Part shown: positions 1 through 35,443 of the stretch, piece after piece
Layout: each line of letters starts with the position of its first letter
Position numbering within the stretch: the first letter of the stretch is position 1
From: a virus
Virus record (IMG/VR): IMGVR_UViG_3300045988_020417
Span: 1 to 35,443 of that record
Length of the DNA stretch: 35,443 nucleotides
Reading direction: 5' to 3' (one strand)
Position numbers and translations under genes: made by a program
The notes under the pieces: model-generated
The model's database searches: none
Seen by the model: only the letters and a program-made list of their open reading frames with translations
What the model was told of the DNA's origin: nothing

Positions 1-99
1 AGAAGCTGATAAAGGCTATCTTGCAATTGTTGATTATCTTGGGTTAATTGGTGTTCGCGGTCAGCCGGATCGTCGCTTGCAGATTGAGGAAATCACGCG
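1..99. repeat. 99-bp exact copy of the window end (35345..35443); circular-assembly overlap
   Basis: Direct comparison: bases 1..99 (agaagctgataaaggctatc...gaaatcacgcg) are identical to 35345..35443. The repeat lies in the middle of an open reading frame that continues in phase across the junction. Confidence 0.95.
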
Positions 100-394
100 G
101 CAATTCAAAGTGTTGACCAATGAACTTAGCATTCCAATTGTCCTGCTTAGTCAGTTGTCACGCGCAATTGAAAACCGGCAAGACAAGCAGCCAGTGCTAT
201 CAGACTTACGTGAATCAGGCTCAATTGAACAGGACAGCAACGCGGTTGGCTTTTTATGGAATAGCGACCGTTCAAACGCTCAATCAGATGTTCGCACGGT
301 GACTTTAAGTATTGCTAAAAATCGTGAAGGAGCACTTGGCAGTATTGATTTTAATTTCTTCGCACCAAAACTGCAGTTCAAGGTGGCGTTTTAA
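2..394 (+). CDS. dnaB: Replicative DNA helicase (DnaB-like), C-terminal part; continues from 34476..35443 across the circular junction
   Basis: The frame is open from the window edge. It is in phase with 34476..35443 once the 99-bp overlap is removed. C-terminal DnaB-like motifs are present (IVDYLGLIG, VLLSQLSR, LRESGSIEQD). Confidence 0.85.
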   Translation, partial: EADKGYLAIVDYLGLIGVRGQPDRRLQIEEITRQFKVLTNELSIPIVLLSQLSRAIENRQDKQPVLSDLRESGSIEQDSNAVGFLWNSDRSNAQSDVRTVTLSIAKNREGALGSIDFNFFAPKLQFKVAF

Positions 395-395
395 A

Positions 396-740
396 ATGGC
401 TTATCCAACTATGACACTTAAAGAGTTCAATGAGTACATGCAGGAGGGACATTATCAATACTCGCTGTTCGTTATTCTGCAGCTTGATGAAGCAGCGGAA
501 TATCTAAAAAAGGCGCAACAAGCCGATACTGGTATGAAGAAGTTTTGGTGCCAATGGGCATACGTGACATTAGTCGATGCGTTAGAGACGGCTGAATCAG
601 AATATTATGGGGAAACTAGCGCATATTTACCAACAAAAGAAACTGATCCAGTAACGCGGGCTTACTGCCAAAACACATACGATATTTGGCGAGGATACTT
701 GCAAAAGCTAAACGTGAGTTTACCAGAACAAAAATTTTGA
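396..740 (+). CDS. Hypothetical protein (114 aa)
   Basis: ATG at 396 lies 1 nt after the helicase stop (MAYPTMTLKEF...). I recognise no family. Confidence 0.6.
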   Translation: MAYPTMTLKEFNEYMQEGHYQYSLFVILQLDEAAEYLKKAQQADTGMKKFWCQWAYVTLVDALETAESEYYGETSAYLPTKETDPVTRAYCQNTYDIWRGYLQKLNVSLPEQKF

Positions 741-781
741 GGAGGCAAAAGCATGATTGAGCACAAGGACGTGAAGCCAGC

Positions 782-1195
782 GTGATAAGGCTAACAATAC
801 CCGGTGAGCCGGTTGCTCAAGGGCGGCCTAGGTTTTCTCGGCGAGGAAAGTATGTAAGCACGTATGATCCTCCCAAATCACGTGGATACAAAGAATACAT
901 CAAGCAGATTGCACGTCAGGAGCTCCATATTGAGCCTCTGACGGGTTCTATCAGGATAAACGTAAAAGTATACAGAGGTATTCAAAAATCCGGTAGCAAG
1001 CTTACTAGGCGGAAAAAACAGGACGGCATCATTAGACCAACTGTTAAGCCGGATACAGACAACTATTACAAAGCGGTGTCTGATGCGCTGACCGGGATTT
1101 TGTGGGAAGACGACAACCAAATAGTCGAAATCCATGTTGGCAAATGGTACAGCGATCAACCACGTGTTGAGATTGAAGCAGAAGAGATCGATTAA
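782..1195 (+). CDS. rusA: Holliday junction resolvase, RusA family
   Basis: GTG start. The N-terminus MIRLTIPGEPVAQGRPRF, plus KPDTDNYYKAVSDAL and WEDDNQIV, is the typical RusA layout. Confidence 0.85.
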   Translation: MIRLTIPGEPVAQGRPRFSRRGKYVSTYDPPKSRGYKEYIKQIARQELHIEPLTGSIRINVKVYRGIQKSGSKLTRRKKQDGIIRPTVKPDTDNYYKAVSDALTGILWEDDNQIVEIHVGKWYSDQPRVEIEAEEID

Positions 1196-1207
1196 GGAGA
1201 AAAAATC

Positions 1208-1339
1208 ATGAACAAAAGATTGGCGGTTACAGTAACTGTTTTAGAGCGAGCAGTTCTTCAACTCAATTACTTAAAAAAGAAGAACCCTGACGTTTACTAT
1301 GCAATGTTCGAGACTACCGGCTGGAGGTGTGTGCTATGA
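1208..1339 (+). CDS. Small hypothetical protein (43 aa), below the ORF-track cutoff
   Basis: AAGGAGA RBS at 1195..1201, followed by ATG 1208. The stop overlaps the next start (ATGA at 1336..1339). Confidence 0.5.
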   Translation: MNKRLAVTVTVLERAVLQLNYLKKKNPDVYYAMFETTGWRCVL

Positions 1340-1644
1340 GCAATGAAACTAAGCGGGACGTCAACGTCTTGCCAGAAGAAACCGAGCAGCAGAAGAACTG
1401 CCCATATTGTCATGAGACCGACCCACAATCAAAGCACGCACACTATGGCAAGGCCATTTCAGACAAGACAGAATATTTCGACGTCCGCAAAACGAAACTG
1501 TGCAGACGGGTGAAAGCGCGAATAAAATCTCCAGAAAACAAGCACCCGAAGCTGTGTGTCACGCAAATGAACCGATTCGGAGAAGTATCAGTCGTTTTGG
1601 ATATGGCAATTAACTATTGCCCAATTTGTAGGAGGAAATTATGA
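1336..1644 (+). CDS. Hypothetical zinc-ribbon protein (CPYC...CPIC)
   Basis: GGAGG RBS 8 nt upstream of ATG 1336. Two CxxC pairs lie near the N- and C-termini. Confidence 0.6.
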   Translation: MSNETKRDVNVLPEETEQQKNCPYCHETDPQSKHAHYGKAISDKTEYFDVRKTKLCRRVKARIKSPENKHPKLCVTQMNRFGEVSVVLDMAINYCPICRRKL

Positions 1645-2003
1645 CAGAGACGAAGCGAGACGTGTTGGAGAAATTAGCAGAATGCTACGCCGAGGTTTCT
1701 GACGCATATACCAACGAAGCCGGAATCCCATACTACTGTGACGATGAGCCAAATTATCTTGATGACTATGACGCCGCCTTGCCAGATGACCTTCCGGTGA
1801 TTCCGAAAGCGGTGGGCGATGTGATTGTAAAACTCAAACACAAAAAATTCTCTCTATCCGGAGCGATGAGCTACGCCGCAGTAGTTTCTTTATCTCCATG
1901 GATGACGTTTGAACATGAGAACACCTTCGCCCGTGCATGGGTGCTAGGCGCTTGGAAAGTAGAGGAAACCGGCGAAATCGTGAAATTGGAGGCGGAGAAA
2001 TGA
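1641..2003 (+). CDS. Hypothetical protein (120 aa)
   Basis: ATGA overlap with the upstream gene and a GGAGG RBS. No family assigned with confidence. Confidence 0.6.
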   Translation: MTETKRDVLEKLAECYAEVSDAYTNEAGIPYYCDDEPNYLDDYDAALPDDLPVIPKAVGDVIVKLKHKKFSLSGAMSYAAVVSLSPWMTFEHENTFARAWVLGAWKVEETGEIVKLEAEK

Positions 2004-2419
2004 AACGAGAGATTAAGTTCAGAGCATGGAACAAAAAAGACAAAGTGATGGTTGATGTTGCCGCTATGAATTTGGGTCCAAGCGGATTATGGAGCCTTAT
2101 CGAATATGCCTATGATGCGGAACTACAACTTGCAGATAACTATGATATCATGCAGTACACCGGACTTGAAGACAAGAATGGGCGGGAAATCTACGAAGGC
2201 GATATTCTGAAAGTAACAGGAGAAGACGGTGAATCATATGTAGCAACCGTAAAATGGTTTGGCGATGAAGAATACCCAGCATTTGATTTGAAGGGAATAC
2301 CGGAAACATGGAATTATGATGCAAATGCACTTGCAACCATTTTTCAAAATGGTGTTGAAACATGTGAGGTCATCGGTAACGCACACGAAAATCCGGAGCT
2401 ATTGGAGGGAAAACAATGA
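2000..2419 (+). CDS. YopX family protein
   Basis: The internal ATG at 2000 overlaps the upstream stop. MKREIKFRAWNKKDKVM...YTGLEDKNGREIYEGDIL...IGNAHENPELL is the characteristic YopX pattern. Confidence 0.8.
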   Translation: MKREIKFRAWNKKDKVMVDVAAMNLGPSGLWSLIEYAYDAELQLADNYDIMQYTGLEDKNGREIYEGDILKVTGEDGESYVATVKWFGDEEYPAFDLKGIPETWNYDANALATIFQNGVETCEVIGNAHENPELLEGKQ

Positions 2420-2487
2420 TTGCCGTCATGTTGCTAACTGCGGGTGTTGCAACGTGGATGTGGGCTAACTGGAAAAGAGGAAAATAA
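2416..2487 (+). CDS. Possible 23-aa hydrophobic peptide (MIAVMLLTAGVATWMWANWKRGK)
   Basis: ATGA overlap with the YopX stop. It ends immediately before the next ATG. It is very short, so this call is tentative. Confidence 0.3.
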   Translation: MIAVMLLTAGVATWMWANWKRGK

Positions 2488-2709
2488 ATGAAATCAAAAA
2501 GTAATCGCGTGTTTCAAAATAACGTTCGCAAGAATATCAGCGATAACCACATGCTACAGAAGGATTACGCAAAAAGCATCGGCATTACGACACGTCAACT
2601 GGCGCATCTGCTTCAAGACAACAACGTTAGCTTGGCAAAACTTGATGACTTCGCTGAACGCGTTGGGATTGACCCGTGGGAGCTTATTAGGCCTCCTGAA
2701 GACAAATAA
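2488..2709 (+). CDS. XRE-type helix-turn-helix DNA-binding protein
   Basis: HTH segment QKDYAKSIGITTRQLAHLLQDNNVSL. RBS AGAGGAAAA upstream. Confidence 0.7.
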   Translation: MKSKSNRVFQNNVRKNISDNHMLQKDYAKSIGITTRQLAHLLQDNNVSLAKLDDFAERVGIDPWELIRPPEDK

Positions 2710-2769
2710 AAAAAGCGCACCATTACGGCACGCTTATCCTACAAACCCAAACAAATCATACCATAAGGA

Positions 2770-3207
2770 GTGGACGCAGTAGTGCGAGCAACGAGATATT
2801 TCAGCCCAATTGATCATGACAAAACAATTGAAAACGCCAAAGAGGTCTTGGGGAACTACTGGCATCACAAGCGGATCGCTCAACGTACCAAAATAGCGCT
2901 CAGAAGCCCCGTGATGGACGGCATGCCCAAGTCACCTAGCTATGGCAACAAAGCCGAGGACAAGCTCGTATCGCACGCTGACGAGCTGTACTATATAGCG
3001 TGCTGTGAAGGTGCTATTGAATCTCTGGAATCAGAGAATCATCGGCTTATACTAACAAGCTGTTACTTAACCAAACGATATAGTGACAAGCAAATAATGG
3101 ACAAGCTGTTTTTATCGAAAGCCCAGTATTATCGAACAAAACGTGAAGCGCTAATTGCATTCGCTGAGATTTGCCCATTAGTTGAAATCGAGATGAGACC
3201 TTTGTGA
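2770..3207 (+). CDS. ArpU-family late transcriptional regulator (alternative GTG start at 2782)
   Basis: About 140 aa, upstream of the packaging genes. C-terminal sigma-like segment LSKAQYYRTKREALIAFAE. AAGGAG at 2765..2770 favours GTG 2782 as the start. Confidence 0.65.
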   Translation: MDAVVRATRYFSPIDHDKTIENAKEVLGNYWHHKRIAQRTKIALRSPVMDGMPKSPSYGNKAEDKLVSHADELYYIACCEGAIESLESENHRLILTSCYLTKRYSDKQIMDKLFLSKAQYYRTKREALIAFAEICPLVEIEMRPL

Positions 3208-3316
3208 GACATTTCAACTATTTTTCCGTCATATGATGGTATTGTGCCAAAGGTGAGAAACCTGAGACACCGCATTTTTCCTCCGAGCCTCAGTTATGAT
3301 AAAGCTGTGGCAAGGC

Positions 3317-3372
3317 GTGGCAAATGAGGACTGGCTGAGATAGTCAGGCGGGTTCGATTCCCGCATGCCACA
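3317..3372 (+). ncRNA. tRNA-like element 1 (acceptor stem + T-arm, no D-arm)
   Basis: T-arm GCGGG-TTCGATT-CCCGC (3348..3364). GTGGCA(3317-3322) pairs with TGCCAC(3366-3371). Central hairpin CTGGC-TGAGATA-GTCAG has a non-canonical loop. There is no variable region or D-arm. Confidence 0.5.
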
Positions 3373-3590
3373 TTTCACCCGTGAAGGTCTGTGACGGAGT
3401 AGCTACCGTCACTACGTCCCGATACGCCTACCATGACGATGAGTAGCAGGGTGAACTTATATACCTCCTTAGAGGCTGAGCTTCCCGGTTGAGCGGGACC
3501 AGCCACGGCAGGTCGTGGCACAGTTCTTTGTCCAGTTCAGCGACCGGACACAGCTTGCGATGACCCCATCTGACACTGGGAGAGCGAGCG

Positions 3591-3648
3591 GCAACCGGAG
3601 GATTAACTTTGTGGCCTCTATTATCGGGTTCGACTCCCGGCGGTTGCG
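3591..3648 (+). ncRNA. tRNA-like element 2 (7-bp acceptor stem + T-arm, no D-arm)
   Basis: GCAACCG(3591-3597) pairs perfectly with CGGTTGC(3641-3647). T-arm CGGG-TTCGACT-CCCG (3625..3639). The 26-nt middle part has only a GAGG/CCTC stem. Confidence 0.5.
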
Positions 3649-3652
3649 TTGA

Positions 3653-3685
3653 AGCACTTCATTTTTCGTGAGGTGCTATTTTTAT
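3653..3685 (+). terminator. Intrinsic terminator closing the non-coding region
   Basis: 8-bp stem AGCACTTC(3653-3660)/GAGGTGCT(3670-3677) with one G-U pair and a 9-nt loop, followed by TATTTTTAT. Confidence 0.6.
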
Positions 3686-3708
3686 ACATATTTACGGAGG
3701 AACTCAAC

Positions 3709-4619
3709 TTGAAACAGTCAAAAAATGGAAACGCGGATTACCGTACGTTGGCAACAAGGGCCAAAAGGCAGAAAAGATCATCGACATCTTGCCTGCTGGC
3801 AACCGTCTCATTGACGTATTCGGAGGTGGCAGATCAATTAGCCTGACAGCAGCCTCATCCGGAAAATGGGACGAAGTAGTTTACAATGACAGGCGAAAAA
3901 CGGTTGTTAATCTGTTGAAAGCGTTAATCGAAGACAACCCACACTTCGATTTGATGGATTATGTATATATGGATCGCGAAACGTTTTACAACTGGCGAGA
4001 CAACATGCCTGATTCGATTGAGCGCACGCTTGTGTTGACCATTTGGAGCTTTAGCAACGGCCTAAACAGTTATTTGTGGGGAAAGAAAATCGAAAAAGAA
4101 AAATTGCAACTGACGCGGGCGCTTTTTTGGGGAGACACGGGGACGCAACTTGATGAGCTTTATGCATATGCAAAAAATGAAAACAGTATTTCGGGTAAAT
4201 ACAGGCTGTTTCACAAGTGGCGATTGGAAAAAATGAATATTCGCAGTCGCTATGACGTGCTCCAGCAACTGGCACGGCTGCAACAACTCGAGCGACTCCA
4301 GCAACTCGAGCGACTCCAGCAACTCGAGCGACTCCAGCAACTAAAATATTCAGTGCTTGACTATCGCTCACTCGACATCGGGCCTAGCGACATTGTCTAT
4401 TGTGATCCGCCATATATCGGAACAAGCAAAGACTATGGCGGCTTTGACGATGATGATTTTCAAAGCTGGCTCGCAAAATGTCCGGCAAAGCAAATATATA
4501 TCAGTGAATACACACAGCTGCCTCATACCGAGGTGGCTTTTATTATTGGCAAAAAGATATCTTTTCAAGCAAAAGGCAAGCGGCCGGAAGAACTACTGCT
4601 TAAATATGTAAAAGAATAA
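3709..4619 (+). CDS. N6-adenine DNA methyltransferase (D12/Dam class); N-terminus requires a -1 shift at 3720..3726
   Basis: Motif I DVFGGGRS and motif IV DPPY (YCDPPYIGT). The conserved N-terminal LPYVGNKGQKAEKIIDILP lies in the frame of ORF 3789..4619 but has no in-frame start codon. GGAGG(3696-3700) plus TTG 3709 is in the +1 frame. An A6 run joins the two frames. Confidence 0.75.
4257..4342. repeat. In-frame 18-bp tandem repeat inside the methyltransferase (LQQLER units)
   Basis: Three perfect copies of ctcgagcgactccagcaa at 4287, 4305 and 4323, preceded by about 1.5 degenerate copies. Confidence 0.95.
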
Positions 4620-4635
4620 TTTCGGAGGCGAGTAG

Positions 4636-5784
4636 ATGCAATGGACAGATGAACAAATAAGCGACATTAGGAAGCTCGCCTCTGAAGGCTTTACAAGACG
4701 AGAAACAGCCGACAAGCTCGGGATTAGCTATGATGCGCTTCAAGGCAAAGCAAGACGGCTTGGCATCGAGTTCCAAAAACCACTGAAGAATGAATACGAT
4801 TCAGACGGAACACAGTCCAGTGAGACTATCCTGAAAGTCGTAAGGGGCCACAAAATGACGCCTAGAGAGGTTTTGGAAGCCCACGGGTATGATTACACCA
4901 AGTGGGAACTTGTACGTGCCACAAGCAACTTCTGGAAGCAGACGCCTGAAGCAACATTGTATCAAAGCAAGATACAAATCAGGCCGTTGGTCGAAGCAGA
5001 ACAATATGAATCATTGATGAATGACATCATCACACACAAGGAGCCATACCAAGCTAAGGCTCCTATTTTTGTGGAGTCAGATCGCTATTTAGTCATTCCT
5101 GCGTTTGATACACATTTCAACGGTCACACGTTTGATGTCTATGCTGAATCTCTCAAACGTCAGCTAGAGATCATCCAACGCGGCCACTACGCCAAAATAT
5201 TGCTCATTCTGGGCGGTGATCTGGCTCATGTGGATAATATCAACTCGACCACAGCAAAGGGTACACAGCTCGAAACAACCGACTTAGGCGAGACTGTGAA
5301 CGAAATGGAGCAATACTTCGAGACACTGATTGAAGCAATCATTAAGAATGCCAATGAGTGTGAGGTCATGTATGCGCCAGGTAACCACGACCCGTCAGTT
5401 GGATATATGTTTGCGCGTTTATTAAAACGTGCCTACAGCAACCAGCCGAACATCACTTGGGATATATCGCTGAAGCATTACAAAGGCGCAATGCTCGGCC
5501 ATAACTTCATTGGTGCCACTCACGGAGACAAGGGCAAGAACAACTACCTTGCGAAGTATCTTGATGAGTTCGGCTTCATGCTAGGCACAGCACAGAATCG
5601 CGAACTGTTCACGGGGCATCTCCATTCAGAGATGAGCAAAGACCTAGGCGGATTCGTTCAGCGTCAAGTATCAACGCGCAAGCCAACCGATCAGTGGACT
5701 GATGATATTGGCGTGGTTGCTCACAAAACGTTTGAGCTGGTCGAATACAGCGATCATGATACGAGGGCGATCTATTATGTCTAA
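4636..5784 (+). CDS. GcrA-like N-terminal HTH fused to a calcineurin-like metallophosphoesterase domain
   Basis: The N-terminus MQWTDEQISDIRKLASEGFTRRETADKLGISYDALQGKARRLGI resembles the GcrA DNA-binding domain. Phosphoesterase motifs GGDLAH, GNHD, GATHGD and GHLH follow. Confidence 0.6.
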   Translation: MQWTDEQISDIRKLASEGFTRRETADKLGISYDALQGKARRLGIEFQKPLKNEYDSDGTQSSETILKVVRGHKMTPREVLEAHGYDYTKWELVRATSNFWKQTPEATLYQSKIQIRPLVEAEQYESLMNDIITHKEPYQAKAPIFVESDRYLVIPAFDTHFNGHTFDVYAESLKRQLEIIQRGHYAKILLILGGDLAHVDNINSTTAKGTQLETTDLGETVNEMEQYFETLIEAIIKNANECEVMYAPGNHDPSVGYMFARLLKRAYSNQPNITWDISLKHYKGAMLGHNFIGATHGDKGKNNYLAKYLDEFGFMLGTAQNRELFTGHLHSEMSKDLGGFVQRQVSTRKPTDQWTDDIGVVAHKTFELVEYSDHDTRAIYYV

Positions 5785-6100
5785 CGGAATGAAGCGAGTC
5801 GAATATGGATATGTGAGCAACGTGGAGCAAGCAATAATTGAGAAACTATCGAGAGAAGAGAAACACATGCAAGCATTTATCTACACGAAGCCGCGCTGTC
5901 AAAAGTGCCGGCGAACAGTATTAAAACTGTCACGTGTAATGCCAGTACAAACAGTCACAGCGGACGCGGACGACTACGAGCGGTTCCGCAAGCTAGGCTA
6001 TCGTTCAATGCCAGTCGTAACAGTTTACAAGGCAGACGGCACACATGATGAATGGTGCGACTTGCGGGTTGACAAGATCAAACAATACACGGAAGACTAA
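5777..6100 (+). CDS. NrdH/glutaredoxin-like redoxin (alternative start ATG 5867)
   Basis: MQAFIYTKPRCQKCRRT...SMPVV is a thioredoxin-fold CxxC pattern like NrdH. The upstream ATG 5777 overlaps the preceding stop. Confidence 0.6.
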   Translation: MSNGMKRVEYGYVSNVEQAIIEKLSREEKHMQAFIYTKPRCQKCRRTVLKLSRVMPVQTVTADADDYERFRKLGYRSMPVVTVYKADGTHDEWCDLRVDKIKQYTED

Positions 6101-6136
6101 GAGCTCGTACAAATGCGGGAGGTGTGGTGATATGTA

Positions 6137-6607
6137 ATGGTTGAAAAAATCAAAAGTTTGCAGAATTTTTTAAAGTTACCTGAGAAACAGAAAAAAGCCG
6201 TTATGTTGCTGTTTTCAGGGGAAATGACGCAGGCAAAAATAGCGGAAGAAGTTAATGTTTCAGCGACAACGTTATCCACTTGGAAAACACACGAAGATTT
6301 TAGACGTGGGCAAGATGAATATACACGGTTTATGCTGCATGATTTATCATCTTCGGCCGTACTAACCATGAAAGAGCTATTGAATGCCAAGTCTGAAATG
6401 GTTCGATATAATGCCGCTTCATACATCATCGAAAAGGCTTTGAGCAGTGGTGACGAATTGAATAAACAACAGGCTCGCAAATCAAAGGCTGAGGCTGACA
6501 TCATGGAGGCCAAGGCCAAACGTGAAACTAGCGGAGACGGAACAGATGCTGTTAACGTCAATATCATCGTGCCAAATAGCAACGAGGAGCAGAAATATAA
6601 TGAGTAA
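6137..6607 (+). CDS. terS: Terminase small subunit (HTH type)
   Basis: 156 aa with the HTH MTQAKIAEEVNVSATTLSTWK. It sits directly upstream of TerL and overlaps its start. Confidence 0.65.
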   Translation: MVEKIKSLQNFLKLPEKQKKAVMLLFSGEMTQAKIAEEVNVSATTLSTWKTHEDFRRGQDEYTRFMLHDLSSSAVLTMKELLNAKSEMVRYNAASYIIEKALSSGDELNKQQARKSKAEADIMEAKAKRETSGDGTDAVNVNIIVPNSNEEQKYNE

Positions 6608-6930
6608 TATTACAATCGATATACCTAAAATCGTTTCACCTGCTTATTATCCGATGTTCACGAGCAATGCACGTTATCTCTCGTACAAGGGCAGTCGTGG
6701 ATCTGGCAAGTCAGTGGCCGCGGCTCGTAAGGTGATTGTGGATATACTACTTCACCCTTACGTCAACTGGCTGGTTATCCGGCAATACTTCGGTACACAC
6801 AAAGATTCCACTTTCGCAACCATAAAGAAGGCCGCAAGCGATCTCGGGGTATATGACCTTTTCAAGTTCACAGTGTCACCGCTTGAGATAACATATAAGC
6901 CTACTGGTCAAAAGATATTTTTCCGTGGGT
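6600..6930 (+). CDS. terL: Terminase large subunit, exon 1 (Walker A ATPase part)
   Basis: GAGGAG RBS. YKGSRGSGKS is the Walker A motif. Homology-like sequence ends at IFFRG, and the remaining ORF tail (TNQPTLNLINSVKG*) is intron read-through. Confidence 0.85.
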
Positions 6931-7035
6931 TAACAAACCAGCCCACGTTAAACCTCATTAATTCGGTTAAAGGCTAAACAGGCTAAGCTGTAGTTCAGAC
7001 CGAGCGTAGTTCTAGTATACAGCAGCCCCGGAAAA

Positions 7036-7044
7036 TGATATAAT
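7036..7044 (+). promoter_or_regulatory. Extended -10 element (TGaTATAAT) upstream of the GIY-YIG gene
   Basis: Exact TGnTATAAT match, 27 nt before ATG 7072. Confidence 0.45.
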
Positions 7045-7071
7045 GTCATTAGTGAAGGGGATGGAATTATC

Positions 7072-7557
7072 ATGTATTTAGTTTATTTATTTCAAGAAAA
7101 GTCAACAGGCAATGTTATTTACGTCGGTAGCACATCGAGAATGCAAGCACGATTGAAAGAACATAAGCGTGCGTTAGCCACTGGTAAAGGCGCTAGTAGA
7201 ATCCATAGATATATGAACTCTAAAAATTTAAAGCTGGTAAATGATGTTAGGATTATCTGGGAGTATAGTACTGATAACATGGAAGACATGCTAAAACATG
7301 AAGAATCAGAATATTACAAATGGCTACCAGCTGGTAATTTAATGAACGAGCGGCCTGGTGAAGATAGAAATGGATCTAACAATCCTAAGGCACGCGCTGT
7401 GCGTTGTTTTAACGATGGTAGAGTGTTTAAAACAATTTCTAGTGCTGCACGATATTATGGCATAACCCGACATGGAATTGATGATGTTATAAATGGACGC
7501 CGCAAGCAAACAGGACGCCGCAAGACTGGAATTGAATATAAATTTGAACGCGTGTAA
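7072..7557 (+). CDS. GIY-YIG homing endonuclease (intron-encoded)
   Basis: The N-terminus YLVYLFQEKSTGNVIYVGST...RLKEHK is a GIY-YIG module. The C-terminal repeat-like DNA-binding segment is AVRCFNDGRVFKTISSAARYYGITRHGI. Confidence 0.85.
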   Translation: MYLVYLFQEKSTGNVIYVGSTSRMQARLKEHKRALATGKGASRIHRYMNSKNLKLVNDVRIIWEYSTDNMEDMLKHEESEYYKWLPAGNLMNERPGEDRNGSNNPKARAVRCFNDGRVFKTISSAARYYGITRHGIDDVINGRRKQTGRRKTGIEYKFERV

Positions 7558-7702
7558 CGACTATCGAAAGCACCTTAAATGGTGAACGAGTAGAGTAAGC
7601 CCCAAGTGGGGTTGAAAGATGAGGGGCGAAAGCCAAGATATAGTCTGAACTTTATGGAAACATAGAGAGATATGTCGGGAACGGACATATCGTAACATAT
7701 TG

Positions 7703-8844
7703 TGGACGATGCGCTCAAGATAACCTCGATAACTACAGATGTCGGGGTTATTTGCCGTGAATGGATAGAGGAGGCTTACGAATTAAAGTCAAAATCGGCT
7801 TTTGAAACCGTTGAAGAATCCTTACGAGGCATTCTTCCTGATCCTCAAGGATTCTATCAGACCGTGATCACATTCAACCCGTGGAGCGACAGAAGCTGGC
7901 TTAAGAGTGAGTTCTTCGATGAAGATACGCGGAGACCCAACACGCGCAGTTTCACGACCACATACACGGATAACCCATGGTTAAATGATGACTACGTTGA
8001 AACCCTCAAGGACATGGTTAAGCGCAATCCTAACCGTGCCCGTGTCGCTGTATATGGAGACTGGGGCATTGCAGAAGGTCTTGTGTTTGATGGGCTGTTC
8101 GAGCAGCGCGATTTCAGTATGGAAGAGATAGCCACGTTGCCAAAAGCAGTCGGCCTTGACTTCGGTTTCAAGCATGACCCGACAGCGGGTGAGTTTATAG
8201 CCATTGATCAGCAGAACAGAGTCGTGTATATCTATGACGAGTTCTATCAGCAGGGGATGCTGACACAGCAGATTGCAGAGGCAATTGGGCAACACAAAGG
8301 CTATGGCTTGCAGATAACGGCTGATAGCGCCGAACAGAGGCTCATATCTGAGCTTTCAGGTGTATATGGTGTGCCAAACATCGTAGGCGCTGGCAAGGGA
8401 AAAGACAGCGTCTCACAGGGTATTCAATACATGCAGTCGTATCATTTCGTTGTTCATCCCCGTGTCAAGGGACTGTTGGAAGAATTCAACACTTACGTTT
8501 ATTCCAAAGACAAGTTTGACAACTGGACGAACACGCCTGAAGACGCTAATAACCATGCCTGCTTGACTGGTGATACATTGGTTGAAACTATTAACGGTAG
8601 CAAGCCAATCAGTGAGCTAGTAGGAAAAACTGGTAACGTTTATAGTCTTGACGCTGAAACTGGGAATGTAGTAGTTGATGAGTTTAGCAACGTATGCAAG
8701 ACAAGAAAACAAGCGGCAGTGTTTGAAATCGAATTAGAGGATGGGCGAACAGTCAAAGCAACAGCCGACCATAAGTTTCTTACCAAAGACGGTTGGAAAG
8801 AGTTAGCCGATTTAACAGAAGATGATGAGATTATCTCAATTTAA
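7703..8844 (+). CDS. terL: Terminase large subunit exon 2 (to 8559) fused to an N-terminal intein fragment (8560..8841)
   Basis: Walker B-like ICREWIEEA and nuclease-domain sequence run up to PEDANNHA. Intein blocks A (CLTGDTLVET) and B (TADHKFLT) follow, then a TAA stop. Confidence 0.8.
8560..8841 (+). mobile_element. Intein N-fragment (94 aa), terminated by a stop codon
   Basis: Cys1 at 8560; CLTGDTLV...GRTVKATADHKFLTKDGW. The frame closes at 8842..8844. Confidence 0.75.
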
Positions 8845-8865
8845 TGCGCCAAGATACTCCATGCA

Positions 8866-8874
8866 TGGTATAAT
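8866..8874 (+). promoter_or_regulatory. Extended -10 element (TGgTATAAT) upstream of the HNH gene
   Basis: Exact TGnTATAAT, followed by AGGAG (8882-8886) and ATG 8895. Confidence 0.45.
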
Positions 8875-8894
8875 GTATGTTAGGAGATGATTTT

Positions 8895-9530
8895 ATGAAA
8901 TCCATCACTGTAGACGGCTACCGTTTCGTAAAAGATGATCAAAGCGGTTATTGGCAATGCAACCAGTTCATTGCAAAAGAAGGAAAGCCGAAACGATTGC
9001 ACCGCTACGTCTGGGAAAAGTACCACGGTACAATAAAGCCCGGTTATGACGTCCACCACATTGACAAAAACAAAGACAACAACGATATTTCCAATTTGGT
9101 CTGTCTTTCTTCACATGACCACCAGCATTTGCACGGTGTTGAAAAGGTTAAAAACAACCATGAGTGGTTCGCTGAGTTTCACCAGCGTGGTATTGAATTA
9201 GCGCCTAAATGGCACGCTTCTGCTGAAGGACACGAGTGGCATTTAAAGCACTTCGAGGCGATGAAAGATAAACTGTACGCCAAAAAAGAATTTGTATGTG
9301 AACAATGTGGGAAAACATTTTCAGCACAAGATAACGGACACAACCGTTTCTGCTCCAACGCTTGCAAGTCAAAATGGCGTAGAAATAACCACATTGATGA
9401 TGTAGAAAGGACGTGTGTAATTTGTGGCACTAAATTCAGCGCAAACAAATATTCAAAAAAAGAAACCTGCTCACGTAGTTGTGCCTCAAAACTCTCGTTT
9501 GCAAAAAGGCGTGAAAATAAAGTCAATTAG
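8895..9530 (+). CDS. Free-standing HNH homing endonuclease between the two intein halves
   Basis: It has its own RBS and start, in a different frame from the intein. HNH core HHIDKNKDNNDISNLVCLSSHDHQHLH. C-terminal Cys-rich zinc-finger repeats (CEQCGKTF..C, CVICGTKF..C). Confidence 0.85.
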   Translation: MKSITVDGYRFVKDDQSGYWQCNQFIAKEGKPKRLHRYVWEKYHGTIKPGYDVHHIDKNKDNNDISNLVCLSSHDHQHLHGVEKVKNNHEWFAEFHQRGIELAPKWHASAEGHEWHLKHFEAMKDKLYAKKEFVCEQCGKTFSAQDNGHNRFCSNACKSKWRRNNHIDDVERTCVICGTKFSANKYSKKETCSRSCASKLSFAKRRENKVN

Positions 9531-9723
9531 TTTTTCCGGATATGAAGACGTTTATGACATGTATGTAAAGAACCACCATAACTTTGCTGTTAATGGTGGT
9601 TTTATTGTGCATAATTGTGACGCTTTGAGGTATGCGATGGAGCCGTTCACGTTCAGAACTGCCGGCCATTACATGAGCAACCAAGAACGCATTCAGACAA
9701 TCAAAAATTTAGGATTGGGGTGA
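9511..9723 (+). CDS. terL: Intein C-fragment (9511..9615, 35 aa) plus TerL C-extein (9616..9723); start uncertain (GTG 9511 or GTG 9424)
   Basis: (V/M)KIKSISFSGYEDVYDMYVKNHHNFAVNGGFIVHN followed by CDALRYAMEPF. Intein blocks F and G end in HN, then a +1 Cys. The extein carries the conserved terminase D-A-x-R-Y motif. Confidence 0.7.
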   Translation: MKIKSISFSGYEDVYDMYVKNHHNFAVNGGFIVHNCDALRYAMEPFTFRTAGHYMSNQERIQTIKNLGLG

Positions 9724-9724
9724 C

Positions 9725-11245
9725 ATGATGGATCCATTTGAAGAATCAAACTTACTTTACCAAGAAGACATTACGAGCCTCACTCCGGATCGGATCATGA
9801 AGTTCATTTTCCACCATCACGAGTATCAGCTTCCACGGCTGAAGAAGCTCGACCGATACTACAAGGGTCAAAATGAAGGCATTCTAAGCCCACAGTCACG
9901 GCGCATTGAAACCGGCAAGTCAGACCACAGAGCTGTTCACTCGTTCGGCAAGTACATCGCTGATTTCCAGACTGCCTACTCTGTTGGTAATCCAGTGAAC
10001 GTGAAGCTTGATGAAGATGACAAGCGGCTCGACCAGATTACGCGAGTGAACGACCTGGACGCGCTCAACTATGATCTGTTCCTAGATATGACGCGATATG
10101 GGCGTGCTTACGAGTATGTTTACTATGGCAGTGACTCAATCGAGCATTGTGTTCGTCTTGATCCGCTTGATACGTTCGTCATCTACTCGCTTGATGTTGA
10201 TCCGCAGCCAATCATGGCTGTTCGGTACCATTCAGTTGAATTAGTTGACGATAACAACAAGACAATTATCAACATCATCCCCGAAACGTGGACCGCGACA
10301 GAACATGACGTTTACAAGCCGACCACGGTTGGTGGTGCAATGTATTTGGATCGCAGCGAGATCATTCGTGTATTTCCAGTTGTCGAGTATGACAACAACC
10401 GTTTCCGCACTGGTGACTTCGAGCACGTGATCTCACTGATTGACCTGTACGATTCAGCACAGTCTGACACTGCTAACTACATGACTGACCTGAATGATGC
10501 GTTGTTAGTCATCAGCGGTGATATTGACGCTTTATTCAACGGTAGCACGCTTATGAGTGGTGTTGACCCTAACGATCCTGAGGCGATGAAAAAGCTCGCA
10601 CAGGACAAACTAGAGCTTATCAAAGAACAGAAAGACGCCAACATGCTGCTGCTCAAGTCTAGAATGACAGCAACCGGTCAGCAAACGAGCGTTGACGCAA
10701 AGTACATCAACAAGGCATATGACGTCAGTGGCACCGAAGCGTACAAGAAACGCGTTGCCGAAGACATTCATAAGTTCAGCCACACACCAGACCTAACCGA
10801 CAGTAACTTTGCGTCTAACGTGTCTGGTGTTGCGATGAAGTACAAGCTGCTTGGTACTGTCGAATTAGCAGCAATCAAGCGACGCATGTTTGAGAAATCA
10901 CTGTACCAACGATACTCAATCATATATGCACTCGATCAAAGCGTGTCAGGCGGCATGAAAACGGATCCTAATACGATTAAGTTCACGTTCCGCGACAATC
11001 TACCAACAGATGACATCACGCAGATTCAAGCGCTTGTTGCTGCGGGTGCAACACTGCCACAAGAATACTTGTACAGATTTGCACCAGGCGTCACTGATCC
11101 GCAAGAGATTACCGATATGGTTGCCAAGCAACGAGCAGACAGTGATTACAGTGAGGACTTGACAAACAATGACGAAAACACCGAAGGAACGGATCAAAGC
11201 GTTCGCGGACAAACAGGACAAGCAACACCGCCAGATAGCAAGTGA
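9725..11245 (+). CDS. Portal protein (SPP1 gp6-like)
   Basis: 506 aa, immediately after terL and followed by a Mu-F-like minor head protein. The size and acidic C-terminus are typical of portal proteins. Confidence 0.8.
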   Translation: MMDPFEESNLLYQEDITSLTPDRIMKFIFHHHEYQLPRLKKLDRYYKGQNEGILSPQSRRIETGKSDHRAVHSFGKYIADFQTAYSVGNPVNVKLDEDDKRLDQITRVNDLDALNYDLFLDMTRYGRAYEYVYYGSDSIEHCVRLDPLDTFVIYSLDVDPQPIMAVRYHSVELVDDNNKTIINIIPETWTATEHDVYKPTTVGGAMYLDRSEIIRVFPVVEYDNNRFRTGDFEHVISLIDLYDSAQSDTANYMTDLNDALLVISGDIDALFNGSTLMSGVDPNDPEAMKKLAQDKLELIKEQKDANMLLLKSRMTATGQQTSVDAKYINKAYDVSGTEAYKKRVAEDIHKFSHTPDLTDSNFASNVSGVAMKYKLLGTVELAAIKRRMFEKSLYQRYSIIYALDQSVSGGMKTDPNTIKFTFRDNLPTDDITQIQALVAAGATLPQEYLYRFAPGVTDPQEITDMVAKQRADSDYSEDLTNNDENTEGTDQSVRGQTGQATPPDSK

Positions 11246-11981
11246 CGTTGCCAAATACACCGCGGCATTCATGGCCTTCTGGTATGCATTCAACGAGAAG
11301 CACGAAGAATACACACACGCTGATGATTCGCGGTACTACGATCCTGCGCTGAAAGAACAGCTTGATCGAGATGCACAAGAAGCCGGAGTTAAGCAGAAGT
11401 CAGTTGCCAATAACGATGATCTGCTATCATATGCGGCCTATGTTTATTCAACGGCTGTTGCCATTAAGGTTGCTGATTATATTGGCACAACGCTTGGTGA
11501 TTTGGTAAAACAGACGGCCAAGCTGGGATCATCAATATATGGAAAGAAAATCAAGCCTGACCTATCAATCGTTGATAAATTGTTCGATGGTGCAACATGG
11601 AGCGACCGTATCTGGTCAAATCAAGACGCATTGCGAAATGATCTGGTTAAGATGATGAAGAATGCACTGTTGACGCACAGCAATCCGATTACGCAAAGCC
11701 CATCGCTTCGTAATAAGTTTGGTGTCATGAAGTATCAATCAGACCGCATCATTCGAACCGAAAGCGATCGCGTCATGGCACATCAAAGCGTTGTGAACGC
11801 TCGTGAAGCTGGATACAAGAAAGTGATTTGGGTTATCAACTCAGGCGCGTGTGACATATGTAAGCAACGCAGCGGTGAGGTTTACACGCTGAAACAAGCC
11901 GAGGGGATGATACCAGCGCACCCCAACTGTCTTTGCTCATGGGCTGCGTATGACTCTGGTGATGAGGTTGAAGATGACTAG
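11169..11981 (+). CDS. Minor head / head morphogenesis protein (SPP1 gp7 / Mu F-like)
   Basis: C-terminal RTESDRVMAHQSV...CDICKQRSGEVY...IPAHPNCLCSW is the Mu-F family signature. Confidence 0.8.
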   Translation: MTKTPKERIKAFADKQDKQHRQIASDVAKYTAAFMAFWYAFNEKHEEYTHADDSRYYDPALKEQLDRDAQEAGVKQKSVANNDDLLSYAAYVYSTAVAIKVADYIGTTLGDLVKQTAKLGSSIYGKKIKPDLSIVDKLFDGATWSDRIWSNQDALRNDLVKMMKNALLTHSNPITQSPSLRNKFGVMKYQSDRIIRTESDRVMAHQSVVNAREAGYKKVIWVINSGACDICKQRSGEVYTLKQAEGMIPAHPNCLCSWAAYDSGDEVEDD

Positions 11982-11990
11982 GAGGAAATC

Positions 11991-12200
11991 ATGGCAAAGC
12001 AAAAGATTGATATTGGCAAATACACAAGCTTTGTAATGGAGGGACTAGTTATGGACGCTGAGGCAGAACAGACGTACAAAATGGCCGCTGATTTCTATAT
12101 GACGGTTCATGACCGAGCAATTGAAAACGGTGCAAATGAAGACGAAGCACACAAAATTGCTACCAATATCCTAACAGCCACGTACCGATCACAGGTTTAA
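11991..12200 (+). CDS. Hypothetical protein (69 aa)
   Basis: GGAGGAAATC RBS upstream of the ATG. Confidence 0.55.
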   Translation: MAKQKIDIGKYTSFVMEGLVMDAEAEQTYKMAADFYMTVHDRAIENGANEDEAHKIATNILTATYRSQV

Positions 12201-12212
12201 GCGGAGGAAATA

Positions 12213-12443
12213 ATGGAAAATAAAACTAAAAGTGAAACCGCAAGCCGTGGCACAGGGTTTTGTGGCCTGCTGACGATCGCATTTATCGTTCTCAAACTGT
12301 GCCATGTCATCGACTGGCCATGGCTTTGGGTTGTATCACCAATCTTGATCGGATTTACACTTACGCTGGGAATCTTTTGCATCCTACTACTGGTTTATGG
12401 CGTAATTGCACTTTGTGAGCGCAAAAGCGGGAGGAAACAATGA
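12213..12443 (+). CDS. Small membrane protein (two predicted TM helices)
   Basis: GGAGGAAATA RBS. Hydrophobic stretches FCGLLTIAFIVL and VVSPILIGFTLTLGIFCILLLVYGVIAL. Confidence 0.55.
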   Translation: MENKTKSETASRGTGFCGLLTIAFIVLKLCHVIDWPWLWVVSPILIGFTLTLGIFCILLLVYGVIALCERKSGRKQ

Positions 12444-12766
12444 AGCTACCAGAAAAAGTATTGATTGATGATATCGAGTACAAGGTTAAAGAAGTAAGTC
12501 ATCGAAAACTTCAGCTTAGCAATGAAGATTTACAAAGCGAGATTTTTGGCGATACGCGTTATAAGCCAGCGTGCATTCGCATTTGTGATGGAATGGCTAG
12601 TGATGAGACAAAGATCACCTTAGTGCACGAGATTATTCATGCGATATTGCACGAACGTGGTTTCGAAAAGCAAAACAATGATGAGGCAATGGTTGACGGA
12701 TTAGCGCATGCGATTCGCATGTTGGCCAAGCAGAACCCAGAACTGATCAAGCAAATTCTTTTATAA
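12440..12766 (+). CDS. Putative zinc metallopeptidase (HExxH)
   Basis: The motif TLVHEIIHAILHE is an HExxH pattern. ATGA overlap with the upstream gene. Confidence 0.5.
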   Translation: MKLPEKVLIDDIEYKVKEVSHRKLQLSNEDLQSEIFGDTRYKPACIRICDGMASDETKITLVHEIIHAILHERGFEKQNNDEAMVDGLAHAIRMLAKQNPELIKQILL

Positions 12767-12818
12767 ACTTGTGACCTGAGCAAGTCCCTAAACTACTCAA
12801 AAATAATAGCGTGAAGTG

Positions 12819-12885
12819 ATAGACGTGCGATCGTGGCTGGGCCTTATGGCGTGGCTGGGGTCATTTAGCACGTCTATTCGTTTTG
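12819..12885 (+). promoter_or_regulatory. 10-bp perfect inverted repeat with a 39-nt loop and T-tail, upstream of the scaffold gene
   Basis: ATAGACGTGC(12819-12828)/GCACGTCTAT(12868-12877), followed by TCGTTTT. The loop holds two copies of CGTGGCTGGG. Confidence 0.4.
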
Positions 12886-12906
12886 GGCTAAACAGGAGGA
12901 ACCATC

Positions 12907-13449
12907 ATGGCAGAAGAAACACAAACTCAAGAAGAAGTCGAGACAACCGAAACCACCACTCAGGCGCCAACCACATATACGCAGGCTCAGCTTGACAGCG
13001 AGGCCGATAAACGTGCAGCTAAGGCACTGGAAACAGCCAGGGCTAAGTGGGAAGCAGAACAGGCTAAGGCGCTTGAGGAAGCCAAGAGTGAAGGCGCACG
13101 GCTTGCTAAGATGACCGAAGATGAAAAGGCCAAAGAGCTTGAGAAACAGCGACAGGCAGAACTAGACAAGCGTGAGGCTGAACTCAATCGGCGCGAGTTG
13201 TCGACAAGTACGAAGTCATTACTCGTTGACAAAGGACTGCCGGCTGACTTTGCTGACTCTCTGGTTGCTTTGGGTGATGCTGACAAGATCAAGACGGCTG
13301 TTGAGAATATTCAGAAGACAATTCAAGAGACGGTAAACAAGCAGGTTGAATCTAAGCTGCAAACGGATCCGCCTAAAAATGGTGCTTCTGCCCTTGATGG
13401 CCCTGACGATCCATTCAAGAAAATCATGGCACAATACAAAAAGAAATAG
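12907..13449 (+). CDS. Head scaffolding protein
   Basis: 180 aa, rich in Glu/Lys/Ala and coiled-coil-like. It lies just before the major capsid gene. Confidence 0.75.
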   Translation: MAEETQTQEEVETTETTTQAPTTYTQAQLDSEADKRAAKALETARAKWEAEQAKALEEAKSEGARLAKMTEDEKAKELEKQRQAELDKREAELNRRELSTSTKSLLVDKGLPADFADSLVALGDADKIKTAVENIQKTIQETVNKQVESKLQTDPPKNGASALDGPDDPFKKIMAQYKKK

Positions 13450-13462
13450 GAGGTAGCTAATC

Positions 13463-14380
13463 ATGGCTACAGAAAACAACGATTTACCAGTACGCATCTA
13501 TCAGAAGCAATTCATCGGTTTAATGCAAACCGTATTCGGTGTGCAAAGCACATTCACCCCAACATTCGGCGCACTGCAAGCACTCGATAGCGTTCAAAAC
13601 AACGCGATTGCGTTCAGTGTTAAAGCGAATGATGTGCCTGTTGCTGTTGGCACATACAACACTGATCCTAACGTGGCATTTGGCTCTGGCACCAGCAACT
13701 CTAACCGCTTCGGGCCAATGAAGGAAATTATCTATGGCGACATCGATGTACCATATTCCTTCGGCTGGAGTTTCAACGAAGGTATCGACCAGCTCACTGT
13801 CAACAACGATCTAAATGCTGCAGTGGCTGACCGCCTGAACTTGCAAGCACAAGCTAAGACGCGGCTGTTCAACAGCAAGCTGGGCGCCTACTTGGTTGCT
13901 AGTGCTGCGGCTGATCTTGGTGCGGTTGATGATGTCAACAAGGTATTCGAAGCGGCGTCCGAACGTTACACGGATCTTGAAGTCGTTGTTCCAGTTCGTG
14001 CATACGTTACTGCCGAAGTTTACAACGCAATCATCGACCACCAGTTGGTAACCAGCTCCAAAGGTTCTGCTGTGAACATCGACGAAAATGGCATCGTTCG
14101 TTTCCGCGACATCATTGTTACCAAGACGCCTACTCGTTACATGGCTGGCAAGGCCATCATCTTTGCACCTGATAACATTGGCCGTGCATTTACTGGCATC
14201 AACGTTGTTCGGACGATTCAATCCGAGAACTTTGCGGGCGTTGCTTTGCAAGGTGCCGGTAAGGCAGGTCAGTGGATCAGCGATGACAACCGTCAGGCAA
14301 TCTTCACTGCCGGGACGTCAGCAACTACCACGACCACTACAAAAGCTACAACGACAACCACAACTACTTCGCACGCTTAG
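13463..14380 (+). CDS. Major capsid protein with a Thr-rich C-terminal tail
   Basis: GGAGG RBS. 305 aa, positioned after the scaffold gene. The C-terminus is TSATTTTTTKATTTTTTTSHA. Confidence 0.8.
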   Translation: MATENNDLPVRIYQKQFIGLMQTVFGVQSTFTPTFGALQALDSVQNNAIAFSVKANDVPVAVGTYNTDPNVAFGSGTSNSNRFGPMKEIIYGDIDVPYSFGWSFNEGIDQLTVNNDLNAAVADRLNLQAQAKTRLFNSKLGAYLVASAAADLGAVDDVNKVFEAASERYTDLEVVVPVRAYVTAEVYNAIIDHQLVTSSKGSAVNIDENGIVRFRDIIVTKTPTRYMAGKAIIFAPDNIGRAFTGINVVRTIQSENFAGVALQGAGKAGQWISDDNRQAIFTAGTSATTTTTTKATTTTTTTSHA

Positions 14381-14448
14381 TTAATTGATGCAAGTCGCCT
14401 ATCGAAATAGGACAGTACGGGAAACCGGGCGGCTGATTGGAGGACAGA

Positions 14449-15327
14449 ATGAAACTCATCTTGTGTCAACCCGCTATTCAGAGATTTGAGTGGGAGCTGG
14501 AAGTCTGCCTAACCAATCTGCAAAGTGTCGGGTTTGACATGAAAGATGTCGTTTTGCTCTTCACTGTGCATGATTCTAAGGTGCCAGAAACGCTTTCCAG
14601 CAAACATGGAGTAGAAGTACACACGTATACTGACAAGCGCTCAGACAAGCAATATATCCCGTCTGTGAAGCCGTGGCTATGGTGGCAGTATCTTGCAGAA
14701 GACCATGAGCGTGAGAATGAAGACTATTTCTACTTCGACAGCGATGTGATCTTCCGTAAACGGCCAGACTTTCGCAAGCTGAAAGCAAAGCCTGATCGTT
14801 GGCTGTGCAGTAACACGCTTAGCTATATCAGTGTTGACTATATCAAGCAGTGCGAACACGGAGAAGAGATTCTGAAACGCATGGCTGACATTGTCGGAGT
14901 TACGGTAGCTTCGCTTGAAACAATCAACCACAATTCGGGTGGTGCCCAATGGCTCATCAGTCACCCGTCAACTGAATACTGGCGAAAGGTGTATGTCGAT
15001 AGCAACCGACTGTGGCAATACTTGCAGACAGTCGACAGCAATATCCAGAAATGGACCGCAGAAATGTGGGCGCAGTTGTGGAATATGATGTATTTCAACA
15101 TCGGACCCGTCATCAGCGATGAACTAGACTTTTGTTGGGCTACTGATCCAGTCAAGCGATGGAATGAAACCAAGATCATGCACAATGCTGGCGTGACCGT
15201 GAATGACAAACGCTTGTTCTTCAAAGGCAAGTACGTTAATCACACGCCGTTTGATGATGACCTTAGTTTTGTTGACAAGTCGAAGTGCTCATACAAGTAT
15301 GTGCAAGCAGTAAAGGCGGTGAAATGA
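14449..15327 (+). CDS. Putative GT-A fold nucleotide-sugar glycosyltransferase (GT8-like)
   Basis: GGAGG RBS 5 nt before ATG 14449. DxD motif in YFYFDSDVIF. A GT8-like layout: YIPSVKPWLWWQYL upstream, NSGGAQWLIS...YWRK downstream, and IMHNAG near the C-terminus. Confidence 0.55.
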   Translation: MKLILCQPAIQRFEWELEVCLTNLQSVGFDMKDVVLLFTVHDSKVPETLSSKHGVEVHTYTDKRSDKQYIPSVKPWLWWQYLAEDHERENEDYFYFDSDVIFRKRPDFRKLKAKPDRWLCSNTLSYISVDYIKQCEHGEEILKRMADIVGVTVASLETINHNSGGAQWLISHPSTEYWRKVYVDSNRLWQYLQTVDSNIQKWTAEMWAQLWNMMYFNIGPVISDELDFCWATDPVKRWNETKIMHNAGVTVNDKRLFFKGKYVNHTPFDDDLSFVDKSKCSYKYVQAVKAVK

Positions 15328-15686
15328 TGGCTGATTCAGATACAAAGGAAGATATTTTGGCAAGTGTTAAGCTTCGCATCAGTTTGACTGATACGTTGCA
15401 AGATAACTTGTTGAGTGATTTGATTGATGACGCCACAGCACGTGTGCTGACTTATATCAACCAAGACGGTATTGTCAATCAGACTGTACCAGATGCAGTT
15501 GCATGGGTAATCAAGGACATTGTGGTGAAGATGTATAACCGCATCGGTGATGAAGGCAAGCAAAGTGGCACCGAAGGCAACGTATCAAACACGTGGGAAG
15601 CAATAGATTTGTCTAAGTATTCTGACGCGCTGGACGGCTACCGTGAGTCATCGCAAAGCCGCCGACCGGGGATGAGATTCGTATGA
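15324..15686 (+). CDS. Head-tail connector protein (gp6-like)
   Basis: ATGA overlap with the upstream gene. The pattern ILASVKLRISLTDTLQDNLLSDLIDDATARVLTY is typical of gp6-like connectors. Confidence 0.7.
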   Translation: MMADSDTKEDILASVKLRISLTDTLQDNLLSDLIDDATARVLTYINQDGIVNQTVPDAVAWVIKDIVVKMYNRIGDEGKQSGTEGNVSNTWEAIDLSKYSDALDGYRESSQSRRPGMRFV

Positions 15687-15979
15687 GATACAATAATCGA
15701 ATCACCCTCATTAGGAAGGTACCGCCCGCTGATCCGTTGCATGACAGACCGACAGAGACGCGAGAGACGGTGACTTGCCTGACAATCCCAATCACCAGTG
15801 CACAAGAACTGTCTGTATACGGTCTTGTGAACACCATGGCCTATGAGATTCACGTAAAGAACCCAGTAAAGCCTGTGAATGAAATCGAGCTTGACGGTGT
15901 CAAATGGACAATCAACAAGACATTCGTTAACCGCAAGTCAACGGTATTCATCGTGTCAGGAGGTGCAAGCAATGGCTAA
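15683..15979 (+). CDS. Head closure / head-tail adaptor protein
   Basis: 98 aa, ATGA overlap, and the expected position in an SPP1-like connector module. Confidence 0.6.
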   Translation: MRYNNRITLIRKVPPADPLHDRPTETRETVTCLTIPITSAQELSVYGLVNTMAYEIHVKNPVKPVNEIELDGVKWTINKTFVNRKSTVFIVSGGASNG

Positions 15980-16346
15980 TACCAACGTCACATGGACTGG
16001 GCTAAGCAGTCTCATGGAACAAATTGGTGCCACGGCAGCAAAAACAATTGAAGCCGCCTCATCGGCAATGAAAACAACTACCGGCCAAGTTCAAGCAACA
16101 GCTAAACAGGTGGCACCAAAAAGAACCGGATACATGGCAAACAATATTAGTGTTGAGCCAGTCAATAAGACAGCGACCTCTGTCACGGGAACTGTAGATG
16201 CCAAGGCTGATTATTCATCTTTTGTGGAATTTGGCACCTACAAAATGTCAGCCGAGCCATTCATTCGTCCAGCCGTTTCAGCAGCACAATCGTTTTTCAT
16301 TAAAACGACAATGGACAAGCTAAAGGAGGCGGCAACGTTCAAATGA
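15972..16346 (+). CDS. HK97 gp10-like neck/tail component
   Basis: AGGAGG RBS plus ATG 15972. TGYMANNISVEP...ADYSSFVEFGT...AEPFIRPA resembles the HK97 gp10 family. Confidence 0.7.
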   Translation: MANTNVTWTGLSSLMEQIGATAAKTIEAASSAMKTTTGQVQATAKQVAPKRTGYMANNISVEPVNKTATSVTGTVDAKADYSSFVEFGTYKMSAEPFIRPAVSAAQSFFIKTTMDKLKEAATFK

Positions 16347-16708
16347 CACTCTCTCAATGGTACGAAGATGTGCAAACTCAATTGATCGCTGATGGCCTCA
16401 ACCCTGTATTCGTTCAGCCGGACGCTAAGAGCACGTTGCCACTGGTTTTCGTGAACGTTCATGTTGATGCTGATATGTCATCTAAGACGGGGACACTATC
16501 GAGTGTTGGCCAGCAGATTGACATTTACGACAGCATCGACACTCCGCCTGCTGAATGGGAAGACTTCGTTCGCAAGGTGAAATGGTCACTCAGTAAGGTG
16601 ACACGGTGGCAATCACTGACGGCATCTAATTCAATCGACACAAGCATGGGCGAGAGTACACCATTACGTCGCTGTATGCTTCTCATTACTTTAGAAGGAG
16701 ATTATTAA
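16343..16708 (+). CDS. Tail completion protein
   Basis: 121 aa, ATGA overlap, immediately before the major tail protein. Confidence 0.6.
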   Translation: MTLSQWYEDVQTQLIADGLNPVFVQPDAKSTLPLVFVNVHVDADMSSKTGTLSSVGQQIDIYDSIDTPPAEWEDFVRKVKWSLSKVTRWQSLTASNSIDTSMGESTPLRRCMLLITLEGDY

Positions 16709-16709
16709 A

Positions 16710-17360
16710 ATGGCAGTTCCAGTAAACAATGGCATTAAGTATGTAAAAGATACCCCTTATCGTGGTAAAGACGTTTGGTACTTTATCCAATCAACAGATC
16801 CTAAAGTAGCGCCCATTGGTAGCCCCGCAATCTTGCCGGCTCACCAAGAGTCCGGCGATACAAGTATCGAAGGCGATTCTCTTGATGAACAAACCAAGAT
16901 GGGTCGCGTTGTAGCAGCGTCAACCAATGAAGATAGTATTGAGCTAACGAGCTACATGGTTCCCGGGGACACCGCAAACGACATCATTATTGATGCCAAG
17001 CACAATGGCCGGCAAGTTAAGGTATGGCGCGTCATTGTTGATGAACGACTTGCAGTTGTCGAAGGCGACCACAAGGCTTATCCAGCAATGTTTGGCTATG
17101 GTATTGTCGACAGTGCCGACATTTCCGATGAAGACAGTTTCTCCGAAATGGACTTCACTTTGAACATCATCGGTAAATTGGCAGACAAGAACGCTGACGG
17201 TACGCCCGGCACCTTCCCTCTGTCTGACGATCAGGTGGCAGCACTTAGTGAACTGTACGACTACGAACGCCCAGGTGAAAAGCAAGGTGAATTTGCTGAC
17301 AGTGCAGTAACATCGACTACCACAAGCTCATCAACTACTACCACCACTTCACACGCTTAA
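16710..17360 (+). CDS. Major tail (tube) protein with a Thr/Ser-rich C-terminal tail
   Basis: 216 aa, positioned before the chaperone pair and the tape measure protein. The C-terminus is TSTTTSSSTTTTTSHA. Confidence 0.8.
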   Translation: MAVPVNNGIKYVKDTPYRGKDVWYFIQSTDPKVAPIGSPAILPAHQESGDTSIEGDSLDEQTKMGRVVAASTNEDSIELTSYMVPGDTANDIIIDAKHNGRQVKVWRVIVDERLAVVEGDHKAYPAMFGYGIVDSADISDEDSFSEMDFTLNIIGKLADKNADGTPGTFPLSDDQVAALSELYDYERPGEKQGEFADSAVTSTTTSSSTTTTTSHA

Positions 17361-17423
17361 TTAATCGCACACAGAGACGAGTAGGCTGCGGCCGATCTGA
17401 GACGACAATCTAGGAGGATATTC

Positions 17424-17864
17424 ATGTTAGAAATTACGGTAAAAGGTCAACCAGTAGAAGCCAAATTCAATTTCCGCGCGTTGTTCCGCGCAAATAAGCT
17501 CTACAGTTCTGCTGAAGGTGCCAATGATGGTGCAAGCTCAATCTGGCTGGCATTCGTTACTGATGACGATATGGCATTGTTCAAAGCGCTGCGTGTGCTG
17601 CTGCCAAAGTCATACACAGACGATGACATTATGGACGCACTCGACAAGGCCGAAGAAGACGGCAAGTCGCAAGAACTATTCAAAGAAGTTGAGCAGGAGC
17701 TTCATGAGTCTGGTTTTTTCAAACACGCAGCACAACGCTGGCTGAACTTGACCGAAAAATACGGGAAAGCATTGACGGACAAGAAGAACAAGACAGCCGA
17801 AGAGAAGATTCAAGAAGCAGCGACCAAGGATACCCTGGACGCAATGAAGAAGAGTCTCTCTTAA
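17424..17864 (+). CDS. Tail assembly chaperone (gpG-like)
   Basis: AGGAGG RBS, acidic 146 aa, directly upstream of the tape measure protein. Confidence 0.75.
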   Translation: MLEITVKGQPVEAKFNFRALFRANKLYSSAEGANDGASSIWLAFVTDDDMALFKALRVLLPKSYTDDDIMDALDKAEEDGKSQELFKEVEQELHESGFFKHAAQRWLNLTEKYGKALTDKKNKTAEEKIQEAATKDTLDAMKKSLS

Positions 17865-18169
17865 CTGATTTTGCCCGTCACGGGATATATGATCCCGATA
17901 TGCCATTCAATTTGTACATGTGGGAGGCCCGTTCAATCTTGGAAGGGTCTTTTTTGCGTGATGTCGATATGAGACGCGACCTGATGGAACTTGCCGTCAA
18001 TATTGCCAATATCCAGAACGCAAAGAACCCTAAGCGATCAGTTAAAACTGGCTATAAGAATATTGATAAGGCCGAACAAAAGATACTCAAACGCAGTGGC
18101 AATCGAGAAAGAAAGCCTGATGTAGAAATGATCAAGAAACTCAATGCCGCATTTGGAGGTGGTAGCTAA
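17424..18169 (+). CDS. Tail assembly chaperone G-T fusion, made by -1 frameshift at 17714..17720
   Basis: The -1 frame is open from 17708 to 18169. T TTT TTC is a canonical X XXY YYZ heptamer in the zero frame (ggT TTT TTC). Confidence 0.6.
17714..17720 (+). promoter_or_regulatory. Slippery heptamer T TTT TTC
   Basis: It lies in phase with the gpG frame, and the downstream -1 frame is open to the stop at 18169. Confidence 0.55.
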
Positions 18170-21084
18170 TGGCAAACGTAGTCGCAACATTCACAGCAAA
18201 CATCGCACCATTCCAATCAGCAATGGGAAGCCTAGCGACCTCAGTCAAAGCTGGCACTGACGCTGCTTCTAATGCAGGCCAACGAGTCGGTGGAGCCATG
18301 GCAAGCATCGGTAAAGCGAGCACGATTGCGGGAGTTGCTGTAGGTGCTATGGCGGTCGGGGCTATCAAAAGCTATGGCACTTTCCAAGAGTCGATCAACA
18401 AGGCAGCAGTCATTGCTGGTTCCAGTAACAAGTCGCTTAAGGGTGATATGAAGGATCTCGAAACAGAAGCGCTTTCATTAGGTAAAACTTTACCCATCAG
18501 TGCCGAAGATGCCGGCAACGCAATGATTGAAATGGCTCGTAACGGTGCATCAATCAAAGACCTGAAGACTGAGTTTCCGGCTATTGCTAAGGCTTCTGCT
18601 GTCGCCGGTGCTGATTTGGCTGGAACTGCCACCACCGTTCAACAAGCAATGAATATCTGGGGTGGAGGCGCTAAGAACGCAGCTAAAGATTCAGCTATCT
18701 TGGCCTTAAATGCTAACATGTCCAATGCCGAAGTCGAAGACATGGGGCAAGCATTTGCTAACGTTGGTTCAACTGCTGCTACGTTGGGCATTGGCATCAA
18801 AGACACAGCAACTGCAATCGGATTAATGAGTAATGCTGGTCTTGGGGCTGCACAAGGTTCTCAAGACTTGGCCCACGCATTAACATTGATGGCTCGCCCG
18901 TCTAAAGTGGCTGCCGGAGAAATGCGAGCATTGGGCATCACTTACACAGATTCTCAAGGCAAATTCAAGCCATTCCCACAAATTCTTAAAGAAGTTGCAA
19001 AAGCGACTGATGGCATGAGTCAGTCTCAAAAAGTTGCGGCATTGACTAACTTATACGGTGCTGCGGGTGCCAAAGCTATGCTGCCACTTTTGATCCAGAC
19101 AGAGAAAAAAACTAAGAGTGGCAAGTCCGGTTGGGACGCCTATTCTGATTCTCTAGGAAAAGTAAGTAGCTCTGCCAAGGCCGCAAACAAATATTTATCA
19201 GACAACTCTGCCAATATGACAAAGAACGTTGGCCAGTCACTCGCACAGATGAAGGATGCTTTTGATGCAGTAATCAAAACTTCAATTGGATCTATCGCTC
19301 CTCAAATTCAATCGGTAGCTAATGCGCTCGGAGGATTTGCAACCTGGTTAAATAATACAAATGGTCCATTGCAGTCGTTCATTAAAGGCCTTATCGCTAT
19401 GTCACCCATTATTGCCGGAGTTCTTGTTGTGTTTGGCCTTTTAACTAGTGGTATCGGGAAAATAATTATCAGTTTCAAATCAATTATTGGCGCTGTCAAA
19501 GCTGTTGGCGGTGGCATCAAAGCCATGTGGGGATTAATGGCGGCAAACCCAGTTGTGACCATTATTGTTGCTATTGCAGCTCTTGTGGCAGGTCTGGTGT
19601 ACTTTTTCACTCAAACAAAAACGGGTCAAAAGATTTGGTATGAATTTGTTTCTGGCCTAAAGAGCATGTGGAATGGTATTGCTTCATTCTTCAGCGGTTT
19701 GTGGAGCGGCATAACTAAAACTTTTAGCAATGCTGCTAAGGGCGTTCAAAATGGATGGAATTCAGTAACCACGTTCTTCAGCAACTTATGGAATGGCATT
19801 GTTAATGGTGCTACAAGCGCATGGAACGGACTAACATCATTTCTTTCTGGGACGTGGAGTGGAATTGTCAATATTGCGACAAGCGTTTGGGGCGGAATCA
19901 GCTCATTCTTCTCTGGGCTATGGCAAGGGATCGTGTCCGTGGCTACTGGTATTTGGAACACATTTGGACCTGCGTTAACGACAATATGGCAAGGGATTGT
20001 ATCAATTGCCACTGGTGTTTGGAATATGCTGAAAGCTGTCATTATGGGTCCTATTCTGATCGTGCTAGATTTTCTTACGGGAAGTTGGACACAGATGGGG
20101 GCTGACCTTCAGCTTATCTGGACAAGTATTGTTACAGCAGCCAGCCAGATTTGGACTGGGCTTGTCACATACTTCTCAGGAGTATGGGATTTGATTACAA
20201 CTTATGCCCAAACGGCATGGGATCTATTCACGTCTGTTATCGAAGCGGTATGGAACGGCATCGTTTCAGGGGCTTCTGCAATTTGGAGTGCGCTTGGTTC
20301 ATTCTTCAGTGGATTGTGGAATGGAATTGTCTCCACCGCGGAGTCCATTTGGAATAGTGTTGCTTCTTTTCTTTCTGGTTTATGGAGTGGCACAGTTAGC
20401 ACTGCAGAGGGCATATGGAATGCTCTTCCCGGTTTCTTCTCAGGACTGTGGAGCAGCATCACCTCCTTCTTCTCATCAGCATGGAGTAGCATCAGCTCAA
20501 TTGTAATGGGAGCTGCCAGCAACATTGTGAATGGAGCCAGAAGCGTTTGGAGTGGTTTTACAGGAATTGTGTCCAATGTTGTGAATGGAATTCGGAATGG
20601 ATTCAATGCAATAAGGAATATCAATCTGCTTGACGCTGGTCGCGCTATCATGGACAGCTTTTTCAGCGGCCTAACTGCTGCTTGGAGCAAGGTTCAATCA
20701 TTTGTTGGAGGAATTGCTTCTTGGATTCGCCAGCACAAGGGACCTATTAGCTATGATGCCAAGCTGTTAATCCCTGCTGGTAATGCAATCATGGGTGGCT
20801 TGAATCAAGGACTACAAAATTCATTCTGGTCTGTTCAGAAGACGGTTTCTGGAATGGCAAGCGATATTTCTGACAACATGTCGGCAAACATCAGCAACTT
20901 GTCTAACGCTGGCGCACAGTTCAGCTCTGGAGACGTCACTCAGTCAATTGATGCAAGTGAACGAATCACGCCAAACATCTACGTCCAAAACAACGTTGAT
21001 AAGAATGGCATTAACAGCATGGTCAAGGAAGTGGACGCTAATGACGCAGCCGTTAGCAGCTATTTCCGGCCGATTGGAGGGTAG
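18169..21084 (+). CDS. Tape measure protein
   Basis: 971 aa with a central TM-like segment and a long region of Trp residues spaced 11 aa apart (WNGI...FFSGLW...). Confidence 0.9.
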
Positions 21085-21087
21085 TAT

Positions 21088-21906
21088 ATGGACCTATTAG
21101 TTGAAAAGCTCGATGGTAGACGCTACTACCTGAGCCAATACAAGGTGCTAATAACTGATTTCGAGGAATCAGCACCATCGGTCACTCGAAATAGCAAGCA
21201 GCTCGATCAGCGTAACGGCAACATTGACTTTGGCGGTTGGCATACCGATAAAACAATCAATATTACCGGTTACTATCGGGCAGATGACATGGACGATGAA
21301 GAAGCACTTCGTGAGAAGCTGTATGCGCTGCTTTCAGATCCTGACGGTTATTACATCACCCAGCTGAAAACATCGCCAGAGACGGCAGTTGAGAGGCCAG
21401 GAGAGACATCTGGAAACTACTACGACAAATTGAAAGATTATCCATCGCACAAGCGTTTTCTTGTTTATACAGAAGCGCCCGAGATGGAGCTAGTTGGCAA
21501 TGTCAATGGGACACTATTGTATAAGTTAACTTCTGAATTCAAGACTATGAAGTTGCCTTACGGTGAAACACCACCGGCCGATATTGATGTTAGCAGCATC
21601 GTTCCATACCGAGGGACTGTTCCATGCAATCAGCTCGAGCAAGGATTCGCTGTCCAATTCACTGCAACTGGTTCGGCATCATCATTGTCGCTCAAAATAG
21701 ATGACACTGAGCTGACATATAACGGTGCTGTTGCCGCTGGTGACGTGTTTATGTTTAGCGGCTTTAGCTACACTCAAAATGGGCTAAGCATCGTCAGCAA
21801 TACGAACAAGGCCTATTTTACTTTGCAACCTGATAAACCTAACCGAATTGCTTGTAATGTACCGGGCACAATCAGGATTCTTGGTTTCCAAAATCTATAC
21901 GCATAG
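21088..21906 (+). CDS. Distal tail protein (Dit)
   Basis: 272 aa, immediately after the tape measure protein. Confidence 0.7.
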   Translation: MDLLVEKLDGRRYYLSQYKVLITDFEESAPSVTRNSKQLDQRNGNIDFGGWHTDKTINITGYYRADDMDDEEALREKLYALLSDPDGYYITQLKTSPETAVERPGETSGNYYDKLKDYPSHKRFLVYTEAPEMELVGNVNGTLLYKLTSEFKTMKLPYGETPPADIDVSSIVPYRGTVPCNQLEQGFAVQFTATGSASSLSLKIDDTELTYNGAVAAGDVFMFSGFSYTQNGLSIVSNTNKAYFTLQPDKPNRIACNVPGTIRILGFQNLYA

Positions 21907-21918
21907 GAGGCGTGATTA

Positions 21919-24027
21919 TTGATCACATTCACAGACGTTGAGAATAATGAATATCAGGCCCAGTGCGAGATTGAGAAAACCGATGCGGTGAATGGTGAGA
22001 AATCATTATCTGGGACAATCTATTTTGGCCAAGATGTTAAGGCAAACATCGCGAAAGGCTGGACACTGTCCTTTCTTAACGAAGACTATGTTGTTGTCAC
22101 ATATACGAAGAACGACAAAGAGAATACTGTTGCATTCAGTGCCGTTCAGGCATTCTTTTACAAAATGAGTAAGACCGGTTTCTACGAAACTTGGAATGGC
22201 TCGCACCCGTTCTCCAGCTATCTTGATGCTCTGTTTGCTGGCACGGGGTATACGTACGACAACACAGCCACAGTTGCCGCTTTTGAGAAGCAGGATTGGG
22301 GCATGAGTGACCGTCTATCGTTGTTCAATGACATTATCGACCAAGCAAACGTTGAGTTCTATGTGGAGGGCACAGTTGTTCATGTCGTGCCAGCTATGGG
22401 GTCTGATCTTTCCACCATCGTTCGCAAAAAGTTCAATTTGGACACAGCAGAGATTCAGACGGATAACACAAGCTTTGCTACCTATGGACGCGGTTATGGT
22501 GCATACAGCAATCCTGATGACACCACAAGCCAACGCTTAGAAGTTGAGTACAAATCACCGCTGTATGATTACTACTATCCCAAGTTCGGCGCAATTGAAG
22601 CTGTTCCTATTGCTGATGAGCGGTACATGATTGCCGACAATTTGCTTGCTGCTGTGAAAGAAAAAGTTGACAAGAGTTGGAACATCTCGCTCACCCTAAA
22701 CCTTGTTGACTTGCAATCTGTCGGCTACAAATACGCGATGGCAAACCCCGGTGACTACATCACGGTGATTGATGAAAGCCTTAATTTCAGCGACAAAGTC
22801 AGGATCATCAAGGTTATAAGTGACTACGACATTCGCGGCACACGAACCAAAACGGAAGTTGAATGTGGTAGCCTGTCATTTTCCGAACAGCAGAAGACAT
22901 CACAATCAACACTGTCTAACGTAGCTGCCGGCAAGATTCCAGTGCCTAATGAATGGCTAACATCTCAAGTCCAGCTTGCAACAAACAGTCTTCTTGCCGC
23001 ACGAACAGAACTCAGGTTCACTGATCAAGGAATCATCGCTGTTGACAAGTCGGACTCAAACAAAGTTGTGATTCTCAATAGTGCTGGTCTGGGCGTGTCT
23101 ACTGATGGTGGTAAAACATTCAAAAGCGCCGTCACTGCCGATGGTGTGGTCGCTGATCGGCTATTCGGTAACCTCATTTCTGGTATCACCTACGAAACAG
23201 AAGACCCAGTAAGCCATTACAAAATTCGCCTAAAAGGTGGAGCTATGGAGCTTTACAAGGGCGATGAACTAATTGGTGGTATCAACCAAATGGTGACTGG
23301 TACCGATATTAACAACCGCGACGGTAACACGCTCAGGCTGGCACAAACGGACGGTAATGGCACAAGTGCCGGCGTTATCACCATTCCAACGACCTCGACG
23401 CAAAGTAAGCCGCTGGTTCAGATTAACGCTAAGATAGATTCCGACCTTAACTTCGCTGGCGGGGGCTCGAAATTCATTACTGCCGAAAACAAGCTGTGGC
23501 TTTCCTCTCCGGAAAAGGTCAACATCGGGGCAACCGACACGTCAACTGGGGTTGTGAATACACATCTAACCGTCACGAGTTCTGAGACTGATGTGTGGGG
23601 AAATTTCAATGTATACAATGGCTCTAAAAACGCTGTTCAGGTCACCCGTGACGGCATTCGTGCTACTCCTGCATATGAGTTGGCAGAAAACTATGTAGGC
23701 GATATTGGCGAGAGTAAAACGGGCAATGGCAAAACAGTGCGAGTTGACATTGATCCGCTCGTTTTTGATTTGATTAATACAGACAAGCCTTACCAAGTTT
23801 TCTTGACTGCTTACAGTGATGCGCACTTCTGGGTTTCTGAACGTGGCAATGACTACTTCATCGTTTCGTCAGACAGTCCTAATTCATCGTTTGGTTGGGA
23901 ACTCAAAGGCAAGCGCCGAGGATTTGAGAAACAACGCCTAGTTGATACAAAAGACACCTATGAAGATTTAGAAAAAATGGAGGGACTGATACCAAATGGC
24001 AATCAGAACATACAAAGTAACTCTTGA
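21919..24027 (+). CDS. Tail-associated protein (Tal) / tail endopeptidase-like
   Basis: TTG start with an AGGAGG RBS. 702 aa, following Dit. Confidence 0.7.
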   Translation: MITFTDVENNEYQAQCEIEKTDAVNGEKSLSGTIYFGQDVKANIAKGWTLSFLNEDYVVVTYTKNDKENTVAFSAVQAFFYKMSKTGFYETWNGSHPFSSYLDALFAGTGYTYDNTATVAAFEKQDWGMSDRLSLFNDIIDQANVEFYVEGTVVHVVPAMGSDLSTIVRKKFNLDTAEIQTDNTSFATYGRGYGAYSNPDDTTSQRLEVEYKSPLYDYYYPKFGAIEAVPIADERYMIADNLLAAVKEKVDKSWNISLTLNLVDLQSVGYKYAMANPGDYITVIDESLNFSDKVRIIKVISDYDIRGTRTKTEVECGSLSFSEQQKTSQSTLSNVAAGKIPVPNEWLTSQVQLATNSLLAARTELRFTDQGIIAVDKSDSNKVVILNSAGLGVSTDGGKTFKSAVTADGVVADRLFGNLISGITYETEDPVSHYKIRLKGGAMELYKGDELIGGINQMVTGTDINNRDGNTLRLAQTDGNGTSAGVITIPTTSTQSKPLVQINAKIDSDLNFAGGGSKFITAENKLWLSSPEKVNIGATDTSTGVVNTHLTVTSSETDVWGNFNVYNGSKNAVQVTRDGIRATPAYELAENYVGDIGESKTGNGKTVRVDIDPLVFDLINTDKPYQVFLTAYSDAHFWVSERGNDYFIVSSDSPNSSFGWELKGKRRGFEKQRLVDTKDTYEDLEKMEGLIPNGNQNIQSNS

Positions 24028-24970
24028 CACAAAAAATGCCATCGCTCCTGAGCCTATATATTTGCGTCAGGGAGACAAAACCGGCGCCGTGGTAATTGAT
24101 GCCACACTGATGGACAATGGTACCCCGGTGTCAATTAGTGGGCTAACGCCATCGTTCATGGCAAACACCGCTGACGGTAAGGCAGTCGTATCAGATACGA
24201 CTGGATTTTCAATTGTAGATGCATCTGGTGGCAAATTTACGTATCAAGTACCAAGCCAACTTGGATCAGTTCCAGGGAAAATCAAGATTGCTTATTTCTC
24301 ATTCACTGATTCAAACGGGAATCAGTCGACTTTCGACATCATGTTCGCTGTTTACCCAGCCGCAGACATGACTAAAGAAAGTGCCAAGGATTGGATCTCC
24401 AATCTCAACGAAATCATCAATCAATATAACCAGTGGGTTAATGACGCTCATTCTTCTTGGGCAGATTTTGTAAATGCGAATAAAGACATTCTCGAGAATA
24501 TTGATCCAGGAGGAAAGATCCTAAGCGAATTAATTGAAGCTAGGTCAGATGATGACGGCAACACTTATAGCAGCTTAAAAGAGCGCTTGAGCCATCTTGA
24601 GCCACTCCGATCTGAAGTTCACCTTGGCAGCATCACTTTTATAAATCAAGAAAACTCCTATCCAGATATAAAGTGCATGATTTATCGATATGGTGCCGGT
24701 GTTGCTCAACAAAGTCCTGTTGACATTGCTGGGGGAACATCCTTGTTTGGATTGAATGTCAGGATAGTATATCAAACATCATCAACAGCAGACATTTTTG
24801 TTGATATTACTGATGTCCAGAAATTGATACCAGGATATCAAATGGAAAGCCCAAGCTATGCTATCAATGGCAACCAGTTGTATCTGACAGCAGGCCAATC
24901 CAACCTTGCAGTTCAGATAGATAACTTGACAATTCAAACGTTTGACCTTGACTCTGAATTAAAAATATAA
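23996..24970 (+). CDS. Baseplate upper protein-like (BppU N-domain) / receptor-binding complex component
   Basis: The N-terminus MAIRTYKVTLDTKN...IYLRQGDKTGAVVIDATL resembles BppU_N. Confidence 0.6.
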   Translation: MAIRTYKVTLDTKNAIAPEPIYLRQGDKTGAVVIDATLMDNGTPVSISGLTPSFMANTADGKAVVSDTTGFSIVDASGGKFTYQVPSQLGSVPGKIKIAYFSFTDSNGNQSTFDIMFAVYPAADMTKESAKDWISNLNEIINQYNQWVNDAHSSWADFVNANKDILENIDPGGKILSELIEARSDDDGNTYSSLKERLSHLEPLRSEVHLGSITFINQENSYPDIKCMIYRYGAGVAQQSPVDIAGGTSLFGLNVRIVYQTSSTADIFVDITDVQKLIPGYQMESPSYAINGNQLYLTAGQSNLAVQIDNLTIQTFDLDSELKI

Positions 24971-24983
24971 GGGAGAAAACAAC

Positions 24984-25472
24984 ATGAGTGATATTACTTT
25001 TTTGAACAAAGGACAGTCTGACTGGCAAAACGTTGTGAATCAGAACTTCGATAACTTAAACGGGGATATGATTCCCTTTTCTGACACAGGGTGGCTTGAC
25101 GATGGGCTAAAACTTGGAGCTAACGTTACAAGCGCAAACCTGAAGTACAGGATTGTAACCTTGGGCCATCGGAAAACATTTACTATATATGGATCATTTG
25201 TCATTCAAAATGCTATGCTGGCTGCTAGTTGGGGATCAACGGGTCGCCTATTGCTTGCATTTCCTGATTCTGTATCAAAGGCCCCTCTCCAGTTACAGCG
25301 ATTAATCCCGACTGATAAAGACCTCGGTCGTCAGAACTTTGTATTTCGCGACTTGCTTATGAATAACCAATACGGGATTTATTTTGATAGTTTTTTGTCT
25401 CCAGGAGACGCCGCAAAAAATTATCCAGCAACAACCGAAATCATTGTCTCACACCAGTTCGATGTACAATAA
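24984..25472 (+). CDS. Hypothetical baseplate / receptor-binding component
   Basis: GGGAGAAAAC RBS. Assigned by position only. Confidence 0.45.
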   Translation: MSDITFLNKGQSDWQNVVNQNFDNLNGDMIPFSDTGWLDDGLKLGANVTSANLKYRIVTLGHRKTFTIYGSFVIQNAMLAASWGSTGRLLLAFPDSVSKAPLQLQRLIPTDKDLGRQNFVFRDLLMNNQYGIYFDSFLSPGDAAKNYPATTEIIVSHQFDVQ

Positions 25473-25483
25473 GGAGACGGATA

Positions 25484-26644
25484 ATGTTTAGCAAATCAAG
25501 CAGCCTATCCAGGAGAAGGCCAATTGTTGACAAACTAGGGACCATGGTCTGGACTTACGATGCAAACGTGATTAAGCAACTTGATGCCGCAAAAGCTATC
25601 GGCCTAAAATACATGCGAATGAATGTGTATATCAAAAATAGTGCTCTTGATTCCGGCGTCGGTGACTTCTCAACATATGACTTTGCTATTGAAGCAGCAA
25701 TAAAGCGAGGATTTTCTCTCTTGATCTCCTTTCACGCTGAAACTCCTGTAGCCAACAACACAGAGACAAATTCACAGTTCACTCCGGAAAGACTGAACAC
25801 ATTCAAAGAATTGGTATCAGAATTCGTCTTGAACCATAAGGGCAACAATACTGTTTGGGAAGCCTTCAACGAAGCGAACGGCTCATTTTGGACAACATAT
25901 CCCGAGTCTAAGAGTGACGATGCAATCAAAGCATGGACTAACTTCGATATATGGCTCGGTGCATTTGTTAAAGAAAATGATCAAGGATCATCTTTTGCAA
26001 CTCTATGCTCCGTTGCATATTATGCGCAAGCAAAGGACAGCGTCCAAAAGGCCGATTCATTTGGTCTATTTGACGAAAATGCTGACCTTATAAGCTTCCA
26101 CCCCTATATTCCGTCTTATGCAAACTCTGGTCGTCCAGAAGTGCTAATTAGGGATTCTCCTTTGAGCGACTTATCGCCAAGAGCAAAGTCTTTGCCACTG
26201 ATTGCTACTGAATTTGGATATTCGCGTGATGTTGCTAGCCCTAAGTACAAGTGGCAAGGCCTTTGGTCAATGGCAGATGCAATCAAATATACTGTTAGAG
26301 AATCCCTGATTATGGACTATCTTGGTTGGCCAATAATCATACAATATTCATTGAGTGGCAGCAATTACAGTTTTCTTGGTCCGTATGCTTCGTTAACTCC
26401 GCTTGCATATGCTTATTATGACTTCATCAAAAGGATGAGGGGATTCTCTTTTTACAAAAAAATAAAAGTGATTGATAACCCGTCTGACTTCATGCAAGAC
26501 CTTTATTGCTTTGAATACCACAGCAAATCAAAAGTAATGATTGTATATTGGTCCCCAATTGGAGAAGCTACTCATTCCGTATCGATTAATGGGCAAACAA
26601 TGTCTCTTGATTTTTCTGAGAATCCTAAGTATTTGGAGTTATAG
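25484..26644 (+). CDS. Clan GH-A (GH5-like) TIM-barrel glycoside hydrolase, putative virion depolymerase
   Basis: VWEAFNEANG is an Asn-Glu acid/base motif and LIATEFGYS is a nucleophile Glu motif. Their spacing fits beta-4/beta-7 of clan GH-A enzymes. Confidence 0.55.
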   Translation: MFSKSSSLSRRRPIVDKLGTMVWTYDANVIKQLDAAKAIGLKYMRMNVYIKNSALDSGVGDFSTYDFAIEAAIKRGFSLLISFHAETPVANNTETNSQFTPERLNTFKELVSEFVLNHKGNNTVWEAFNEANGSFWTTYPESKSDDAIKAWTNFDIWLGAFVKENDQGSSFATLCSVAYYAQAKDSVQKADSFGLFDENADLISFHPYIPSYANSGRPEVLIRDSPLSDLSPRAKSLPLIATEFGYSRDVASPKYKWQGLWSMADAIKYTVRESLIMDYLGWPIIIQYSLSGSNYSFLGPYASLTPLAYAYYDFIKRMRGFSFYKKIKVIDNPSDFMQDLYCFEYHSKSKVMIVYWSPIGEATHSVSINGQTMSLDFSENPKYLEL

Positions 26645-26774
26645 TGATAACCGTGGAAGTAAGTGATGACAATGCTTAAAAAAATCAGAGATCACCCGAC
26701 ACACGCAGCACTCGCCATTGGGCTTTTCTAATCATCAGTGACTATGTCGCCAGCAAAAGCTAGCGGCTATTTTT

Positions 26775-27095
26775 ATGGAAGGAAGTGAGAAAGTGACATT
26801 TTTTGGATACACGATTGGTGACTGGACAGAGGTTATATCAATCATCGGGGTGGGCGTGAGTGCTGGCAGCTGGCTGTTCAAAAAGATTGCCTTAGATCCA
26901 TTGCGCTCTGATATTCAATCTCTGTCAGATACAATTAATCGTCAGCTAAAACTGCACGAACAATCGCTGGCAGACTTGGGACAACACTTGAGGACACACG
27001 ATGATGAGCTTGGCAGTCACTCGGTTAGGATTACTCGATTGGAAGACCATGTAGGCATCAAAGGTATCAAAGGAGAAGATAACCATGAAGATTAA
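26775..27095 (+). CDS. Lysis-cassette membrane protein (N-terminal TM + coiled coil)
   Basis: The TM segment is VISIIGVGVSAGSWLF. It overlaps the holin start. Confidence 0.5.
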   Translation: MEGSEKVTFFGYTIGDWTEVISIIGVGVSAGSWLFKKIALDPLRSDIQSLSDTINRQLKLHEQSLADLGQHLRTHDDELGSHSVRITRLEDHVGIKGIKGEDNHED

Positions 27096-27519
27096 TTGGA
27101 AAGTACGATTATTAAGCGTCAAATTCTGGCTGGCTTTGGTGCCAGCTTCTTTGTTGGTGATTCAAACGGTAGCGGCAGTCTTCGGTTACAACTGGGACTT
27201 TGCTAGTTTGGGTAAGGAACTCACTGCAGTGGTCAACGCAGTATTTGCACTGTTGACCATTGTGGGGGTTGCCGTTGACCCAACCACAGAAGGCGTCAGC
27301 GACAGCCAACAGGCGTTAGCTTACCCGGCACTCATTACCACCAAGGCAGCTAAGATCAAGGCCCTAGAGGATCAGATTAAGGCGCTGCAAGCGGATGAAG
27401 AGACCGATCAGGAAGCTTTAGAAGCTGCTAGTTCTGCGGCTCCAGCTGTCGCTCCGGCATCTTCAACAGCACCAGAACCAGCATCTGCAGCACCAGCAGC
27501 TAGTCAGGAGGCAAAATAA
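27085..27519 (+). CDS. Holin (phi LC3 family) with an Ala/Pro/Ser-rich C-terminal tail
   Basis: MKINWKVRLLSVKFWLALV...DPTTEGVSDSQQALAY is the phi-LC3 holin pattern. Confidence 0.8.
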   Translation: MKINWKVRLLSVKFWLALVPASLLVIQTVAAVFGYNWDFASLGKELTAVVNAVFALLTIVGVAVDPTTEGVSDSQQALAYPALITTKAAKIKALEDQIKALQADEETDQEALEAASSAAPAVAPASSTAPEPASAAPAASQEAK

Positions 27520-28640
27520 TGGTCTTACATGGTATTGATGTTGCATCTTATCAGCAGGGCATTGGCATTAGCGGCATGACCGCTGATTTCGTCATTGCAA
27601 AGGCAACCGAAGGGACAACCTATTTGAATCCGGCTTTTGCCGATCAGGTCAAGCAGACGTTGACATCAGGCAAGTTGCTTGGCGTCTATCACTTTGCAAG
27701 CGTTGGTAATGCACGGGATCAGGCCGCTTACTTTTTGAGCCAAGTCGGTGCATATGTTGGAAAGGCTGTCTTAGTGCTTGACTTCGAAGGGCCCGCAGTA
27801 AGTCAGGGCGTTGGCTGGGCGAAGCAGTGGCTGGATTACGTTAAAGCTAAGACCGGTGTGGCACCGATGATTTACATGGGGCTGTCTGACGAAAACCGGC
27901 TAGACTGGTCCAGTGTTGCTAACACCTATGGTTTGTGGGTTGCCCAGTACAATAACTATAATGCCGTTAACGGTTATCAGCCGCGTGATATGTATGGCAG
28001 CACGAAGAGCTGGCCTGATCCGGCGATTTTCCAATATACATCAGTTGGACGCTTGCCTGGTTGGGGTGGCAATCTTGACCTCAATGTCTTCTACGGCGAT
28101 CGCGCAGCATGGGCTGCTTATGCTGGTCAGGGTGCCAGCCCTCTTCCAACACCACCAGCTCCGCAACTGTCTGTTAAAAAGGTAAACGTAAGCTACGGCC
28201 TGCACTTGCTCGGTGGCAGCTGGCTTGATGAGGTTATTAATTTTGGCTCTGGTGACAACGGGTTTGCTGGATTGCCTAATCACCAACACGATCTGCTGTA
28301 CATTCGCGTTGATCATGGTAGCGTTAAGTATCGTGTTCACACAGTCAAGAGTGGTTGGCTGCCTTGGGTAACCAAAGGTGATCGCACTGATACGGTGAAC
28401 GGCTGCGCCGGTATTGCTGGTGAAGCGATTGATGGAGTCCAGATCATCTTTCTTACTCCTGATGGTGAGCCGTACCAGCAAGCGTATTACCGCAGTCAGA
28501 CGACACAACGGGCTGGCTGGCTTGGCGTTGTATGTGATGATGGCACGAGTTTGCCACAGTACACAGACACGTATGCTGGTGCGTTTGGTGAACCACTCGA
28601 CCGATTACAGATTGGAGTAGCAAATGGCAATCCGTATTGA
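27519..28640 (+). CDS. Endolysin: GH25 muramidase + three ChW-like cell-wall-binding repeats
   Basis: The N-terminus HGIDVASYQQGI...VIAKATEGTTY is GH25. The C-terminus has repeats with GWLPWV / AGWLGVV and ...IDGVQI / LDRLQI. Confidence 0.85.
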   Translation: MVLHGIDVASYQQGIGISGMTADFVIAKATEGTTYLNPAFADQVKQTLTSGKLLGVYHFASVGNARDQAAYFLSQVGAYVGKAVLVLDFEGPAVSQGVGWAKQWLDYVKAKTGVAPMIYMGLSDENRLDWSSVANTYGLWVAQYNNYNAVNGYQPRDMYGSTKSWPDPAIFQYTSVGRLPGWGGNLDLNVFYGDRAAWAAYAGQGASPLPTPPAPQLSVKKVNVSYGLHLLGGSWLDEVINFGSGDNGFAGLPNHQHDLLYIRVDHGSVKYRVHTVKSGWLPWVTKGDRTDTVNGCAGIAGEAIDGVQIIFLTPDGEPYQQAYYRSQTTQRAGWLGVVCDDGTSLPQYTDTYAGAFGEPLDRLQIGVANGNPY

Positions 28641-28791
28641 CACGTCGTCTCTTGAACAGTTAAAGAATGATGCTGATATTAATCAATCCCAGCATATTTC
28701 ACTTGATCCAGAAACGGTTACGGCTGGGATGCAGTCTCTGCTAAGCAACCCTGAAATTTACAAGGCAGTCAAAATGCTTTCAAAGGTCTAA
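28624..28791 (+). CDS. Small hypothetical protein (55 aa), below the ORF-track cutoff
   Basis: GGAG is 6 nt upstream of ATG 28624. It overlaps the endolysin 3' end by 17 nt and ends before the terminator. Confidence 0.4.
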   Translation: MAIRIDTSSLEQLKNDADINQSQHISLDPETVTAGMQSLLSNPEIYKAVKMLSKV

Positions 28792-28830
28792 TCTACCCTG
28801 GCGAAAGCCTGTATATCAGGTAACAAAAAT

Positions 28831-28872
28831 AGCCCTCTGCTCGCTAACGCGGGTGGAGGGCTTTTTTGTTTT
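28831..28872 (+). terminator. Intrinsic terminator ending the late operon
   Basis: AGCCCTC(28831-28837)/GAGGGCT(28856-28862), followed by TTTTTTGTTTT. Confidence 0.8.
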
Positions 28873-28926
28873 GCACAAAAAATGAGCGTATTTCTAAATT
28901 AATTTTGGCTAAAGCTAATTTTACTA

Positions 28927-28954
28927 TTGACTTCCGCAAGACTAGATGTATTAT
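28927..28954 (+). promoter_or_regulatory. Sigma-70-type early promoter
   Basis: TTGACT(28927-28932), a 16-nt spacer, then TATTAT(28949-28954) preceded by TG. An AAAGGAGAAAA RBS and ATG 28983 follow. Confidence 0.7.
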
Positions 28955-28982
28955 ATAAATATAAAGACGAAAGGAGAAAATA

Positions 28983-29240
28983 ATGATGAACGAAAAACCT
29001 GAGAAATTAACGCTTCGTCAATGGCGCGGGATTCGAGACATGCGAGTCAATGAACTGGCGGCTAAATCAGGCCTAACGGAAGCAACGATTAATAATTACG
29101 AGCATGACATTAATCGTCTTCGCGGAGCCAGTTATAAGAACCTTGAGGCTATTGCAAAAGCTTTAAGTATTTCGGTTTGGGATATTTTCTTGTCACCAAC
29201 TTCTGAAAAACAGAAGTATCCAATAGAGGAGAAGGCATAG
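28983..29240 (+). CDS. Cro-like XRE-family HTH regulator
   Basis: HTH LRQWRGIRDMRVNELAAKSGLTEATINNYE. It is the first gene after the early promoter. Confidence 0.7.
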   Translation: MMNEKPEKLTLRQWRGIRDMRVNELAAKSGLTEATINNYEHDINRLRGASYKNLEAIAKALSISVWDIFLSPTSEKQKYPIEEKA

Positions 29241-29242
29241 AA

Positions 29243-29371
29243 ATGTTAGAAGCAATCATGTCAGTGTTGCTCGATCCAACATCATCGTTTTGGAAGTATC
29301 TGCTTGTAGCTATGGCTGGCGTCATGATCGGTGCCACGGCGGTGGGCGGATGGAAGCAATGGATTGAATAG
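29243..29371 (+). CDS. Small membrane protein (42 aa), below the ORF-track cutoff
   Basis: A purine-rich RBS (GAGGAGAAGG) lies upstream. One TM segment: YLLVAMAGVMIGATAVGGW. Confidence 0.45.
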   Translation: MLEAIMSVLLDPTSSFWKYLLVAMAGVMIGATAVGGWKQWIE

Positions 29372-29382
29372 GAGGACAGCAC

Positions 29383-29610
29383 ATGCGAGATACAAAAGAG
29401 TATTGGCAAGACATTCACGATCAAGTCGAGAACGTGATTTACAAAGGCCACGCCGATCTTGGCTGGCTATGGTTGTTTGAACTCAGTCAACGGATGCTCA
29501 ACAAATGCGCACAAAAAAATCCCATGGCGGAAACCACGGGAAATGAAAAACAAAGCAAATTAATTTATAACCCAAGTTTATCACGGAAGGCGGTCGATGA
29601 CCATGATTGA
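29383..29610 (+). CDS. Hypothetical early protein (75 aa)
   Basis: AGGAGGACAGCAC RBS plus ATG. Confidence 0.55.
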   Translation: MRDTKEYWQDIHDQVENVIYKGHADLGWLWLFELSQRMLNKCAQKNPMAETTGNEKQSKLIYNPSLSRKAVDDHD

Positions 29611-29806
29611 ACCAGATTGGAACACGGCGGCATTGAACGAGTATCAAAATCGCCAGGCACGACAAGAGGAAGATCCACCTCTGGATTGGCAAGGCCATCC
29701 GCTGGTTGATGGCAATACCTACCTTGAATATCACGACGAACTCGTCAACGAATATGACGTCATTGACTTCTTAATGAGCCTTGGCGCGACTGAATATGAC
29801 TACTAG
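29597..29806 (+). CDS. Hypothetical acidic early protein (69 aa)
   Basis: An ORF overlapping its upstream neighbour. Acidic composition. Confidence 0.5.
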   Translation: MTMIEPDWNTAALNEYQNRQARQEEDPPLDWQGHPLVDGNTYLEYHDELVNEYDVIDFLMSLGATEYDY

Positions 29807-29816
29807 GAGGAACAGA

Positions 29817-30020
29817 ATGGCTAATGAAATTGTAGCAAGTGTCAACAACCGCATCACTGAGATGCAGAAGAATGAAGCAGAACGTACCATTGGTGATTTG
29901 ATGAACGAACACAATAAATTGATGTTAGACATCATGCGCGGCAACCACACACCAATTGCAAAGATGCTGCTTGCCGAGAACGAGAAGTTACGTGCACGAC
30001 TAGCAAAAATAAGGGGATGA
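29817..30020 (+). CDS. Hypothetical early protein (67 aa from ATG 29817)
   Basis: AGGAGG RBS 6 nt upstream of ATG 29817 (MANEIVASV...). Confidence 0.55.
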   Translation: MANEIVASVNNRITEMQKNEAERTIGDLMNEHNKLMLDIMRGNHTPIAKMLLAENEKLRARLAKIRG

Positions 30021-30021
30021 C

Positions 30022-30228
30022 GTGATGACTAATGAAGTATACGAGCACATTTTAGCTGAAGTAAACCGTCAGATCGCGGTATATCACAAGGTTGCCACTG
30101 ACTATGGGCCTAACAACACAGACCCTCATCAAACGTACGCCATGGGCCAAGAAGATGGCGCACACGCGATCCTATTTATTATCAAGCAAGCCATGAAAAA
30201 AGCCGCTTTCCCGCAGACCAACGACTGA
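30022..30228 (+). CDS. Hypothetical early protein (68 aa)
   Basis: GGGGATGAC followed by a GTG/ATG start. Confidence 0.5.
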   Translation: MMTNEVYEHILAEVNRQIAVYHKVATDYGPNNTDPHQTYAMGQEDGAHAILFIIKQAMKKAAFPQTND

Positions 30229-30245
30229 AAGGAGAAAGAATTATT

Positions 30246-30737
30246 ATGTCAACATTATACGACTTAACTGGTAATCGTGCAACCCTGCTTAACCAGGCAG
30301 AAGACGGCACGATTGACCCAGATGTACTGCAGGACACTTTGGATAGTATCGATGGAGCCATTGAAGACAAAGCCGAAGGATACGTTCAGGTAATTAAGCA
30401 GATCGAAGCTGATGCAAATGCAATTGATTTAGAAATTAAACGACTTTCTGATCGTAAGGCGGTCTTTCTGCACAATCGTGACCGTATAAAGCAATCATTA
30501 AAAGACAATCTTGAATACGCAGGCATTCGGAAAGTAAAAACGCCACTATTTACCGTAAGAATTTCTAAGAATGGCGGAAAACAGCCGATTTCAATCGATC
30601 AAGACAATTTGCAGGCTGATGTTTTCAAAATCAAGCGCGAGCCAGATATGGACAAGATTCGTGAACGATTGGAAGCCGGAGAAAAAGTGCTAGGTGCTGA
30701 GCTTAAGCCACGCGGTGAACACTTATTAATCAAGTAG
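30246..30737 (+). CDS. Siphovirus Gp157-family protein
   Basis: MSTLYDLTGNRATLLNQAED...LQDTLDSIDGAIEDKAEGY...IKRLSDRK matches the Gp157 pattern. It lies upstream of ERF. Confidence 0.7.
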   Translation: MSTLYDLTGNRATLLNQAEDGTIDPDVLQDTLDSIDGAIEDKAEGYVQVIKQIEADANAIDLEIKRLSDRKAVFLHNRDRIKQSLKDNLEYAGIRKVKTPLFTVRISKNGGKQPISIDQDNLQADVFKIKREPDMDKIRERLEAGEKVLGAELKPRGEHLLIK

Positions 30738-30748
30738 GAGGAAAAATC

Positions 30749-31462
30749 ATGCGAACATCAGAGAATATAAACGAAATTGCTAAGGCAATCAACTCATTTA
30801 GGCAAGCTGTCAAGCAACCGACAAAAGATGGTGACAACCCGTTTCTAAAGTCTCGTTACGTTCAACTCGAGGGTGTCGTTGGTGCGATTGACCACGCGCT
30901 TCCTGATACGGGACTGGCATACACGCAAGACGTAGTCAGCGAAGGGAACCAAGTGAGCGTAACGACCTTGATTTTACACTCCAGCGGCCAATTCATCGAA
31001 CTTGGACCCCTGTCAGTCCCAGTTGCCAAAAATGACGCTCAGGCTTTCGGTTCCGCTGAGACTTACGCACGTCGATACTCGCTAACAGCGGCCTTTGGTA
31101 TCACATCTGACCCTGATGATGACGGTACAGCTGCCGGTATAAACCCTCCAAAGGCACAACCAAGACGCGTAAATAAGCCAAATAGTGGCCTCGATCACGC
31201 AACAGTCAAGGAAGTCAAGACACTAATTATGCAACAATTCAACAAAATGCCAGCAGTCAACAAAAACGGTGACCCGAAGCCGAAGACAGTGAACGAGCTT
31301 GCTGAAATCTGGCTCGGCCTCGCTAACGCAAAATTCGGAAGCAAAGCGACCAGCATTGAGACGCTGACACCGGCAGCCGCGGCAGGTATTGAGGGCTTGT
31401 TAAAGAATGAAATTAAGAAACTAGCGGGTGTCGCAAATGAAAATAAACGGCAGACTCGATAA
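30749..31462 (+). CDS. erf: ERF-family single-strand annealing recombinase
   Basis: NPFLKSRYVQLEGVV...AQAFGSAETYARRYSL is the ERF signature. Confidence 0.8.
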   Translation: MRTSENINEIAKAINSFRQAVKQPTKDGDNPFLKSRYVQLEGVVGAIDHALPDTGLAYTQDVVSEGNQVSVTTLILHSSGQFIELGPLSVPVAKNDAQAFGSAETYARRYSLTAAFGITSDPDDDGTAAGINPPKAQPRRVNKPNSGLDHATVKEVKTLIMQQFNKMPAVNKNGDPKPKTVNELAEIWLGLANAKFGSKATSIETLTPAAAAGIEGLLKNEIKKLAGVANENKRQTR

Positions 31463-32099
31463 GCTGTCCGGAGATAAAATTACCATCACCGCAGACAGCT
31501 CTGTGAGCTTGTATAAGCTGTCTAAGCTTGCCGCGGGTAAATCACCATCGGTTGAGTTAGAAGTCGAGGACGGGCGCCATATAAGCCCGGATCAACGCAA
31601 AAAGATATTTGCACTGATGCGCGACATCTCCGACTGGAACGGTGACACGGTGGACATGATCGAATGCCTCATGAAGTCATATACGCGTGAGATTTTTGCA
31701 ATTGAACCATATTCACTGAGTGACTGTTCGATGACAACTGCCAGCAACATGATCTACACGATCTTAGAGTTTTGCTTCCGCAACGATGTGCCATTCAAGA
31801 CGAAGACGTGGGACATGATACCCAACGACTATGCACGCCAATGGTTCTGCCTCCGTTTCCGAAAGTGTGTTATCTGTGGAAAGCCCGCTGACTTGGCACA
31901 CTTCGAGGCTGTCGGTATGGGGCGCAACAGAAATAAGATAGACGAAACAAAGTTCAGGTACATGAGCCTGTGCCGCATTCACCACGTGGAGCAACATACA
32001 ATCGGAATTGAGACATTTATTCAGAAATACCACATCAGGCCAGTAAAATTGACGGCTGACGACCTTAAACGTATTCAGCCGCGTTACAACACAAAGTAA
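31428..32099 (+). CDS. HNH-motif nuclease-like protein (alternative start ATG 31437)
   Basis: C-terminal CVICGKPADLAHFEAVGMGRNRNKID...LCRIHHVEQH. Confidence 0.45.
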   Translation: MSQMKINGRLDKLSGDKITITADSSVSLYKLSKLAAGKSPSVELEVEDGRHISPDQRKKIFALMRDISDWNGDTVDMIECLMKSYTREIFAIEPYSLSDCSMTTASNMIYTILEFCFRNDVPFKTKTWDMIPNDYARQWFCLRFRKCVICGKPADLAHFEAVGMGRNRNKIDETKFRYMSLCRIHHVEQHTIGIETFIQKYHIRPVKLTADDLKRIQPRYNTK

Positions 32100-32112
32100 A
32101 GGAGTGTTAAGC

Positions 32113-32649
32113 ATGGATAAAGAAGTCTGGAAGGACGTTAAAGGCTACGAAGGATTATATCAGGTTAGTAACCTCGGCAGGGTGAGGAGCCTTGACCGAG
32201 TTAGCACGCAAGGGGAGCGCCTAAAAGGTAAGGTGCTCACCGGTGGCTTAAACCGTGACGGATATCTCGCGGTTGTCTTGTGTCGAAGTGGTGGTCAAAA
32301 GAATTATTTCATTCACCGCCTTGTTGCTCAAGCGTTCTTAGAGAACCCCGACAACTTGCCTGAAGTAAACCACAAAAATGAAGATAAGACAGACAATACA
32401 GTTGCCAATCTTGAGTGGTGTTCACATCGCTACAATATGAACTATGGCACTCACAACGAACGTGCGGCAAAAGGGCACGAAAAGCCCGTCTATGTCATAA
32501 CTGCTTCGGGACACCGCTACTATTTTAGCAGTATCAAGAAAGCGGCGGCGCTTCTCGGACTATACCATAGTGCCGTGTCTGACTGCCTAAATGGCAGGCA
32601 TAAACATCACCATGGTTTCTCTTTTGAGTGGGCGGAACAACACGCCTAA
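32113..32649 (+). CDS. Free-standing HNH homing endonuclease (NUMOD4 + HNH_3 type)
   Basis: AAGGAG RBS. EVWKDVKGYEGLYQVSNLGRVRS is NUMOD4. IHRLVAQAFLENPDNLPEVNHKNEDKTDNTVANLEW is the HNH core. Confidence 0.85.
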   Translation: MDKEVWKDVKGYEGLYQVSNLGRVRSLDRVSTQGERLKGKVLTGGLNRDGYLAVVLCRSGGQKNYFIHRLVAQAFLENPDNLPEVNHKNEDKTDNTVANLEWCSHRYNMNYGTHNERAAKGHEKPVYVITASGHRYYFSSIKKAAALLGLYHSAVSDCLNGRHKHHHGFSFEWAEQHA

Positions 32650-32723
32650 TGCGATAAGCTCGGTACTACGAAGATAAGCGGCTTTATCCGCGTACAAAAT
32701 ACAAAACAAGAGGAGATAATGAT

Positions 32724-33152
32724 ATGCTTAATTCGGTTTCATTGACAGGACGACTTACCAAAGATGTTGATTTGCGTTTCACAAAAAGCGGGACGGCAGT
32801 CGGATCATTTACAATTGCTGTTGATCGCCAATTTCGCAGCGCAAATGGGGAACGAGAAACTGACTTTATCAATTGTGCCATCTGGCGTAAGTCAGCTGAG
32901 AACCTAGCTAAATTCACGCACAAGGGTTCACTTGTTGGTGTCGAAGGCCATATCCAGACGCGCACATATGACAACGCACAAGGCAACAAAGTGTACGTGA
33001 CCGAAGTGATTGTTGAGAACTTTGCTTTGCTTGAGCCGCGACAGACGCATCAGGAGTCTCATGAACGATCCGCAAACAATCCGGCTGGTCAAGGCAACGG
33101 ATTTGCCAACAACGGTCAACCAATAGACGTAAGTGACGATCTTCCATTCTGA
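32724..33152 (+). CDS. ssb: Single-stranded DNA-binding protein
   Basis: OB-fold N-terminus MLNSVSLTGRLTKDVDLRFT...FINCAIWRK...VGVEGHIQTR, and an acidic tail ending DDLPF. Confidence 0.95.
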   Translation: MLNSVSLTGRLTKDVDLRFTKSGTAVGSFTIAVDRQFRSANGERETDFINCAIWRKSAENLAKFTHKGSLVGVEGHIQTRTYDNAQGNKVYVTEVIVENFALLEPRQTHQESHERSANNPAGQGNGFANNGQPIDVSDDLPF

Positions 33153-33173
33153 CTAAAGAAAAATAATTCAAAA

Positions 33174-33200
33174 AAAGTGCCAGAAATGGCACTTTTCTAT
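33174..33200 (+). terminator. Intrinsic terminator after ssb
   Basis: AAAGTGCCA(33174-33182), GAAA loop, TGGCACTTT(33187-33195), followed by TCTATT. Confidence 0.7.
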
Positions 33201-33228
33201 TGCAATTAGTTTTCTCAGGATATATACT
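33200..33228 (+). promoter_or_regulatory. Sigma-70-type promoter for the replication genes
   Basis: TTGCAA(33200-33205), a 17-nt spacer, then TATACT(33223-33228). Confidence 0.55.
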
Positions 33229-33252
33229 GTAATCATTAAAGGAGGTAAGGAA

Positions 33253-33468
33253 ATGGCAAACATTATTGCAAGCAACATGTCACGAGATGATCTCGAAAAG
33301 GCAGTTTCAAAAGTTCTGTCTTCTCATTCATTGGCTGATGTTTCCCGTAGAACTGCTATGTCATACGCAAACCTGTGGAAACTACGTAAGTATTCCGAAA
33401 ACAGGGAGAAAGCATTTGACCGCACATTGATTTCAATCATCAACGCATTTCCTGAGGACATCAAATAG
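33253..33468 (+). CDS. Hypothetical small protein, possibly DNA-binding (71 aa)
   Basis: AAAGGAGGTAAGGAA RBS. Confidence 0.55.
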   Translation: MANIIASNMSRDDLEKAVSKVLSSHSLADVSRRTAMSYANLWKLRKYSENREKAFDRTLISIINAFPEDIK

Positions 33469-33498
33469 CCTCTGTGAAAATTACAGGAGGTGACATAG

Positions 33499-34479
33499 AT
33501 GCCACAACAGGGGTGGGTAAAACTTCATAGAAAAATACTTGAAGACGAATTGTGGATTGACTGCACTCCGGAACAAAAGGTCATTATGATGACACTGCTA
33601 ATGCTTGCTAATCATGATGATAAAAGCTGGATATGGCAAGGCAAAAAGTTCTCGATTAAGGCCGGTCAACTAATCACGTCGATCGAATCAATTAGGAAGA
33701 TTTCCGGAAAGAACATCAGTTCTAAGAACGTGCGTTCGGCTTTGGTAAAATTCGAAAAATACGGATTTCTGGCAAACGAATCGGCAAAGACCGGACGCCT
33801 TATAACCATTACTAACTGGGCAAAATATCAAAGTAATGACGAGGAGGTGGCAAAGCAAGAGGCAAAGAGGTGGCAAAGAGGTGGCAAAGAGGTGGCAACT
33901 AACAAGAATGTAAAGAATGTAGAGAATATAAACACACGTGCATTTAGCACGTTAGAGAGTGAGAAAAATAGTTCGCAGGAGGCAACCCAAGGATACTCTG
34001 ATGAAGGAAGCACAGATAAGCAAGAAGATACCACAGAAAGCACACTAGATGCTAACTTCGAGAAGCTCTGGAAACTGTATCCAAAGAAGATCGGCAAGAA
34101 GCCAGCACTAGCTGCTTACAAACGAGCGATGACACGGAAGAAGAATCCTGCTACCAACAGACAGATTCAGGATGGCATTGTGGCTTATCGCCAGCTAATC
34201 AATAGCAAAGGTACAGAAAAGCAATTCATAAAAGATGGCAGCACGTTCTTTAACCAAGAATCTTGGAATGATTACTTGGAGGTTATCAAAGAAGAGCAAG
34301 AGGAACAACAAGCCCGTAAGCCGAAGTTTGACCCGCAAAAAACAGCCATCGCTATGTACCTTGATTACAACAGCCTAGATCGCGTGCTTGAGGAAATCAA
34401 AGCGCAGGGTATTCCGATCGATCCAGAAGATGCTAAACGTTACATTGATGAATACGATGAACGGAGGCAAAACGCTTGA
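33499..34479 (+). CDS. Replisome organizer / replication initiator
   Basis: A winged-helix-like N-terminus (GWVKLHRKILEDELW...), a C-terminal FEKLWKLYPKKIGKKPALAAYKRAM segment, and internal iterons. Confidence 0.7.
   Translation: MPQQGWVKLHRKILEDELWIDCTPEQKVIMMTLLMLANHDDKSWIWQGKKFSIKAGQLITSIESIRKISGKNISSKNVRSALVKFEKYGFLANESAKTGRLITITNWAKYQSNDEEVAKQEAKRWQRGGKEVATNKNVKNVENINTRAFSTLESEKNSSQEATQGYSDEGSTDKQEDTTESTLDANFEKLWKLYPKKIGKKPALAAYKRAMTRKKNPATNRQIQDGIVAYRQLINSKGTEKQFIKDGSTFFNQESWNDYLEVIKEEQEEQQARKPKFDPQKTAIAMYLDYNSLDRVLEEIKAQGIPIDPEDAKRYIDEYDERRQNA
33845..33935. repeat. Candidate origin: 11-bp-phased iterons (GGTGGCAAAG) plus an adjacent AT-rich AGAATGTA repeat block
   Basis: GGTGGCAAAG at 33846, 33869 and 33880, GGTGGCAAC at 33891, and a partial copy at 33861. 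These are followed by aagaatgtaaagaatgtagagaatataaac. Confidence 0.6.
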
Positions 34480-35443
34480 CAAAAAAACTTTATGACCCTA
34501 GCAATCCTGAGCCACATGTCATGTATGGACTATATACGAAGCCGGAACTCATCAAGTCTGAATGGATTGATCCTAAATGGTTTAACAACCAGCAATACGC
34601 TGCAGTAGTTGCCTACATGAACAAGTTGCCAGGTGACGTAGATACGCTGGAATTGCAGGATGGTTTTGCAACAGCTCATCCAGGCGTGATGTCAGCAGCA
34701 GATTGGCAGTACATCTTGACCAGTGATTTTGGCACCTCACGTTTTGACTGGTGGGTAGGCAAGCTAAAGCGGGACTATTTCCGTAGTCAGCTCATCAAAG
34801 CAGCACAAGCGTACTCGGAAGAGCCAAGTGATGATAACCTGACAGCAATGATGGAGGCTTCACAGAATGCGACTGCTGCCAGTCAGACGGTAACTGAAAG
34901 TACCATTGCTGATTTGGCAGCAGACATGGAAGACAAAATGATACACGGTGCCGCTGACAATGGGATTAAAACGTACTTCACTCTTAACAACATTCTTGGT
35001 GGTGGCTTGATGCCGGGACGTTTGTTGACGATTGGTGCGCGCCCCGGTGTCGGTAAATCAGCATTCGCGGTCAATCTCATCATTGAGGCTTTGAAACAGC
35101 AACCGGAATTGACAGTTGATATGTTTTCGCTTGAAATGTCAAATGCAGAAAACTACAACCGCTTGTTGGCCTGCAAGACTGGCATCAGTGCTGGTAAATT
35201 CATCAACCCGCAGAAAAGTCTAAGCGATGCTGAGAAGGTTGAGGTTGAAAAGGCGGGAAACGTCCTTAAAGACTATCGCTTGCAGCTTTACGACAAGCAG
35301 GTGGAATTACCGCAGATCGTCAAAACAATGCGTCAGCGAGCCGCAGAAGCTGATAAAGGCTATCTTGCAATTGTTGATTATCTTGGGTTAATTGGTGTTC
35401 GCGGTCAGCCGGATCGTCGCTTGCAGATTGAGGAAATCACGCG
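34476..35443 (+). CDS. dnaB: Replicative DNA helicase (DnaB-like), N-terminal and Walker A part; runs off the window and continues at 100..394
   Basis: GGAGG RBS 8 nt before TTG 34476 (TTGA overlap with the upstream stop). Walker A GARPGVGKSAFAVNLI. There is no stop before the window end. Confidence 0.85.
   Translation, partial: MTKKLYDPSNPEPHVMYGLYTKPELIKSEWIDPKWFNNQQYAAVVAYMNKLPGDVDTLELQDGFATAHPGVMSAADWQYILTSDFGTSRFDWWVGKLKRDYFRSQLIKAAQAYSEEPSDDNLTAMMEASQNATAASQTVTESTIADLAADMEDKMIHGAADNGIKTYFTLNNILGGGLMPGRLLTIGARPGVGKSAFAVNLIIEALKQQPELTVDMFSLEMSNAENYNRLLACKTGISAGKFINPQKSLSDAEKVEVEKAGNVLKDYRLQLYDKQVELPQIVKTMRQRAAEADKGYLAIVDYLGLIGVRGQPDRRLQIEEIT

Follow-up and report, generated by a model that had tools for sequence, protein, structure and literature searches.

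The late activator gene, its repeats and a putative promoter

The window analysed here is a stretch of viral DNA of 35,443 nt (IMG/VR record IMGVR_UViG_3300045988_020417), and our subject is the interval 3208-3700, a non-coding RNA region of 480 nt without genes that lies between a late-gene activator gene and the first late gene. The activator gene (2770..3207, plus strand) belongs to the DUF1492/ArpU-type Ltr family (Pfam DUF1492, E = 2.5e-6); its product is 95-98% identical to the DUF1492/ArpU proteins of phages Lrm1, Lc-Nu, J-1 and PL-1; identity to ArpU of phiFL2A is 37%. The stop codon of this gene is overlapped by two direct repeats, TGAGAC(C/A)TTT with a spacing of 11 nt (3194..3214, plus strand), which are putative activator sites. 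The sites to which Ltr proteins bind are 7-nt repeats that directly follow the regulator genes (PMC3753634), and the layout found here, with allele-specific direct repeats of ~7 nt (TGAGAC, twice) directly beyond the regulator gene, matches the experimentally defined Ltr sites of that study. Other regulator alleles have different 6-7-nt repeats at the same place (TGCAACA, GCGGAC, TGGGAA, GCGAACT and others). We found at least eight repeat types with 11-nt spacing, all of them upstream of one invariant -10 region, and in most alleles the final repeat begins 27-29 nt upstream of it.

This -10 region, TATGAT GG TATTGT (3232..3245, plus strand), in which the second hexamer is TGn-extended, is a putative late promoter recognized by sequence comparison. 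It is invariant across 64 distinct upstream regions, regardless of repeat type, and the same double hexamer is found 3' of the repeats in LR2, phiFL2A, 315.4, SM1 and 80alpha. Transcription would start near 3244-3252, and the initial ~40 bases of the interval are promoter region rather than RNA, a point overlooked in an earlier note on this DNA. When the ~25 nt between the terminator and the RBS of the first late gene were read by eye for a further promoter, they contained no acceptable -35/-10.

A chain of RNA modules

The G+C content of the region is 54-56%, as against 42-46% in its flanks, and the region as a whole folds better than shuffles (z = -3.1 on the plus strand and -2.3 on the minus strand). 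Its first part, leader module A (3246..3316, plus strand), comprises a GGTG/CACC hairpin at 3252-3271, whose presence we confirmed from the earlier note, followed by a U-run, the motif CCUCC (3280-3284) and a second hairpin (3287-3311). This conserved leader of ~70 nt is kept in nearly all of the 95 distinct versions of the gap that made up our comparison set of relatives, and variants with ATGG/TCAG retain the second hairpin with two pairs improved and one broken. Module A alone folds no better than shuffles (z = -0.5), as is also the case for modules C2 and D described below.

Adjoining module A is T1, a 56-nt tRNA-like element (3317..3372, plus strand) identified from its fold and by comparison. 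Its acceptor stem has 6 bp plus A.A, the D arm is missing and a 5-7-bp hairpin replaces the anticodon arm; the T arm is canonical (GCGGG UUCGAUU CCCGC), the discriminator is A, and CCA is not encoded. Folded by itself, T1 forms three helices (z = -3.1). T1 is present in most of the 95 versions, and elsewhere a different tRNA-like element fills its position. The A.A mismatch at acceptor pair 7 is kept, a C.A occurs in the T stem of 7 of 33 variants, and there is almost no covariation because T1 is so conserved. The sequence GGGTTCGANTCCC has exactly two occurrences in the 35-kb window, both within the interval, where the expected number is 0.

The next module, C1 (3373..3458, plus strand), is a three-helix junction motif composed of P1 (3374-3380/3449-3455), P2 (3391-3397/3406-3412) and P3 (3428-3446, loop GACG), in which the unpaired parts CGUGAAGGUCUG and CUACGUCCCGA are conserved. 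P2 is the perfect 7-bp stem of a hairpin that had been reported earlier at 3391-3412. A model built from Lacticaseibacillus copies alone aligns the copies of Enterococcus phages with 92.6% of cells paired; 7 of 21 pairs are altered on both sides, and the covariation score is 0.40 versus at most 0.07 in slid controls. The signal needed the Enterococcus copies, as consensus folding with Lacticaseibacillus only gave no double compensatory change. A relaxed C1 pattern yielded 30 extra IMG/VR loci, none of which matches the C1 model, which leaves phages of Lacticaseibacillus and Enterococcus as the only known carriers of C1. In the latter, an unrelated D-armless tRNA-like element lies upstream of C1.

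C2 (3459..3527, plus strand) is an optional module with small hairpins at 3465-3476, 3483-3498 and 3502-3519, the last two of which were also seen at first reading. Its fold is not significant (z = -1.2), and in other versions it is swapped for sequences with a tRNA-like element, or partly deleted (in L097). C2 also holds a remnant resembling the 3' end of T2. Module D (3528..3590, plus strand) is a near-invariant module of 63 nt with two predicted hairpins; it starts always directly 3' of the discriminator of a tRNA-like element, or of C, and is also found in the virulent phage Lbab1. Outside the 21-mer that served as a probe, D is likewise almost invariant (n = 131 copies). At least two modules, C1 with its cross-genus covariation and D, are candidates for RNAs absent from Rfam.

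The second tRNA-like element, T2 (3591..3648, plus strand), is 58 nt long and was identified from its fold, by comparison and from a score of 26 bits to the mascRNA model. Its acceptor stem has 7 bp (GCAACCG/CGGUUGC), the D arm is again missing, and the rest consists of a 4-bp hairpin, the T arm UCGGG-UUCGACU-CCCGG and the discriminator G. In the T2 family the acceptor and T stems are retained via compensatory changes (C-G/U-A and G-C/A-U exchanges preserve the pairing of the acceptor), around a middle that varies between 22 and 64 nt; the 7 nt after D pair 7/7 with the 7 nt after the T arm in 16 of 18 variants. The family includes a 71-nt form which still has a D arm. T2 sits in a cargo slot of the present phage, and relatives carry real tRNAs or nothing there. 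The two tRNA-like modules that had been proposed for the interval thus correspond to 3317-3372 and 3591-3648.

The earlier note had also assigned the interval its own intrinsic terminator at 3653..3685 (plus strand), and we confirm this: a 10-bp stem plus AUUUUUAU (ten pairs at 3653-3677, then the U-tract, ATTTTTAT) folds with z = -5.3, and its position is conserved in relatives. The RBS GGAGG (3696-3700) and the TTG start (3709) of a D12-class DNA methyltransferase follow (3696..3728, plus strand). In an alignment with Lc-Nu ORF46, an apparent 1-nt deletion in TCA(G)AAAAATGG shifts the methyltransferase frame after codon 4, and the Pfam MethyltransfD12 match is on frame 0 starting at 3720. 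Only two relatives have the methyltransferase gene, and both align with extra bases.

Modular plan, selection and coding content

Across the 95 versions the order of elements is repeats, -10, A, a tRNA-like element, an optional insert C, D, optional cargo, terminator, RBS and first late gene, and the borders of the cassettes are the ends of tRNA-like elements. The leader ranges in length from 232 to 1149 nt among relatives, with cassettes in many combinations; many relatives are without T2 and C. A single co-folding RNA would not tolerate such variation, and the idea of a single large, ornate structured RNA put forward in the earlier note is contradicted by cassettes that can be separated. The same plan is found 3' of ArpU/RinA-type regulators in Enterococcus, Streptococcus, Limosilactobacillus and Staphylococcus phages, and a terminator right before the first late gene is conserved from SM1, with a leader of ~95 nt and no cassette, to the present phage.

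About 12 tRNA-like families keep the acceptor stem and T arm, with the D arm missing or the anticodon arm aberrant, and T arms with 5/5 pairs were found in leaders only. Real tRNAs fill the same slots in PLE3, Lrm1, Lc-Nu, phiEf11 and phig1e. In Lbab1 a 95%-identical copy of window positions 3351-3589 lies just 3' of a real ROOL RNA and an odd tRNA, with modules C-D ~130 nt downstream of the ROOL RNA; temperate siphophages thus share the C-D block, at 95% identity, with a virulent myophage that infects the same host.

Core divergence between phages is 5.2%, versus 27.6% at four-fold sites of the neighbouring exonuclease gene and 14% at its codon positions 1+2. The core thus evolves ~5x slower than neighbouring synonymous sites, which points to purifying selection; this estimate is biased downwards, as the relatives were retrieved by an exact 21-mer of D and core divergence is therefore underestimated. 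Compensatory covariation, which had been suggested as a check, is present in the T2 family and in C1; it is almost lacking in T1, and no conserved long-range helices were seen across relatives. The plus-strand sense of the interval and its richness in conserved RNA structure are borne out.

All ORFs within 3208-3700 in the ORF listing are short, at 45-65 aa (3229..3378, 3375..3521 and 3469..3657 on the minus strand; 3515..3652 and 3649..3846 on the plus strand), and a Pfam search with them gave zero matches. Relatives vary by 1-nt indels in T1 (54/55/56 nt), C1 and T2 (54/58/59 nt), and entire modules are gained or lost among their gaps; a conserved reading frame is therefore absent. This agrees with the earlier statement that the interval has no RBS-preceded ORF. 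A further statement, that 3469..3657 and 3649..3846 lack coding signals, holds for the most part, the exception being the 3' part of 3649..3846, which has a real RBS and a real start, those of the methyltransferase. The GenBank records of A2, J-1, PL-1, phiAT3 and 315.4 have hypothetical proteins annotated over the homologous stretch.

Comparison with known RNA classes

ROOL RNAs adopt a ~580-nt fold with multistem junctions and pseudoknots. The ROOL model (RF03087, gathering score 99.1 bits) has no match in the window at gathering and none in 3100-3800 at E<=10, and the GOLLD model (RF01998), with its conserved 3' domain, has none at gathering score or E<=10; as a positive control, the identical Rfam search finds ROOL in phage Lbab1 at 201.5 bits. 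The membership of ROOL or GOLLD that had been entertained for this locus is hence not upheld. At E<=10 the gap gave only sub-threshold tRNA-shape matches and noise (mir-73, Plastid-ycf2, SpF41, Pseudomon-groES). A search of 12 relatives with long leaders, in which a ROOL might have filled the cargo slot, returned tRNAs only, and one of the phiFL2A leader at E<=5 returned one tRNA only.

T1 and T2 share with canonical tRNAs the acceptor stem (6 bp plus A.A in T1, and the full 7 bp in T2) and a UUCRANY T loop, but not the parts needed for decoding: 7-8 unpaired bases stand in place of the D arm, the loops are UGAGAUA and 13 nt, and a 7-nt anticodon loop bearing U33/R37 is missing from both. Neither was detected by ARAGORN in standard, mitochondrial or tmRNA mode, nor matched by RF00005 at E<=10. 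With the ARAGORN threshold lowered to 80%, two forced and poor cloverleaves appeared, which we rejected. We also rejected tmRNA, for which ARAGORN -m was blank and Rfam aligned only the 17-nt T arm (14.3 bits), and mascRNA-menRNA (RF01684), to which T2 scores 26.0 and T1 17.6 bits, below the threshold of 42.5, a likeness of shape only. Our own tRNA-like pattern also matches 9723-9821 and 1110-1158 on the minus strand, which are A+U-rich and antisense inside genes, and we take these matches as chance. A search across the window for complementarity to the leader, as expected of an antisense target, gave a sole match, an 11-mer at an SD-like site. Literature searches turned up neither a description of these elements nor, for this phage group, any data on transcripts, RNA ends or cleavage.

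Interpretation and alternatives

The explanation we prefer, with confidence a little better than even, is that the interval holds the promoter, leader and terminator of a Lacticaseibacillus phage late operon, and that the leader is processed into small RNAs and gated by the terminator. A DUF1492/ArpU-type activator would bind the pair of TGAGAC repeats where its own gene ends and turn on the promoter whose -10 lies at 3232-3245, giving a non-coding leader of ~440 nt that ends at the terminator 3653-3685, just 5' of the first late gene. The leader would be a chain of cassettes (A, T1, C1/C2, D, T2) resembling a small tRNA island. Bacterial RNase P, RNase Z and the CCA-adding enzyme accept minihelices that consist of an acceptor stem and a T arm, with cleavage sites at position +1 and after the discriminator. 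This tRNA 'top half', which the three enzymes read, is all that T1 and T2 retain: their acceptor and T stems measure 6+5 and 7+5 bp, compared with a ~12-bp coaxial helix plus T loop in the enzymes' substrates, and CCA is not encoded. The ends of T1 and T2 are probably cut by the host enzymes that mature tRNAs. Late in infection this would free A, T1, C, D and T2 as separate small RNAs and also detach them from any late mRNA made by read-through, and the terminator probably limits or gates late-gene transcription.

A functional terminator is present at the equivalent place in 80alpha/phi11, where the RinA-dependent 5' end, mapped 23-24 nt before terS and downstream of the terminator, was judged to be a true start (PMC3152322). 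If a start of this type applies to the present phage, the array would be the trailer of an early transcript or a separate unit, and not a late leader. The leader reading also needs to be taken with some caution, as nucleotide conservation at a junction of gene modules may in part stem from recombination and not from a function of the RNA.

Among the alternatives, it is possible, if quite unlikely, that T1 and T2 serve as sponges or decoys which, produced in large amounts late in infection, would occupy host readers of the tRNA top half. The targets would be defence toxins directed at the acceptor end of tRNAs, or maturation or modification enzymes, with C1 and D as further protein-binding RNAs. 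The selective retention of acceptor stem and T arm in ~12 families that have lost decoding parts is consistent with such a role, as is the conservation of D and of the unpaired parts of C1 in sequence as well as structure, and 95% identity of C-D in temperate siphophages and a virulent myophage is as expected of a host-specific benefit. Many relatives, however, live without T2 and C, and the sequence evidence fits simple processing signals equally.

We also think it rather improbable that the leader is mainly a cis-regulatory device akin to PR'-tR' of lambda, with the tRNA-like cassettes as passengers. Only polymerase from the activator-dependent promoter, modified by the activator or by an RNA element of the leader, would then pass the terminator. 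Such a device would account for the conservation of a terminator before the first late gene from SM1 to the present phage, and sigma-dependent pausing could take place at the second -10-like hexamer. It would leave the strong selection on A, T1 and D unexplained, though; we know of no antitermination activity of Ltr proteins, and we looked for an alternative antiterminator pairing with the terminator stem and saw none. Two observations on 80alpha speak for it: the terminator stops read-through from a foreign promoter, yet RinA-dependent RNA reaches terS (PMC3152322), and RinA depends on DNA lying more than 155 bp upstream of the 5' end that was mapped (PMC3152322).

That the interval is a decaying tRNA island, with T1 and T2 as pseudogenes and the remainder as functionless debris that is similar through recent descent and recombination at the early/late border, seems to us clearly improbable. 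Intact tRNAs in the same slots of relatives, the T2-family form of 71 nt with its D arm, the C2 remnant and the free gain and loss of cassettes would all be expected of decay. They have to be set against a core that evolves ~5x slower than neighbouring synonymous sites, compensatory changes that preserve the T2 stems and, across genera, the C1 helices, and the finding that in Enterococcus phages C1 is preceded by a tRNA-like element that is unrelated and D-armless.

A single large, ornate RNA belonging to ROOL, to GOLLD or to a new class like them, as the earlier note had it, is very improbable: the region is long, ORF-free and G+C-rich, folds better than shuffles, contains tRNA-like sequences as some GOLLD RNAs do and has a homologous block adjoining a ROOL RNA in Lbab1, but there is no ROOL/GOLLD match at E<=10 with a good positive control, any subset of the parts suffices in relatives, whose leaders can be as short as 232 nt, and long-range helices are not conserved. 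A small protein encoded in the interval is the least credible reading, for although there are five ORFs of 45-65 aa, and hypothetical proteins in the five records named above, the ORFs have no RBS and no Pfam match, and their frames are broken by 1-nt indels and module loss.

Relation to known systems

ROOL and GOLLD RNAs are likewise non-coding RNAs of Lactobacillales phages and prophages and are often found near tRNAs; they are single folds of 580-800 nt, whereas the present region is modular and divisible and matches them neither in sequence nor in structure. The elements in MALAT1 (mascRNA) and MEN-beta (RF01684) also have a tRNA-like fold of ~56-58 nt with acceptor stem and T arm inside a longer non-coding RNA, from which they are excised by RNase P and RNase Z. 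RF01684 is the best Rfam match of T1 and T2, below threshold; this family is eukaryotic and does not share descent with T1 and T2. The tRNA cluster of T4 includes the co-transcribed, stable 'species 1 and 2' RNAs, and phage tRNA islands of this kind likewise place tRNA-shaped units head to tail with small RNAs on one transcript. Sister phages of the present one hold real tRNAs; unlike the members of tRNA islands, the units described here cannot decode and are missed by tRNA finders.

In the late leader of lambda-type phages, PR', the 6S RNA and tR' operate with Q antitermination, and early termination can yield a small RNA such as StxS (PMC7547250). Shared with our locus are a promoter right after the late regulator gene, a short non-coding RNA and a terminator before the late genes. 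The regulator family is unrelated and known as an activator only, antitermination is conjectural here, and the lambda leader has no tRNA-like units; the match to a Q-type antitermination unit is one of layout, with hints from 80alpha (PMC3152322). One may speculate, although we consider it unlikely, that ArpU/RinA-type late operons of Firmicutes all begin with a terminator-ended leader, that their 'activators' are Q-like and linked to antitermination, and that in Lacticaseibacillus and Enterococcus phages the leader has become a production line for small RNAs acting on host tRNA-handling or defence proteins. Such products would comprise mini-tRNAs that have lost their decoding parts, the three-way junction C1 and module D. 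If true, the Q-like reading would account for the 155 bp that separate the RinA site from the 5' end mapped in 80alpha, and so address a published puzzle, namely that RinA acts at a site well upstream of this late 5' end. Should the mini-tRNAs be processed or serve as decoys, phage small RNAs of a new kind would have been identified. For the engineering of phage expression, use could be made of the cassette borders.

Further close known systems are the late promoters controlled by Ltr proteins, RinA of 80alpha/phi11 and ArpU of phiFL2A (PMC3152322, PMC3753634), which share with our locus 7-nt repeats with 11-nt spacing directly 3' of the regulator, a -10 ~27 nt further on, and then a non-coding stretch and a terminator before the first late gene. 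Repeats, promoter, non-coding leader and terminator would form a general plan of ArpU/RinA-type late operons, in which the leader is a preferred site of phage tRNAs and of tRNA look-alikes that cannot decode. For well-studied phages of dairy and probiotic strains, whose records leave this stretch blank or fill it with spurious 'hypothetical proteins', the modules described above provide a concrete anatomy. The published studies of Ltr proteins (PMC3152322, PMC3753634) treat the stretch as promoter DNA and describe no RNA leader, tRNA-like elements or RNA modules; unlike the regions they cover, the one analysed here extends over ~440 nt and is packed with tRNA-like elements and modules.

Genomic setting of the gap

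By BLAST, the window belongs with Lrm1, Lc-Nu, J-1, PL-1, A2 and BH1, which are temperate siphophages of the Lacticaseibacillus casei/paracasei/rhamnosus group; identity to them is patchy, at 83-97%. The gap at 3208-3700 directly follows a gene (2770-3207) for a DUF1492/ArpU-type protein, a member of the Ltr superfamily, whose proteins activate late genes (PMC3753634); 3' of the gap lie, in order, genes for a D12-class DNA methyltransferase, a 382-aa metallophosphatase-type protein (4636-5784; 'DNA repair exonuclease' in other records), a glutaredoxin-like protein and, last, the small and large terminase subunits. The 382-aa protein carries a GcrA-like domain at its N-terminus (E = 1.3e-6) in addition to the metallophosphatase domain. 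The methyltransferase frame is shifted after codon 4 (3709-3728) by a 1-nt deletion, TCA-AAAAATGG versus TCAGAAAAATGG in Lc-Nu; in R24.1, the sole other relative with the gene, the alignment at this site, compared by length, equals that of Lc-Nu. The frameshift could reflect a pseudogene, an internal restart (TTG at 3789) or a sequencing error. At 4260-4342 the same gene contains 4.6 copies of an 18-nt tandem repeat (unit CTCCAGCAACTCGAGCGA) encoding (LERLQQ)n; the repeat segment of Lc-Nu differs and is shorter.

Structure and modular plan

The earlier note described the gap as ORF-free, rich in hairpins, furnished with two tRNA-like modules and closed by its own intrinsic terminator, and this description holds: the ORFs within 3208-3700 are all short, none with a family match; the listed hairpins are present; the folds of T1 (3317-3372) and T2 (3591-3648) each comprise an acceptor stem and a canonical T arm together with a small hairpin; and a strong terminator lies at 3653-3685. 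The G+C content of the gap is 54-56% against a background of 42-46%, the gap folds better than shuffled sequence, and the 35 kb contain just two copies of GGGTTCGANTCCC, each of them in the gap, against an expectation of 0.

The further proposal, a large structured RNA of the ROOL or GOLLD class or of a new one, stands in part: structure, tRNA-like modules and terminator are present, but the ROOL and GOLLD models are unmatched and the parts are separable. Rfam gave no match in the window at the gathering score, and in the gap at E<=10 the ROOL, GOLLD, intron, T-box and tRNA models were all unmatched; ARAGORN called nothing either. This Rfam negative is meaningful because the same tool detects, as a positive control, the ROOL RNA of the virulent L. 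casei phage Lbab1 at 201.5 bits. A single co-folding RNA is very unlikely, since among relatives the parts can be removed or swapped individually.

In Lbab1 (L001, MT758689; Herelleviridae), 1824-2740 presents a bona fide ROOL RNA, then an odd 112-nt 'tRNA-Ser', 3' of which window 3351-3589 (the T1 3' end, C and D) recurs at 95% identity; modules are therefore exchanged between temperate and virulent phages that share a host.

Relatives were fetched with a 21-mer probe taken where conservation is highest, which gave 119 IMG/VR loci and seven genome loci with 95 distinct gap versions. Module mapping and direct reading of these versions yielded a shared order of repeats, -10, A, tRNA-like element, optional insert, D, cargo slot, terminator, RBS and first late gene. 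Module A (3246-3316; ~70 nt) follows the -10 region (3232-3245); the next slot holds T1 or sometimes another family; the insert is C (C1 3373-3458 and C2 3459-3527; 155 nt in the window) or others of 215-230 nt; the cargo slot 3' of D (3528-3590) spans 0-900 nt; and the first late gene varies between phages. From the -10 to the terminator end, the length is 444 nt in the window, 232 nt in seven relatives and 1149 nt at most. Judged from the sequences compared, cassette borders coincide with the ends of tRNA-like elements. D and the leader also occur on a contig binned as 'uncultured Prevotella' (L126, genome_contigs, CALNBT010000079); the contig most likely derives from a Lacticaseibacillus prophage that was binned wrongly.

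Conservation of the core and of paired elements

Selection is indicated by the core (A, T1 and D), which in 28 phages with the downstream exonuclease gene in common differs by a mean of 5.2%, compared with 27.6% at four-fold degenerate sites and 14% at codon positions 1+2 of that gene, a contrast that is somewhat inflated by the 21-mer ascertainment, and to which recombination may contribute, but which is still large. D is nearly invariant, loops included, and always starts where a tRNA-like element or C ends; its complement occurs nowhere else in the window.

The tRNA-like elements form about a dozen families; acceptor stem and T arm are paired in all of them, and in every family the D arm is absent or the anticodon arm aberrant or missing. 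T arms with 5/5 pairs are confined to the leaders within the 1.8-kb regions that surround D. Of 18 T2-family variants, 16 have a 5' acceptor strand, set by position alone as the 7 nt after D, that pairs 7/7 with the 7 nt 3' of the T arm; the middle part is 22-64 nt long. The compensatory changes that the earlier note suggested seeking among relatives were found: C-G/U-A and G-C/A-U exchanges keep the T2-family acceptor pairing, several T-stem pairs are also exchanged, and C1 pairs change on both sides across genera. T1 is too conserved for covariation and has some C.A mismatches. A 73-nt tRNA common to Lrm1, Lc-Nu and Lbab1 (L003 2037-2109; L004 1882-1954; L001 3338-3410) has normal D and T arms and an 8-nt anticodon loop, UCAUCAGG; ARAGORN reports it as Met(cat) or 'undetermined'.

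C1 is found in Lacticaseibacillus phages and in many Enterococcus phages, including phiFL2A, and in both genera immediately follows a tRNA-like element that lacks the D arm, the two elements being unrelated in sequence. A covariance model trained on the Lacticaseibacillus copies only aligns the Enterococcus copies at about 25 bits, with a GAAA-capped 2-bp stem where Lacticaseibacillus has the 7-bp P2, one of three helices. In this alignment 92.6% of cells are paired and seven of 21 pairs show both-sided change; the covariation score is 0.40 against <=0.07 with slid partners, for nine distinct sequences from two clades in an alignment fitted to the model. A search with a looser C1 pattern brought up no further lineages.

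Putative late promoter and proposed processing

Directly after the regulator gene, relatives carry 2-4 direct copies of a 6-7-nt repeat at 11-nt spacing, which varies in sequence with the regulator allele (TGAGAC in the window; TGCAACA, GCGGAC, TGGGAA, GCGAACT and others elsewhere). The putative activator repeats of the window lie at 3194-3214, and in most alleles the last repeat begins 27-29 nt 5' of an invariant TATGAT-GG-TATTGT. In reporter assays and gel shifts, the targets of Ltr proteins, ArpU of phiFL2A among them, were 7-nt direct repeats located immediately distal to the gene of each protein (PMC3753634); the repeats and invariant -10 of the window fit this description.

Two further signals were observed. 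The arms TAGTTGAAAT and ATTTCAACTA of a perfect inverted repeat, 10 nt each, flank the pair of putative activator repeats at 3179-3220, with TTTTT following; this structure may serve as a weak terminator of the early transcript, and is apparently absent from the other regulator alleles read by eye. On the minus strand at 3296-3323, in the conserved end of A, a promoter-like TTGCCA-16-TATCAT (10/12) is directed back into the regulator gene; it is the sole consensus match in 2.4 kb where 3.3 are expected by chance, and so may mean nothing.

We favour a start adjoining the repeats, with the leader transcribed; the main risk to this reading is that transcription may start 3' of the terminator instead. 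In phage 80alpha the rinA-terS gap (L184 1222-1407) follows the plan of the window, with TGGCAGT x2, 27 nt, TATTAT-GA-TAGTGT, ~85 nt and a strong terminator. The RACE-mapped late 5' end (G) lies 24 nt before terS, ~18 nt past the terminator U-tract, and a sigma-A promoter in front of it is absent. A functional terminator has been reported between rinA and terS, and RinA requires DNA that lies >155 bp ahead of the mapped 5' end, a distance that the authors could not explain (PMC3152322).

Sequence comparison shows promoter signals, a non-coding leader, conserved tRNA top halves, cassette borders that match the ends of the tRNA-like elements, and a terminator. Acceptor/T-arm minihelices are sufficient for RNase P and RNase Z. 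RNase P would cleave 5' of T1 and T2, and RNase Z after their discriminators, as no CCA is encoded; these cleavages would release A, T1, C, D and T2 as small RNAs, possibly decoys or protein binders, and the terminator would gate entry into the late genes.

Comparison with other phages

The layout of the window recurs after related regulators in phiFL2A, where TTGGCGG x3 precedes a ~750-nt ORF-free stretch (tRNA-like element, C1, odd tRNA), a terminator and terS; in phiEf11, with tRNA-Asn; in S. pyogenes 315.4, with several mini tRNA-like elements, one merely an acceptor stem plus T arm; in L. reuteri LR2, with CCTTATTATGGTATTGT identical; in L. plantarum phig1e, with tRNA-Tyr and tRNA-Ile; and, reduced to a ~95-nt leader and terminator, in S. 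mitis SM1. Three 'hypothetical proteins' of 315.4 (SpyM3_1237-1239; L132 2236-3210) overlie a leader rich in tRNA-like elements, as do 'hypothetical protein' ORFs in the A2, J-1, PL-1 and phiAT3 records; these are probably spurious.

The kinds of parts are already known, namely tRNA-like elements, a phage tRNA island and a late leader with a terminator; neither Rfam nor the literature searched contained their combination, which brings together mini-tRNAs that are conserved but non-decoding, module D and the C1 junction, all within the leader of late operons under Ltr control.

Follow-up and report, generated by a model that had tools for sequence, protein, structure and literature searches.

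Comparative evidence for a group I intron encoding a GIY-YIG endonuclease in a phage large-terminase gene that also carries a split intein

The td intron of phage T4 (subgroup IA2) is a group I intron that interrupts an essential phage gene and carries the gene for an endonuclease, I-TevI, in a peripheral loop. I-TevI (245 aa) combines an N-terminal GIY-YIG domain with a C-terminal helix-turn-helix-like DNA-binding module, and the intron itself has extra P7.1 and P7.2 hairpins. Gott et al. reportedly described in 1988 a promoter inside the intron, together with an RNA helix that hides the ribosome-binding site of the endonuclease in read-through transcripts. The pairing of an intron-internal promoter with such a helix has been described as a general motif (PMC2677866). 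Terminases are a typical target of introns (PMC3984707), and in phages of Firmicutes self-splicing terL introns, often with a homing endonuclease gene, are found in Lactobacillus phages LL-H and JCL1032 (the latter cited in PMC6669764), in Bastillevirinae and in Twort-like phages. In Bastillevirinae, terL is split in 5 of 52, splicing has been shown experimentally, and the introns carry VSR-like or HNH open reading frames (PMC11878797). Fractured genes, described by Dassa et al. 2009 (PMC2677866), instead contain a split intein whose halves flank a free-standing endonuclease gene; GIY-YIG and Vsr-like endonucleases were observed in this position, and an HNH endonuclease was only predicted.

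Here we analyse a stretch of viral DNA of 35,443 nucleotides (the window) whose terL gene shares features with these systems. A preliminary description had proposed that a group I intron with a GIY-YIG endonuclease gene interrupts terL, and comparative evidence backs this interruption, with splice sites at 6930|6931 and 7702|7703. We consider it very probable that the large-terminase gene is interrupted at 6931–7702 by a mobile group I intron, with the endonuclease gene located in the loop of P6. The intron belongs to a small, previously unannotated lineage of a well-known kind of selfish element.

Organization of terL in the window and in related phages

The terL region of the window contains the following features.

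6600..6930, plus strand: terL exon 1, from the Walker A region to …IFFRG and base 1 of the Leu codon (Pfam Terminase_3 profile 3-97)
6931..7702, plus strand: group I intron of 772 nt, IA-like (without P2; P7.1 and P7.2 between P7 and P3′), from covariation in seven homologous copies, the intron-less alleles of R3.3 and BL3, and a partial RF00028 match
7072..7557, plus strand: GIY-YIG homing endonuclease gene (161 aa), whose last 12 nt are the 3′ strand of P6 and whose stop codon lies in J6/7
7703..8559, plus strand: terL exon 2 as far as the site of intein insertion (…NNHA), from Pfam Terminase_3 87-200 and Terminase_3C and the R3.3 alignment
8560-8841: IntN (Pfam Intein_splicing 10-93 in ORF 7702-8844)
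~8895-9530: free-standing HNH gene (HNH_3 in ORF 8877-9530, in another frame)
9511-9615: IntC (Pfam Intein_splicing 121-155 in ORF 9424-9723)

The last base of exon 1, T6930, is the first base of codon 111, and the unspliced terL frame meets a stop at 6975-6977. Removal of 6931–7702 restores the frame, as had been claimed: joining 6930 to 7703 gives CGT GGG T|TG GAC GAT (R-G-L-D-D), within …FFRG-L-DDALK…. Alignment with an uninterrupted homologue, a check suggested in the preliminary description, was gapless: the spliced, intein-free TerL is 81% identical over 428 aa, with 0 gaps, to the TerL of Lacticaseibacillus phage R3.3. The terL alleles of phages R3.3 and BL3 lack the intron, and in the close relative L136 the intron is kept, as a 312-nt insertion, with the endonuclease gene deleted. 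Close relatives show a presence/absence polymorphism, indirect evidence for the proposed homing, in which R3.3 is empty, L136 has the intron without the endonuclease gene, and the window has the full element.

Homologues were sought with a gapped P1 pattern, which replaced a search with the 14-mer AGCCCACGTTAAAC, as almost all of the matches listed for that 14-mer in viral contigs were there by chance. Insertions at the same terL codon are present in Lactobacillus phage LBR48 (GU967410) and ‘Aeromonas’ phage AS1 (PV831789), both of which are isolated phages that need TerL, and at loci L028, L132, L154/155, L156/157 and L158. The hosts of these insertions include a Bacillus thuringiensis prophage, a staphylococcal-type phage and metagenome contigs; a seventh ribozyme copy sits in another terminase. 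LBR48 and AS1 share the ribozyme architecture of the window, and their endonucleases are 51–62% identical in amino acid sequence to that of the window and likewise have a −10 box upstream of the ORF. The intron of AS1 is ~65% identical to that of the window, LBR48 matches in the 3′ core only, and, unlike the window, neither phage has the split intein. Their records annotate split terminase ORFs together with an endonuclease or hypothetical proteins, and leave the intron unannotated. In a collection of 50,697 genomes, AS1 and LBR48 are the only ones to share the intron or the endonuclease, and no nucleotide match to the previously described terL-intron phages was found there.

In the copies examined, the lineage occupies the FFRG|LDD codon of a Terminase_3-type TerL, unlike other Firmicutes terL introns, and the window intron carries a GIY-YIG ORF in contrast to the VSR-like or HNH ORFs of Bastillevirinae (PMC11878797). 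In a comparison aimed at exon co-conversion, identity to AS1 and LBR48 was raised around the insertion site, but a conserved TerL motif also falls at this position. The identities of TerL and of the endonuclease, compared as an indicator of horizontal transfer, are both ~40–51% and give no signal either way. We rejected a spread across phyla by way of AS1: its TerL and portal are 76% and 61% like those of the window and its GC content is 39–47%, making the host label of AS1 doubtful.

Fold of the intron and competing readings

The fold that we derive for the intron consists of the following elements.

6924..6947, plus strand: P1, exon strand 6924-6930 (CGTGGGT) with guide sequence 6941-6947 (GCCCACG), U6930·G6941 at the splice site
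6938-6940, plus strand: P10 strand CCA, complementary to TGG 7703-7705
6953..6958, plus strand: P3 5′ strand, pairing with 7619-7624 (3 of 6 pairs compensatory, 97.6% of cells paired; found independently by RNAalifold)
6963..7003, plus strand: P4 (6963-6968 with 6998-7003) enclosing P5 (~6972-6981 with 6988-6995), from RNAalifold and pair counts
7005..7012, plus strand: P6 5′ strand (7005-7006 and 7009-7012), pairing with 7546-7549 and 7551-7552, with the endonuclease gene in the P6 loop
7559..7563, plus strand: P7 5′ strand GACTA (the true R element), pairing with 7641-7645 (TAGTC), directly 3′ of the ORF stop
7571..7613, plus strand: P7.1 (7571-7574 with 7581-7584), a variable hairpin, and P7.2 (7598-7603 with 7608-7613), from covariation
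7619..7645, plus strand: P3 3′ strand (7619-7624), P8 GGC-GAAA-GCC (7625-7634), J8/7 and P7 3′ strand (7635-7645, S element)
7650..7702, plus strand: P9 (7650-7656 with 7661-7667, GAAA loop), P9.1 (7669-7676 with 7684-7691) and the terminal G7702

A search with the Rfam group I covariance model, which had been suggested as a check, stayed below its cut-off. At the gathering threshold neither the window nor any of eight related loci matched RF00028, and in E-value mode the window scored 23.9 bits (E = 1e-3, against a gathering score of 50) in an alignment of J8/7-P7-P9, where AAGAUAUAGUC (in the J8/7 region) aligns to the consensus at high posterior probability. The natural ORF-less copy in L136 also yields a 3′ fragment only (23.5 bits), and the nearby phage introns L003 and L151 score 65–84 bits. 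The sub-threshold score reflects a limitation of the model for this subtype, since reaching the threshold does not define the class; the group I case must be carried by covariation.

Applied to seven real ORF-deleted cores aligned with MAFFT, RNAalifold recovers P1, P3, P4, P5, P7.2, P8, P9 and P9.1, with compensatory changes in 30 of 58 pairs. When P7 and P10 are added, pairing covers 94.7% of cells in the seven copies and compensatory changes occur in 31 of 58 pairs, a level matched by 0 of 500 shuffles, and slid controls give 6–12 pairs. (Variable hairpins were extracted by hand in alignment A1; alignments A3 and A4 are free of hand extraction.) The core has the canonical order P1-P3-P4-P5-P6-P7-P7.1-P7.2-P3′-P8-P7′-P9, including the P3/P7 pseudoknot and the P4-P6 domain. 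Compensatory changes back P3, P4 (100% paired, two compensatory pairs), P5 (three compensatory pairs), P6, P8 (6/6 pairs) and P9 (100% paired), and are also seen in P7.2 (5/6 pairs) and P9.1 (7/8 pairs). The inner helix of P6 is wholly different in each lineage and its pairing is kept (GTTC/GAAC, CCTT/AAGG, CCT/AGG, CCCAAATA/TATTTGGG, ATTAAT/ATTAAT). P7 is invariant in all seven copies and thus uninformative, and its 5′ strand is positioned between P6 and P3′ because the covariation of P3 and P6 requires it; in the more distant intron L126, P7 is GACTG/CAGTC. The P7.1 hairpin is missing in AS1 and longer in LBR48, L154 and L156.

The splice-site pairings put forward in the preliminary description are conserved among the copies. 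The 7-bp P1 has its U·G wobble at the 5′ splice site in 7/7 copies, and its guide sequence follows synonymous exon changes, with three covarying pairs (CGUGGGU/GCCCACG, CGAGGGU/GCCCUCG, AGAGGAU/GUUCUCU, AGAGGGU/GCUCUCU). The complementarity of 6938–6940 to the TGG at the start of the 3′ exon (P10) takes the form CCA:UGG or CUA:UAG among copies and is weak in L138 and L154. The terminal G of the intron, G7702, has a counterpart directly before the 3′ exon (…TG) in all seven aligned copies. Further features that had been pointed out find a place in the fold: the S-like element at 7635–7645 (AAGATATAGTC) is J8/7 with the 3′ strand of P7, and the GNRA-capped hairpins are those with GAAA loops at 7625–7634 and 7650–7667. 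The guanosine-binding site may be read as A7557-(C7558 bulge)-G7559 opposite C7645-U7646.

Could this copy be a group I intron by descent that no longer splices, with terL a pseudogene in a defective element or the whole an assembly artefact? The window comes from a metagenome assembly (contig ERZ818680 NODE_18), and its terL is heavily burdened by a second interruption, the split intein. Nevertheless, we regard such decay as improbable: every consensus-fold helix is intact in the window copy, whose core hardly differs from the L136 core; the reading frames of both terL exons and of the endonuclease are open; a complete structural module is present on the contig; and the same kind of fractured intein occurs in the culturable phage CL2.

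Less probable still is that splicing plays no part and that a free-standing endonuclease gene split terL into two products that assemble non-covalently, as in Aeh1 nrdA or the split gp43. Two terL fragments plus an endonuclease gene are indeed what gene callers report and what GenBank lists for AS1 and LBR48, and a GTG at 7702 lies in the frame of exon 2, but this GTG has no Shine-Dalgarno sequence and consists of the terminal G plus TG. Moreover, the ~285 nt of non-coding sequence on either side of the ORF keep a group I fold that shows covariation and whose guide tracks exon changes, and L136 retains its insertion after loss of the endonuclease gene, which makes sense only for an insertion that is excised at the RNA level.

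We likewise give very little credence to the core originally drawn for the intron, in which an 8-bp long-range helix between 6993–7000 (GTTCAGAC) and 7643–7650 closes the catalytic core. The complementarity itself is real, spans 9 bp (6992–7000 with 7643–7651) and is found in AS1 too, and GTTCAGAC resembles the classical R consensus; its role in the fold does not stand, since complementary 8-mers in the intron are not in excess (8 observed, 4.7 ± 3.0 in shuffles) and the 9-bp pairing is equalled in 235 of 500 shuffles, is lost without compensation in LBR48 and L138 (two of four lineages), collides with the covariation-supported 3′ strands of P5 and P4 and with the 3′ strand of P7, and leaves just 45 nt for P3–P6. 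The true partner of the S element is GACTA at 7559–7563.

The endonuclease gene and a proposed mechanism

The ORF at 7072–7557 had been described as GIY-YIG, and profile searches agree: it scores 26.8 bits against Pfam PF01541 over residues 1–66 (cut-off 22.6) and matches PHROG 314 ‘homing endonuclease’ (4.8e-8), and the motifs VYLF…IYVGS…R27…H31 are kept in the three homologues. The C-terminus gives 21.3 bits against Pfam I-HmuI_NUMOD-like, under the cut-off of 27, and by eye is similar to the helix-turn-helix of I-TevI; a C-terminal DNA-binding module is thus putative here. A sequence search of the PDB with the endonuclease gave no significant match and did not recover I-TevI, to which there is no detectable nucleotide or PDB-level similarity. 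Homologues of the window endonuclease are 48–62% identical, lie between two Terminase_3 fragments in every context examined, and form a family of 12 clusters among 5.8 billion proteins. The window intron shares with td its P7.1 and P7.2 hairpins and the placement of the ORF in a peripheral loop, and differs in host gene (terL rather than td), in the absence of P2, in enzyme length (161 versus 245 aa), and in having a promoter-like element of sigma-70/sigma-A type where T4 has a late promoter.

Two elements precede the ORF.

7016..7044, plus strand: promoter-like element, TATACA, a 17-nt spacer and TG-n-TATAAT (extended −10 at 7036-7044), scoring 10/12 with TG in a promoter scan
7026..7060, plus strand: helix of CCCC (7026-7029) with GGGG (7057-7060), the −10 box between its strands, predicted to sequester the endonuclease Shine-Dalgarno in read-through RNA

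The TGnTATAAT element reported ahead of the ORF is present (TGATATAAT, 7036–7044), and five other copies have a −10-like box 23–32 nt ahead of their ATG, giving a box in 6/6 GIY-YIG copies. The promoter scan found no excess of promoter-like sites in the region relative to shuffles (10 versus 8.5). Plus-strand TGNTATAAT sites number only two in the 35 kb, and these precede the intron endonuclease gene and the HNH gene, both embedded in terL. A third site (32154, minus strand) was set aside as chance, being inside a plus-strand HNH ORF, with a minus-strand ORF that has no family match.

The CCCC/GGGG helix (7026/7057) was taken for P4 in an early hand model that we dropped, as homologues place it inside the P6 loop, where it would mask the Shine-Dalgarno. 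In ViennaRNA predictions the GGGG is paired in an RNA of 7005–7092 (P(unpaired) 0.00–0.02), and its first two G are free in an RNA that starts near 7051 (0.93–0.96). Fold predictions give similar occlusion in AS1 and L158, partial occlusion in LBR48, and none in L154 or L156.

We infer a mechanism from that of the intron family. In the terL pre-mRNA, the guide at 6941–6947 would pair with the last seven exon bases (P1), and a free guanosine, held in P7 by G7559-C7645, would attack 3′ of U6930. CCA 6938–6940 would then hold the 3′ exon (P10), G7702 would enter the guanosine site, and ligation of the exons would yield …CGU GGG U|UG GAC GAU… (FFRG-L-DDALK). In read-through pre-mRNA the endonuclease Shine-Dalgarno would be locked in the predicted helix with 7026–7029, while a transcript starting just after the −10 box would lack the upstream strand, leaving the Shine-Dalgarno free. 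The internal transcript would therefore be the main source of the endonuclease, and the ribozyme core would be kept clear of ribosomes (compare T4 I-TevI). For homing, the endonuclease would be expected to cut intron-less terL close to where FFRG/DD is encoded, and the intron would be copied in during repair.

Intron and split intein in one gene

The preliminary description also placed a split intein in the same terL. Indeed, the splicing blocks lie in separate ORFs with the HNH gene between them, the arrangement of a fractured gene, and the two halves (94 and 35 aa) have lengths within the ranges reported by Dassa et al. 2009 (PMC2677866). The window differs from the cases of that study in combining an HNH endonuclease with a group I intron in the same gene. 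A predicted promoter and a hairpin precede the HNH endonuclease gene, and the intein-less alleles of R3.3 and L136 read NNHA-I-DALRY. The combination of intron and split intein is real, but it is less unusual than had been assumed: phage CL2, which can be cultured, has a fractured terL with the same HNH, and in phage BL3 a split intein occupies the same site. An intron and an intein in one phage gene are, moreover, already known from bnrdE of SPβ.

Taken as a whole, we judge it evenly balanced whether TerL is built from three separately encoded pieces, by group I cis-splicing of the RNA and split-intein trans-splicing of the protein, with each interruption bearing its own TGnTATAAT-driven endonuclease gene, the intein half representing the HNH-type fractured gene that Dassa et al. 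predicted and did not observe, and the intron belonging to a narrow, unannotated lineage at one terL codon.

For annotation, the intron makes terL in the window phage, AS1, LBR48 and several prophages one intron-interrupted gene, in place of “terminase fragments” and a stray nuclease. Even when the ORF is absent, this subtype escapes the Rfam group I model, so similar introns in phage genomes are probably under-counted. Current understanding of introns or homing is unchanged, and a compact intron and endonuclease lineage is added to it, with full, endonuclease-deleted and empty states among relatives that make it a clean system for study of the homing cycle. If both the intron and the split intein act as proposed, the packaging motor could be produced only when both splicing steps work. 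With an intron and a fractured intein together, this terL is a good test case for the selfish-element load tolerated by an essential late gene.

The interruption of terL

In the window, ENA metagenome contig ERZ818680 NODE_18, the terL frame read from 6600 runs to …KIFFRG and then into unrelated sequence with a stop codon at 6975-6977, and TerL-like sequence (DDALKITS) is back at 7705. Pfam assigns the upstream piece to Terminase_3 profile positions 3-97 and the downstream piece to positions 87-200 together with Terminase_3C. Joining T6930 to T7703 yields CGT GGG TTG GAC GAT (R-G-L-D-D), with the junction after the first T of the TTG codon, and the resulting 431-aa TerL, from which the downstream intein was also taken out, aligns with the TerL of R3.3 (a Lacticaseibacillus phage with an uninterrupted terL) at 81% identity over 428 residues with no gaps, reading FFRG-L-DDALKITS against FFRG-M-DKPLAVTS at the junction. 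The segment 6931-7702 therefore has no TerL counterpart, and its removal restores the frame as a preliminary description, which took it for a group I intron, had proposed; the sequence features listed there were all found where they had been placed. The last exon base is U in all intron-bearing alleles (a split Leu codon, UUG or UUA); intron-less alleles have AUG or GCU at this position.

Features of the interrupted gene
6931-7702, plus strand: proposed group I intron
7072-7557: GIY-YIG ORF, 161 aa (Pfam, PHROG)
8560-9723: second terL interruption, a split intein
8560-8841: IntN, 94 aa with blocks A and B, then a stop codon
8895 (likely ATG) to 9530: free-standing HNH gene in another frame; it has a TGGTATAAT (8866-8874) and an AGGAG of its own
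From 9511 (most likely a GTG start): IntC, 35 aa, then CDALRY…, overlapping the HNH stop
9616: +1 Cys of the split intein

An intron and an intein within one phage gene are already known from SPβ bnrdE, and terL introns are known from LL-H and JCL1032. Alleles lacking the intein occur in R3.3 and in L136, a metagenome locus, and in several phages homologues of the HNH protein form in-frame domains of terL inteins. In Lactobacillus phage CL2 (L159, KR905067, 506-2734), terL is fractured in the same way, by a split intein whose HNH gene is free-standing and whose IntC ORF is unannotated; Brochothrix phage BL3 (L152, HM144386, 727-2607) carries a split intein at the same terL site with an HNH remnant only. 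No intein is annotated in either published record. The arrangement in the window matches the "fractured genes" layout of Dassa et al., in which GIY-YIG and Vsr-like endonucleases were seen and HNH only predicted (PMC2677866).

Group I fold and covariation

At the gathering threshold, Rfam gave no match on the window intron, contrary to what had been expected; in E-value mode RF00028 reached 23.9 bits (E = 1e-3). In L136, a natural ORF-less copy, RF00028 matched only a J8/7-P7-P9 fragment (23.5 bits), and other phage introns met along the way scored 65-84 bits, so that the model works for other phage introns and not for this subtype. Since Rfam alone is insufficient, the group I case rests on covariation.

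Seven real cores with the ORF deleted were aligned with MAFFT: the window, "Aeromonas" phage AS1 (PV831789), Lactobacillus phage LBR48 (GU967410), the metagenome locus L138, and L154, L156 and L158, which are GIY-YIG-bearing copies at the same terL codon. From this alignment RNAalifold recovered P1, P3, P4, P5, P7.2, P8, P9 and P9.1, with P3 as a long-range helix around P4-P6 and two-sided changes that keep pairing in 30 of 58 pairs. When the pseudoknotted P7 and P10 were added afterwards, 94.7% of cells held standard pairs and compensatory change was seen in 31 of the 58 pairs, a result reached by 0 of 500 shuffles; sliding the partners by 1-3 columns left only 6-12 compensatory pairs. This covariation across seven copies argues for the proposed group I intron.

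In P1 (6924-6930 with 6941-6947), the guide sequence tracks synonymous exon changes (CGUGGGU/GCCCACG in the window, CGAGGGU/GCCCUCG in L154, AGAGGAU/GUUCUCU in L156, AGAGGGU/GCUCUCU in L158), and the splice-site U·G noted at the outset is invariant among the aligned copies. In LBR48 and L156 the suggested P10 is CUA:UAG in place of CCA:UGG, and the terminal G is present in all copies. P6 surrounds the ORF, its inner helix different in each lineage and paired in all. P7 (GACUA 7559-7563 with UAGUC 7641-7645) never varies and is therefore uninformative; its position is set by the surrounding helices. It is this GACTA, directly 3' of the ORF stop codon, that is the classical R element. P2 is absent, and P7.1 and P7.2 lie between P7 and P3', a layout that we take to be that of subgroup IA phage introns.

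One proposed element did not survive, an 8-bp long-range pairing between 6993-7000 and 7643-7650. The complementarity is present, with a true length of 9 bp, and is not part of the fold: it was ruled out by the chance-level frequency of complementary 8-mers in the intron (8 versus 4.7 ± 3.0 in shuffles), by uncompensated breaks in LBR48 and L138, with 235 of 500 shuffles equalling the helix, and by collision with P5 3', J5/4, P4 3' and P7 3'. Apart from this helix and the Rfam expectation, the earlier interpretation is supported.

The GIY-YIG gene and its expression

The 161-aa protein, identified previously as a GIY-YIG endonuclease, scores 26.8 bits against a Pfam GIY-YIG cut-off of 22.6, has a sub-threshold NUMOD-like C-terminus in Pfam and corresponds to PHROG 314, "homing endonuclease"; its homologues keep the GIY…YIG…R…H motifs. 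The P6 3' strand consists of the ORF's final 12 nt, and the ORF's stop codon falls within J6/7. The promoter-like element described before the ORF, TGNTATAAT, has three sites in 35 kb: two on the plus strand, one 27 nt upstream of the ATG of the GIY-YIG ORF and the other about 20 nt upstream of the likely ATG of the split intein's HNH gene, and one on the minus strand, inside another ORF, at a site that looks like chance. The other five GIY-YIG copies have a -10-like box 23-32 nt upstream of the ATG (L154 read by eye), in one case within a full TTGACG-17-TATAAT.

For read-through RNA, folding predicts full pairing of the Shine-Dalgarno GGGG (7057-7060) with CCCC (7026-7029), the -10 box lying between the two strands; in RNA starting near 7051 the GGGG is predicted to be largely free. 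The same occlusion is predicted in both AS1 and L158, in LBR48 partly, and in neither L154 nor L156. T4 I-TevI has a promoter and Shine-Dalgarno arrangement of this type. The predicted occlusion in the window intron would match the helix-occluded arrangement reported from homing-endonuclease genes of phages (PMC2677866).

In LBR48 (2466-2505), L154 (about 3005-3030) and L156 (about 3005-3045), the P7.1 hairpin just past the endonuclease stop is followed by a T run and looks like an intrinsic terminator; this feature is absent from the window and AS1. The window phage is rich in homing-endonuclease-like genes, with a third at 32104-32649 (NUMOD4, HNH_3 and I-HmuI NUMOD-like) adjoining an upstream HNHc_6 nuclease ORF (31428-32099).

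Related copies, mobility and distribution

Phage terL is an established site of group I introns that carry homing endonuclease genes (PMC3984707, PMC11878797; PMC6669764 for JCL1032). By blastn, the whole element occurs at 65% identity in AS1 and its 3' core in LBR48, records in which terL is annotated as two fragments flanking an endonuclease or hypothetical gene. In LBR48, the exon 2 frame changes about 150 nt past the intron (about 2770-2790) and translation stops, the annotated CDS 2781-3614 being in a different frame from the exon 2 start; either a sequencing error or an additional feature may lie behind this.

With a pattern made from P1 plus the guide sequence, LBR48-like copies turned up in viral contigs and one Levilactobacillus fuyuanensis genome, and two informative loci in metagenomes. 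L136 (VOFD01001324.1, 3166-3477), whose phage is closely related to that of the window, carries this intron at the identical position. Its endonuclease gene has been deleted, leaving about 312 nt with only the ORF's last ~75 nt and an intact P6. In L138 (UZAT01210134.1, reverse strand, 16-765), the same P3-P9.1 ribozyme backbone has an HNH-type ORF within its P6 loop, and the insertion lies in the Walker A codons (GGYGAGKT, after GG) of a terminase from a different family, so ribozyme and endonuclease have been shuffled.

Other group I introns share the exon end GTGGGT and guide AGCCCACGTTAA, lying in the anaerobic ribonucleotide reductase gene nrdD (L124, L125, L142, L145, L149), a tail/structural gene (L126, L130, L141; L126 and L130 are an ORF-less and GIY-YIG pair) and a tape-measure-like gene (L127). 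Three ORF-less group I introns, with Rfam scores of 75-84 bits and about 80% identity to the window intron's P7-P9 region, interrupt the terminase gene of Vibrio phage 1.193.O (L003, MG592562, 2317-3680).

Close relatives present three states, empty (R3.3), endonuclease-less (L136) and full (the window), which fit a cycle of homing, decay and loss. Two comparisons bearing on transfer gave no clear signal: exon identity is raised near the insertion site, itself a conserved motif, and TerL and the endonuclease have diverged to a similar degree. AS1 and the window phage are 76% identical in TerL and 61% in portal, and AS1 has a GC content of 39-47%; on these grounds we claim no spread across phyla. 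The label of Aeromonas salmonicida as host of AS1 looks doubtful given the phage's likeness to the Lacticaseibacillus-type window phage and the local GC.

A protein search with the endonuclease returned only 12 clusters among 5.8 billion proteins, and tblastn only AS1 and LBR48 among 50,697 phage genomes. All contexts examined (a Bacillus thuringiensis prophage, a staphylococcal-type phage and a JGI contig) read Terminase_3 N-fragment, GIY-YIG, Terminase_3 C-fragment. The element is part of a small unannotated lineage, missed by Rfam and bound to one Terminase_3 TerL codon.

Follow-up and report, generated by a model that had tools for sequence, protein, structure and literature searches.

The stretch of DNA analyzed here (the window: all 35,443 nucleotides of IMG/VR virus record IMGVR_UViG_3300045988_020417) carries a Lacticaseibacillus phage terL gene that is fractured by a split intein and an HNH gene. 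The order on the plus strand is terL exon 1, group I intron, exon 2, intein N-fragment (IntN), HNH gene, intein C-fragment (IntC) and C-extein, with the following features:

6600-6930, plus strand: terL exon 1 (Pfam Terminase_3 positions 3-97)
6931-7702, plus strand: group I intron with a GIY-YIG homing-endonuclease ORF at 7072-7557 (Rfam RF00028, P1, exon join)
7703-8559, plus strand: terL exon 2, the remaining N-extein (Pfam Terminase_3 and Terminase_3C)
8560-8844, plus strand: IntN, 94 aa from Cys1, ending with TAA 8842-8844 (Pfam Intein_splicing, PDB 4o1r)
8866-8886, plus strand: putative HNH control elements, extended -10 TGgTATAAT at 8866-8874 and Shine-Dalgarno (SD) AGGAG at 8882-8886
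8895-9530, plus strand: free-standing HNH homing-endonuclease gene, 211 aa (PF13392, phrog_15471)
9404-9426, plus strand: probable translation start of the C-fragment, SD AGAAAGGA at 9404-9411 and GTG 9424 (anti-SD pairing)
9424-9510, plus strand: predicted 29-aa leader at the N terminus of the C-fragment, overlapping the HNH 3' end
9511-9615, plus strand: IntC core, blocks F and G (Intein_splicing positions 121-155; 4qfq_B)
9616-9723, plus strand: TerL C-extein, 35 aa and a stop codon (Cys+1, then DALRYAMEPF...)

Outside this locus, the window has the appearance of an intact phage genome; phage R3.3 covers 57% of it at 88.5% identity, and the window may be a prophage. ATG 6600 was set as the terL start by alignment with the TerL of R3.3; it overlaps the terS end. 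Exon 1 terminates in ...TTC CGT GGG T, a junction set by alignment to the intron-less alleles L007 and L033, and exon 2 ends in ...PEDANNHA, which completes an N-extein of 396 aa. Exon 2 shares 83-96% identity with TerL alleles that lack the intein; for the C-extein, in which the conserved nuclease motif DAxRY lies, identity to the C termini of intein-less TerL is 72-92%. The host protein occurs without the intein in 34 loci (L010-L043) and in phage R3.3, whose TerL reads NNHA-I-DALRYA at the insertion site (R3.3-type intein-less terL across the site: ...AATAACCATGCC / ATTGACGCT...).

A search of the whole window with Rfam at the gathering threshold gave zero matches; below it, the intron aligned to RF00028 with 23.9 bits (E = 0.003; gathering score, 50), including the P7 core AAGAUAUAGUCU, and the model is broken up by the 486-nt ORF in 6931-7702. 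This ORF matches Pfam GIY-YIG (E = 6.6e-6). Furthermore, exon CGUGGGU pairs with intron GCCCACG (6940-6946) to form P1, with the U.G pair falling on the 5' splice site, the terminal nucleotide of the intron is a G (G7702), and the joined exons are in frame and read FRG-L-DDALK compared to FRG-M-DDALK in intron-less alleles. The terL of Lactobacillus phage LBR48 has a homologous intron with the ORF. Judged by these signatures, 6931-7702 is a genuine group I intron, and production of the TerL N-fragment also requires its removal, in agreement with the earlier proposal that one of the two TerL polypeptides depends on RNA splicing.

The TerL frame crosses into the intein at 8560 (...PEDANNHA/CLTGDTLVET...), and the original reading of blocks A and B and of a stop at TAA 8842 after 94 aa is borne out: the N-terminal Cys lies at 8560, and block B is TADHKF (T-x-x-H = TADH). 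IntN matches Pfam Intein_splicing (PF14890) with 48.4 bits (E = 1.1e-12), which exceeds the cut-off of 35.8, and the C part alone reaches 29.3 bits, under the same cut-off, at positions 121-155. The intein frame reopens past TAA 9418-9420 and resumes as frame 1; the IntC core ends in ...GGFIVHN and continues as IVHN/C-DALRYA. ORF 9424-9723 holds ...VKIKSISFSGYEDVYDMYVKNHHNFAVNGGFIVHN/CDALRYA..., and the end of IntC with Cys+1, within 9511-9618, reads ...DVYDMYVKNHHNFAVNGGFIVHN/C. Blocks F and G, the terminal HN, Cys+1 and DALRYA were recovered as predicted, with the core at 9511-9615, but the segment as quoted in the prediction counts 34 residues, not 35.

A mini-intein reconstructed from both halves matched PDB entry 4o1r (E = 5e-16), DnaE inteins (E = 1e-15) and NrdJ-1 (E = 4e-6), the best matches being the Npu DnaB and Npu DnaE inteins. 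The 37-aa IntC chain of Npu DnaE (4qfq_B) aligns to residues 94-130 of the mini-intein, and the split point coincides with the IntN/IntC boundary of DnaE, which is the canonical endonuclease-insertion site. The intein is of class 1 and is inserted in the DAxRY motif of the TerL nuclease domain. An AlphaFold2 model of IntN and the C-fragment concatenated, calculated from the single sequence, had a pLDDT of 41, too low to be of use.

The element between the halves is a separate gene in another frame with its own AGGAG and ATG 8895, as first read, and its identity as an HNH endonuclease is upheld by matches to Pfam HNH_3 (PF13392; 55 bits, E = 6e-15; cut-off, 24.8) and phrog_15471 (E = 1.6e-72). 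The ORF runs from ATG 8895 to TAG 9528-9530 in frame 3, which is -1 with respect to the intein, and encodes an HNH_3 domain and two zinc ribbons. Among 12 homologues, the positions of the HNH motif (HH..D..NN..N..H..H) that are invariant include H54, H55, D57, N62, N63, N67, H76 and H80, and most zinc-ribbon cysteines are invariant as well, the remainder nearly so. A PDB sequence search with the HNH protein returned spurious zinc-finger matches only.

Pairing of the SD AGGAG, 8 nt 5' of ATG 8895, with the anti-SD amounts to -8.7 kcal/mol. The TGgTATAAT element noted at the outset is present and recurs in related loci: in the spacer before HNH of 37 unique fractured loci, TGnTAnAwT was found 17 times and TATAAT 18 times, and some fractured loci also have TTGACA 17 nt upstream. 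The single-sequence promoter scan did not call the element at 8866-8874 and found no -35 match, and the promoter and terminator counts of the window were at chance level; support for a promoter therefore comes from the recurrence across related loci, by which the HNH gene probably has its own extended -10 promoter. RNA folding of the spacer 5' of HNH found no significant hairpin (z = 0.6) and hence no evidence of translational-attenuator hairpins of the kind reported by Dassa et al. (PMC2677866) and by Gibb and Edgell.

Two starts had been considered for the C-fragment, GTG 9424 and GTG 9511, both in a region inside the HNH coding sequence, with the in-frame TAA 9418-9420 just 5' of the former. 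Going by anti-SD pairing, the C-fragment most likely begins at GTG 9424, where the SD pairs with -13.4 kcal/mol at a spacer of 7 nt; values of -10 kcal/mol or lower occur at just 2.2% of window positions. GTG 9511 has AAAAAGG 1 nt upstream (-3.8 kcal/mol, spacer 0) and is missing in L055 and the CL2 group. Because of this poor SD spacing and these absences, the alternative of GTG 9511 with coupling to HNH translation is disfavored. Among 44 unique fractured loci, 33 have their best-SD start 14-39 aa before IntC, and HNH overlaps the IntC ORF in all but one of 44 unique relatives; in the window, the two overlap by 107 nt with GTG 9424 as the start and by 20 nt with GTG 9511. Of the substitutions between alleles in 9424-9510, nearly all are synonymous when read in the HNH frame (4 to 1, 6 to 0 and 4 to 1), and every one is non-synonymous when read in the C-fragment frame. 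By this pattern, the 29-aa leader of the C-fragment is without constraint at the protein level, and the start codon is therefore not fixed by evolutionary evidence. Furthermore, the Cys-Gly codons in a zinc ribbon of HNH largely dictate GTG 9424, and DDVER codons its SD, so that their conservation alone is no proof of use.

Between the two halves, the intein frame contains 11 stops, 9 of them inside the HNH gene, in line with the 7.5 that synonymous shuffling of this gene predicts under neutrality. Since the frame is closed in this way, the intein is genuinely split in the window. Independent contigs and genomes show the three-ORF layout again: it was found in 49 of 85 surveyed HNH-family loci and in the deposited phages CL2 and BL3, both of which are in GenBank with annotation that is silent on the arrangement (the C-terminal TerL piece is unannotated in CL2 and called just gp3 in BL3). 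The same layout is present in L. plantarum, Clostridium (137 blocks of the collection) and Fructilactobacillus and in prophages of several Firmicutes genera, and the protein database holds 87 clusters of short ORFs consisting of IntC and C-extein. In IMG/VR, 456 relatives were reported. Because of the 11 stops and the recurrence in CL2, BL3 and prophages, the split is not a sequencing error; by the stops in the intein frame, it is old and not a product of chance. None of the 85 surveyed loci has a contiguous in-frame fusion of intein and HNH, and of 64 intein-associated loci from independent assemblies, 60 have HNH in the -1 frame with respect to IntC. IntN and IntC share a frame in the window, and their frames differ in CL2 and many other loci. 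Contiguous mini-intein alleles without HNH exist in L007 and L009, with two different junctions; in Brochothrix phage BL3, HNH is decayed and the intein still split; and phage CL1 gave neither an intein match nor an HNH match.

The residues needed for splicing are kept across the 49 fractured loci: Cys1 in 48, TxxH in 47 and a terminal (H/S)N followed by C/S in 48. Between fractured alleles with dS of 0.3-1.0, dN/dS is 0.05-0.14 for IntN, 0.1-0.2 for IntC (0.1-0.3 for the core at 9511-9615) and 0.06-0.07 for HNH; by this measure, both intein halves and the HNH gene evolve under purifying selection. The fractured-gene arrangement with a free-standing HNH gene, proposed from one sequence, is thus backed by its recurrence, by purifying selection and by the existence of empty and mini-intein alleles. 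From purifying selection and the conserved catalytic residues, we infer that TerL is assembled by protein trans-splicing, and we hold it quite likely that the locus is a functional fractured terL in which the free-standing HNH_3 gene, at the usual position of an intein endonuclease, splits a class 1 intein. Because the HNH gene sits between the halves, TerL would be made as two proteins that need to be joined by the split intein.

In our model, a late transcript would be made and the group I intron (6931-7702) would splice out. Translation from ATG 6600 would then give a 490-aa polypeptide consisting of the 396-aa N-extein and the 94-aa IntN, the HNH protein would be translated from its own SD and ATG 8895, and the C-fragment, most likely from GTG 9424, would have 99 aa (29-aa leader, 35-aa IntC and 35-aa C-extein), compared to 70 aa from GTG 9511. 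IntN and IntC would associate and trans-splice to yield a TerL of 431 aa and about 49 kDa with the junction ...NNHA-C-DALRYA (predicted junction peptide: ...TPEDANNHACDALR). Promoter use, the exact start of the C-fragment and the target of the HNH enzyme are elements of the model that we infer.

It is imaginable that the two TerL polypeptides join non-covalently and that the intein halves serve as dimerization domains without any splicing; a fragmented phage ribonucleotide reductase is reported to be assembled in this manner (Crona et al. 2011; PMC3045599). A role restricted to binding would leave the splicing residues free to drift, but Cys1, T..H, the terminal HN and Cys/Ser at +1 persist in almost every one of the 49 fractured loci, and since the break lies inside the DAxRY motif, a bulky HINT domain left there would probably interfere. 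We therefore regard non-covalent assembly as improbable. To a like degree, we doubt that the locus is the decaying terL of a defective prophage, with the fragments as relics and functional terminase absent. Signs of decay do exist in the family (related contig L003 has a frameshift in the N-extein, and L112 appears degraded), but across alleles dN/dS stays at 0.05-0.2 on IntN, IntC and HNH at dS values of up to 1, the window is otherwise intact-looking and R3.3-like, and CL2 and BL3 share the layout.

Removal of the HNH gene as RNA, for instance through another group I intron, would restore a contiguous cis-splicing intein, and the common frame of IntN and IntC in the window, together with the intron already present in terL, would fit such a scheme. 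However, Rfam searches of 6800-9800 at E ≤ 10 found the upstream intron alone and no credible signal within 8842-9510; the 50 non-coding nucleotides before the HNH ORF and the extension of this ORF into IntC leave no room for a ribozyme core; the frames of IntN and IntC differ in CL2 and many other loci; and the 5' spacer does not fold significantly. This explanation is very improbable, RNA splicing of the HNH insert being ruled out by the Rfam result over the HNH region. An error of sequencing or assembly in what is really a canonical intein with its HNH domain in frame, a type that exists in phages according to work cited in bioRxiv 10.1101/2025.01.02.630785, has next to no probability and is effectively refuted by the stops in the intein frame, the constant -1 relation, the lack of in-frame fusions and substitutions that fit two overlapping, separately constrained frames.

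The fractured arrangement also appears to move as a unit. Between hosts, the IntN-HNH-IntC cassette has 88-94% amino acid identity with dS of 0.17-0.8, whereas the flanking TerL exteins in the same comparison have 38-76% identity and saturated synonymous sites. Nucleotide identity jumps exactly at 8560 and drops in the 60-nt bin from 9640, the first bin that lies wholly beyond the intein end at 9615. The excess of cassette over extein identity and the step at 8560 point to mobility of the cassette as a whole, and intein-bearing and intein-less alleles occur side by side in close relatives. The HNH enzyme would most likely cut the intein-less terL of co-resident phages, and repair would copy the entire IntN-HNH-IntC cassette into the cut allele. 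The cassette may thus be an actively homing composite that spreads already fractured among the terL genes of different Firmicutes genera, with the 3' region of HNH acting as ribosome-binding site and start of IntC, and it may form a continuum with free-standing HNH genes beside terL, dual-coding contiguous inteins and HNH-less split inteins (BL3); we consider this wider reading about evenly balanced. In the dual-coding state, the linker ORF of the intein stays open across the out-of-frame HNH gene.

The arrangement is of a kind known since Dassa, London, Stoddard and Pietrokovski (2009, NAR 37:2560; PMC2677866), who described fractured genes at 26 loci, mainly in phages, with control elements that travel with the endonuclease gene. 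The window shares with these loci a conserved enzyme gene broken in two by a split intein whose halves enclose a free-standing endonuclease gene, control elements that accompany this endonuclease gene, an endonuclease 3' end that overlaps the IntC ORF and provides its start, and the phage setting. The 94 aa of IntN lie within the described range of 88-105 aa. The divider differs from the described set: the endonucleases of the 2009 study were GIY-YIG or Vsr-like only, with HNH predicted but unobserved, and here it is HNH_3. Furthermore, the sole terminase locus of that study had an atypical split with a 122-aa C part, compared to the canonical split site in the window; the overlaps were 6-69 bp, compared to 107 bp if GTG 9424 is used; and the loci were mostly metagenomic fragments, whereas the family of the window includes sequenced, named phages and evidence for mobility as a unit.

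Split class 1 inteins such as Npu/Ssp DnaE, gp41-1 and NrdJ-1 have in common with the window Cys1, Cys+1 and a split in the endonuclease loop. The halves of cyanobacterial dnaE are reported to lie far apart in the genome and to have no intervening endonuclease gene; in the window, the halves are adjacent, an intact HNH gene lies between them and the host protein is TerL. The mycobacteriophage intein survey contained no passage on split inteins.

A nuclease ORF out of frame within a TerL intein was described by Gosselin, Arsenault and Gogarten (2025; bioRxiv 10.1101/2025.01.02.630785) and read as a free-standing endonuclease gene having invaded an intein. In TJE1, phiCDHM19, Highwayman and 15 loci of IMG/VR, relatives of the window HNH likewise lie out of frame within an open intein. 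In the cases of 2025, the intein ORF is open and presumably cis-splicing, the endonuclease is annotated as Endo VII-like and the survey covered actinobacteriophages, whereas the window has a closed intein frame, an HNH_3 enzyme and a Lacticaseibacillus phage as the carrier. In Aeromonas phage Aeh1, the HNH gene mobE divides nrdA (Gibb and Edgell, as summarized in PMC2677866). As far as that summary goes, both systems have a free-standing HNH gene that splits an essential phage gene, with separate translation signals for each ORF, but the NrdA chains are active without being joined and the break in the window is flanked by intein halves.

In sum, three selfish elements are nested in the terL gene of the window (the group I intron and its GIY-YIG ORF, the split intein, and the HNH gene), so that terminase production would need RNA cis-splicing as well as protein trans-splicing. 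The locus belongs to a large and apparently mobile family that has mostly gone without comment and in which a short "hypothetical" ORF after a truncated-looking TerL and an HNH gene should be annotated as the C-terminal piece of TerL. The family provides empty-site, mini-intein, fractured and HNH-decayed states for tests of gene-breaking models, CL1 and the fractured CL2 are a ready pair for a study of homing, and new canonical Cys1/Cys+1 split inteins are a possible resource for protein engineering. If the cassette is indeed a homing composite, the family would offer a series of culturable phages in which the origin of split inteins and of intein-endonuclease associations can be followed.

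Every coordinate that the original prediction gave for a split intein in the large terminase (TerL) was borne out by a reading of 6800-10400 and by the ORF listing. In frame 1, TerL runs to ...PEDANNHA and from 8560 continues into the N-terminal intein half (IntN; CLTGDTLVET...TADHKFLT...EIISI), which closes at TAA 8842-8844 after 94 intein codons. The remaining parts lie downstream:

8866-8874 and 8882-8886: TGgTATAAT and AGGAG, inside the 50 nt after the IntN stop (sequence reading)
ATG 8895 to 9530: frame 3, HNH ORF, 211 aa (ORF listing)
9424-9723: frame 1, C-fragment ORF, reopened past TAA 9418-9420, containing ...GVKIKSISFSGYEDVYDMYVKNHHNFAVNGGFIVHN and directly after it CDALRYAMEPF...

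In Pfam, the upstream ORF matches Terminase_3 and Terminase_3C and then Intein_splicing (48 bits), the middle ORF HNH_3 (55 bits), and the downstream ORF the final 35 positions of Intein_splicing. PHROGs places the middle ORF in phrog_15471 (E = 1.6e-72) and the downstream ORF in phrog_28563, an "unknown function" family with proteins of ~98 aa. IntN was joined to the C-terminal half (IntC), and over its full length this reconstruction matches DnaE inteins as well as the Npu DnaB mini-intein (4o1r, E = 5e-16); the Npu DnaE IntC chain (37 aa) aligns with residues 94-130 of the reconstruction. Judged by this homology, IntN and IntC are one intein, divided at the canonical position, and together with the layout and the domain matches it upholds the claim that the intein is split by a stop codon and a free-standing HNH gene.

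A sequencing error or a fresh nonsense mutation is ruled out by the 11 stops in the intein frame between IntN and IntC of the window and by the same layout in independent genomes. Within the HNH gene, the intein frame has 9 stops versus 7.5 expected from synonymous shuffling of the HNH codons and is therefore without constraint there. The three-ORF layout is identical in the independent contigs L003-L006 and L008 and recurs in Leuconostoc falkenbergense, a bin labelled Prevotella, Lactiplantibacillus plantarum, Clostridium (137 blocks of the collection list it), Fructilactobacillus ixorae, and Lactobacillus phage CL2 (L044, NC_028835), in which the TerL C-terminal piece (about 2490-2730) is unannotated. 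With the 99-aa ORF as protein query, 87 clusters were found, almost all of 60-130 aa and most with PF14890; these are ORFs of IntC plus C-extein (TerL behind the intein) called separately. Compared with L004 and L054, to which it is otherwise identical, L003 has a frameshift in the N-extein (TerL before the intein) at about 3068-3136; an assembly error or decay of this copy could account for it.

Other alleles of the site are also found. Among sequenced relatives, phage R3.3 is the closest (it covers 57% of the window at 88.5% identity); its TerL of 430 aa is uninterrupted (...DANNHA-I-DALRYA), and the intein is absent from 34 further loci. In Brochothrix phage BL3, that same intein occupies an identical TerL position and is divided into gp2 and gp3, and of the HNH gene only the last ~60 codons (zinc-ribbon part; 2226-2408) are left between IntN and IntC. 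BL3 therefore looks like a split intein whose endonuclease has been lost, further along the same pathway. Its gp3 (2311-2607), the TerL C-terminal piece, is named only "gp3" in GenBank; the annotations of CL2 and BL3 miss or misname this piece. In phi CD119, a single stop lies in the intein linker, and ter2/ORF3 are annotated as separate ORFs. In two IMG/VR contigs (L007, 3731-4234; L009, 21-524), the window's intein recurs as a contiguous mini-intein without HNH, and the linker junction of one differs from that of the other. The L007 mini-intein still has remnants of both HNH-insert edges, pointing to a deletion from a fractured ancestor and not to a pre-invasion state. Two intein sites, four residues apart, lie in one TerL nuclease motif: ...NH/xDAxRY, used in the window (8559/8560), and ...IDA/RY, found among L100, L131, L142-L144, and L047.

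Between fractured alleles differing by a dS of 0.3-1.0, dN/dS is 0.05-0.14 for IntN, 0.06-0.07 for HNH, and 0.1-0.2 for IntC; by this measure, each is kept by selection. In the overlap 9424-9510, synonymous versus nonsynonymous substitutions number 4 to 1, 6 to 0, and 4 to 1 in the HNH frame, and every substitution is nonsynonymous in the C-fragment frame. Hence, the overlap evolves as HNH coding sequence, and the C-fragment leader is under no constraint at the protein level. Among 49 fractured loci drawn from the HNH-family survey, Cys1 is kept in 48, the block B T..H in 47, and the terminal (H/S)N followed by Cys or Ser in 48; this conservation argues for splicing chemistry over mere association of the halves.

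The IntN-HNH-IntC cassette appears from sequence comparison to move as a unit. Between the window and L054 (Leuconostoc), L075 (L. plantarum), and L005, IntN, HNH, and IntC share 88-94% protein identity (dS 0.17-0.8), and the flanking exteins share 38-76%, with synonymous sites saturated. In 60-nt bins, 8560 is the exact point at which nucleotide identity rises from 52-75% to 93-95%; it is down to 25-57% in the bin from 9640, the first wholly beyond the intein end at 9615. Such steps at both ends are the expected signature of the whole cassette homing into divergent terL genes.

Members of the HNH_3 family are found in three settings: free-standing next to terL (PAE1, Shemara, BP10, Exiguobacterium phage EauM-23), inside contiguous TerL inteins, and inside fractured inteins such as that of the window. 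The 85 loci surveyed comprise 49 fractured, 15 contiguous with an out-of-frame HNH, 20 free-standing with no intein detected, and 1 partial; an in-frame contiguous HNH-intein fusion was found in none of the 85. Of the 64 loci with an associated intein, 60 have HNH in the -1 frame with respect to IntC. Contiguous inteins with an out-of-frame HNH are present in TJE1 (L045), phiCDHM19 (L046, 2161-2703), Highwayman (L047, 2501-3127), MD07, L053, and 15 IMG/VR loci such as L105, L133, and L145. Here the intein frame is without stops across HNH (P = 0.0004-0.006 by synonymous shuffling, AT-rich cases), which implies a putative dual-coding linker. A similar architecture was described in inteins of actinobacteriophages (bioRxiv 10.1101/2025.01.02.630785); the form found here is in phages of Clostridium and Acinetobacter and in a Rhodobacteraceae phage.

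The HNH gene has a good SD (anti-SD pairing of -8.7 kcal/mol). The extended -10 before it was not called by a single-sequence promoter scan because the window has no -35 there. However, across the 35- to 60-nt IntN-HNH spacers of 37 unique fractured loci, TGnTAnAwT recurs in 17 and TATAAT in 18, with TTGACA 17 nt upstream in several of the loci bearing these motifs; therefore, a promoter is probably carried along with the element, in line with the proposal of Dassa et al. (PMC2677866). An (A/T)AGATA(C/T) motif also recurs between the putative -35 and -10 in many loci, including diverged members (window 8850-8858, AAGATACTC).

The C-fragment start had been left between GTG 9424 and GTG 9511. 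GTG 9424 has the strongest pairing among the candidates (AGAAAGGA, 9404-9411; -13.4 kcal/mol, spacer of 7 nt), and -10 or better is reached at only 2.2% of window positions; GTG 9511 pairs poorly (-3.8 kcal/mol, spacer of 0), and its equivalent is absent from L055 and the CL2 group. Across the family, 33 of 44 unique fractured loci have their best-supported start 14-39 aa before IntC, and the other 11 have it within 0-4 aa. Together, these data favour a predicted C-fragment of 99 aa from GTG 9424, with the caveat that conserved HNH codons (DDVER, Cys-Gly) also dictate this SD and GTG.

One TerL polypeptide was also predicted to require RNA splicing, and the terL intron supports this:

6931-7702: group I intron in terL, placed by alignment with intron-less alleles
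7072-7557: GIY-YIG homing-endonuclease ORF inside the intron (Pfam)

The 5' exon end CGUGGGU pairs with intron GCCCACG (6940-6946), with a U.G pair at the splice site, and the last intron nucleotide is G7702. The Rfam group I model scores 23.9 bits (E = 0.003, under the gathering score), its P7 core aligning with AAGAUAUAGUCU, and the joined exons read FRG-L-DDALK versus FRG-M-DDALK in intron-less alleles. Intron and ORF have homologues in terL of Lactobacillus phage LBR48. The element of intron and ORF brings a TG-extended -10 (7016-7044) and an SD of its own. A homologous intron and ORF (66% identity across the whole element) also stand in a record under the name Aeromonas phage AS1, an unexpected host for such sequence. 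Synthesis of the N-fragment would need removal of the intron. The predicted products are:

N-extein: 396 aa
N-extein plus IntN: 490 aa
C-extein: 35 aa
mature spliced TerL: 431 aa

Dassa et al. 2009 (PMC2677866) described this arrangement as the fractured gene. Their endonucleases were GIY-YIG and Vsr-like only, and the split point of their sole terminase locus was atypical, whereas the window has HNH_3 and a canonical split; an explicit prediction of theirs was that HNH genes could break genes in the same way. No description of a TerL/HNH_3 fractured family was found in the literature searched, the phage CL2 and BL3 papers lying outside its scope, and the loci therefore represent a large additional family of fractured genes. 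The comparative evidence makes it quite likely that, as originally predicted, TerL is made as two polypeptides and then joined by trans-splicing, with intron removal also needed for the N-fragment.

Follow-up and report, generated by a model that had tools for sequence, protein, structure and literature searches.

The capsid and tail-tube proteins carry threonine-rich C-terminal tags

The window, i.e., the complete 35,443-nucleotide stretch of viral DNA analysed here (IMG/VR record IMGVR_UViG_3300045988_020417), belongs to a Coetzeevirus-like siphophage of Lacticaseibacillus. Its major capsid protein and its major tail (tail-tube) protein both end in a threonine-rich tag, exactly at the positions that the first-pass annotation had given, and an orphan glycosyltransferase-like (GT) gene lies between the two on the same strand (Table 1). 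The tail-tube assignment was confirmed with TIGR02126 (E 8.7e-24, 84.3 bits versus a cut-off of 37) and with PDB entry 5a20_H, SPP1 gp17.1 (E 1.1e-23). Judging by these matches, the product is a major tail protein of the SPP1 gp17.1/TP901-1 family. Once the tags are set aside, the capsid and tail-tube proteins fall into different families (PHROG 840 versus PHROG 238/TIGR02126), in agreement with the earlier claim that they are otherwise unrelated.

Outside the tags, threonine accounts for 5-7% of the residues in each of the two proteins. We divided the window into stop-to-stop segments of at least 80 aa (n = 101) and searched these for ends consisting of five or more Thr followed by at most six residues. 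The capsid and tail-tube proteins were the sole 2 of the 101 segments that end in this way, and a chance origin of the tags is therefore excluded. The bipartite form of the capsid tag, TSATTTTTTKATTTTTTTSHA, was also found on 38 related capsids. The tail-tube tag starts right past the site aligned with residue 170 of SPP1 gp17.1 (177 aa). The SPP1 protein itself can be extended at its C-terminus by frameshifting, which gives gp17.1* with an external FN3 domain. Given this decoration, the tail-tube tag is predicted to be exposed.

Table 1. Positions of the tagged genes, the glycosyltransferase gene and associated features in the window
Feature	Position	Strand	Remarks
Major capsid protein gene, 305 aa	13463..14380	+	PHROG 840 (major head protein), E 5.6e-120; proposed substrate 1
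Capsid C-terminal tag TSATTTTTTKATTTTTTTSHA	14315..14377	+	Two Thr runs with K-A between; Ser/Thr 16 of 21 residues
20-nt stretch over capsid stop codon, ACTTCGCACGCTTAGTTAAT	14366..14385	+	18/20 identical to tail-tube counterpart
Capsid-GT intergenic spacer, 68 nt	14381..14448	+	Conserved in R3.3 and R9.1
GT ribosome-binding site GGAGG	14440..14444	+	Inside capsid-GT spacer
Orphan GT-A-fold glycosyltransferase gene (predicted), 292 aa	14449..15327	+	PHROG 4417; proposed poly-Thr O-glycosyltransferase
DxD motif D97-S98-D99 (YFDSDV), codons	14737..14745	+	Follows beta strand 92-95 in model
His motif H245-N-A-G248, codons	15181..15192	+	Follows strand 243-245 in model
Major tail (tail-tube) protein gene, 216 aa	16710..17360	+	PHROG 238, E 1.9e-49; proposed substrate 2
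Tail-tube C-terminal tag TSTTTSSSTTTTTSHA	17310..17357	+	Ser/Thr 14 of 16 residues
20-nt stretch over tail-tube stop codon, ACTTCACACGCTTAATTAAT	17346..17365	+	2 mismatches to capsid counterpart

The gene behind the capsid gene encodes a predicted GT-A enzyme

The first-pass annotation had called the gene directly after the capsid gene glycosyltransferase-like, and the GT-A fold predicted for its product bears this out. Residues 1-292 align with positions 1-292 of the 293 in the profile of PHROG 4417 (E 8.1e-150), which is listed with 'unknown function'. The product could not be named by sequence: it belongs to no Pfam or NCBIfam family, phmmer and profile searches of the PDB yielded no sequence match, and the fold comparison alone was informative. 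When 35 members of the family were compared with Pfam (E<=1), the sole match to a GT family was a weak one of a single member to Glyco_tranf_2_4 (E 0.063). The family comprises 871 clusters at 50% identity among 1.84 billion representative proteins, and tblastn with the window enzyme (E<=1e-5) matched 77 of 50,697 phage records. Long members carry extra Glycos_transf_2 (GT2), Glyco_transf_7C or Methyltransf_24 domains, and these fusions with GT2 and methyltransferase domains argue for an enzymatic role of the family.

The AF2 model of the protein reached a pLDDT of 96.8 and a pTM of 0.93. At E<=1e-3, Foldseek gave 287 matches in the PDB, of which the top 50 are GT-A enzymes throughout. Among the best matches were the UGGT catalytic domain, WbbM, glycogenin, LgtC, XXYLT1 and GTA/GTB (ABO), with E values of 3e-8 to 1e-6; most of them are retaining enzymes acting on protein or glycan acceptors. 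The structural similarity is moderate (TM ~0.5, identity 8-13%), and GT-A-like folds are found in other nucleotide-diphospho transferases as well. In a viral structure library, members of the same family ranked first, followed by GT8-like viral glycosyltransferases. Based on the model, we are confident that the protein adopts a single Rossmann-like GT-A fold that is nearest to the retaining GT8/GT24/GT6 type.

Residues D97, D99, H245, A247, G248, and K259 do not vary among 35 homologues sharing 51-79% identity with the window enzyme. In the model, H245 is a candidate for the third metal ligand, as in the H-x-x-G motif of GT8-type enzymes, and, in view of the GT8-like fold, its role may be that of the metal-site His of LgtC and glycogenin. 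The invariance of the DxD motif and the His, at 50-65% identity between genera, points to a conserved active site. With a 19-residue hydropathy maximum of only 1.12, the enzyme should be soluble and devoid of a membrane segment. A Pfam scan of the other ORFs in the window disclosed no second GT, and the sole methyltransferase is of the DNA N6-adenine type. Sugar-biosynthesis genes are not encoded in the window.

Tag and gene occur together across phages

If the tag and the gene belong together, they should co-occur in relatives, a check that the first-pass annotation had proposed. The outcome was strongly positive. At 91 of 92 loci with the GT gene, at least one ORF on the same strand ends in five or more Thr followed by at most six residues. 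Altogether, 169 of the 4155 segments at these loci are poly-Thr-tailed, every one on the GT strand, and they form 19 clusters that are not linked by BLAST. These clusters include capsids, tail tubes, small decoration-like proteins, and the 'putative holin' of phage 1706.

Thr-rich tails were present in all 15 GT-positive lineages sampled, among them R3.3, R9.1, iLp84, phiFL1A, VPE25, SA2, phiCTP1, bIL285, 1706, 521B, the myovirus Iacchus, and prophages of Listeria, Shouchella and Anaerorhabdus. The hosts are Lacticaseibacillus, Enterococcus, Staphylococcus, Lactococcus, Clostridium, Listeria, Bacillaceae, and Erysipelotrichia. In every sampled lineage, strictly lytic phages of 85-140 kb included, the GT gene lies directly 3' of a Thr-tagged gene; in the window, 68 nt separate the end of the capsid tag from the GT start on the same strand. 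Phage 521B has a GT that is merely 32% identical, and the protein encoded upstream ends in TTVKP/TTVAP repeats. The Shouchella prophage carries a Thr tail only on the small protein upstream of the GT, and its capsid and tail tube are untagged. Thus, the choice of the tagged protein is variable. Among random IMG/VR loci containing (ACN)8, a GT of the family was found in 7 of 120, the background being ~550 pattern-found loci in 2.9 million contigs. At each of the seven, the GT is immediately preceded by a poly-Thr ORF on its own strand.

Lactobacilli and their relatives possess protein O-glycosylation systems of their own, which lends some substance to the idea that host enzymes modify the tails, the adjacent protein having a non-catalytic role in assembly, e.g., as a chaperone of the tagged proteins. 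Alternatively, the tails might be trimmed during maturation. We consider this reading highly improbable in either form. A non-catalytic role is at odds with the invariant DxD and His residues and with the domain fusions described above. Furthermore, the module spans hosts from Clostridium to Staphylococcus as well as uncultured environmental phages, which makes dependence on one host system unlikely. As to trimming, the head module of the window encodes a scaffold protein and no protease.

Composition of the tags and their spread at the DNA level

The tags consist of one or two runs of 5-10 Thr, which are followed by 1-6 residues, most often 3. Some tagged phage proteins display long T-rich repeats with Pro/Ala/Lys/Val spacers (TTTTTTTVKP, TTVAP). 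The Thr codons are mixed, both in the two window tags (ACT, ACC, ACG, ACA) and in 104 non-redundant related tags (ACC 241, ACT 221, ACA 155, ACG 72), and an origin of the runs by slippage or as simple repeats is ruled out by this mixture.

The residues behind the Thr runs vary widely in relatives (SHA, SHV, SHG, HG, SK, KK, AQG, QA, HHD, RHD, AGK, P, and others). At 43 of 74 loci, even ORFs tagged at the same locus, in most cases capsid and tail tube, have different endings. 'SHA' is thereby ruled out as a general recognition motif, and the conserved feature is, by this comparison, the poly-Thr run and not the S-H-A ending. The proposal of a shared tag ending in TTTTSHA consequently holds for the two window proteins, but only its poly-Thr part is kept in relatives. 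The DNA around the two stop codons is similar, as had been stated before (Table 1). The identical ends of the two window tags reflect DNA-level copying of a tag cassette together with selection at the protein level. The earlier view that the Thr runs are protein-selected, and not a product of slippage, thus agrees with the mixed codons and needs DNA copying to be added for the identical ends.

A comparison with R9.1 illustrates this copying. The DNA similarity between the window and R9.1 starts within the Thr-coding region (query 949, window ~14348) and continues through the GT gene, and yet the capsids of the two phages are unrelated. In R9.1 itself, ~105 nt, of which ~70 nt lie past the stop, are duplicated behind the capsid gene and the tail-tube gene, and a second copy of the capsid-GT spacer is located 3' of the tail-tube gene. 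For the window and R9.1, spread of the tag at the DNA level is thus shown by their nucleotide sequences. The spacer of the window has no Rfam match and no terminator-like site, and its fold z-score of -0.74 is not significant; these scans rule out a structured RNA, a terminator or a known RNA family at this site.

The junction within the Thr-coding region and the duplication in R9.1 would also fit a reading in which the shared end of the tails is chiefly a scar of recombination: the repeat that encodes Thr, with its 3' flank, would mark the junction of a mobile GT cassette and hitchhike with it, without serving as an acceptor. This seems very unlikely to us for several reasons. Tail-tube tags are retained although they lie 2-3 kb away from the GT gene, and the tags on the 19 unrelated clusters have widely different flanks and terminal residues. 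The codons are mixed, and the run lengths are confined to 5-10. In distant phages, moreover, Thr tracts occur as internal linkers of 1600-2000-aa proteins adjoining the GT. DNA spread accounts for the movement of the tag, but not for its retention only alongside the GT.

Relatives without the gene and tags without the gene

The tails are absent from all eight GT-negative relatives. The capsids of Silenus, ATCC8014-B1, phiJL-1, and Weissella phage WC29P3 are 54-75% identical to that of the window, and these phages have neither GT nor tail. The tail tubes of Silenus, ATCC8014-B1, and phiJL-1 share 74-77% identity with the window protein and likewise lack the tail. GT-negative capsids that are 70-75% identical to that of the window end in ...AIFTASPKA. 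In CL1, iLp1308, R24.2, and JNU_P10, which have no GT, the capsid cores are 96-97% identical to those of the GT-positive phages R9.1 and iLp84. The capsids of these four end in ...VLIPKP, versus ...VLVPGKTTTTTTTSHV in R9.1. Tag and gene have been gained and lost strictly together, across unrelated structural proteins and hosts.

The environmental phages L101, L136, L184, L196, and L220-L222 likewise have C-terminal poly-Thr tags on several of their structural proteins, and no member of the PHROG 4417-type GT family was found in their examined DNA. The tag is therefore not strictly dependent on this GT. One of the tagged GT-negative environmental phages encodes a GDP-mannose-dehydratase-like protein and shows a weak methyltransferase match. 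A hidden GT of the family just 3' of the tagged ORFs was sought by hmmsearch in L101, L136, L184, L189, L196, and L205 and ruled out (none, E>0.1); the ORFs directly downstream of the tagged ones are structural-looking. Extension of L196 via its relatives still revealed no GT of the family. In the added DNA, we found a gene resembling sugar-nucleotide dehydratases as well as an orphan ORF of 308 aa, which is unrelated to the family according to hhalign.

Tails in phages with no GT of the family in the examined DNA are what one would expect if poly-Thr formed unmodified, hydrophilic and disordered bristles or spacers and the GT acted on another substrate, for example host wall teichoic acid (WTA) or polysaccharide in superinfection exclusion, or another phage component. 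Prophages commonly encode glycosyltransferases that modify the surface glycans of their host. Examples acting on WTA are given in PMC9863714. We nevertheless judge this explanation unlikely. Gain and loss of tag and gene are coupled in two independent structural lineages, down to capsids of 96-97% identity, and the position of the GT directly 3' of a Thr-tagged gene is kept in each sampled lineage, the large lytic phages included. In addition, the GT is soluble, and its gene belongs to the operon of late structural genes, where no terminator-like site separates it from the capsid gene.

A predicted module for virion O-glycosylation

Taken together, we consider it likely that the window phage carries a two-part virion O-glycosylation module, composed of an acceptor tag and one soluble enzyme, with glycosylation itself being predicted. 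The earlier proposal that the tags are O-glycosylation acceptors of the adjacent gene product draws support from the fold, the motifs, the co-occurrence, the co-loss, and the domain fusions, with the poly-Thr run, and not TTTTSHA, as the acceptor feature. One part of the module would be the acceptor tag, a short and disordered peptide at the C-terminus of the two surface proteins that are most abundant. The other would be the soluble 292-aa GT-A enzyme with its putative DxD...H metal site, encoded directly after the capsid gene. We infer that this enzyme is catalytically active and that the tails, which would point outward, are its acceptor. Late in infection, it would use a host nucleotide sugar, most likely a UDP-hexose in view of the nearest folds, and attach the sugar to hydroxyl groups of Thr/Ser in the tails, with probably many sites modified in each tail. 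The result would be a mucin-like brush on capsid and tail tube. By analogy with mycobacteriophages, such virion sugars could shield the particle from antibodies or other binders; solubility, protease resistance or adhesion could be alternative roles.

A wider interpretation, which we put forward tentatively although we regard it as quite possible, is that poly-Thr serves tailed phages as an O-glycosylation 'sequon' that is general and portable, borne on a cassette that moves by recombination. A C-terminal or linker Thr run and one soluble orphan GT-A enzyme may then form a self-contained glyco-tagging cassette. This cassette may have been joined, in independent events, to 19 or more unrelated virion proteins, providing a mucin-like sugar coat in phages of Lactobacillales, Bacillales, Clostridia, Erysipelotrichia, and uncultured environmental hosts. 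L101, L136, and L196 may use other sugar enzymes on the same sequon. A limited literature search found no paper on a system of poly-Thr tag and GT in phages of Bacillota and, for VPE25, iLp84, PLE3, phiFL1A, bIL285, phiCTP1, and 1706, no reported glycosylation or anomalous masses.

Comparison with known systems

The GT resembles GT8/GT24/GT6 enzymes in its overall fold and in the DxD after a beta strand; the invariant His near the C-terminal part may be a further parallel. It differs in lying outside the curated families (e.g., PF01501, Glyco_transf_8), with low identity to their structures (see above). Glycogenin, UGGT, and XXYLT1 use acceptors that are linked to protein, and the clostridial glucosylating toxins, which are related to this group, O-glucosylate Thr. 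The dense Ser/Thr tracts, multi-site acceptors and extended, protease-resistant brushes of mucin-type and serine-rich-repeat-protein O-glycosylation provide a further parallel. However, the ppGalNAc-transferases and GtfA/GtfB belong to other families (the fold of GtfA/B is GT-B), and their targets are secreted or cell-wall proteins, whereas the phage tags measure ~15-20 aa and are placed at the extreme C-terminus of cytoplasmically assembled virion proteins. Siphophage tail tubes and capsids can bear C-terminal surface decorations, such as the FN3 domain of SPP1 gp17.1* and Ig-like domains, which are likewise optional and mosaically exchanged; in gp17.1*, the decoration is attached to the same end of a homologous tail tube. 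In contrast to the FN3 domain of gp17.1*, the window appendage is an unfolded low-complexity peptide, the proposed acceptor, that requires no frameshift and comes with an enzyme.

Among mycobacteriophages, the acceptor region of Che8, Corndog, and Myrna, investigated by Freeman et al. in 2023, reportedly is C-terminal. According to PMC12363180, the capsid and tail tube of mycobacteriophages are glycosylated by glycosyltransferases that the phages themselves encode, and PMC4351075 places GT and methyltransferase genes of Corndog within the structural operon. The window system shares with these a phage-encoded GT, the two most abundant surface proteins as targets and, as in Corndog, a gene in the structural operon. 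The GTs, however, differ: the window enzyme has no sequence relative in Mycobacterium phage records (tblastn at E<=1e-5 of the 50,697 records), and homology to Che8 gp110 or Corndog gp38 was not detected in this search. Its 77 matching records include no actinobacteriophage genera apart from one Arcanobacterium record. Corndog and Che8 have a methyltransferase and a set of several GTs, whereas the window phage has a single gene, and its acceptor is a recognisable, portable poly-Thr tag. Furthermore, glycosylation has been measured in the mycobacteriophages and is predicted here, and the hosts are Actinomycetota there versus Bacillota here.

Ten unrelated phages, none of which has been shown to possess a poly-Thr plus GT module, were negative in glycoprotein staining, and virion glycosylation is therefore not general (PMC12894461). 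Chloroviruses and mimiviruses use virus-encoded cytoplasmic glycosyltransferases for their major capsid protein (PMC4691112, PMC9614988). GT8-like viral enzymes are the next-best structural matches of the window GT. The giant viruses differ in having eukaryotic hosts, N-linked or atypical glycans and many enzymes, and the poly-Thr C-terminal tag is absent.

Implications

To our knowledge, phage-encoded virion glycosylation has been documented so far only in a small number of mycobacteriophages, in which it makes recognition by antibodies less effective. Our prediction extends it to dairy and probiotic phages of Lacticaseibacillus, Lactococcus, and Lactiplantibacillus, to candidate therapeutic phages of Enterococcus and Staphylococcus, and to Listeria prophages. 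It supplies a function hypothesis for PHROG 4417, an enzyme family now annotated as 'hypothetical', with an acceptor tag that can be read from the sequence, and it offers an explanation for a recurrent low-complexity tail of capsid and tail-tube genes. CL1 and iLp1308 versus iLp84 and R9.1, with their nearly identical capsids, represent natural isogenic-like pairs.

If the prediction is true, tag and enzyme would constitute a minimal pair for cytoplasmic O-glycosylation. If, beyond this, the wider reading of poly-Thr as a general sequon holds, the pair would allow programmable glycosylation of phages or recombinant proteins, and a sizeable share of dairy, gut and clinical Gram-positive phages would be glycosylated unnoticed, e.g., VPE25-like phages of Enterococcus, 6ec-like phages of Staphylococcus, and Listeria prophages. 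Such surface glycans could alter immunogenicity, stability in milk or gut, adherence to mucus, and the mass-spectrometric identification of virion proteins, and these effects would bear on phage therapy and on the control of fermentations.

Paired Thr-rich C-termini on the capsid and tail-tube proteins

The window is an approximately complete siphophage genome, and its structural region shares 86.5% DNA identity with Lacticaseibacillus phage R3.3 (Coetzeevirus). [quoted passage not shown] Both ends were confirmed, in proteins of separate PHROGs (see the table); the 20 nt across each stop codon (14366..14385 and 17346..17365) are identical at 18 positions, and the Thr codons are mixed in both tags. 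Among the window ORFs of at least 80 aa, just these two carry such a terminal Thr run, and the Thr content outside the tags is 5–7% in both proteins. The paired Thr tags are a correct observation and go beyond chance.

Upstream, the large terminase gene lies in pieces within 6522..9723; from its sequence, it looks like one gene that holds both an intron-type homing-endonuclease insertion and an HNH-bearing intein.

Features of the window, with coordinates and supporting matches
Feature	Coordinates	Remarks
D12-class N6-adenine DNA methyltransferase	3789..4619	
Terminase, N-terminal part	6522..6977	Terminase_3 positions 3-97
GIY-YIG endonuclease ORF	7072..7557	
Remaining terminase, running into intein N part	7702..8844	
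HNH endonuclease ORF	8877..9530	
Intein C part	9424..9723	
Major capsid protein	13463..14380	PHROG 840, E 5.6e-120
Capsid C-terminal tag	14315..14377 (exact)	TSATTTTTTKATTTTTTTSHA
Predicted glycosyltransferase (GT) gene	14449..15327	ATG start with GGAGG before; PHROG 4417, full-length match, E 8e-150
Tail-tube protein	16710..17360	PHROG 238; TIGR02126 (TP901-1 family); SPP1 gp17.1 homologue, E 1e-23
Tail-tube C-terminal tag	17310..17357	TSTTTSSSTTTTTSHA
Tail-tip region protein	25484..26644	Weak GH5 (cellulase-like) match, E 4.8e-7; downstream of BppU-like baseplate protein, upstream of GH25 lysin
GH25 lysin	27519..28640	
HNH/NUMOD homing-type endonuclease	32104..32649	Between HNHc_6 nuclease and SSB genes

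A predicted GT-A enzyme is encoded directly after the capsid gene

The presence of a glycosyltransferase-like gene directly after the capsid gene was borne out by its position and by the model of its product (GT, 292 aa), which has a GT-A fold with invariant DxD and His. PHROG 4417 is a family without assigned function, and no relatives of GT were detected in Pfam, NCBIfam, or PDB sequences, even with a profile from 35 homologues. The 616 homologues at E ≤ 1e-3 are mostly unnamed; those named by source come from Lacticaseibacillus, Enterococcus, Listeria, Lactiplantibacillus, Bacillaceae, and others. An exhaustive profile search placed the family at 871 clusters at 50% identity.

The AlphaFold2 model, calculated with the homologue alignment as input, was very confident (pLDDT 96.8, pTM 0.93). 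Its Foldseek neighbours were GT-A glycosyltransferases (UGGT catalytic domain, WbbM, glycogenin, LgtC, XXYLT1, and ABO/alpha-3-GalT enzymes), with moderate similarity (E 3e-8 to 1e-6, TM about 0.5). In a viral structure library, family members ranked first, followed by GT8-like viral enzymes. D97 and D99, which lie in YFDSDV behind strand 92-95, are invariant among the homologues, and so is H245-N-A-G248; this layout would match the Mn2+/UDP-sugar site of GT8-type enzymes such as LgtC and glycogenin. A sequence scan revealed no hydrophobic segment in the protein. In long family members (500-780 aa; representatives P0178, P0162, P0258, and P0182), the GT domain is fused to Glycos_transf_2, Glyco_transf_7C, Methyltransf_24 (weak), or radical-SAM/SPASM domains, which fits a role in glycan building. 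No second glycosyltransferase gene and no sugar-nucleotide gene were found among the window ORFs.

The tags occur together with the GT gene

Searches located the GT gene in 77 phage records and in at least 550 IMG/VR loci. ORFs were scored as tagged if they ended in at least five consecutive Thr plus at most six residues. The co-occurrence of tag and gene in relatives, which the first-pass annotation had named as one refuting test, was clearly observed: at least one tagged ORF was located on the GT strand in 91 of 92 loci examined, and all eight GT-negative relatives were untagged. The 169 tagged ORFs among 4155 segments, none of them on the opposite strand, form 19 clusters unlinked by BLAST; their products are capsids, tail tubes, and small proteins whose T-rich tails are very long.

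Thr-rich tails were present in every sampled GT-positive lineage. In phage R9.1 (Pleetrevirus), the capsid (349 aa) and tail-tube (199 aa) proteins are unrelated to those of the window and both end in TTTTTTSHV; its GT, 91% identical to that of the window at the amino acid level, is placed after the capsid gene. Tails and GT also coincide in Enterococcus phages phiFL1A and VPE25, Staphylococcus SA2, Clostridium phiCTP1, Lactococcus bIL285 and 1706, the L. plantarum myovirus Iacchus, and prophages of Listeria monocytogenes, Shouchella clausii, and Anaerorhabdus. In L. brevis 521B, with a GT of 32% identity, the preceding protein ends in TTVKP/TTVAP repeats.

Directly upstream of GT, phage iLp84 (gp8, 6504..6881 of its locus), Iacchus (14610..14996), and the Shouchella prophage (7605..7997) encode proteins of 125-130 aa in which a short folded N-terminus precedes 50-70 residues of T-rich repeats (TTTTTTTVKP etc.). 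These appear to be mucin-like proteins dedicated to decoration. In the Shouchella prophage, neither the capsid nor the tail tube carries a tag.

Neither GT nor tails were found in Silenus, ATCC8014-B1, and phiJL-1, which belong to the genus of R3.3 (capsid and tail tube 70-77% identical), or in Weissella phage WC29P3 (capsid 54% identical). Their capsids end in ...AIFTASPKA, where the window capsid runs on ...AIFTAGTSATTTTTTKATTTTTTTSHA. Likewise, CL1, iLp1308, R24.2, and JNU_P10 lack GT. Their capsid cores are 96-97% identical to those of the GT-positive R9.1 and iLp84; their capsids end in ...VLIPKP and their tail tubes in ...GGSGTGA. A simple exact test (15/15 GT-positive lineages tagged versus 0/8 GT-negative relatives) gave about 2e-6, the lineages not being independent.

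In the reverse direction, 7 of 120 arbitrary IMG/VR loci holding eight consecutive ACN codons contained a family GT, compared with roughly 550 GT loci in 2.9 million contigs as background; all seven encode a Thr-run protein immediately upstream of GT, and in some cases the Thr runs form linkers inside proteins of 1600-2000 aa. In five uncultured IMG/VR phages (L182, L194, L147, L100, and L103), the protein encoded before GT is either very large (558-2069 aa) or small, and its Thr runs serve as linkers within the chain instead of ending it, which ties the enzyme family to poly-Thr tracts in general.

Poly-Thr tails also occurred without a family GT in the sequence examined of uncultured phages L101, L136, L184, L196, and L220-L222, each with two to five tagged structural ORFs (tail tube, connector, and capsid-module proteins). 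The last residues are often alike within one such phage, e.g. ...TTTTTTAP twice in L136. In L221, a GDP-mannose-4,6-dehydratase-like epimerase gene (311..1429, E 6e-38) adjoins a tagged ORF; between portal and scaffold are a weak methyltransferase match and an orphan 308-aa ORF. The dehydratase-like gene and the methyltransferase match hint that tags of this kind may be served by other enzymes too.

Tag composition and spread at the DNA level

The final Thr run comprises 5-10 residues (median 6.5) in a set of 104 non-redundant tags, with 1-6 further residues behind it, most commonly 3. Of the TTTTSHA tag originally described, the poly-Thr run is kept among relatives. The ending varies among phages, and 43 of 74 loci hold tagged ORFs with unlike endings, so S-H-A marks a lineage and is not the functional core.

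The DNA similarity between the window and R9.1 begins inside the Thr-coding region and extends through GT. R9.1 itself contains a stretch of ~105 nt twice, with roughly 85% identity, after the capsid gene (about 6000..6105) and after the tail-tube gene (about 9007..9110). This repeat takes in the final Thr codons, S-H-V, the stop codon, and a 3' flank of ~70 nt, indicating that the tag was copied there as a DNA cassette. Such similarity and duplication explain the identical tag ends in the window. Judged by these sequences, the tags spread as DNA cassettes and were then retained only where GT is present. The capsid-GT spacer showed no Rfam match, terminator-like site, or significant structure.

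Proposed role in virion glycosylation

We consider it probable that GT O-glycosylates the poly-Thr tails of capsid and tail tube. The proposal of the first-pass annotation that the tails are acceptor tags served by the adjoining GT was supported by all computational checks made and is likely correct. The comparisons themselves show the tags, the predicted fold with its motifs, the joint gain and loss of tag and gene, their order, and the spread of the tags as DNA. Soluble GT would use a host nucleotide sugar to modify the Thr/Ser hydroxyls, probably at many sites per tail, and the tails would extend outwards. Such an orientation of the tail-tube C-terminus is supported by the homology to SPP1 gp17.1, to which frameshifting adds an external C-terminal FN3 domain.

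The closest described system is virion glycosylation in mycobacteriophages. [quoted passage not shown] Neither glycosylated virions nor poly-Thr tags of Bacillota phages were described in the papers retrieved by a full-text search of partial coverage, so an earlier account may exist; VPE25, a GT-positive phage, has been studied by proteomics without mention of either. The principle of virion glycosylation would be common to both systems. However, the module is set apart from the mycobacteriophage system rather than a member of it. Among the 77 GT-bearing phage records, no sequence relative from a Mycobacterium phage was found. The window GT falls into no curated GT family, is predicted to act alone, and is accompanied by a recognisable poly-Thr stretch as its proposed acceptor. 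The distribution of this module is wide.

Follow-up and report, generated by a model that had tools for sequence, protein, structure and literature searches.

What is the function of a 292-codon gene that lies between the major capsid gene and the connector genes of a phage? The question is raised by the viral record IMGVR_UViG_3300045988_020417, of which we analyzed the whole 35,443-nt stretch (hereafter the window; all features given below lie on its plus strand). The source is a Lacticaseibacillus phage. The gene (14449..15327) is found downstream of the gene for the major capsid protein (13463..14380; phrog_840, major head protein, E = 6e-120) and upstream of a head-tail adaptor gene (15324..15686; phrog_132, E = 2e-28). 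The original prediction, made from this one genome, had assigned it to a GT8-like glycosyltransferase and had linked it to Thr-rich tags on the capsid and tail tube proteins.

Operon setting, fold and family of the enzyme

The open reading frame extends from an ATG at 14449 to a TGA at 15325-15327. As the original prediction had it, the gene has a good ribosome-binding site, a Shine-Dalgarno GGAGGA (14439..14444, direct sequence reading) located 4 nt before the ATG, and its stop codon is overlapped by the ATG of the adaptor gene (15324) in an ATGA arrangement. This overlap places the gene inside the late structural operon, and we found no promoter-like or terminator-like site on the plus strand from the capsid gene to the adaptor gene, in agreement with the operon membership that had been proposed. 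The protein is soluble, with no transmembrane segment (maximum Kyte-Doolittle 19-residue mean of 1.12), and the defense-system models of PADLOC gave no match for it. The peptides on which the glycosyltransferase assignment had been based (YFYFDSDVIF, YIPSVKPWLWWQYL, NSGGAQW...YWRK, and IMHNAG) are all present in the translation.

The AlphaFold2 model of the 292-aa protein (pLDDT 97.3) consists of alternating beta-alpha elements and its best 50 Foldseek matches in the PDB are all glycosyltransferases, namely GT-A enzymes of the retaining group (GT24/GT8/GT6, probability 1.00), including UGGT, WbbM, glycogenin, LgtC, alpha3GalT, GTA/GTB, and a Skp1 galactosyltransferase. The nearest folds (UGGT/GT24, GT8, and GT6) match at E-values of 4e-8 to 1e-5, with TM-scores of only about 0.45-0.55, and the solved GT8 structures (glycogenin, LgtC, and 3tzt) at 2e-6 to 1e-5, with TM-scores of 0.43-0.60. 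GT8-type viral enzymes are also found among the matches in BFVD. By its modeled fold, the protein is thus predicted to be a GT-A glycosyltransferase.

The candidate catalytic residues are strongly conserved. The putative DxD metal/nucleotide-sugar motif (D97-S98-D99, codons 14737..14745) directly follows strand beta4, which DSSP assigns to residues 92-95 (YFYF) of the model. Both aspartates are invariant in our first alignment (A1) and in that of the 59 long fused homologues (A3), and at least 90% conserved across 150 representatives sharing 30-50% identity (A2), which substantiates the DxD motif that had been pointed out. Across these representatives, G165, A166, Q167, H245, and K259 are conserved as well, and the maintenance of DxD, GAQ, His, and Lys at such overall identity is what one would expect of an active site. 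H245 (in IMHNAG, codon 15181..15183), which is invariant or nearly so in all three alignments, is a candidate third metal ligand and may be the counterpart of the metal-binding His of GT8 and GT6 enzymes. GT8 enzymes have an H-x-x-G-x-x-K motif, which the HNAG...KGK of our protein resembles (a His near the C-terminus, then G...K).

Over its entire length the protein belongs to phrog_4417 (E = 8.1e-150, residues 1-292 vs. profile positions 1-292 of 293), a family annotated in PHROGs as "unknown function", and it was thus previously unannotated as a glycosyltransferase, one homologue carrying the UniRef name "Glycosyl transferase family 8". The profile searches gave no match in Pfam, even at E ≤ 10, and none in NCBIfam, while phmmer and a 55-sequence profile recovered only noise from the PDB (a kinetochore protein at E = 0.2). 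Alignment with hhalign of the 150-sequence profile to the GT8 enzymes WaaJ and WaaO of E. coli was not significant (probability 0.2-1.2%), the one to WaaO setting FDSDVIF opposite LDADIIC. We therefore reject membership in CAZy GT8/PF01501 by sequence: the proposed GT8 likeness would be one of fold only. Altogether, sequence profiles provided no bridge from this family to any curated glycosyltransferase family.

Homologues of the enzyme (E ≤ 0.001) form 874 clusters at 50% identity, as befits a genuine gene. Full-length copies are present in 77 GenBank phage records, and about 550 copies were detected by pattern among 2.9 million viral contigs. Many of them sit in prophages, and the carriers also include large siphophages of Enterococcus and Staphylococcus and myophages of the Herelleviridae, most of which were isolated as free phages. 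Among 59 longer homologues we found fusions to a second glycosyltransferase domain (Glyco_transf_7C in nine, Glycos_transf_2 in four, and Glyco_transf_6 in one), further fusion partners being Methyltransf_24, Glyco_transf_25 (weak), and radical SAM/SPASM domains.

Threonine-rich tails of virion proteins

The capsid protein of the window phage ends in ...GTSATTTTTTKATTTTTTTSHA and has a C-terminal poly-Thr tag with 16 Ser/Thr (TSATTTTTTKATTTTTTTSHA, 14315..14377). The major tail tube protein (16710..17360; phrog_238, E = 2e-49) ends in a Ser/Thr-rich tag of its own, with 14 Ser/Thr (...VTSTTTSSSTTTTTSHA, 17307..17357) and the same terminal TSHA as the capsid tag. When ORFs of at least 60 aa were taken from all six frames of the window, only these two proteins contained a poly-Thr run; at the Thr frequency of the window (6.6%), 9,634 residues should include a run of seven Thr about 5e-5 times. 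All four Thr codons are used in the tracts, which are therefore not a DNA repeat artefact. The AlphaFold model of the capsid protein, built from a shallow alignment of 11 sequences, has a pLDDT of 30.

The link between enzyme and tags, originally guessed from a single genome, is strongly upheld by comparison with other phages: virion proteins with Thr-rich C-terminal tails occur in 89 out of 89 homologue-bearing loci checked (83 loci of a first set, and the six distant phages phiCTP1, 1706, VPE25, PMBT8, Iacchus, and LP65, the tails of LP65 and of the phiCTP1 tube protein being recognized by eye), the window included. In 84 of 88 loci, the enzyme gene is preceded by a tailed ORF that ends at most 150 nt before it, and in three to four loci (bIL285, VPE25, L033) the nearest tailed gene is some 3 kb away. 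The loci with a positive result come mostly from Lacticaseibacillus prophages that are close relatives of one another, so that these raw counts exaggerate how many events were independent. The 166 tailed proteins fall into 21 clusters mutually unrelated by BLASTP, and these substrate clusters, together with about eight host genera, are the fairer measure of independence. Pairs of enzyme and tag are present in hundreds of phages of Gram-positive bacteria.

In phages with homologous capsid proteins, the tails are missing along with the enzyme. In nine enzyme-less phages whose capsid proteins are 36-75% identical to that of the window, both capsid and tail proteins are tail-less, and ten further capsid homologues (67-72% identity) again come with neither enzyme nor tails. 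The homologous capsid proteins of enzyme-less phages stop at ...AIFTASPKA without the tag, and the tail protein homologues in Bassarid and phiJL-1 have no Ser/Thr-rich tag either. In the reverse direction, the enzyme family was found in seven of 120 viral loci chosen solely for a (Thr)8 run, and in all seven the poly-Thr match adjoins the enzyme gene; this compares with the roughly 550 copies detected by pattern in the 2.9 million viral contigs. Virion proteins with poly-Thr tails were also found in the viral contigs L106, L141, and L201, with no enzyme in the piece fetched, so the tag is not exclusive to the phrog_4417 enzyme; Pfam scans of the pieces fetched for L106, L141, L189, and L201, all of which have tails and no enzyme, detected no alternative glycosyltransferase.

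The slot taken by the enzyme gene is filled differently in related phages. SPP1-like head modules had been said to run normally straight from capsid to connector genes, which the sister phages do not do: those with capsid proteins 67-75% and even 95-96% identical to that of the window carry in this slot a -1 frameshift ORF, which extends the capsid C-terminus by an Ig-like (Big_2-type) domain through a C_CCA_AAA slip site. With the capsid core as query, all proteins recovered were at least 95% identical, among them tail-less variants of 287 aa. In capsid proteins without tail that are 95-96% identical to ours, ...AIFTASPKA forms the C-terminus, and the place of the enzyme gene is taken by an Ig-like ORF in the -1 frame, a contrast that covers the 60-250 nt for which these contigs continue past the capsid gene. 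An exact-pattern search of the viral contigs for the capsid/Ig-like junction of these variants found nothing. Among 59 loci with an Ig-like capsid extension, neither the enzyme (0/59) nor a C-terminal poly-Thr tail (0/59) was found. Programmed frameshifting is a known way in which capsid and tail proteins of phages acquire Ig-like domains, gp5A/gp5B of Lactobacillus phage A2 reportedly being such a frameshift decoration of the capsid. Ig-like domain and tag have in common the genomic slot, the protein end, and the nature of an optional decoration of the head or tail surface. They differ in that the former is a protein domain added by recoding, whereas the latter is a low-complexity tag that comes with a modifying enzyme. 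The two would be alternative answers to the same surface-interaction problem, e.g., adherence to mucus or matrix, or shielding.

Proposed function and competing explanations

The fold, the conserved residues of catalytic type, the position in the operon, and the co-occurrence and adjacency of enzyme and tagged genes are best explained by a phage-encoded O-glycosyltransferase that decorates the poly-Thr tags of the capsid and tail tube proteins, a reading we consider probable and from which we infer catalytic activity, acceptor, donor sugar, anomeric outcome, and biological benefit. A soluble, metal-dependent GT-A enzyme would be produced late in infection along with the structural proteins. 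It would use a nucleotide-sugar of the host as donor, no sugar-activating genes being encoded in the 35-kb window, and bind it through D97-x-D99 and H245. The sugar would then be transferred to the hydroxyls of the disordered poly-Thr C-termini of the two major proteins, and since the closest folds all belong to retaining enzymes, the linkage is probably alpha. The outcome would be a mucin-like coat of O-glycans over head and tail, which might shield the virion from antibodies or proteases, promote adhesion to mucus or matrix, or reduce non-productive sticking. The residues that follow the Thr run (...TSHA, ...SHV, ...HHD) are conserved and often common to the capsid and tail proteins of the same phage, and could be the recognition element of the enzyme.

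More broadly, we are inclined to think, with some reserve, that a small, portable system composed of a C-terminal poly-Thr glycosylation tag and one dedicated glycosyltransferase from an unrecognized GT-A family is widespread among phages of Bacillota. This system would have been grafted onto virion proteins of no fewer than 21 unrelated kinds (capsid, decoration, tail tube, and giant fiber-like proteins), confer a mucin-like coat, and be interchangeable with the frameshifted Ig-like domain.

Among the alternatives, the one that survives best, although we deem it unlikely, is that the protein has kept a glycosyltransferase-derived fold without catalysis and serves in sugar-nucleotide binding or as a structural or assembly factor, e.g., as a chaperone of the tailed proteins, whose tails host enzymes would glycosylate, if they are glycosylated at all. 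GT-A folds that have lost catalysis are known, and sequence similarity to characterized enzymes is undetectable here; yet the preservation of DxD, His, GAQ, and Lys among such divergent representatives and the repeated fusion of homologues to second glycosyltransferase domains argue against a loss of activity.

Slightly less probable still is an enzyme that glycosylates a polymer of the host envelope (wall teichoic acid, lipoteichoic acid, or cell-wall polysaccharide) in the manner of TarP-type or Gtr-type prophage enzymes, thereby blocking superinfection or the re-adsorption of progeny to lysed cells, while the tails are unrelated flexible linkers. Teichoic acids are common acceptors of the soluble GT-A enzymes found in Gram-positive bacteria, the fold alone does not identify the acceptor, and the protein is soluble with many copies in prophages, all of which would fit. 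However, the gene lies in the late structural operon, translationally coupled to the adaptor gene, which is not a position of lysogenic conversion; it is also carried by the siphophages and myophages mentioned above, most of them isolated free; and no defense-system model was matched. Nor would action on the envelope give a reason for the almost perfect co-occurrence with, and adjacency to, tailed genes of 21 unrelated families, or for the tails being missing where the enzyme is missing.

Phages that encode glycosyltransferases for the modification of DNA are well documented, and diverse enzymes of this kind are described in a preprint (bioRxiv 10.1101/2023.12.21.572611), but we regard a T4-style glucosylation of hypermodified phage bases to evade restriction as very improbable here. 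PHROG scans of the early and replication genes of the window found a DNA methyltransferase but, of a hydroxymethyl-pyrimidine pathway, neither a dCMP/dUMP hydroxymethylase nor a 5mC dioxygenase. The gene is surrounded by head and tail genes and adjoins that of the putative protein substrate in nearly all loci, and DNA as acceptor does not predict the association with poly-Thr.

Comparison with known glycosylated virions

The proposed O-glycosylation of the two tagged proteins finds its closest precedent in mycobacteriophages. Their modified proteins are reportedly the capsid and tail tube subunits, at the C-termini, i.e., the two proteins, and the end, that we propose for the window phage. The glycans on virion proteins have been attributed to phage glycosyltransferases, gp108-110 in Che8, gp38 in Corndog, and others in Myrna (Freeman et al., 2023, as cited in PMC12363180 and PMC12894461). 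In our Pfam searches, gp108 of Che8 combines GT2 and Methyltransf_24 domains, gp109 is a GT2, and gp110 a GT25, and these domain types recur as fusion partners of the longer phrog_4417-type homologues (GT25 weakly). Yet the Che8 enzymes belong to families unrelated to that of the window (hhalign of alignment A1 against gp109 and gp110, probability <1%), and Mycobacterium phages did not offer a bridge, as their six tblastn matches at E ≤ 10 were 63-residue stretches of hypothetical proteins at E = 2, which we consider noise. The differences extend to gene order, Che8 having its three genes at the extreme right of the genome and the window phage a single gene in the structural operon beside that of its proposed substrate; to the acceptors, as the capsid and tail proteins of Che8 end in ...NKTGS and ...YSDGS without poly-Thr, whereas those of the window have tags of 14-16 Ser/Thr; and to the hosts, Actinomycetota vs. 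the Bacillota of phrog_4417 carriers. Judging from the sequences, the system of the window thus appears analogous to the virion glycosylation of Che8, but with an enzyme from another, unrelated family and another kind of acceptor.

To our knowledge, glycosylation of virions by phage enzymes has so far been demonstrated essentially only in a small number of mycobacteriophages, in which it weakens recognition by antibodies. In the literature, we found no work on the phrog_4417 family or on phage structural proteins with poly-Thr tails, and no experimental report of glycosylated virions for any phage carrying this enzyme family. If our interpretation is correct, glycosylated virions would be a common feature of phages that infect lactic acid bacteria, enterococci, staphylococci, clostridia, and lactococci, including Staphylococcus phages, phages of the dairy industry, and Enterococcus phages like VPE25, which has been used in studies of phage resistance (PMC4999554). 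This would have consequences for the immunogenicity and pharmacokinetics of phages, for adherence to mucus in the gut, and for the reading of cryo-EM densities and of mass anomalies in SDS-PAGE. It would also give a function to a large family of hypothetical proteins, and provide a minimal pair of enzyme and peptide tag that may be usable for the glyco-engineering of phages or proteins in Gram-positive hosts. As cultured carriers exist (PLE3, iLp84, R3.3, phiFL1A, VPE25, and 1706), the prediction is directly testable.

With the retaining enzymes of GT8, GT24, and GT6, the window enzyme has in common the GT-A fold and the position of DxD after beta4; the acceptors differ, being LPS, glycogenin itself, or an N-glycan in these families and the poly-Thr tail of a protein in our proposal. 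Dense O-glycosylation of disordered Ser/Thr tracts is carried out by soluble enzymes that depend on nucleotide-sugars, on folded or unfolded protein, in the case of the mucin-type ppGalNAc-transferases of eukaryotes and of the serine-rich-repeat protein (SRRP) systems of streptococci and lactobacilli, which include enzymes with GT8 domains. The resemblance of our system to these is mechanistic only and was assessed by composition. In contrast to them, the tag of the window phage is short, C-terminal, and located on virion proteins assembled in the cytoplasm, and the enzyme is encoded by the virus and belongs to a separate family.

Giant viruses likewise encode glycosylation of their own structural proteins independently of the host, as exemplified by Vp54 of chlorovirus PBCV-1 and the fibrils of mimivirus (PMC4691112, PMC7019647). 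Unlike the window phage, they have eukaryotic hosts and multi-enzyme pathways, some of them making their own nucleotide-sugars, and their glycans are attached by atypical N-links or form part of fibrils, with no poly-Thr tag. Giant-virus proteins of GT8-type and other GT-A-type fold are nevertheless among the BFVD matches of the window enzyme.

A glycosyltransferase-like gene in the late operon

The window is a complete JGI/IMG contig, 35,443 bp long, from a Lacticaseibacillus-type siphophage. In GenBank, Lacticaseibacillus phage R3.3 comes closest, with 87% nucleotide identity across a 3-kb region. The enzyme gene, on the + strand, extends from the ATG at 14449 to the TGA at 15325-15327 and encodes 292 aa. 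The original prediction had described this ORF as carrying a good ribosome-binding site and an ATGA overlap with the downstream connector gene, and all of this is present in the sequence: GGAGGA lies 4 nt upstream of the ATG, and the stop codon overlaps the start of the next gene. According to PHROGs, the surrounding genes encode a scaffold protein (12907-13449), a major head protein (13463-14380, + strand; recorded in the database as "MAG TPA: major capsid protein [Caudoviricetes sp.]"), a head-tail adaptor (15324-15686, + strand) and a major tail protein (16710-17360, + strand). No promoter-like or terminator-like sites were seen on the + strand between the enzyme gene and its neighbours.

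Two other regions of the window deserve mention. The head-morphogenesis module contains, between the genes for the minor head protein and the scaffold, a 76-aa ORF (12213-12443) predicted to encode a small membrane protein with two strongly hydrophobic stretches. The terminase region (6137-9723) seems split up by mobile elements: the small terminase (6137-6607) is followed by a homing-endonuclease-like ORF (7072-7557), a large-terminase fragment (7702-8844), an HNH endonuclease in a different frame (8877-9530) and, back in the terminase frame, a 99-aa ORF (9424-9723) containing ...NHHNFAVNGGFIVHNCDALRY, which resembles the C-terminal splice junction of an intein (HN|C). The terminase gene may thus carry an intron or intein.

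Sequence-profile searches did not identify the enzyme: Pfam returned zero matches to the enzyme even at E <= 10, NCBIfam and PADLOC gave none, and no solved structure was matched by phmmer or profile. The enzyme is a full-length member of phrog_4417 ("unknown function" in PHROGs), and GenBank phage records label its homologues, without exception, hypothetical or "prophage pi2 protein 34"; one homologue carries the UniRef name "Glycosyl transferase family 8". There are 616 homologues in a 90%-clustered database, and an exhaustive HMM search retrieved 874 family clusters at 50% identity (509 of them at E <= 1e-30).

Structure comparison, on the other hand, revealed a GT-A fold. For the AlphaFold2 model (55-sequence alignment, mean pLDDT 97.3, pTM 0.93), the best 50 Foldseek matches in the PDB are all GT-A glycosyltransferases of the retaining type, among them the catalytic domain of UGGT (GT24; E 4e-8, TM 0.52-0.55), WbbM, glycogenin and LgtC (GT8), alpha-1,3-galactosyltransferase and blood-group GTA/GTB (GT6), and the Skp1 galactosyltransferase. 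Among viral predicted structures, two family members come first, followed by giant-virus/cyanophage GT8-type and other nucleotide-diphospho-sugar transferases. The proposed GT8 likeness therefore holds for the fold but not for the sequence, as hhalign of the family against the E. coli GT8 enzymes WaaJ and WaaO, like Pfam, gave nothing significant; the non-significant WaaO alignment sets FDSDVIF of the enzyme against LDADIIC. The four peptide patterns quoted in the original prediction were all found in the translation, and the DxD motif does have the hydrophobic beta-strand setting ascribed to it: D97-S-D99 directly follows strand 92-95 of the model, the canonical site of this motif in GT-A enzymes. 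Together with G165, A166, Q167, H245, G248 and K259, both aspartates are at least 90% conserved among 150 representatives whose identity to the window enzyme is only 30-50%, and the DxD, His and Lys are invariant in 59 long multidomain homologues. No hydrophobic segment of membrane-spanning length was found in the enzyme. Considering the modelled fold, the conserved residues, the lack of a transmembrane segment and the silent profiles, we predict a soluble GT-A enzyme whose family is absent from the Pfam, NCBIfam and PHROG annotations.

The 59 longer homologues include fusions to Glyco_transf_7C (nine), Glycos_transf_2 (four) and Glyco_transf_6 (one), as well as to Methyltransf_24, Glyco_transf_25 (weak) and radical SAM/SPASM domains, an arrangement that would be consistent with multi-step glycan assembly. 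Two- or three-domain proteins (P0159-P0270, 400-780 aa) make up approximately 40% of the 150 best representatives, and their extra regions are mostly without Pfam match. Four homologues from halophilic Bacillaceae (P0092, P0098, P0110, P0122) share a conserved C-terminal extension of ~60 aa with no assigned function (...F.DLED.K.Y..GD.FP.P.NKKVS.ERL.ELSS..NKAGRP...).

Poly-threonine tails on virion proteins

The Thr-rich tags attributed to the capsid and tube proteins were both found: the former ends in GTSATTTTTTKATTTTTTTSHA, the latter in VTSTTTSSSTTTTTSHA. Among the window's six-frame ORFs of 60 aa or longer, no others have poly-Thr runs, and these two make mixed use of all Thr codons. We defined a poly-Thr tail as C-terminal, with at least 7 of 8 residues Ser/Thr including at least five Thr, and collected 80 viral-contig loci and three GenBank phages encoding an enzyme homologue. 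At least one ORF with such a tail is present in 83/83 of these loci. With the more distant carriers below included, 84 of 88 loci have their nearest tailed ORF ending upstream of the enzyme gene at a distance of no more than 150 nt; as far as computation goes, this supports the idea of a phage-encoded enzyme that decorates its own virion. Over all carriers, there are 166 tailed proteins in 21 clusters whose cores show no BLASTP similarity to one another; they include several kinds of capsid protein, kinds of tail tube protein, and small, Thr-rich proteins that resemble decoration proteins.

Six more distant enzyme carriers conform too. The tube protein of Clostridium phage phiCTP1 ends in ...EETTTTTNAPITTTTTTV and is encoded immediately upstream of the enzyme gene; in Lactococcus phage 1706, T9-10-HHD ends both the capsid/protease fusion and the major tail protein. 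Poly-Thr tails are likewise found in Enterococcus phage VPE25, Staphylococcus phage PMBT8 and the L. plantarum myophage Iacchus. In the L. plantarum myophage LP65, TTTETQTQTQ repeats end the two genes directly upstream of the enzyme gene, for one of which the record notes a structural product detected by 2-D gel and MS. In the reverse direction, among 120 viral loci picked solely for eight consecutive Thr codons, seven encode the enzyme family (E 1e-92 to 1e-127), and the poly-Thr match adjoins the enzyme gene in all seven. Even if the ~550 enzyme copies counted in 2.9 million viral contigs (two-pattern scan) were a ten-fold undercount, the family would be more than ten times enriched among these loci.

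Both window proteins end in TSHA (codons 14366-14377 and 17346-17357). Beyond the window (L001-L083), too, the residues after the Thr run form motifs that recur: SHA, SHV, SHG or THG in Lacticaseibacillus, HHD and RHD in the Lactococcus phages 1706 and bIL285, and TSK, TQG or TQA elsewhere. Capsid and tail residues are identical in 21 of 50 distinct tail pairs versus 9.5 expected on shuffling, an excess inflated by the shared ancestry of the loci. This hints that the tails could be true "tags"; the motif may be a recognition element for the enzyme, or result from gene conversion.

Other tailed proteins were observed along the way. Small proteins of 125-130 aa encoded directly upstream of the enzyme gene (PLE3_8, L002 4620-4997; Iacchus gp072, L097 19604-19996), whose C-terminal half is nearly all Thr repeats (e.g., TTTTTVKPTTTTT), may be dedicated glycan-carrier or decoration proteins. 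Four loci on metagenomic viral contigs (L152 3204-9407, L187 7132-12111, L199 3265-8265, L105 1142-2812) encode, with an enzyme homologue directly downstream, a protein of 556-2,067 aa (1,659-2,067 aa in three of them) with internal poly-Thr tracts and a Cys-containing C-terminus, which suggests fibre-like substrates besides capsid and tube. Finally, at three loci on other viral contigs (L106 4640-8486, L141 161-3360, L201 2080-12711), several genes for virion proteins end in poly-Thr tails, up to six consecutively in L201; Pfam Phage_capsid and Phage_cap_E proteins are among them. The sequence retrieved there encodes no family member and no recognisable glycosyltransferase; these tags may serve other enzymes, or a different part of the genome may encode the enzyme.

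Tail-less relatives and the Ig-like cassette

Nine phages with capsid homologues 36-75% identical to that of the window (Bassarid, phiJL-1, WC29P3, PBC1, TMW 1.591 P1, A25, BM13, phiFL4A, ul36) yielded no poly-Thr ORF and no HMM match to the enzyme. In these phages the capsid protein finishes at a conserved ...AIFTA(SPKA), exactly where the window capsid protein runs on into the tag, and in Bassarid and phiJL-1 the homologous tail protein is without tag as well. Even among capsid proteins 95-96% identical to that of the window, three variants (P0297, P0353, P0362) end in ...AIFTASPKA, and on their contigs, as in Bassarid, an Ig-like (Big_2-type) ORF follows in the -1 frame via a C_CCA_AAA slip site. 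This heptamer, a canonical -1 slippery sequence, falls in the last capsid-gene codons of the tail-less sister phages (L221-L224; L084 5700-6050; L225-L236). None of 59 viral loci with this Ig-like domain, ten of which hold further tail-less capsid homologues, encodes an enzyme homologue or a C-terminally tailed protein. The tag-plus-enzyme and frameshift-Ig cassettes are therefore mutually exclusive alternatives in one slot between the capsid core and the adaptor gene. Since Ig extensions of phage capsids are surface decorations, the analogy argues for an exposed position of the tagged capsid C-terminus.

Proposed virion glycosylation and its alternatives

The analysis shows the fold, the conserved active-site-type residues, a place in the late operon, and tagged virion genes that accompany and adjoin the enzyme gene, and we consider it quite probable that the enzyme O-glycosylates the poly-Thr tails of its virion's capsid and tube proteins. 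It would be made in the cytoplasm alongside the structural proteins, bind a UDP- or other NDP-sugar of the host and a divalent cation through D97, D99 and H245 (no other sugar-related genes were found in the window), and modify Thr/Ser hydroxyls of the disordered tails, where each capsid subunit offers 16 candidate sites and each tube subunit 14. The linkage is likely alpha, as every close structural relative is retaining. If one assumes ~400 capsid subunits, as for T=7, and a tube built from a few hundred, the sugars on one virion could number in the thousands. They might shield the particle from antibodies or proteases as in mycobacteriophage Che8, take over from the Ig domain in adhering to mucus or matrix, or prevent non-productive binding.

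The enzyme could instead glycosylate the host envelope (teichoic acids) for exclusion, with which the fold is compatible, yet this leaves unexplained the position in the structural operon, the presence in large lytic sipho- and myophages, and the association with tags. A non-catalytic role is disfavoured by the conserved active-site residues and by the homologues fused to other transferase domains. Glycosylation of phage DNA is unlikely, because no hydroxymethyl-pyrimidine pathway was found in the window. The prediction of virion glycosylation is specific, general over many cultured phages (some of Enterococcus and Staphylococcus) and immediately testable.

Full-text literature searches, with coverage of few subscription journals, gave no account of this enzyme family, nor of structural proteins with poly-Thr tails in phages. 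The closest known system, as relayed by PMC12363180 and PMC12894461, is mycobacteriophage virion glycosylation (Freeman et al., 2023). In the Che8 genome, three glycosyltransferase genes (gp108, GT2 plus methyltransferase; gp109, GT2; gp110, GT25) lie at the right end, whereas the window has one gene inside the structural operon; the capsid protein of Che8 ends in ...NKTGS and its tail protein in ...YSDGS, neither with a poly-Thr tract, and its enzymes have no profile similarity to the window family. Virion glycosylation is thus a known concept, but the system proposed here has a different enzyme family, gene organisation, acceptor architecture and host phylum.
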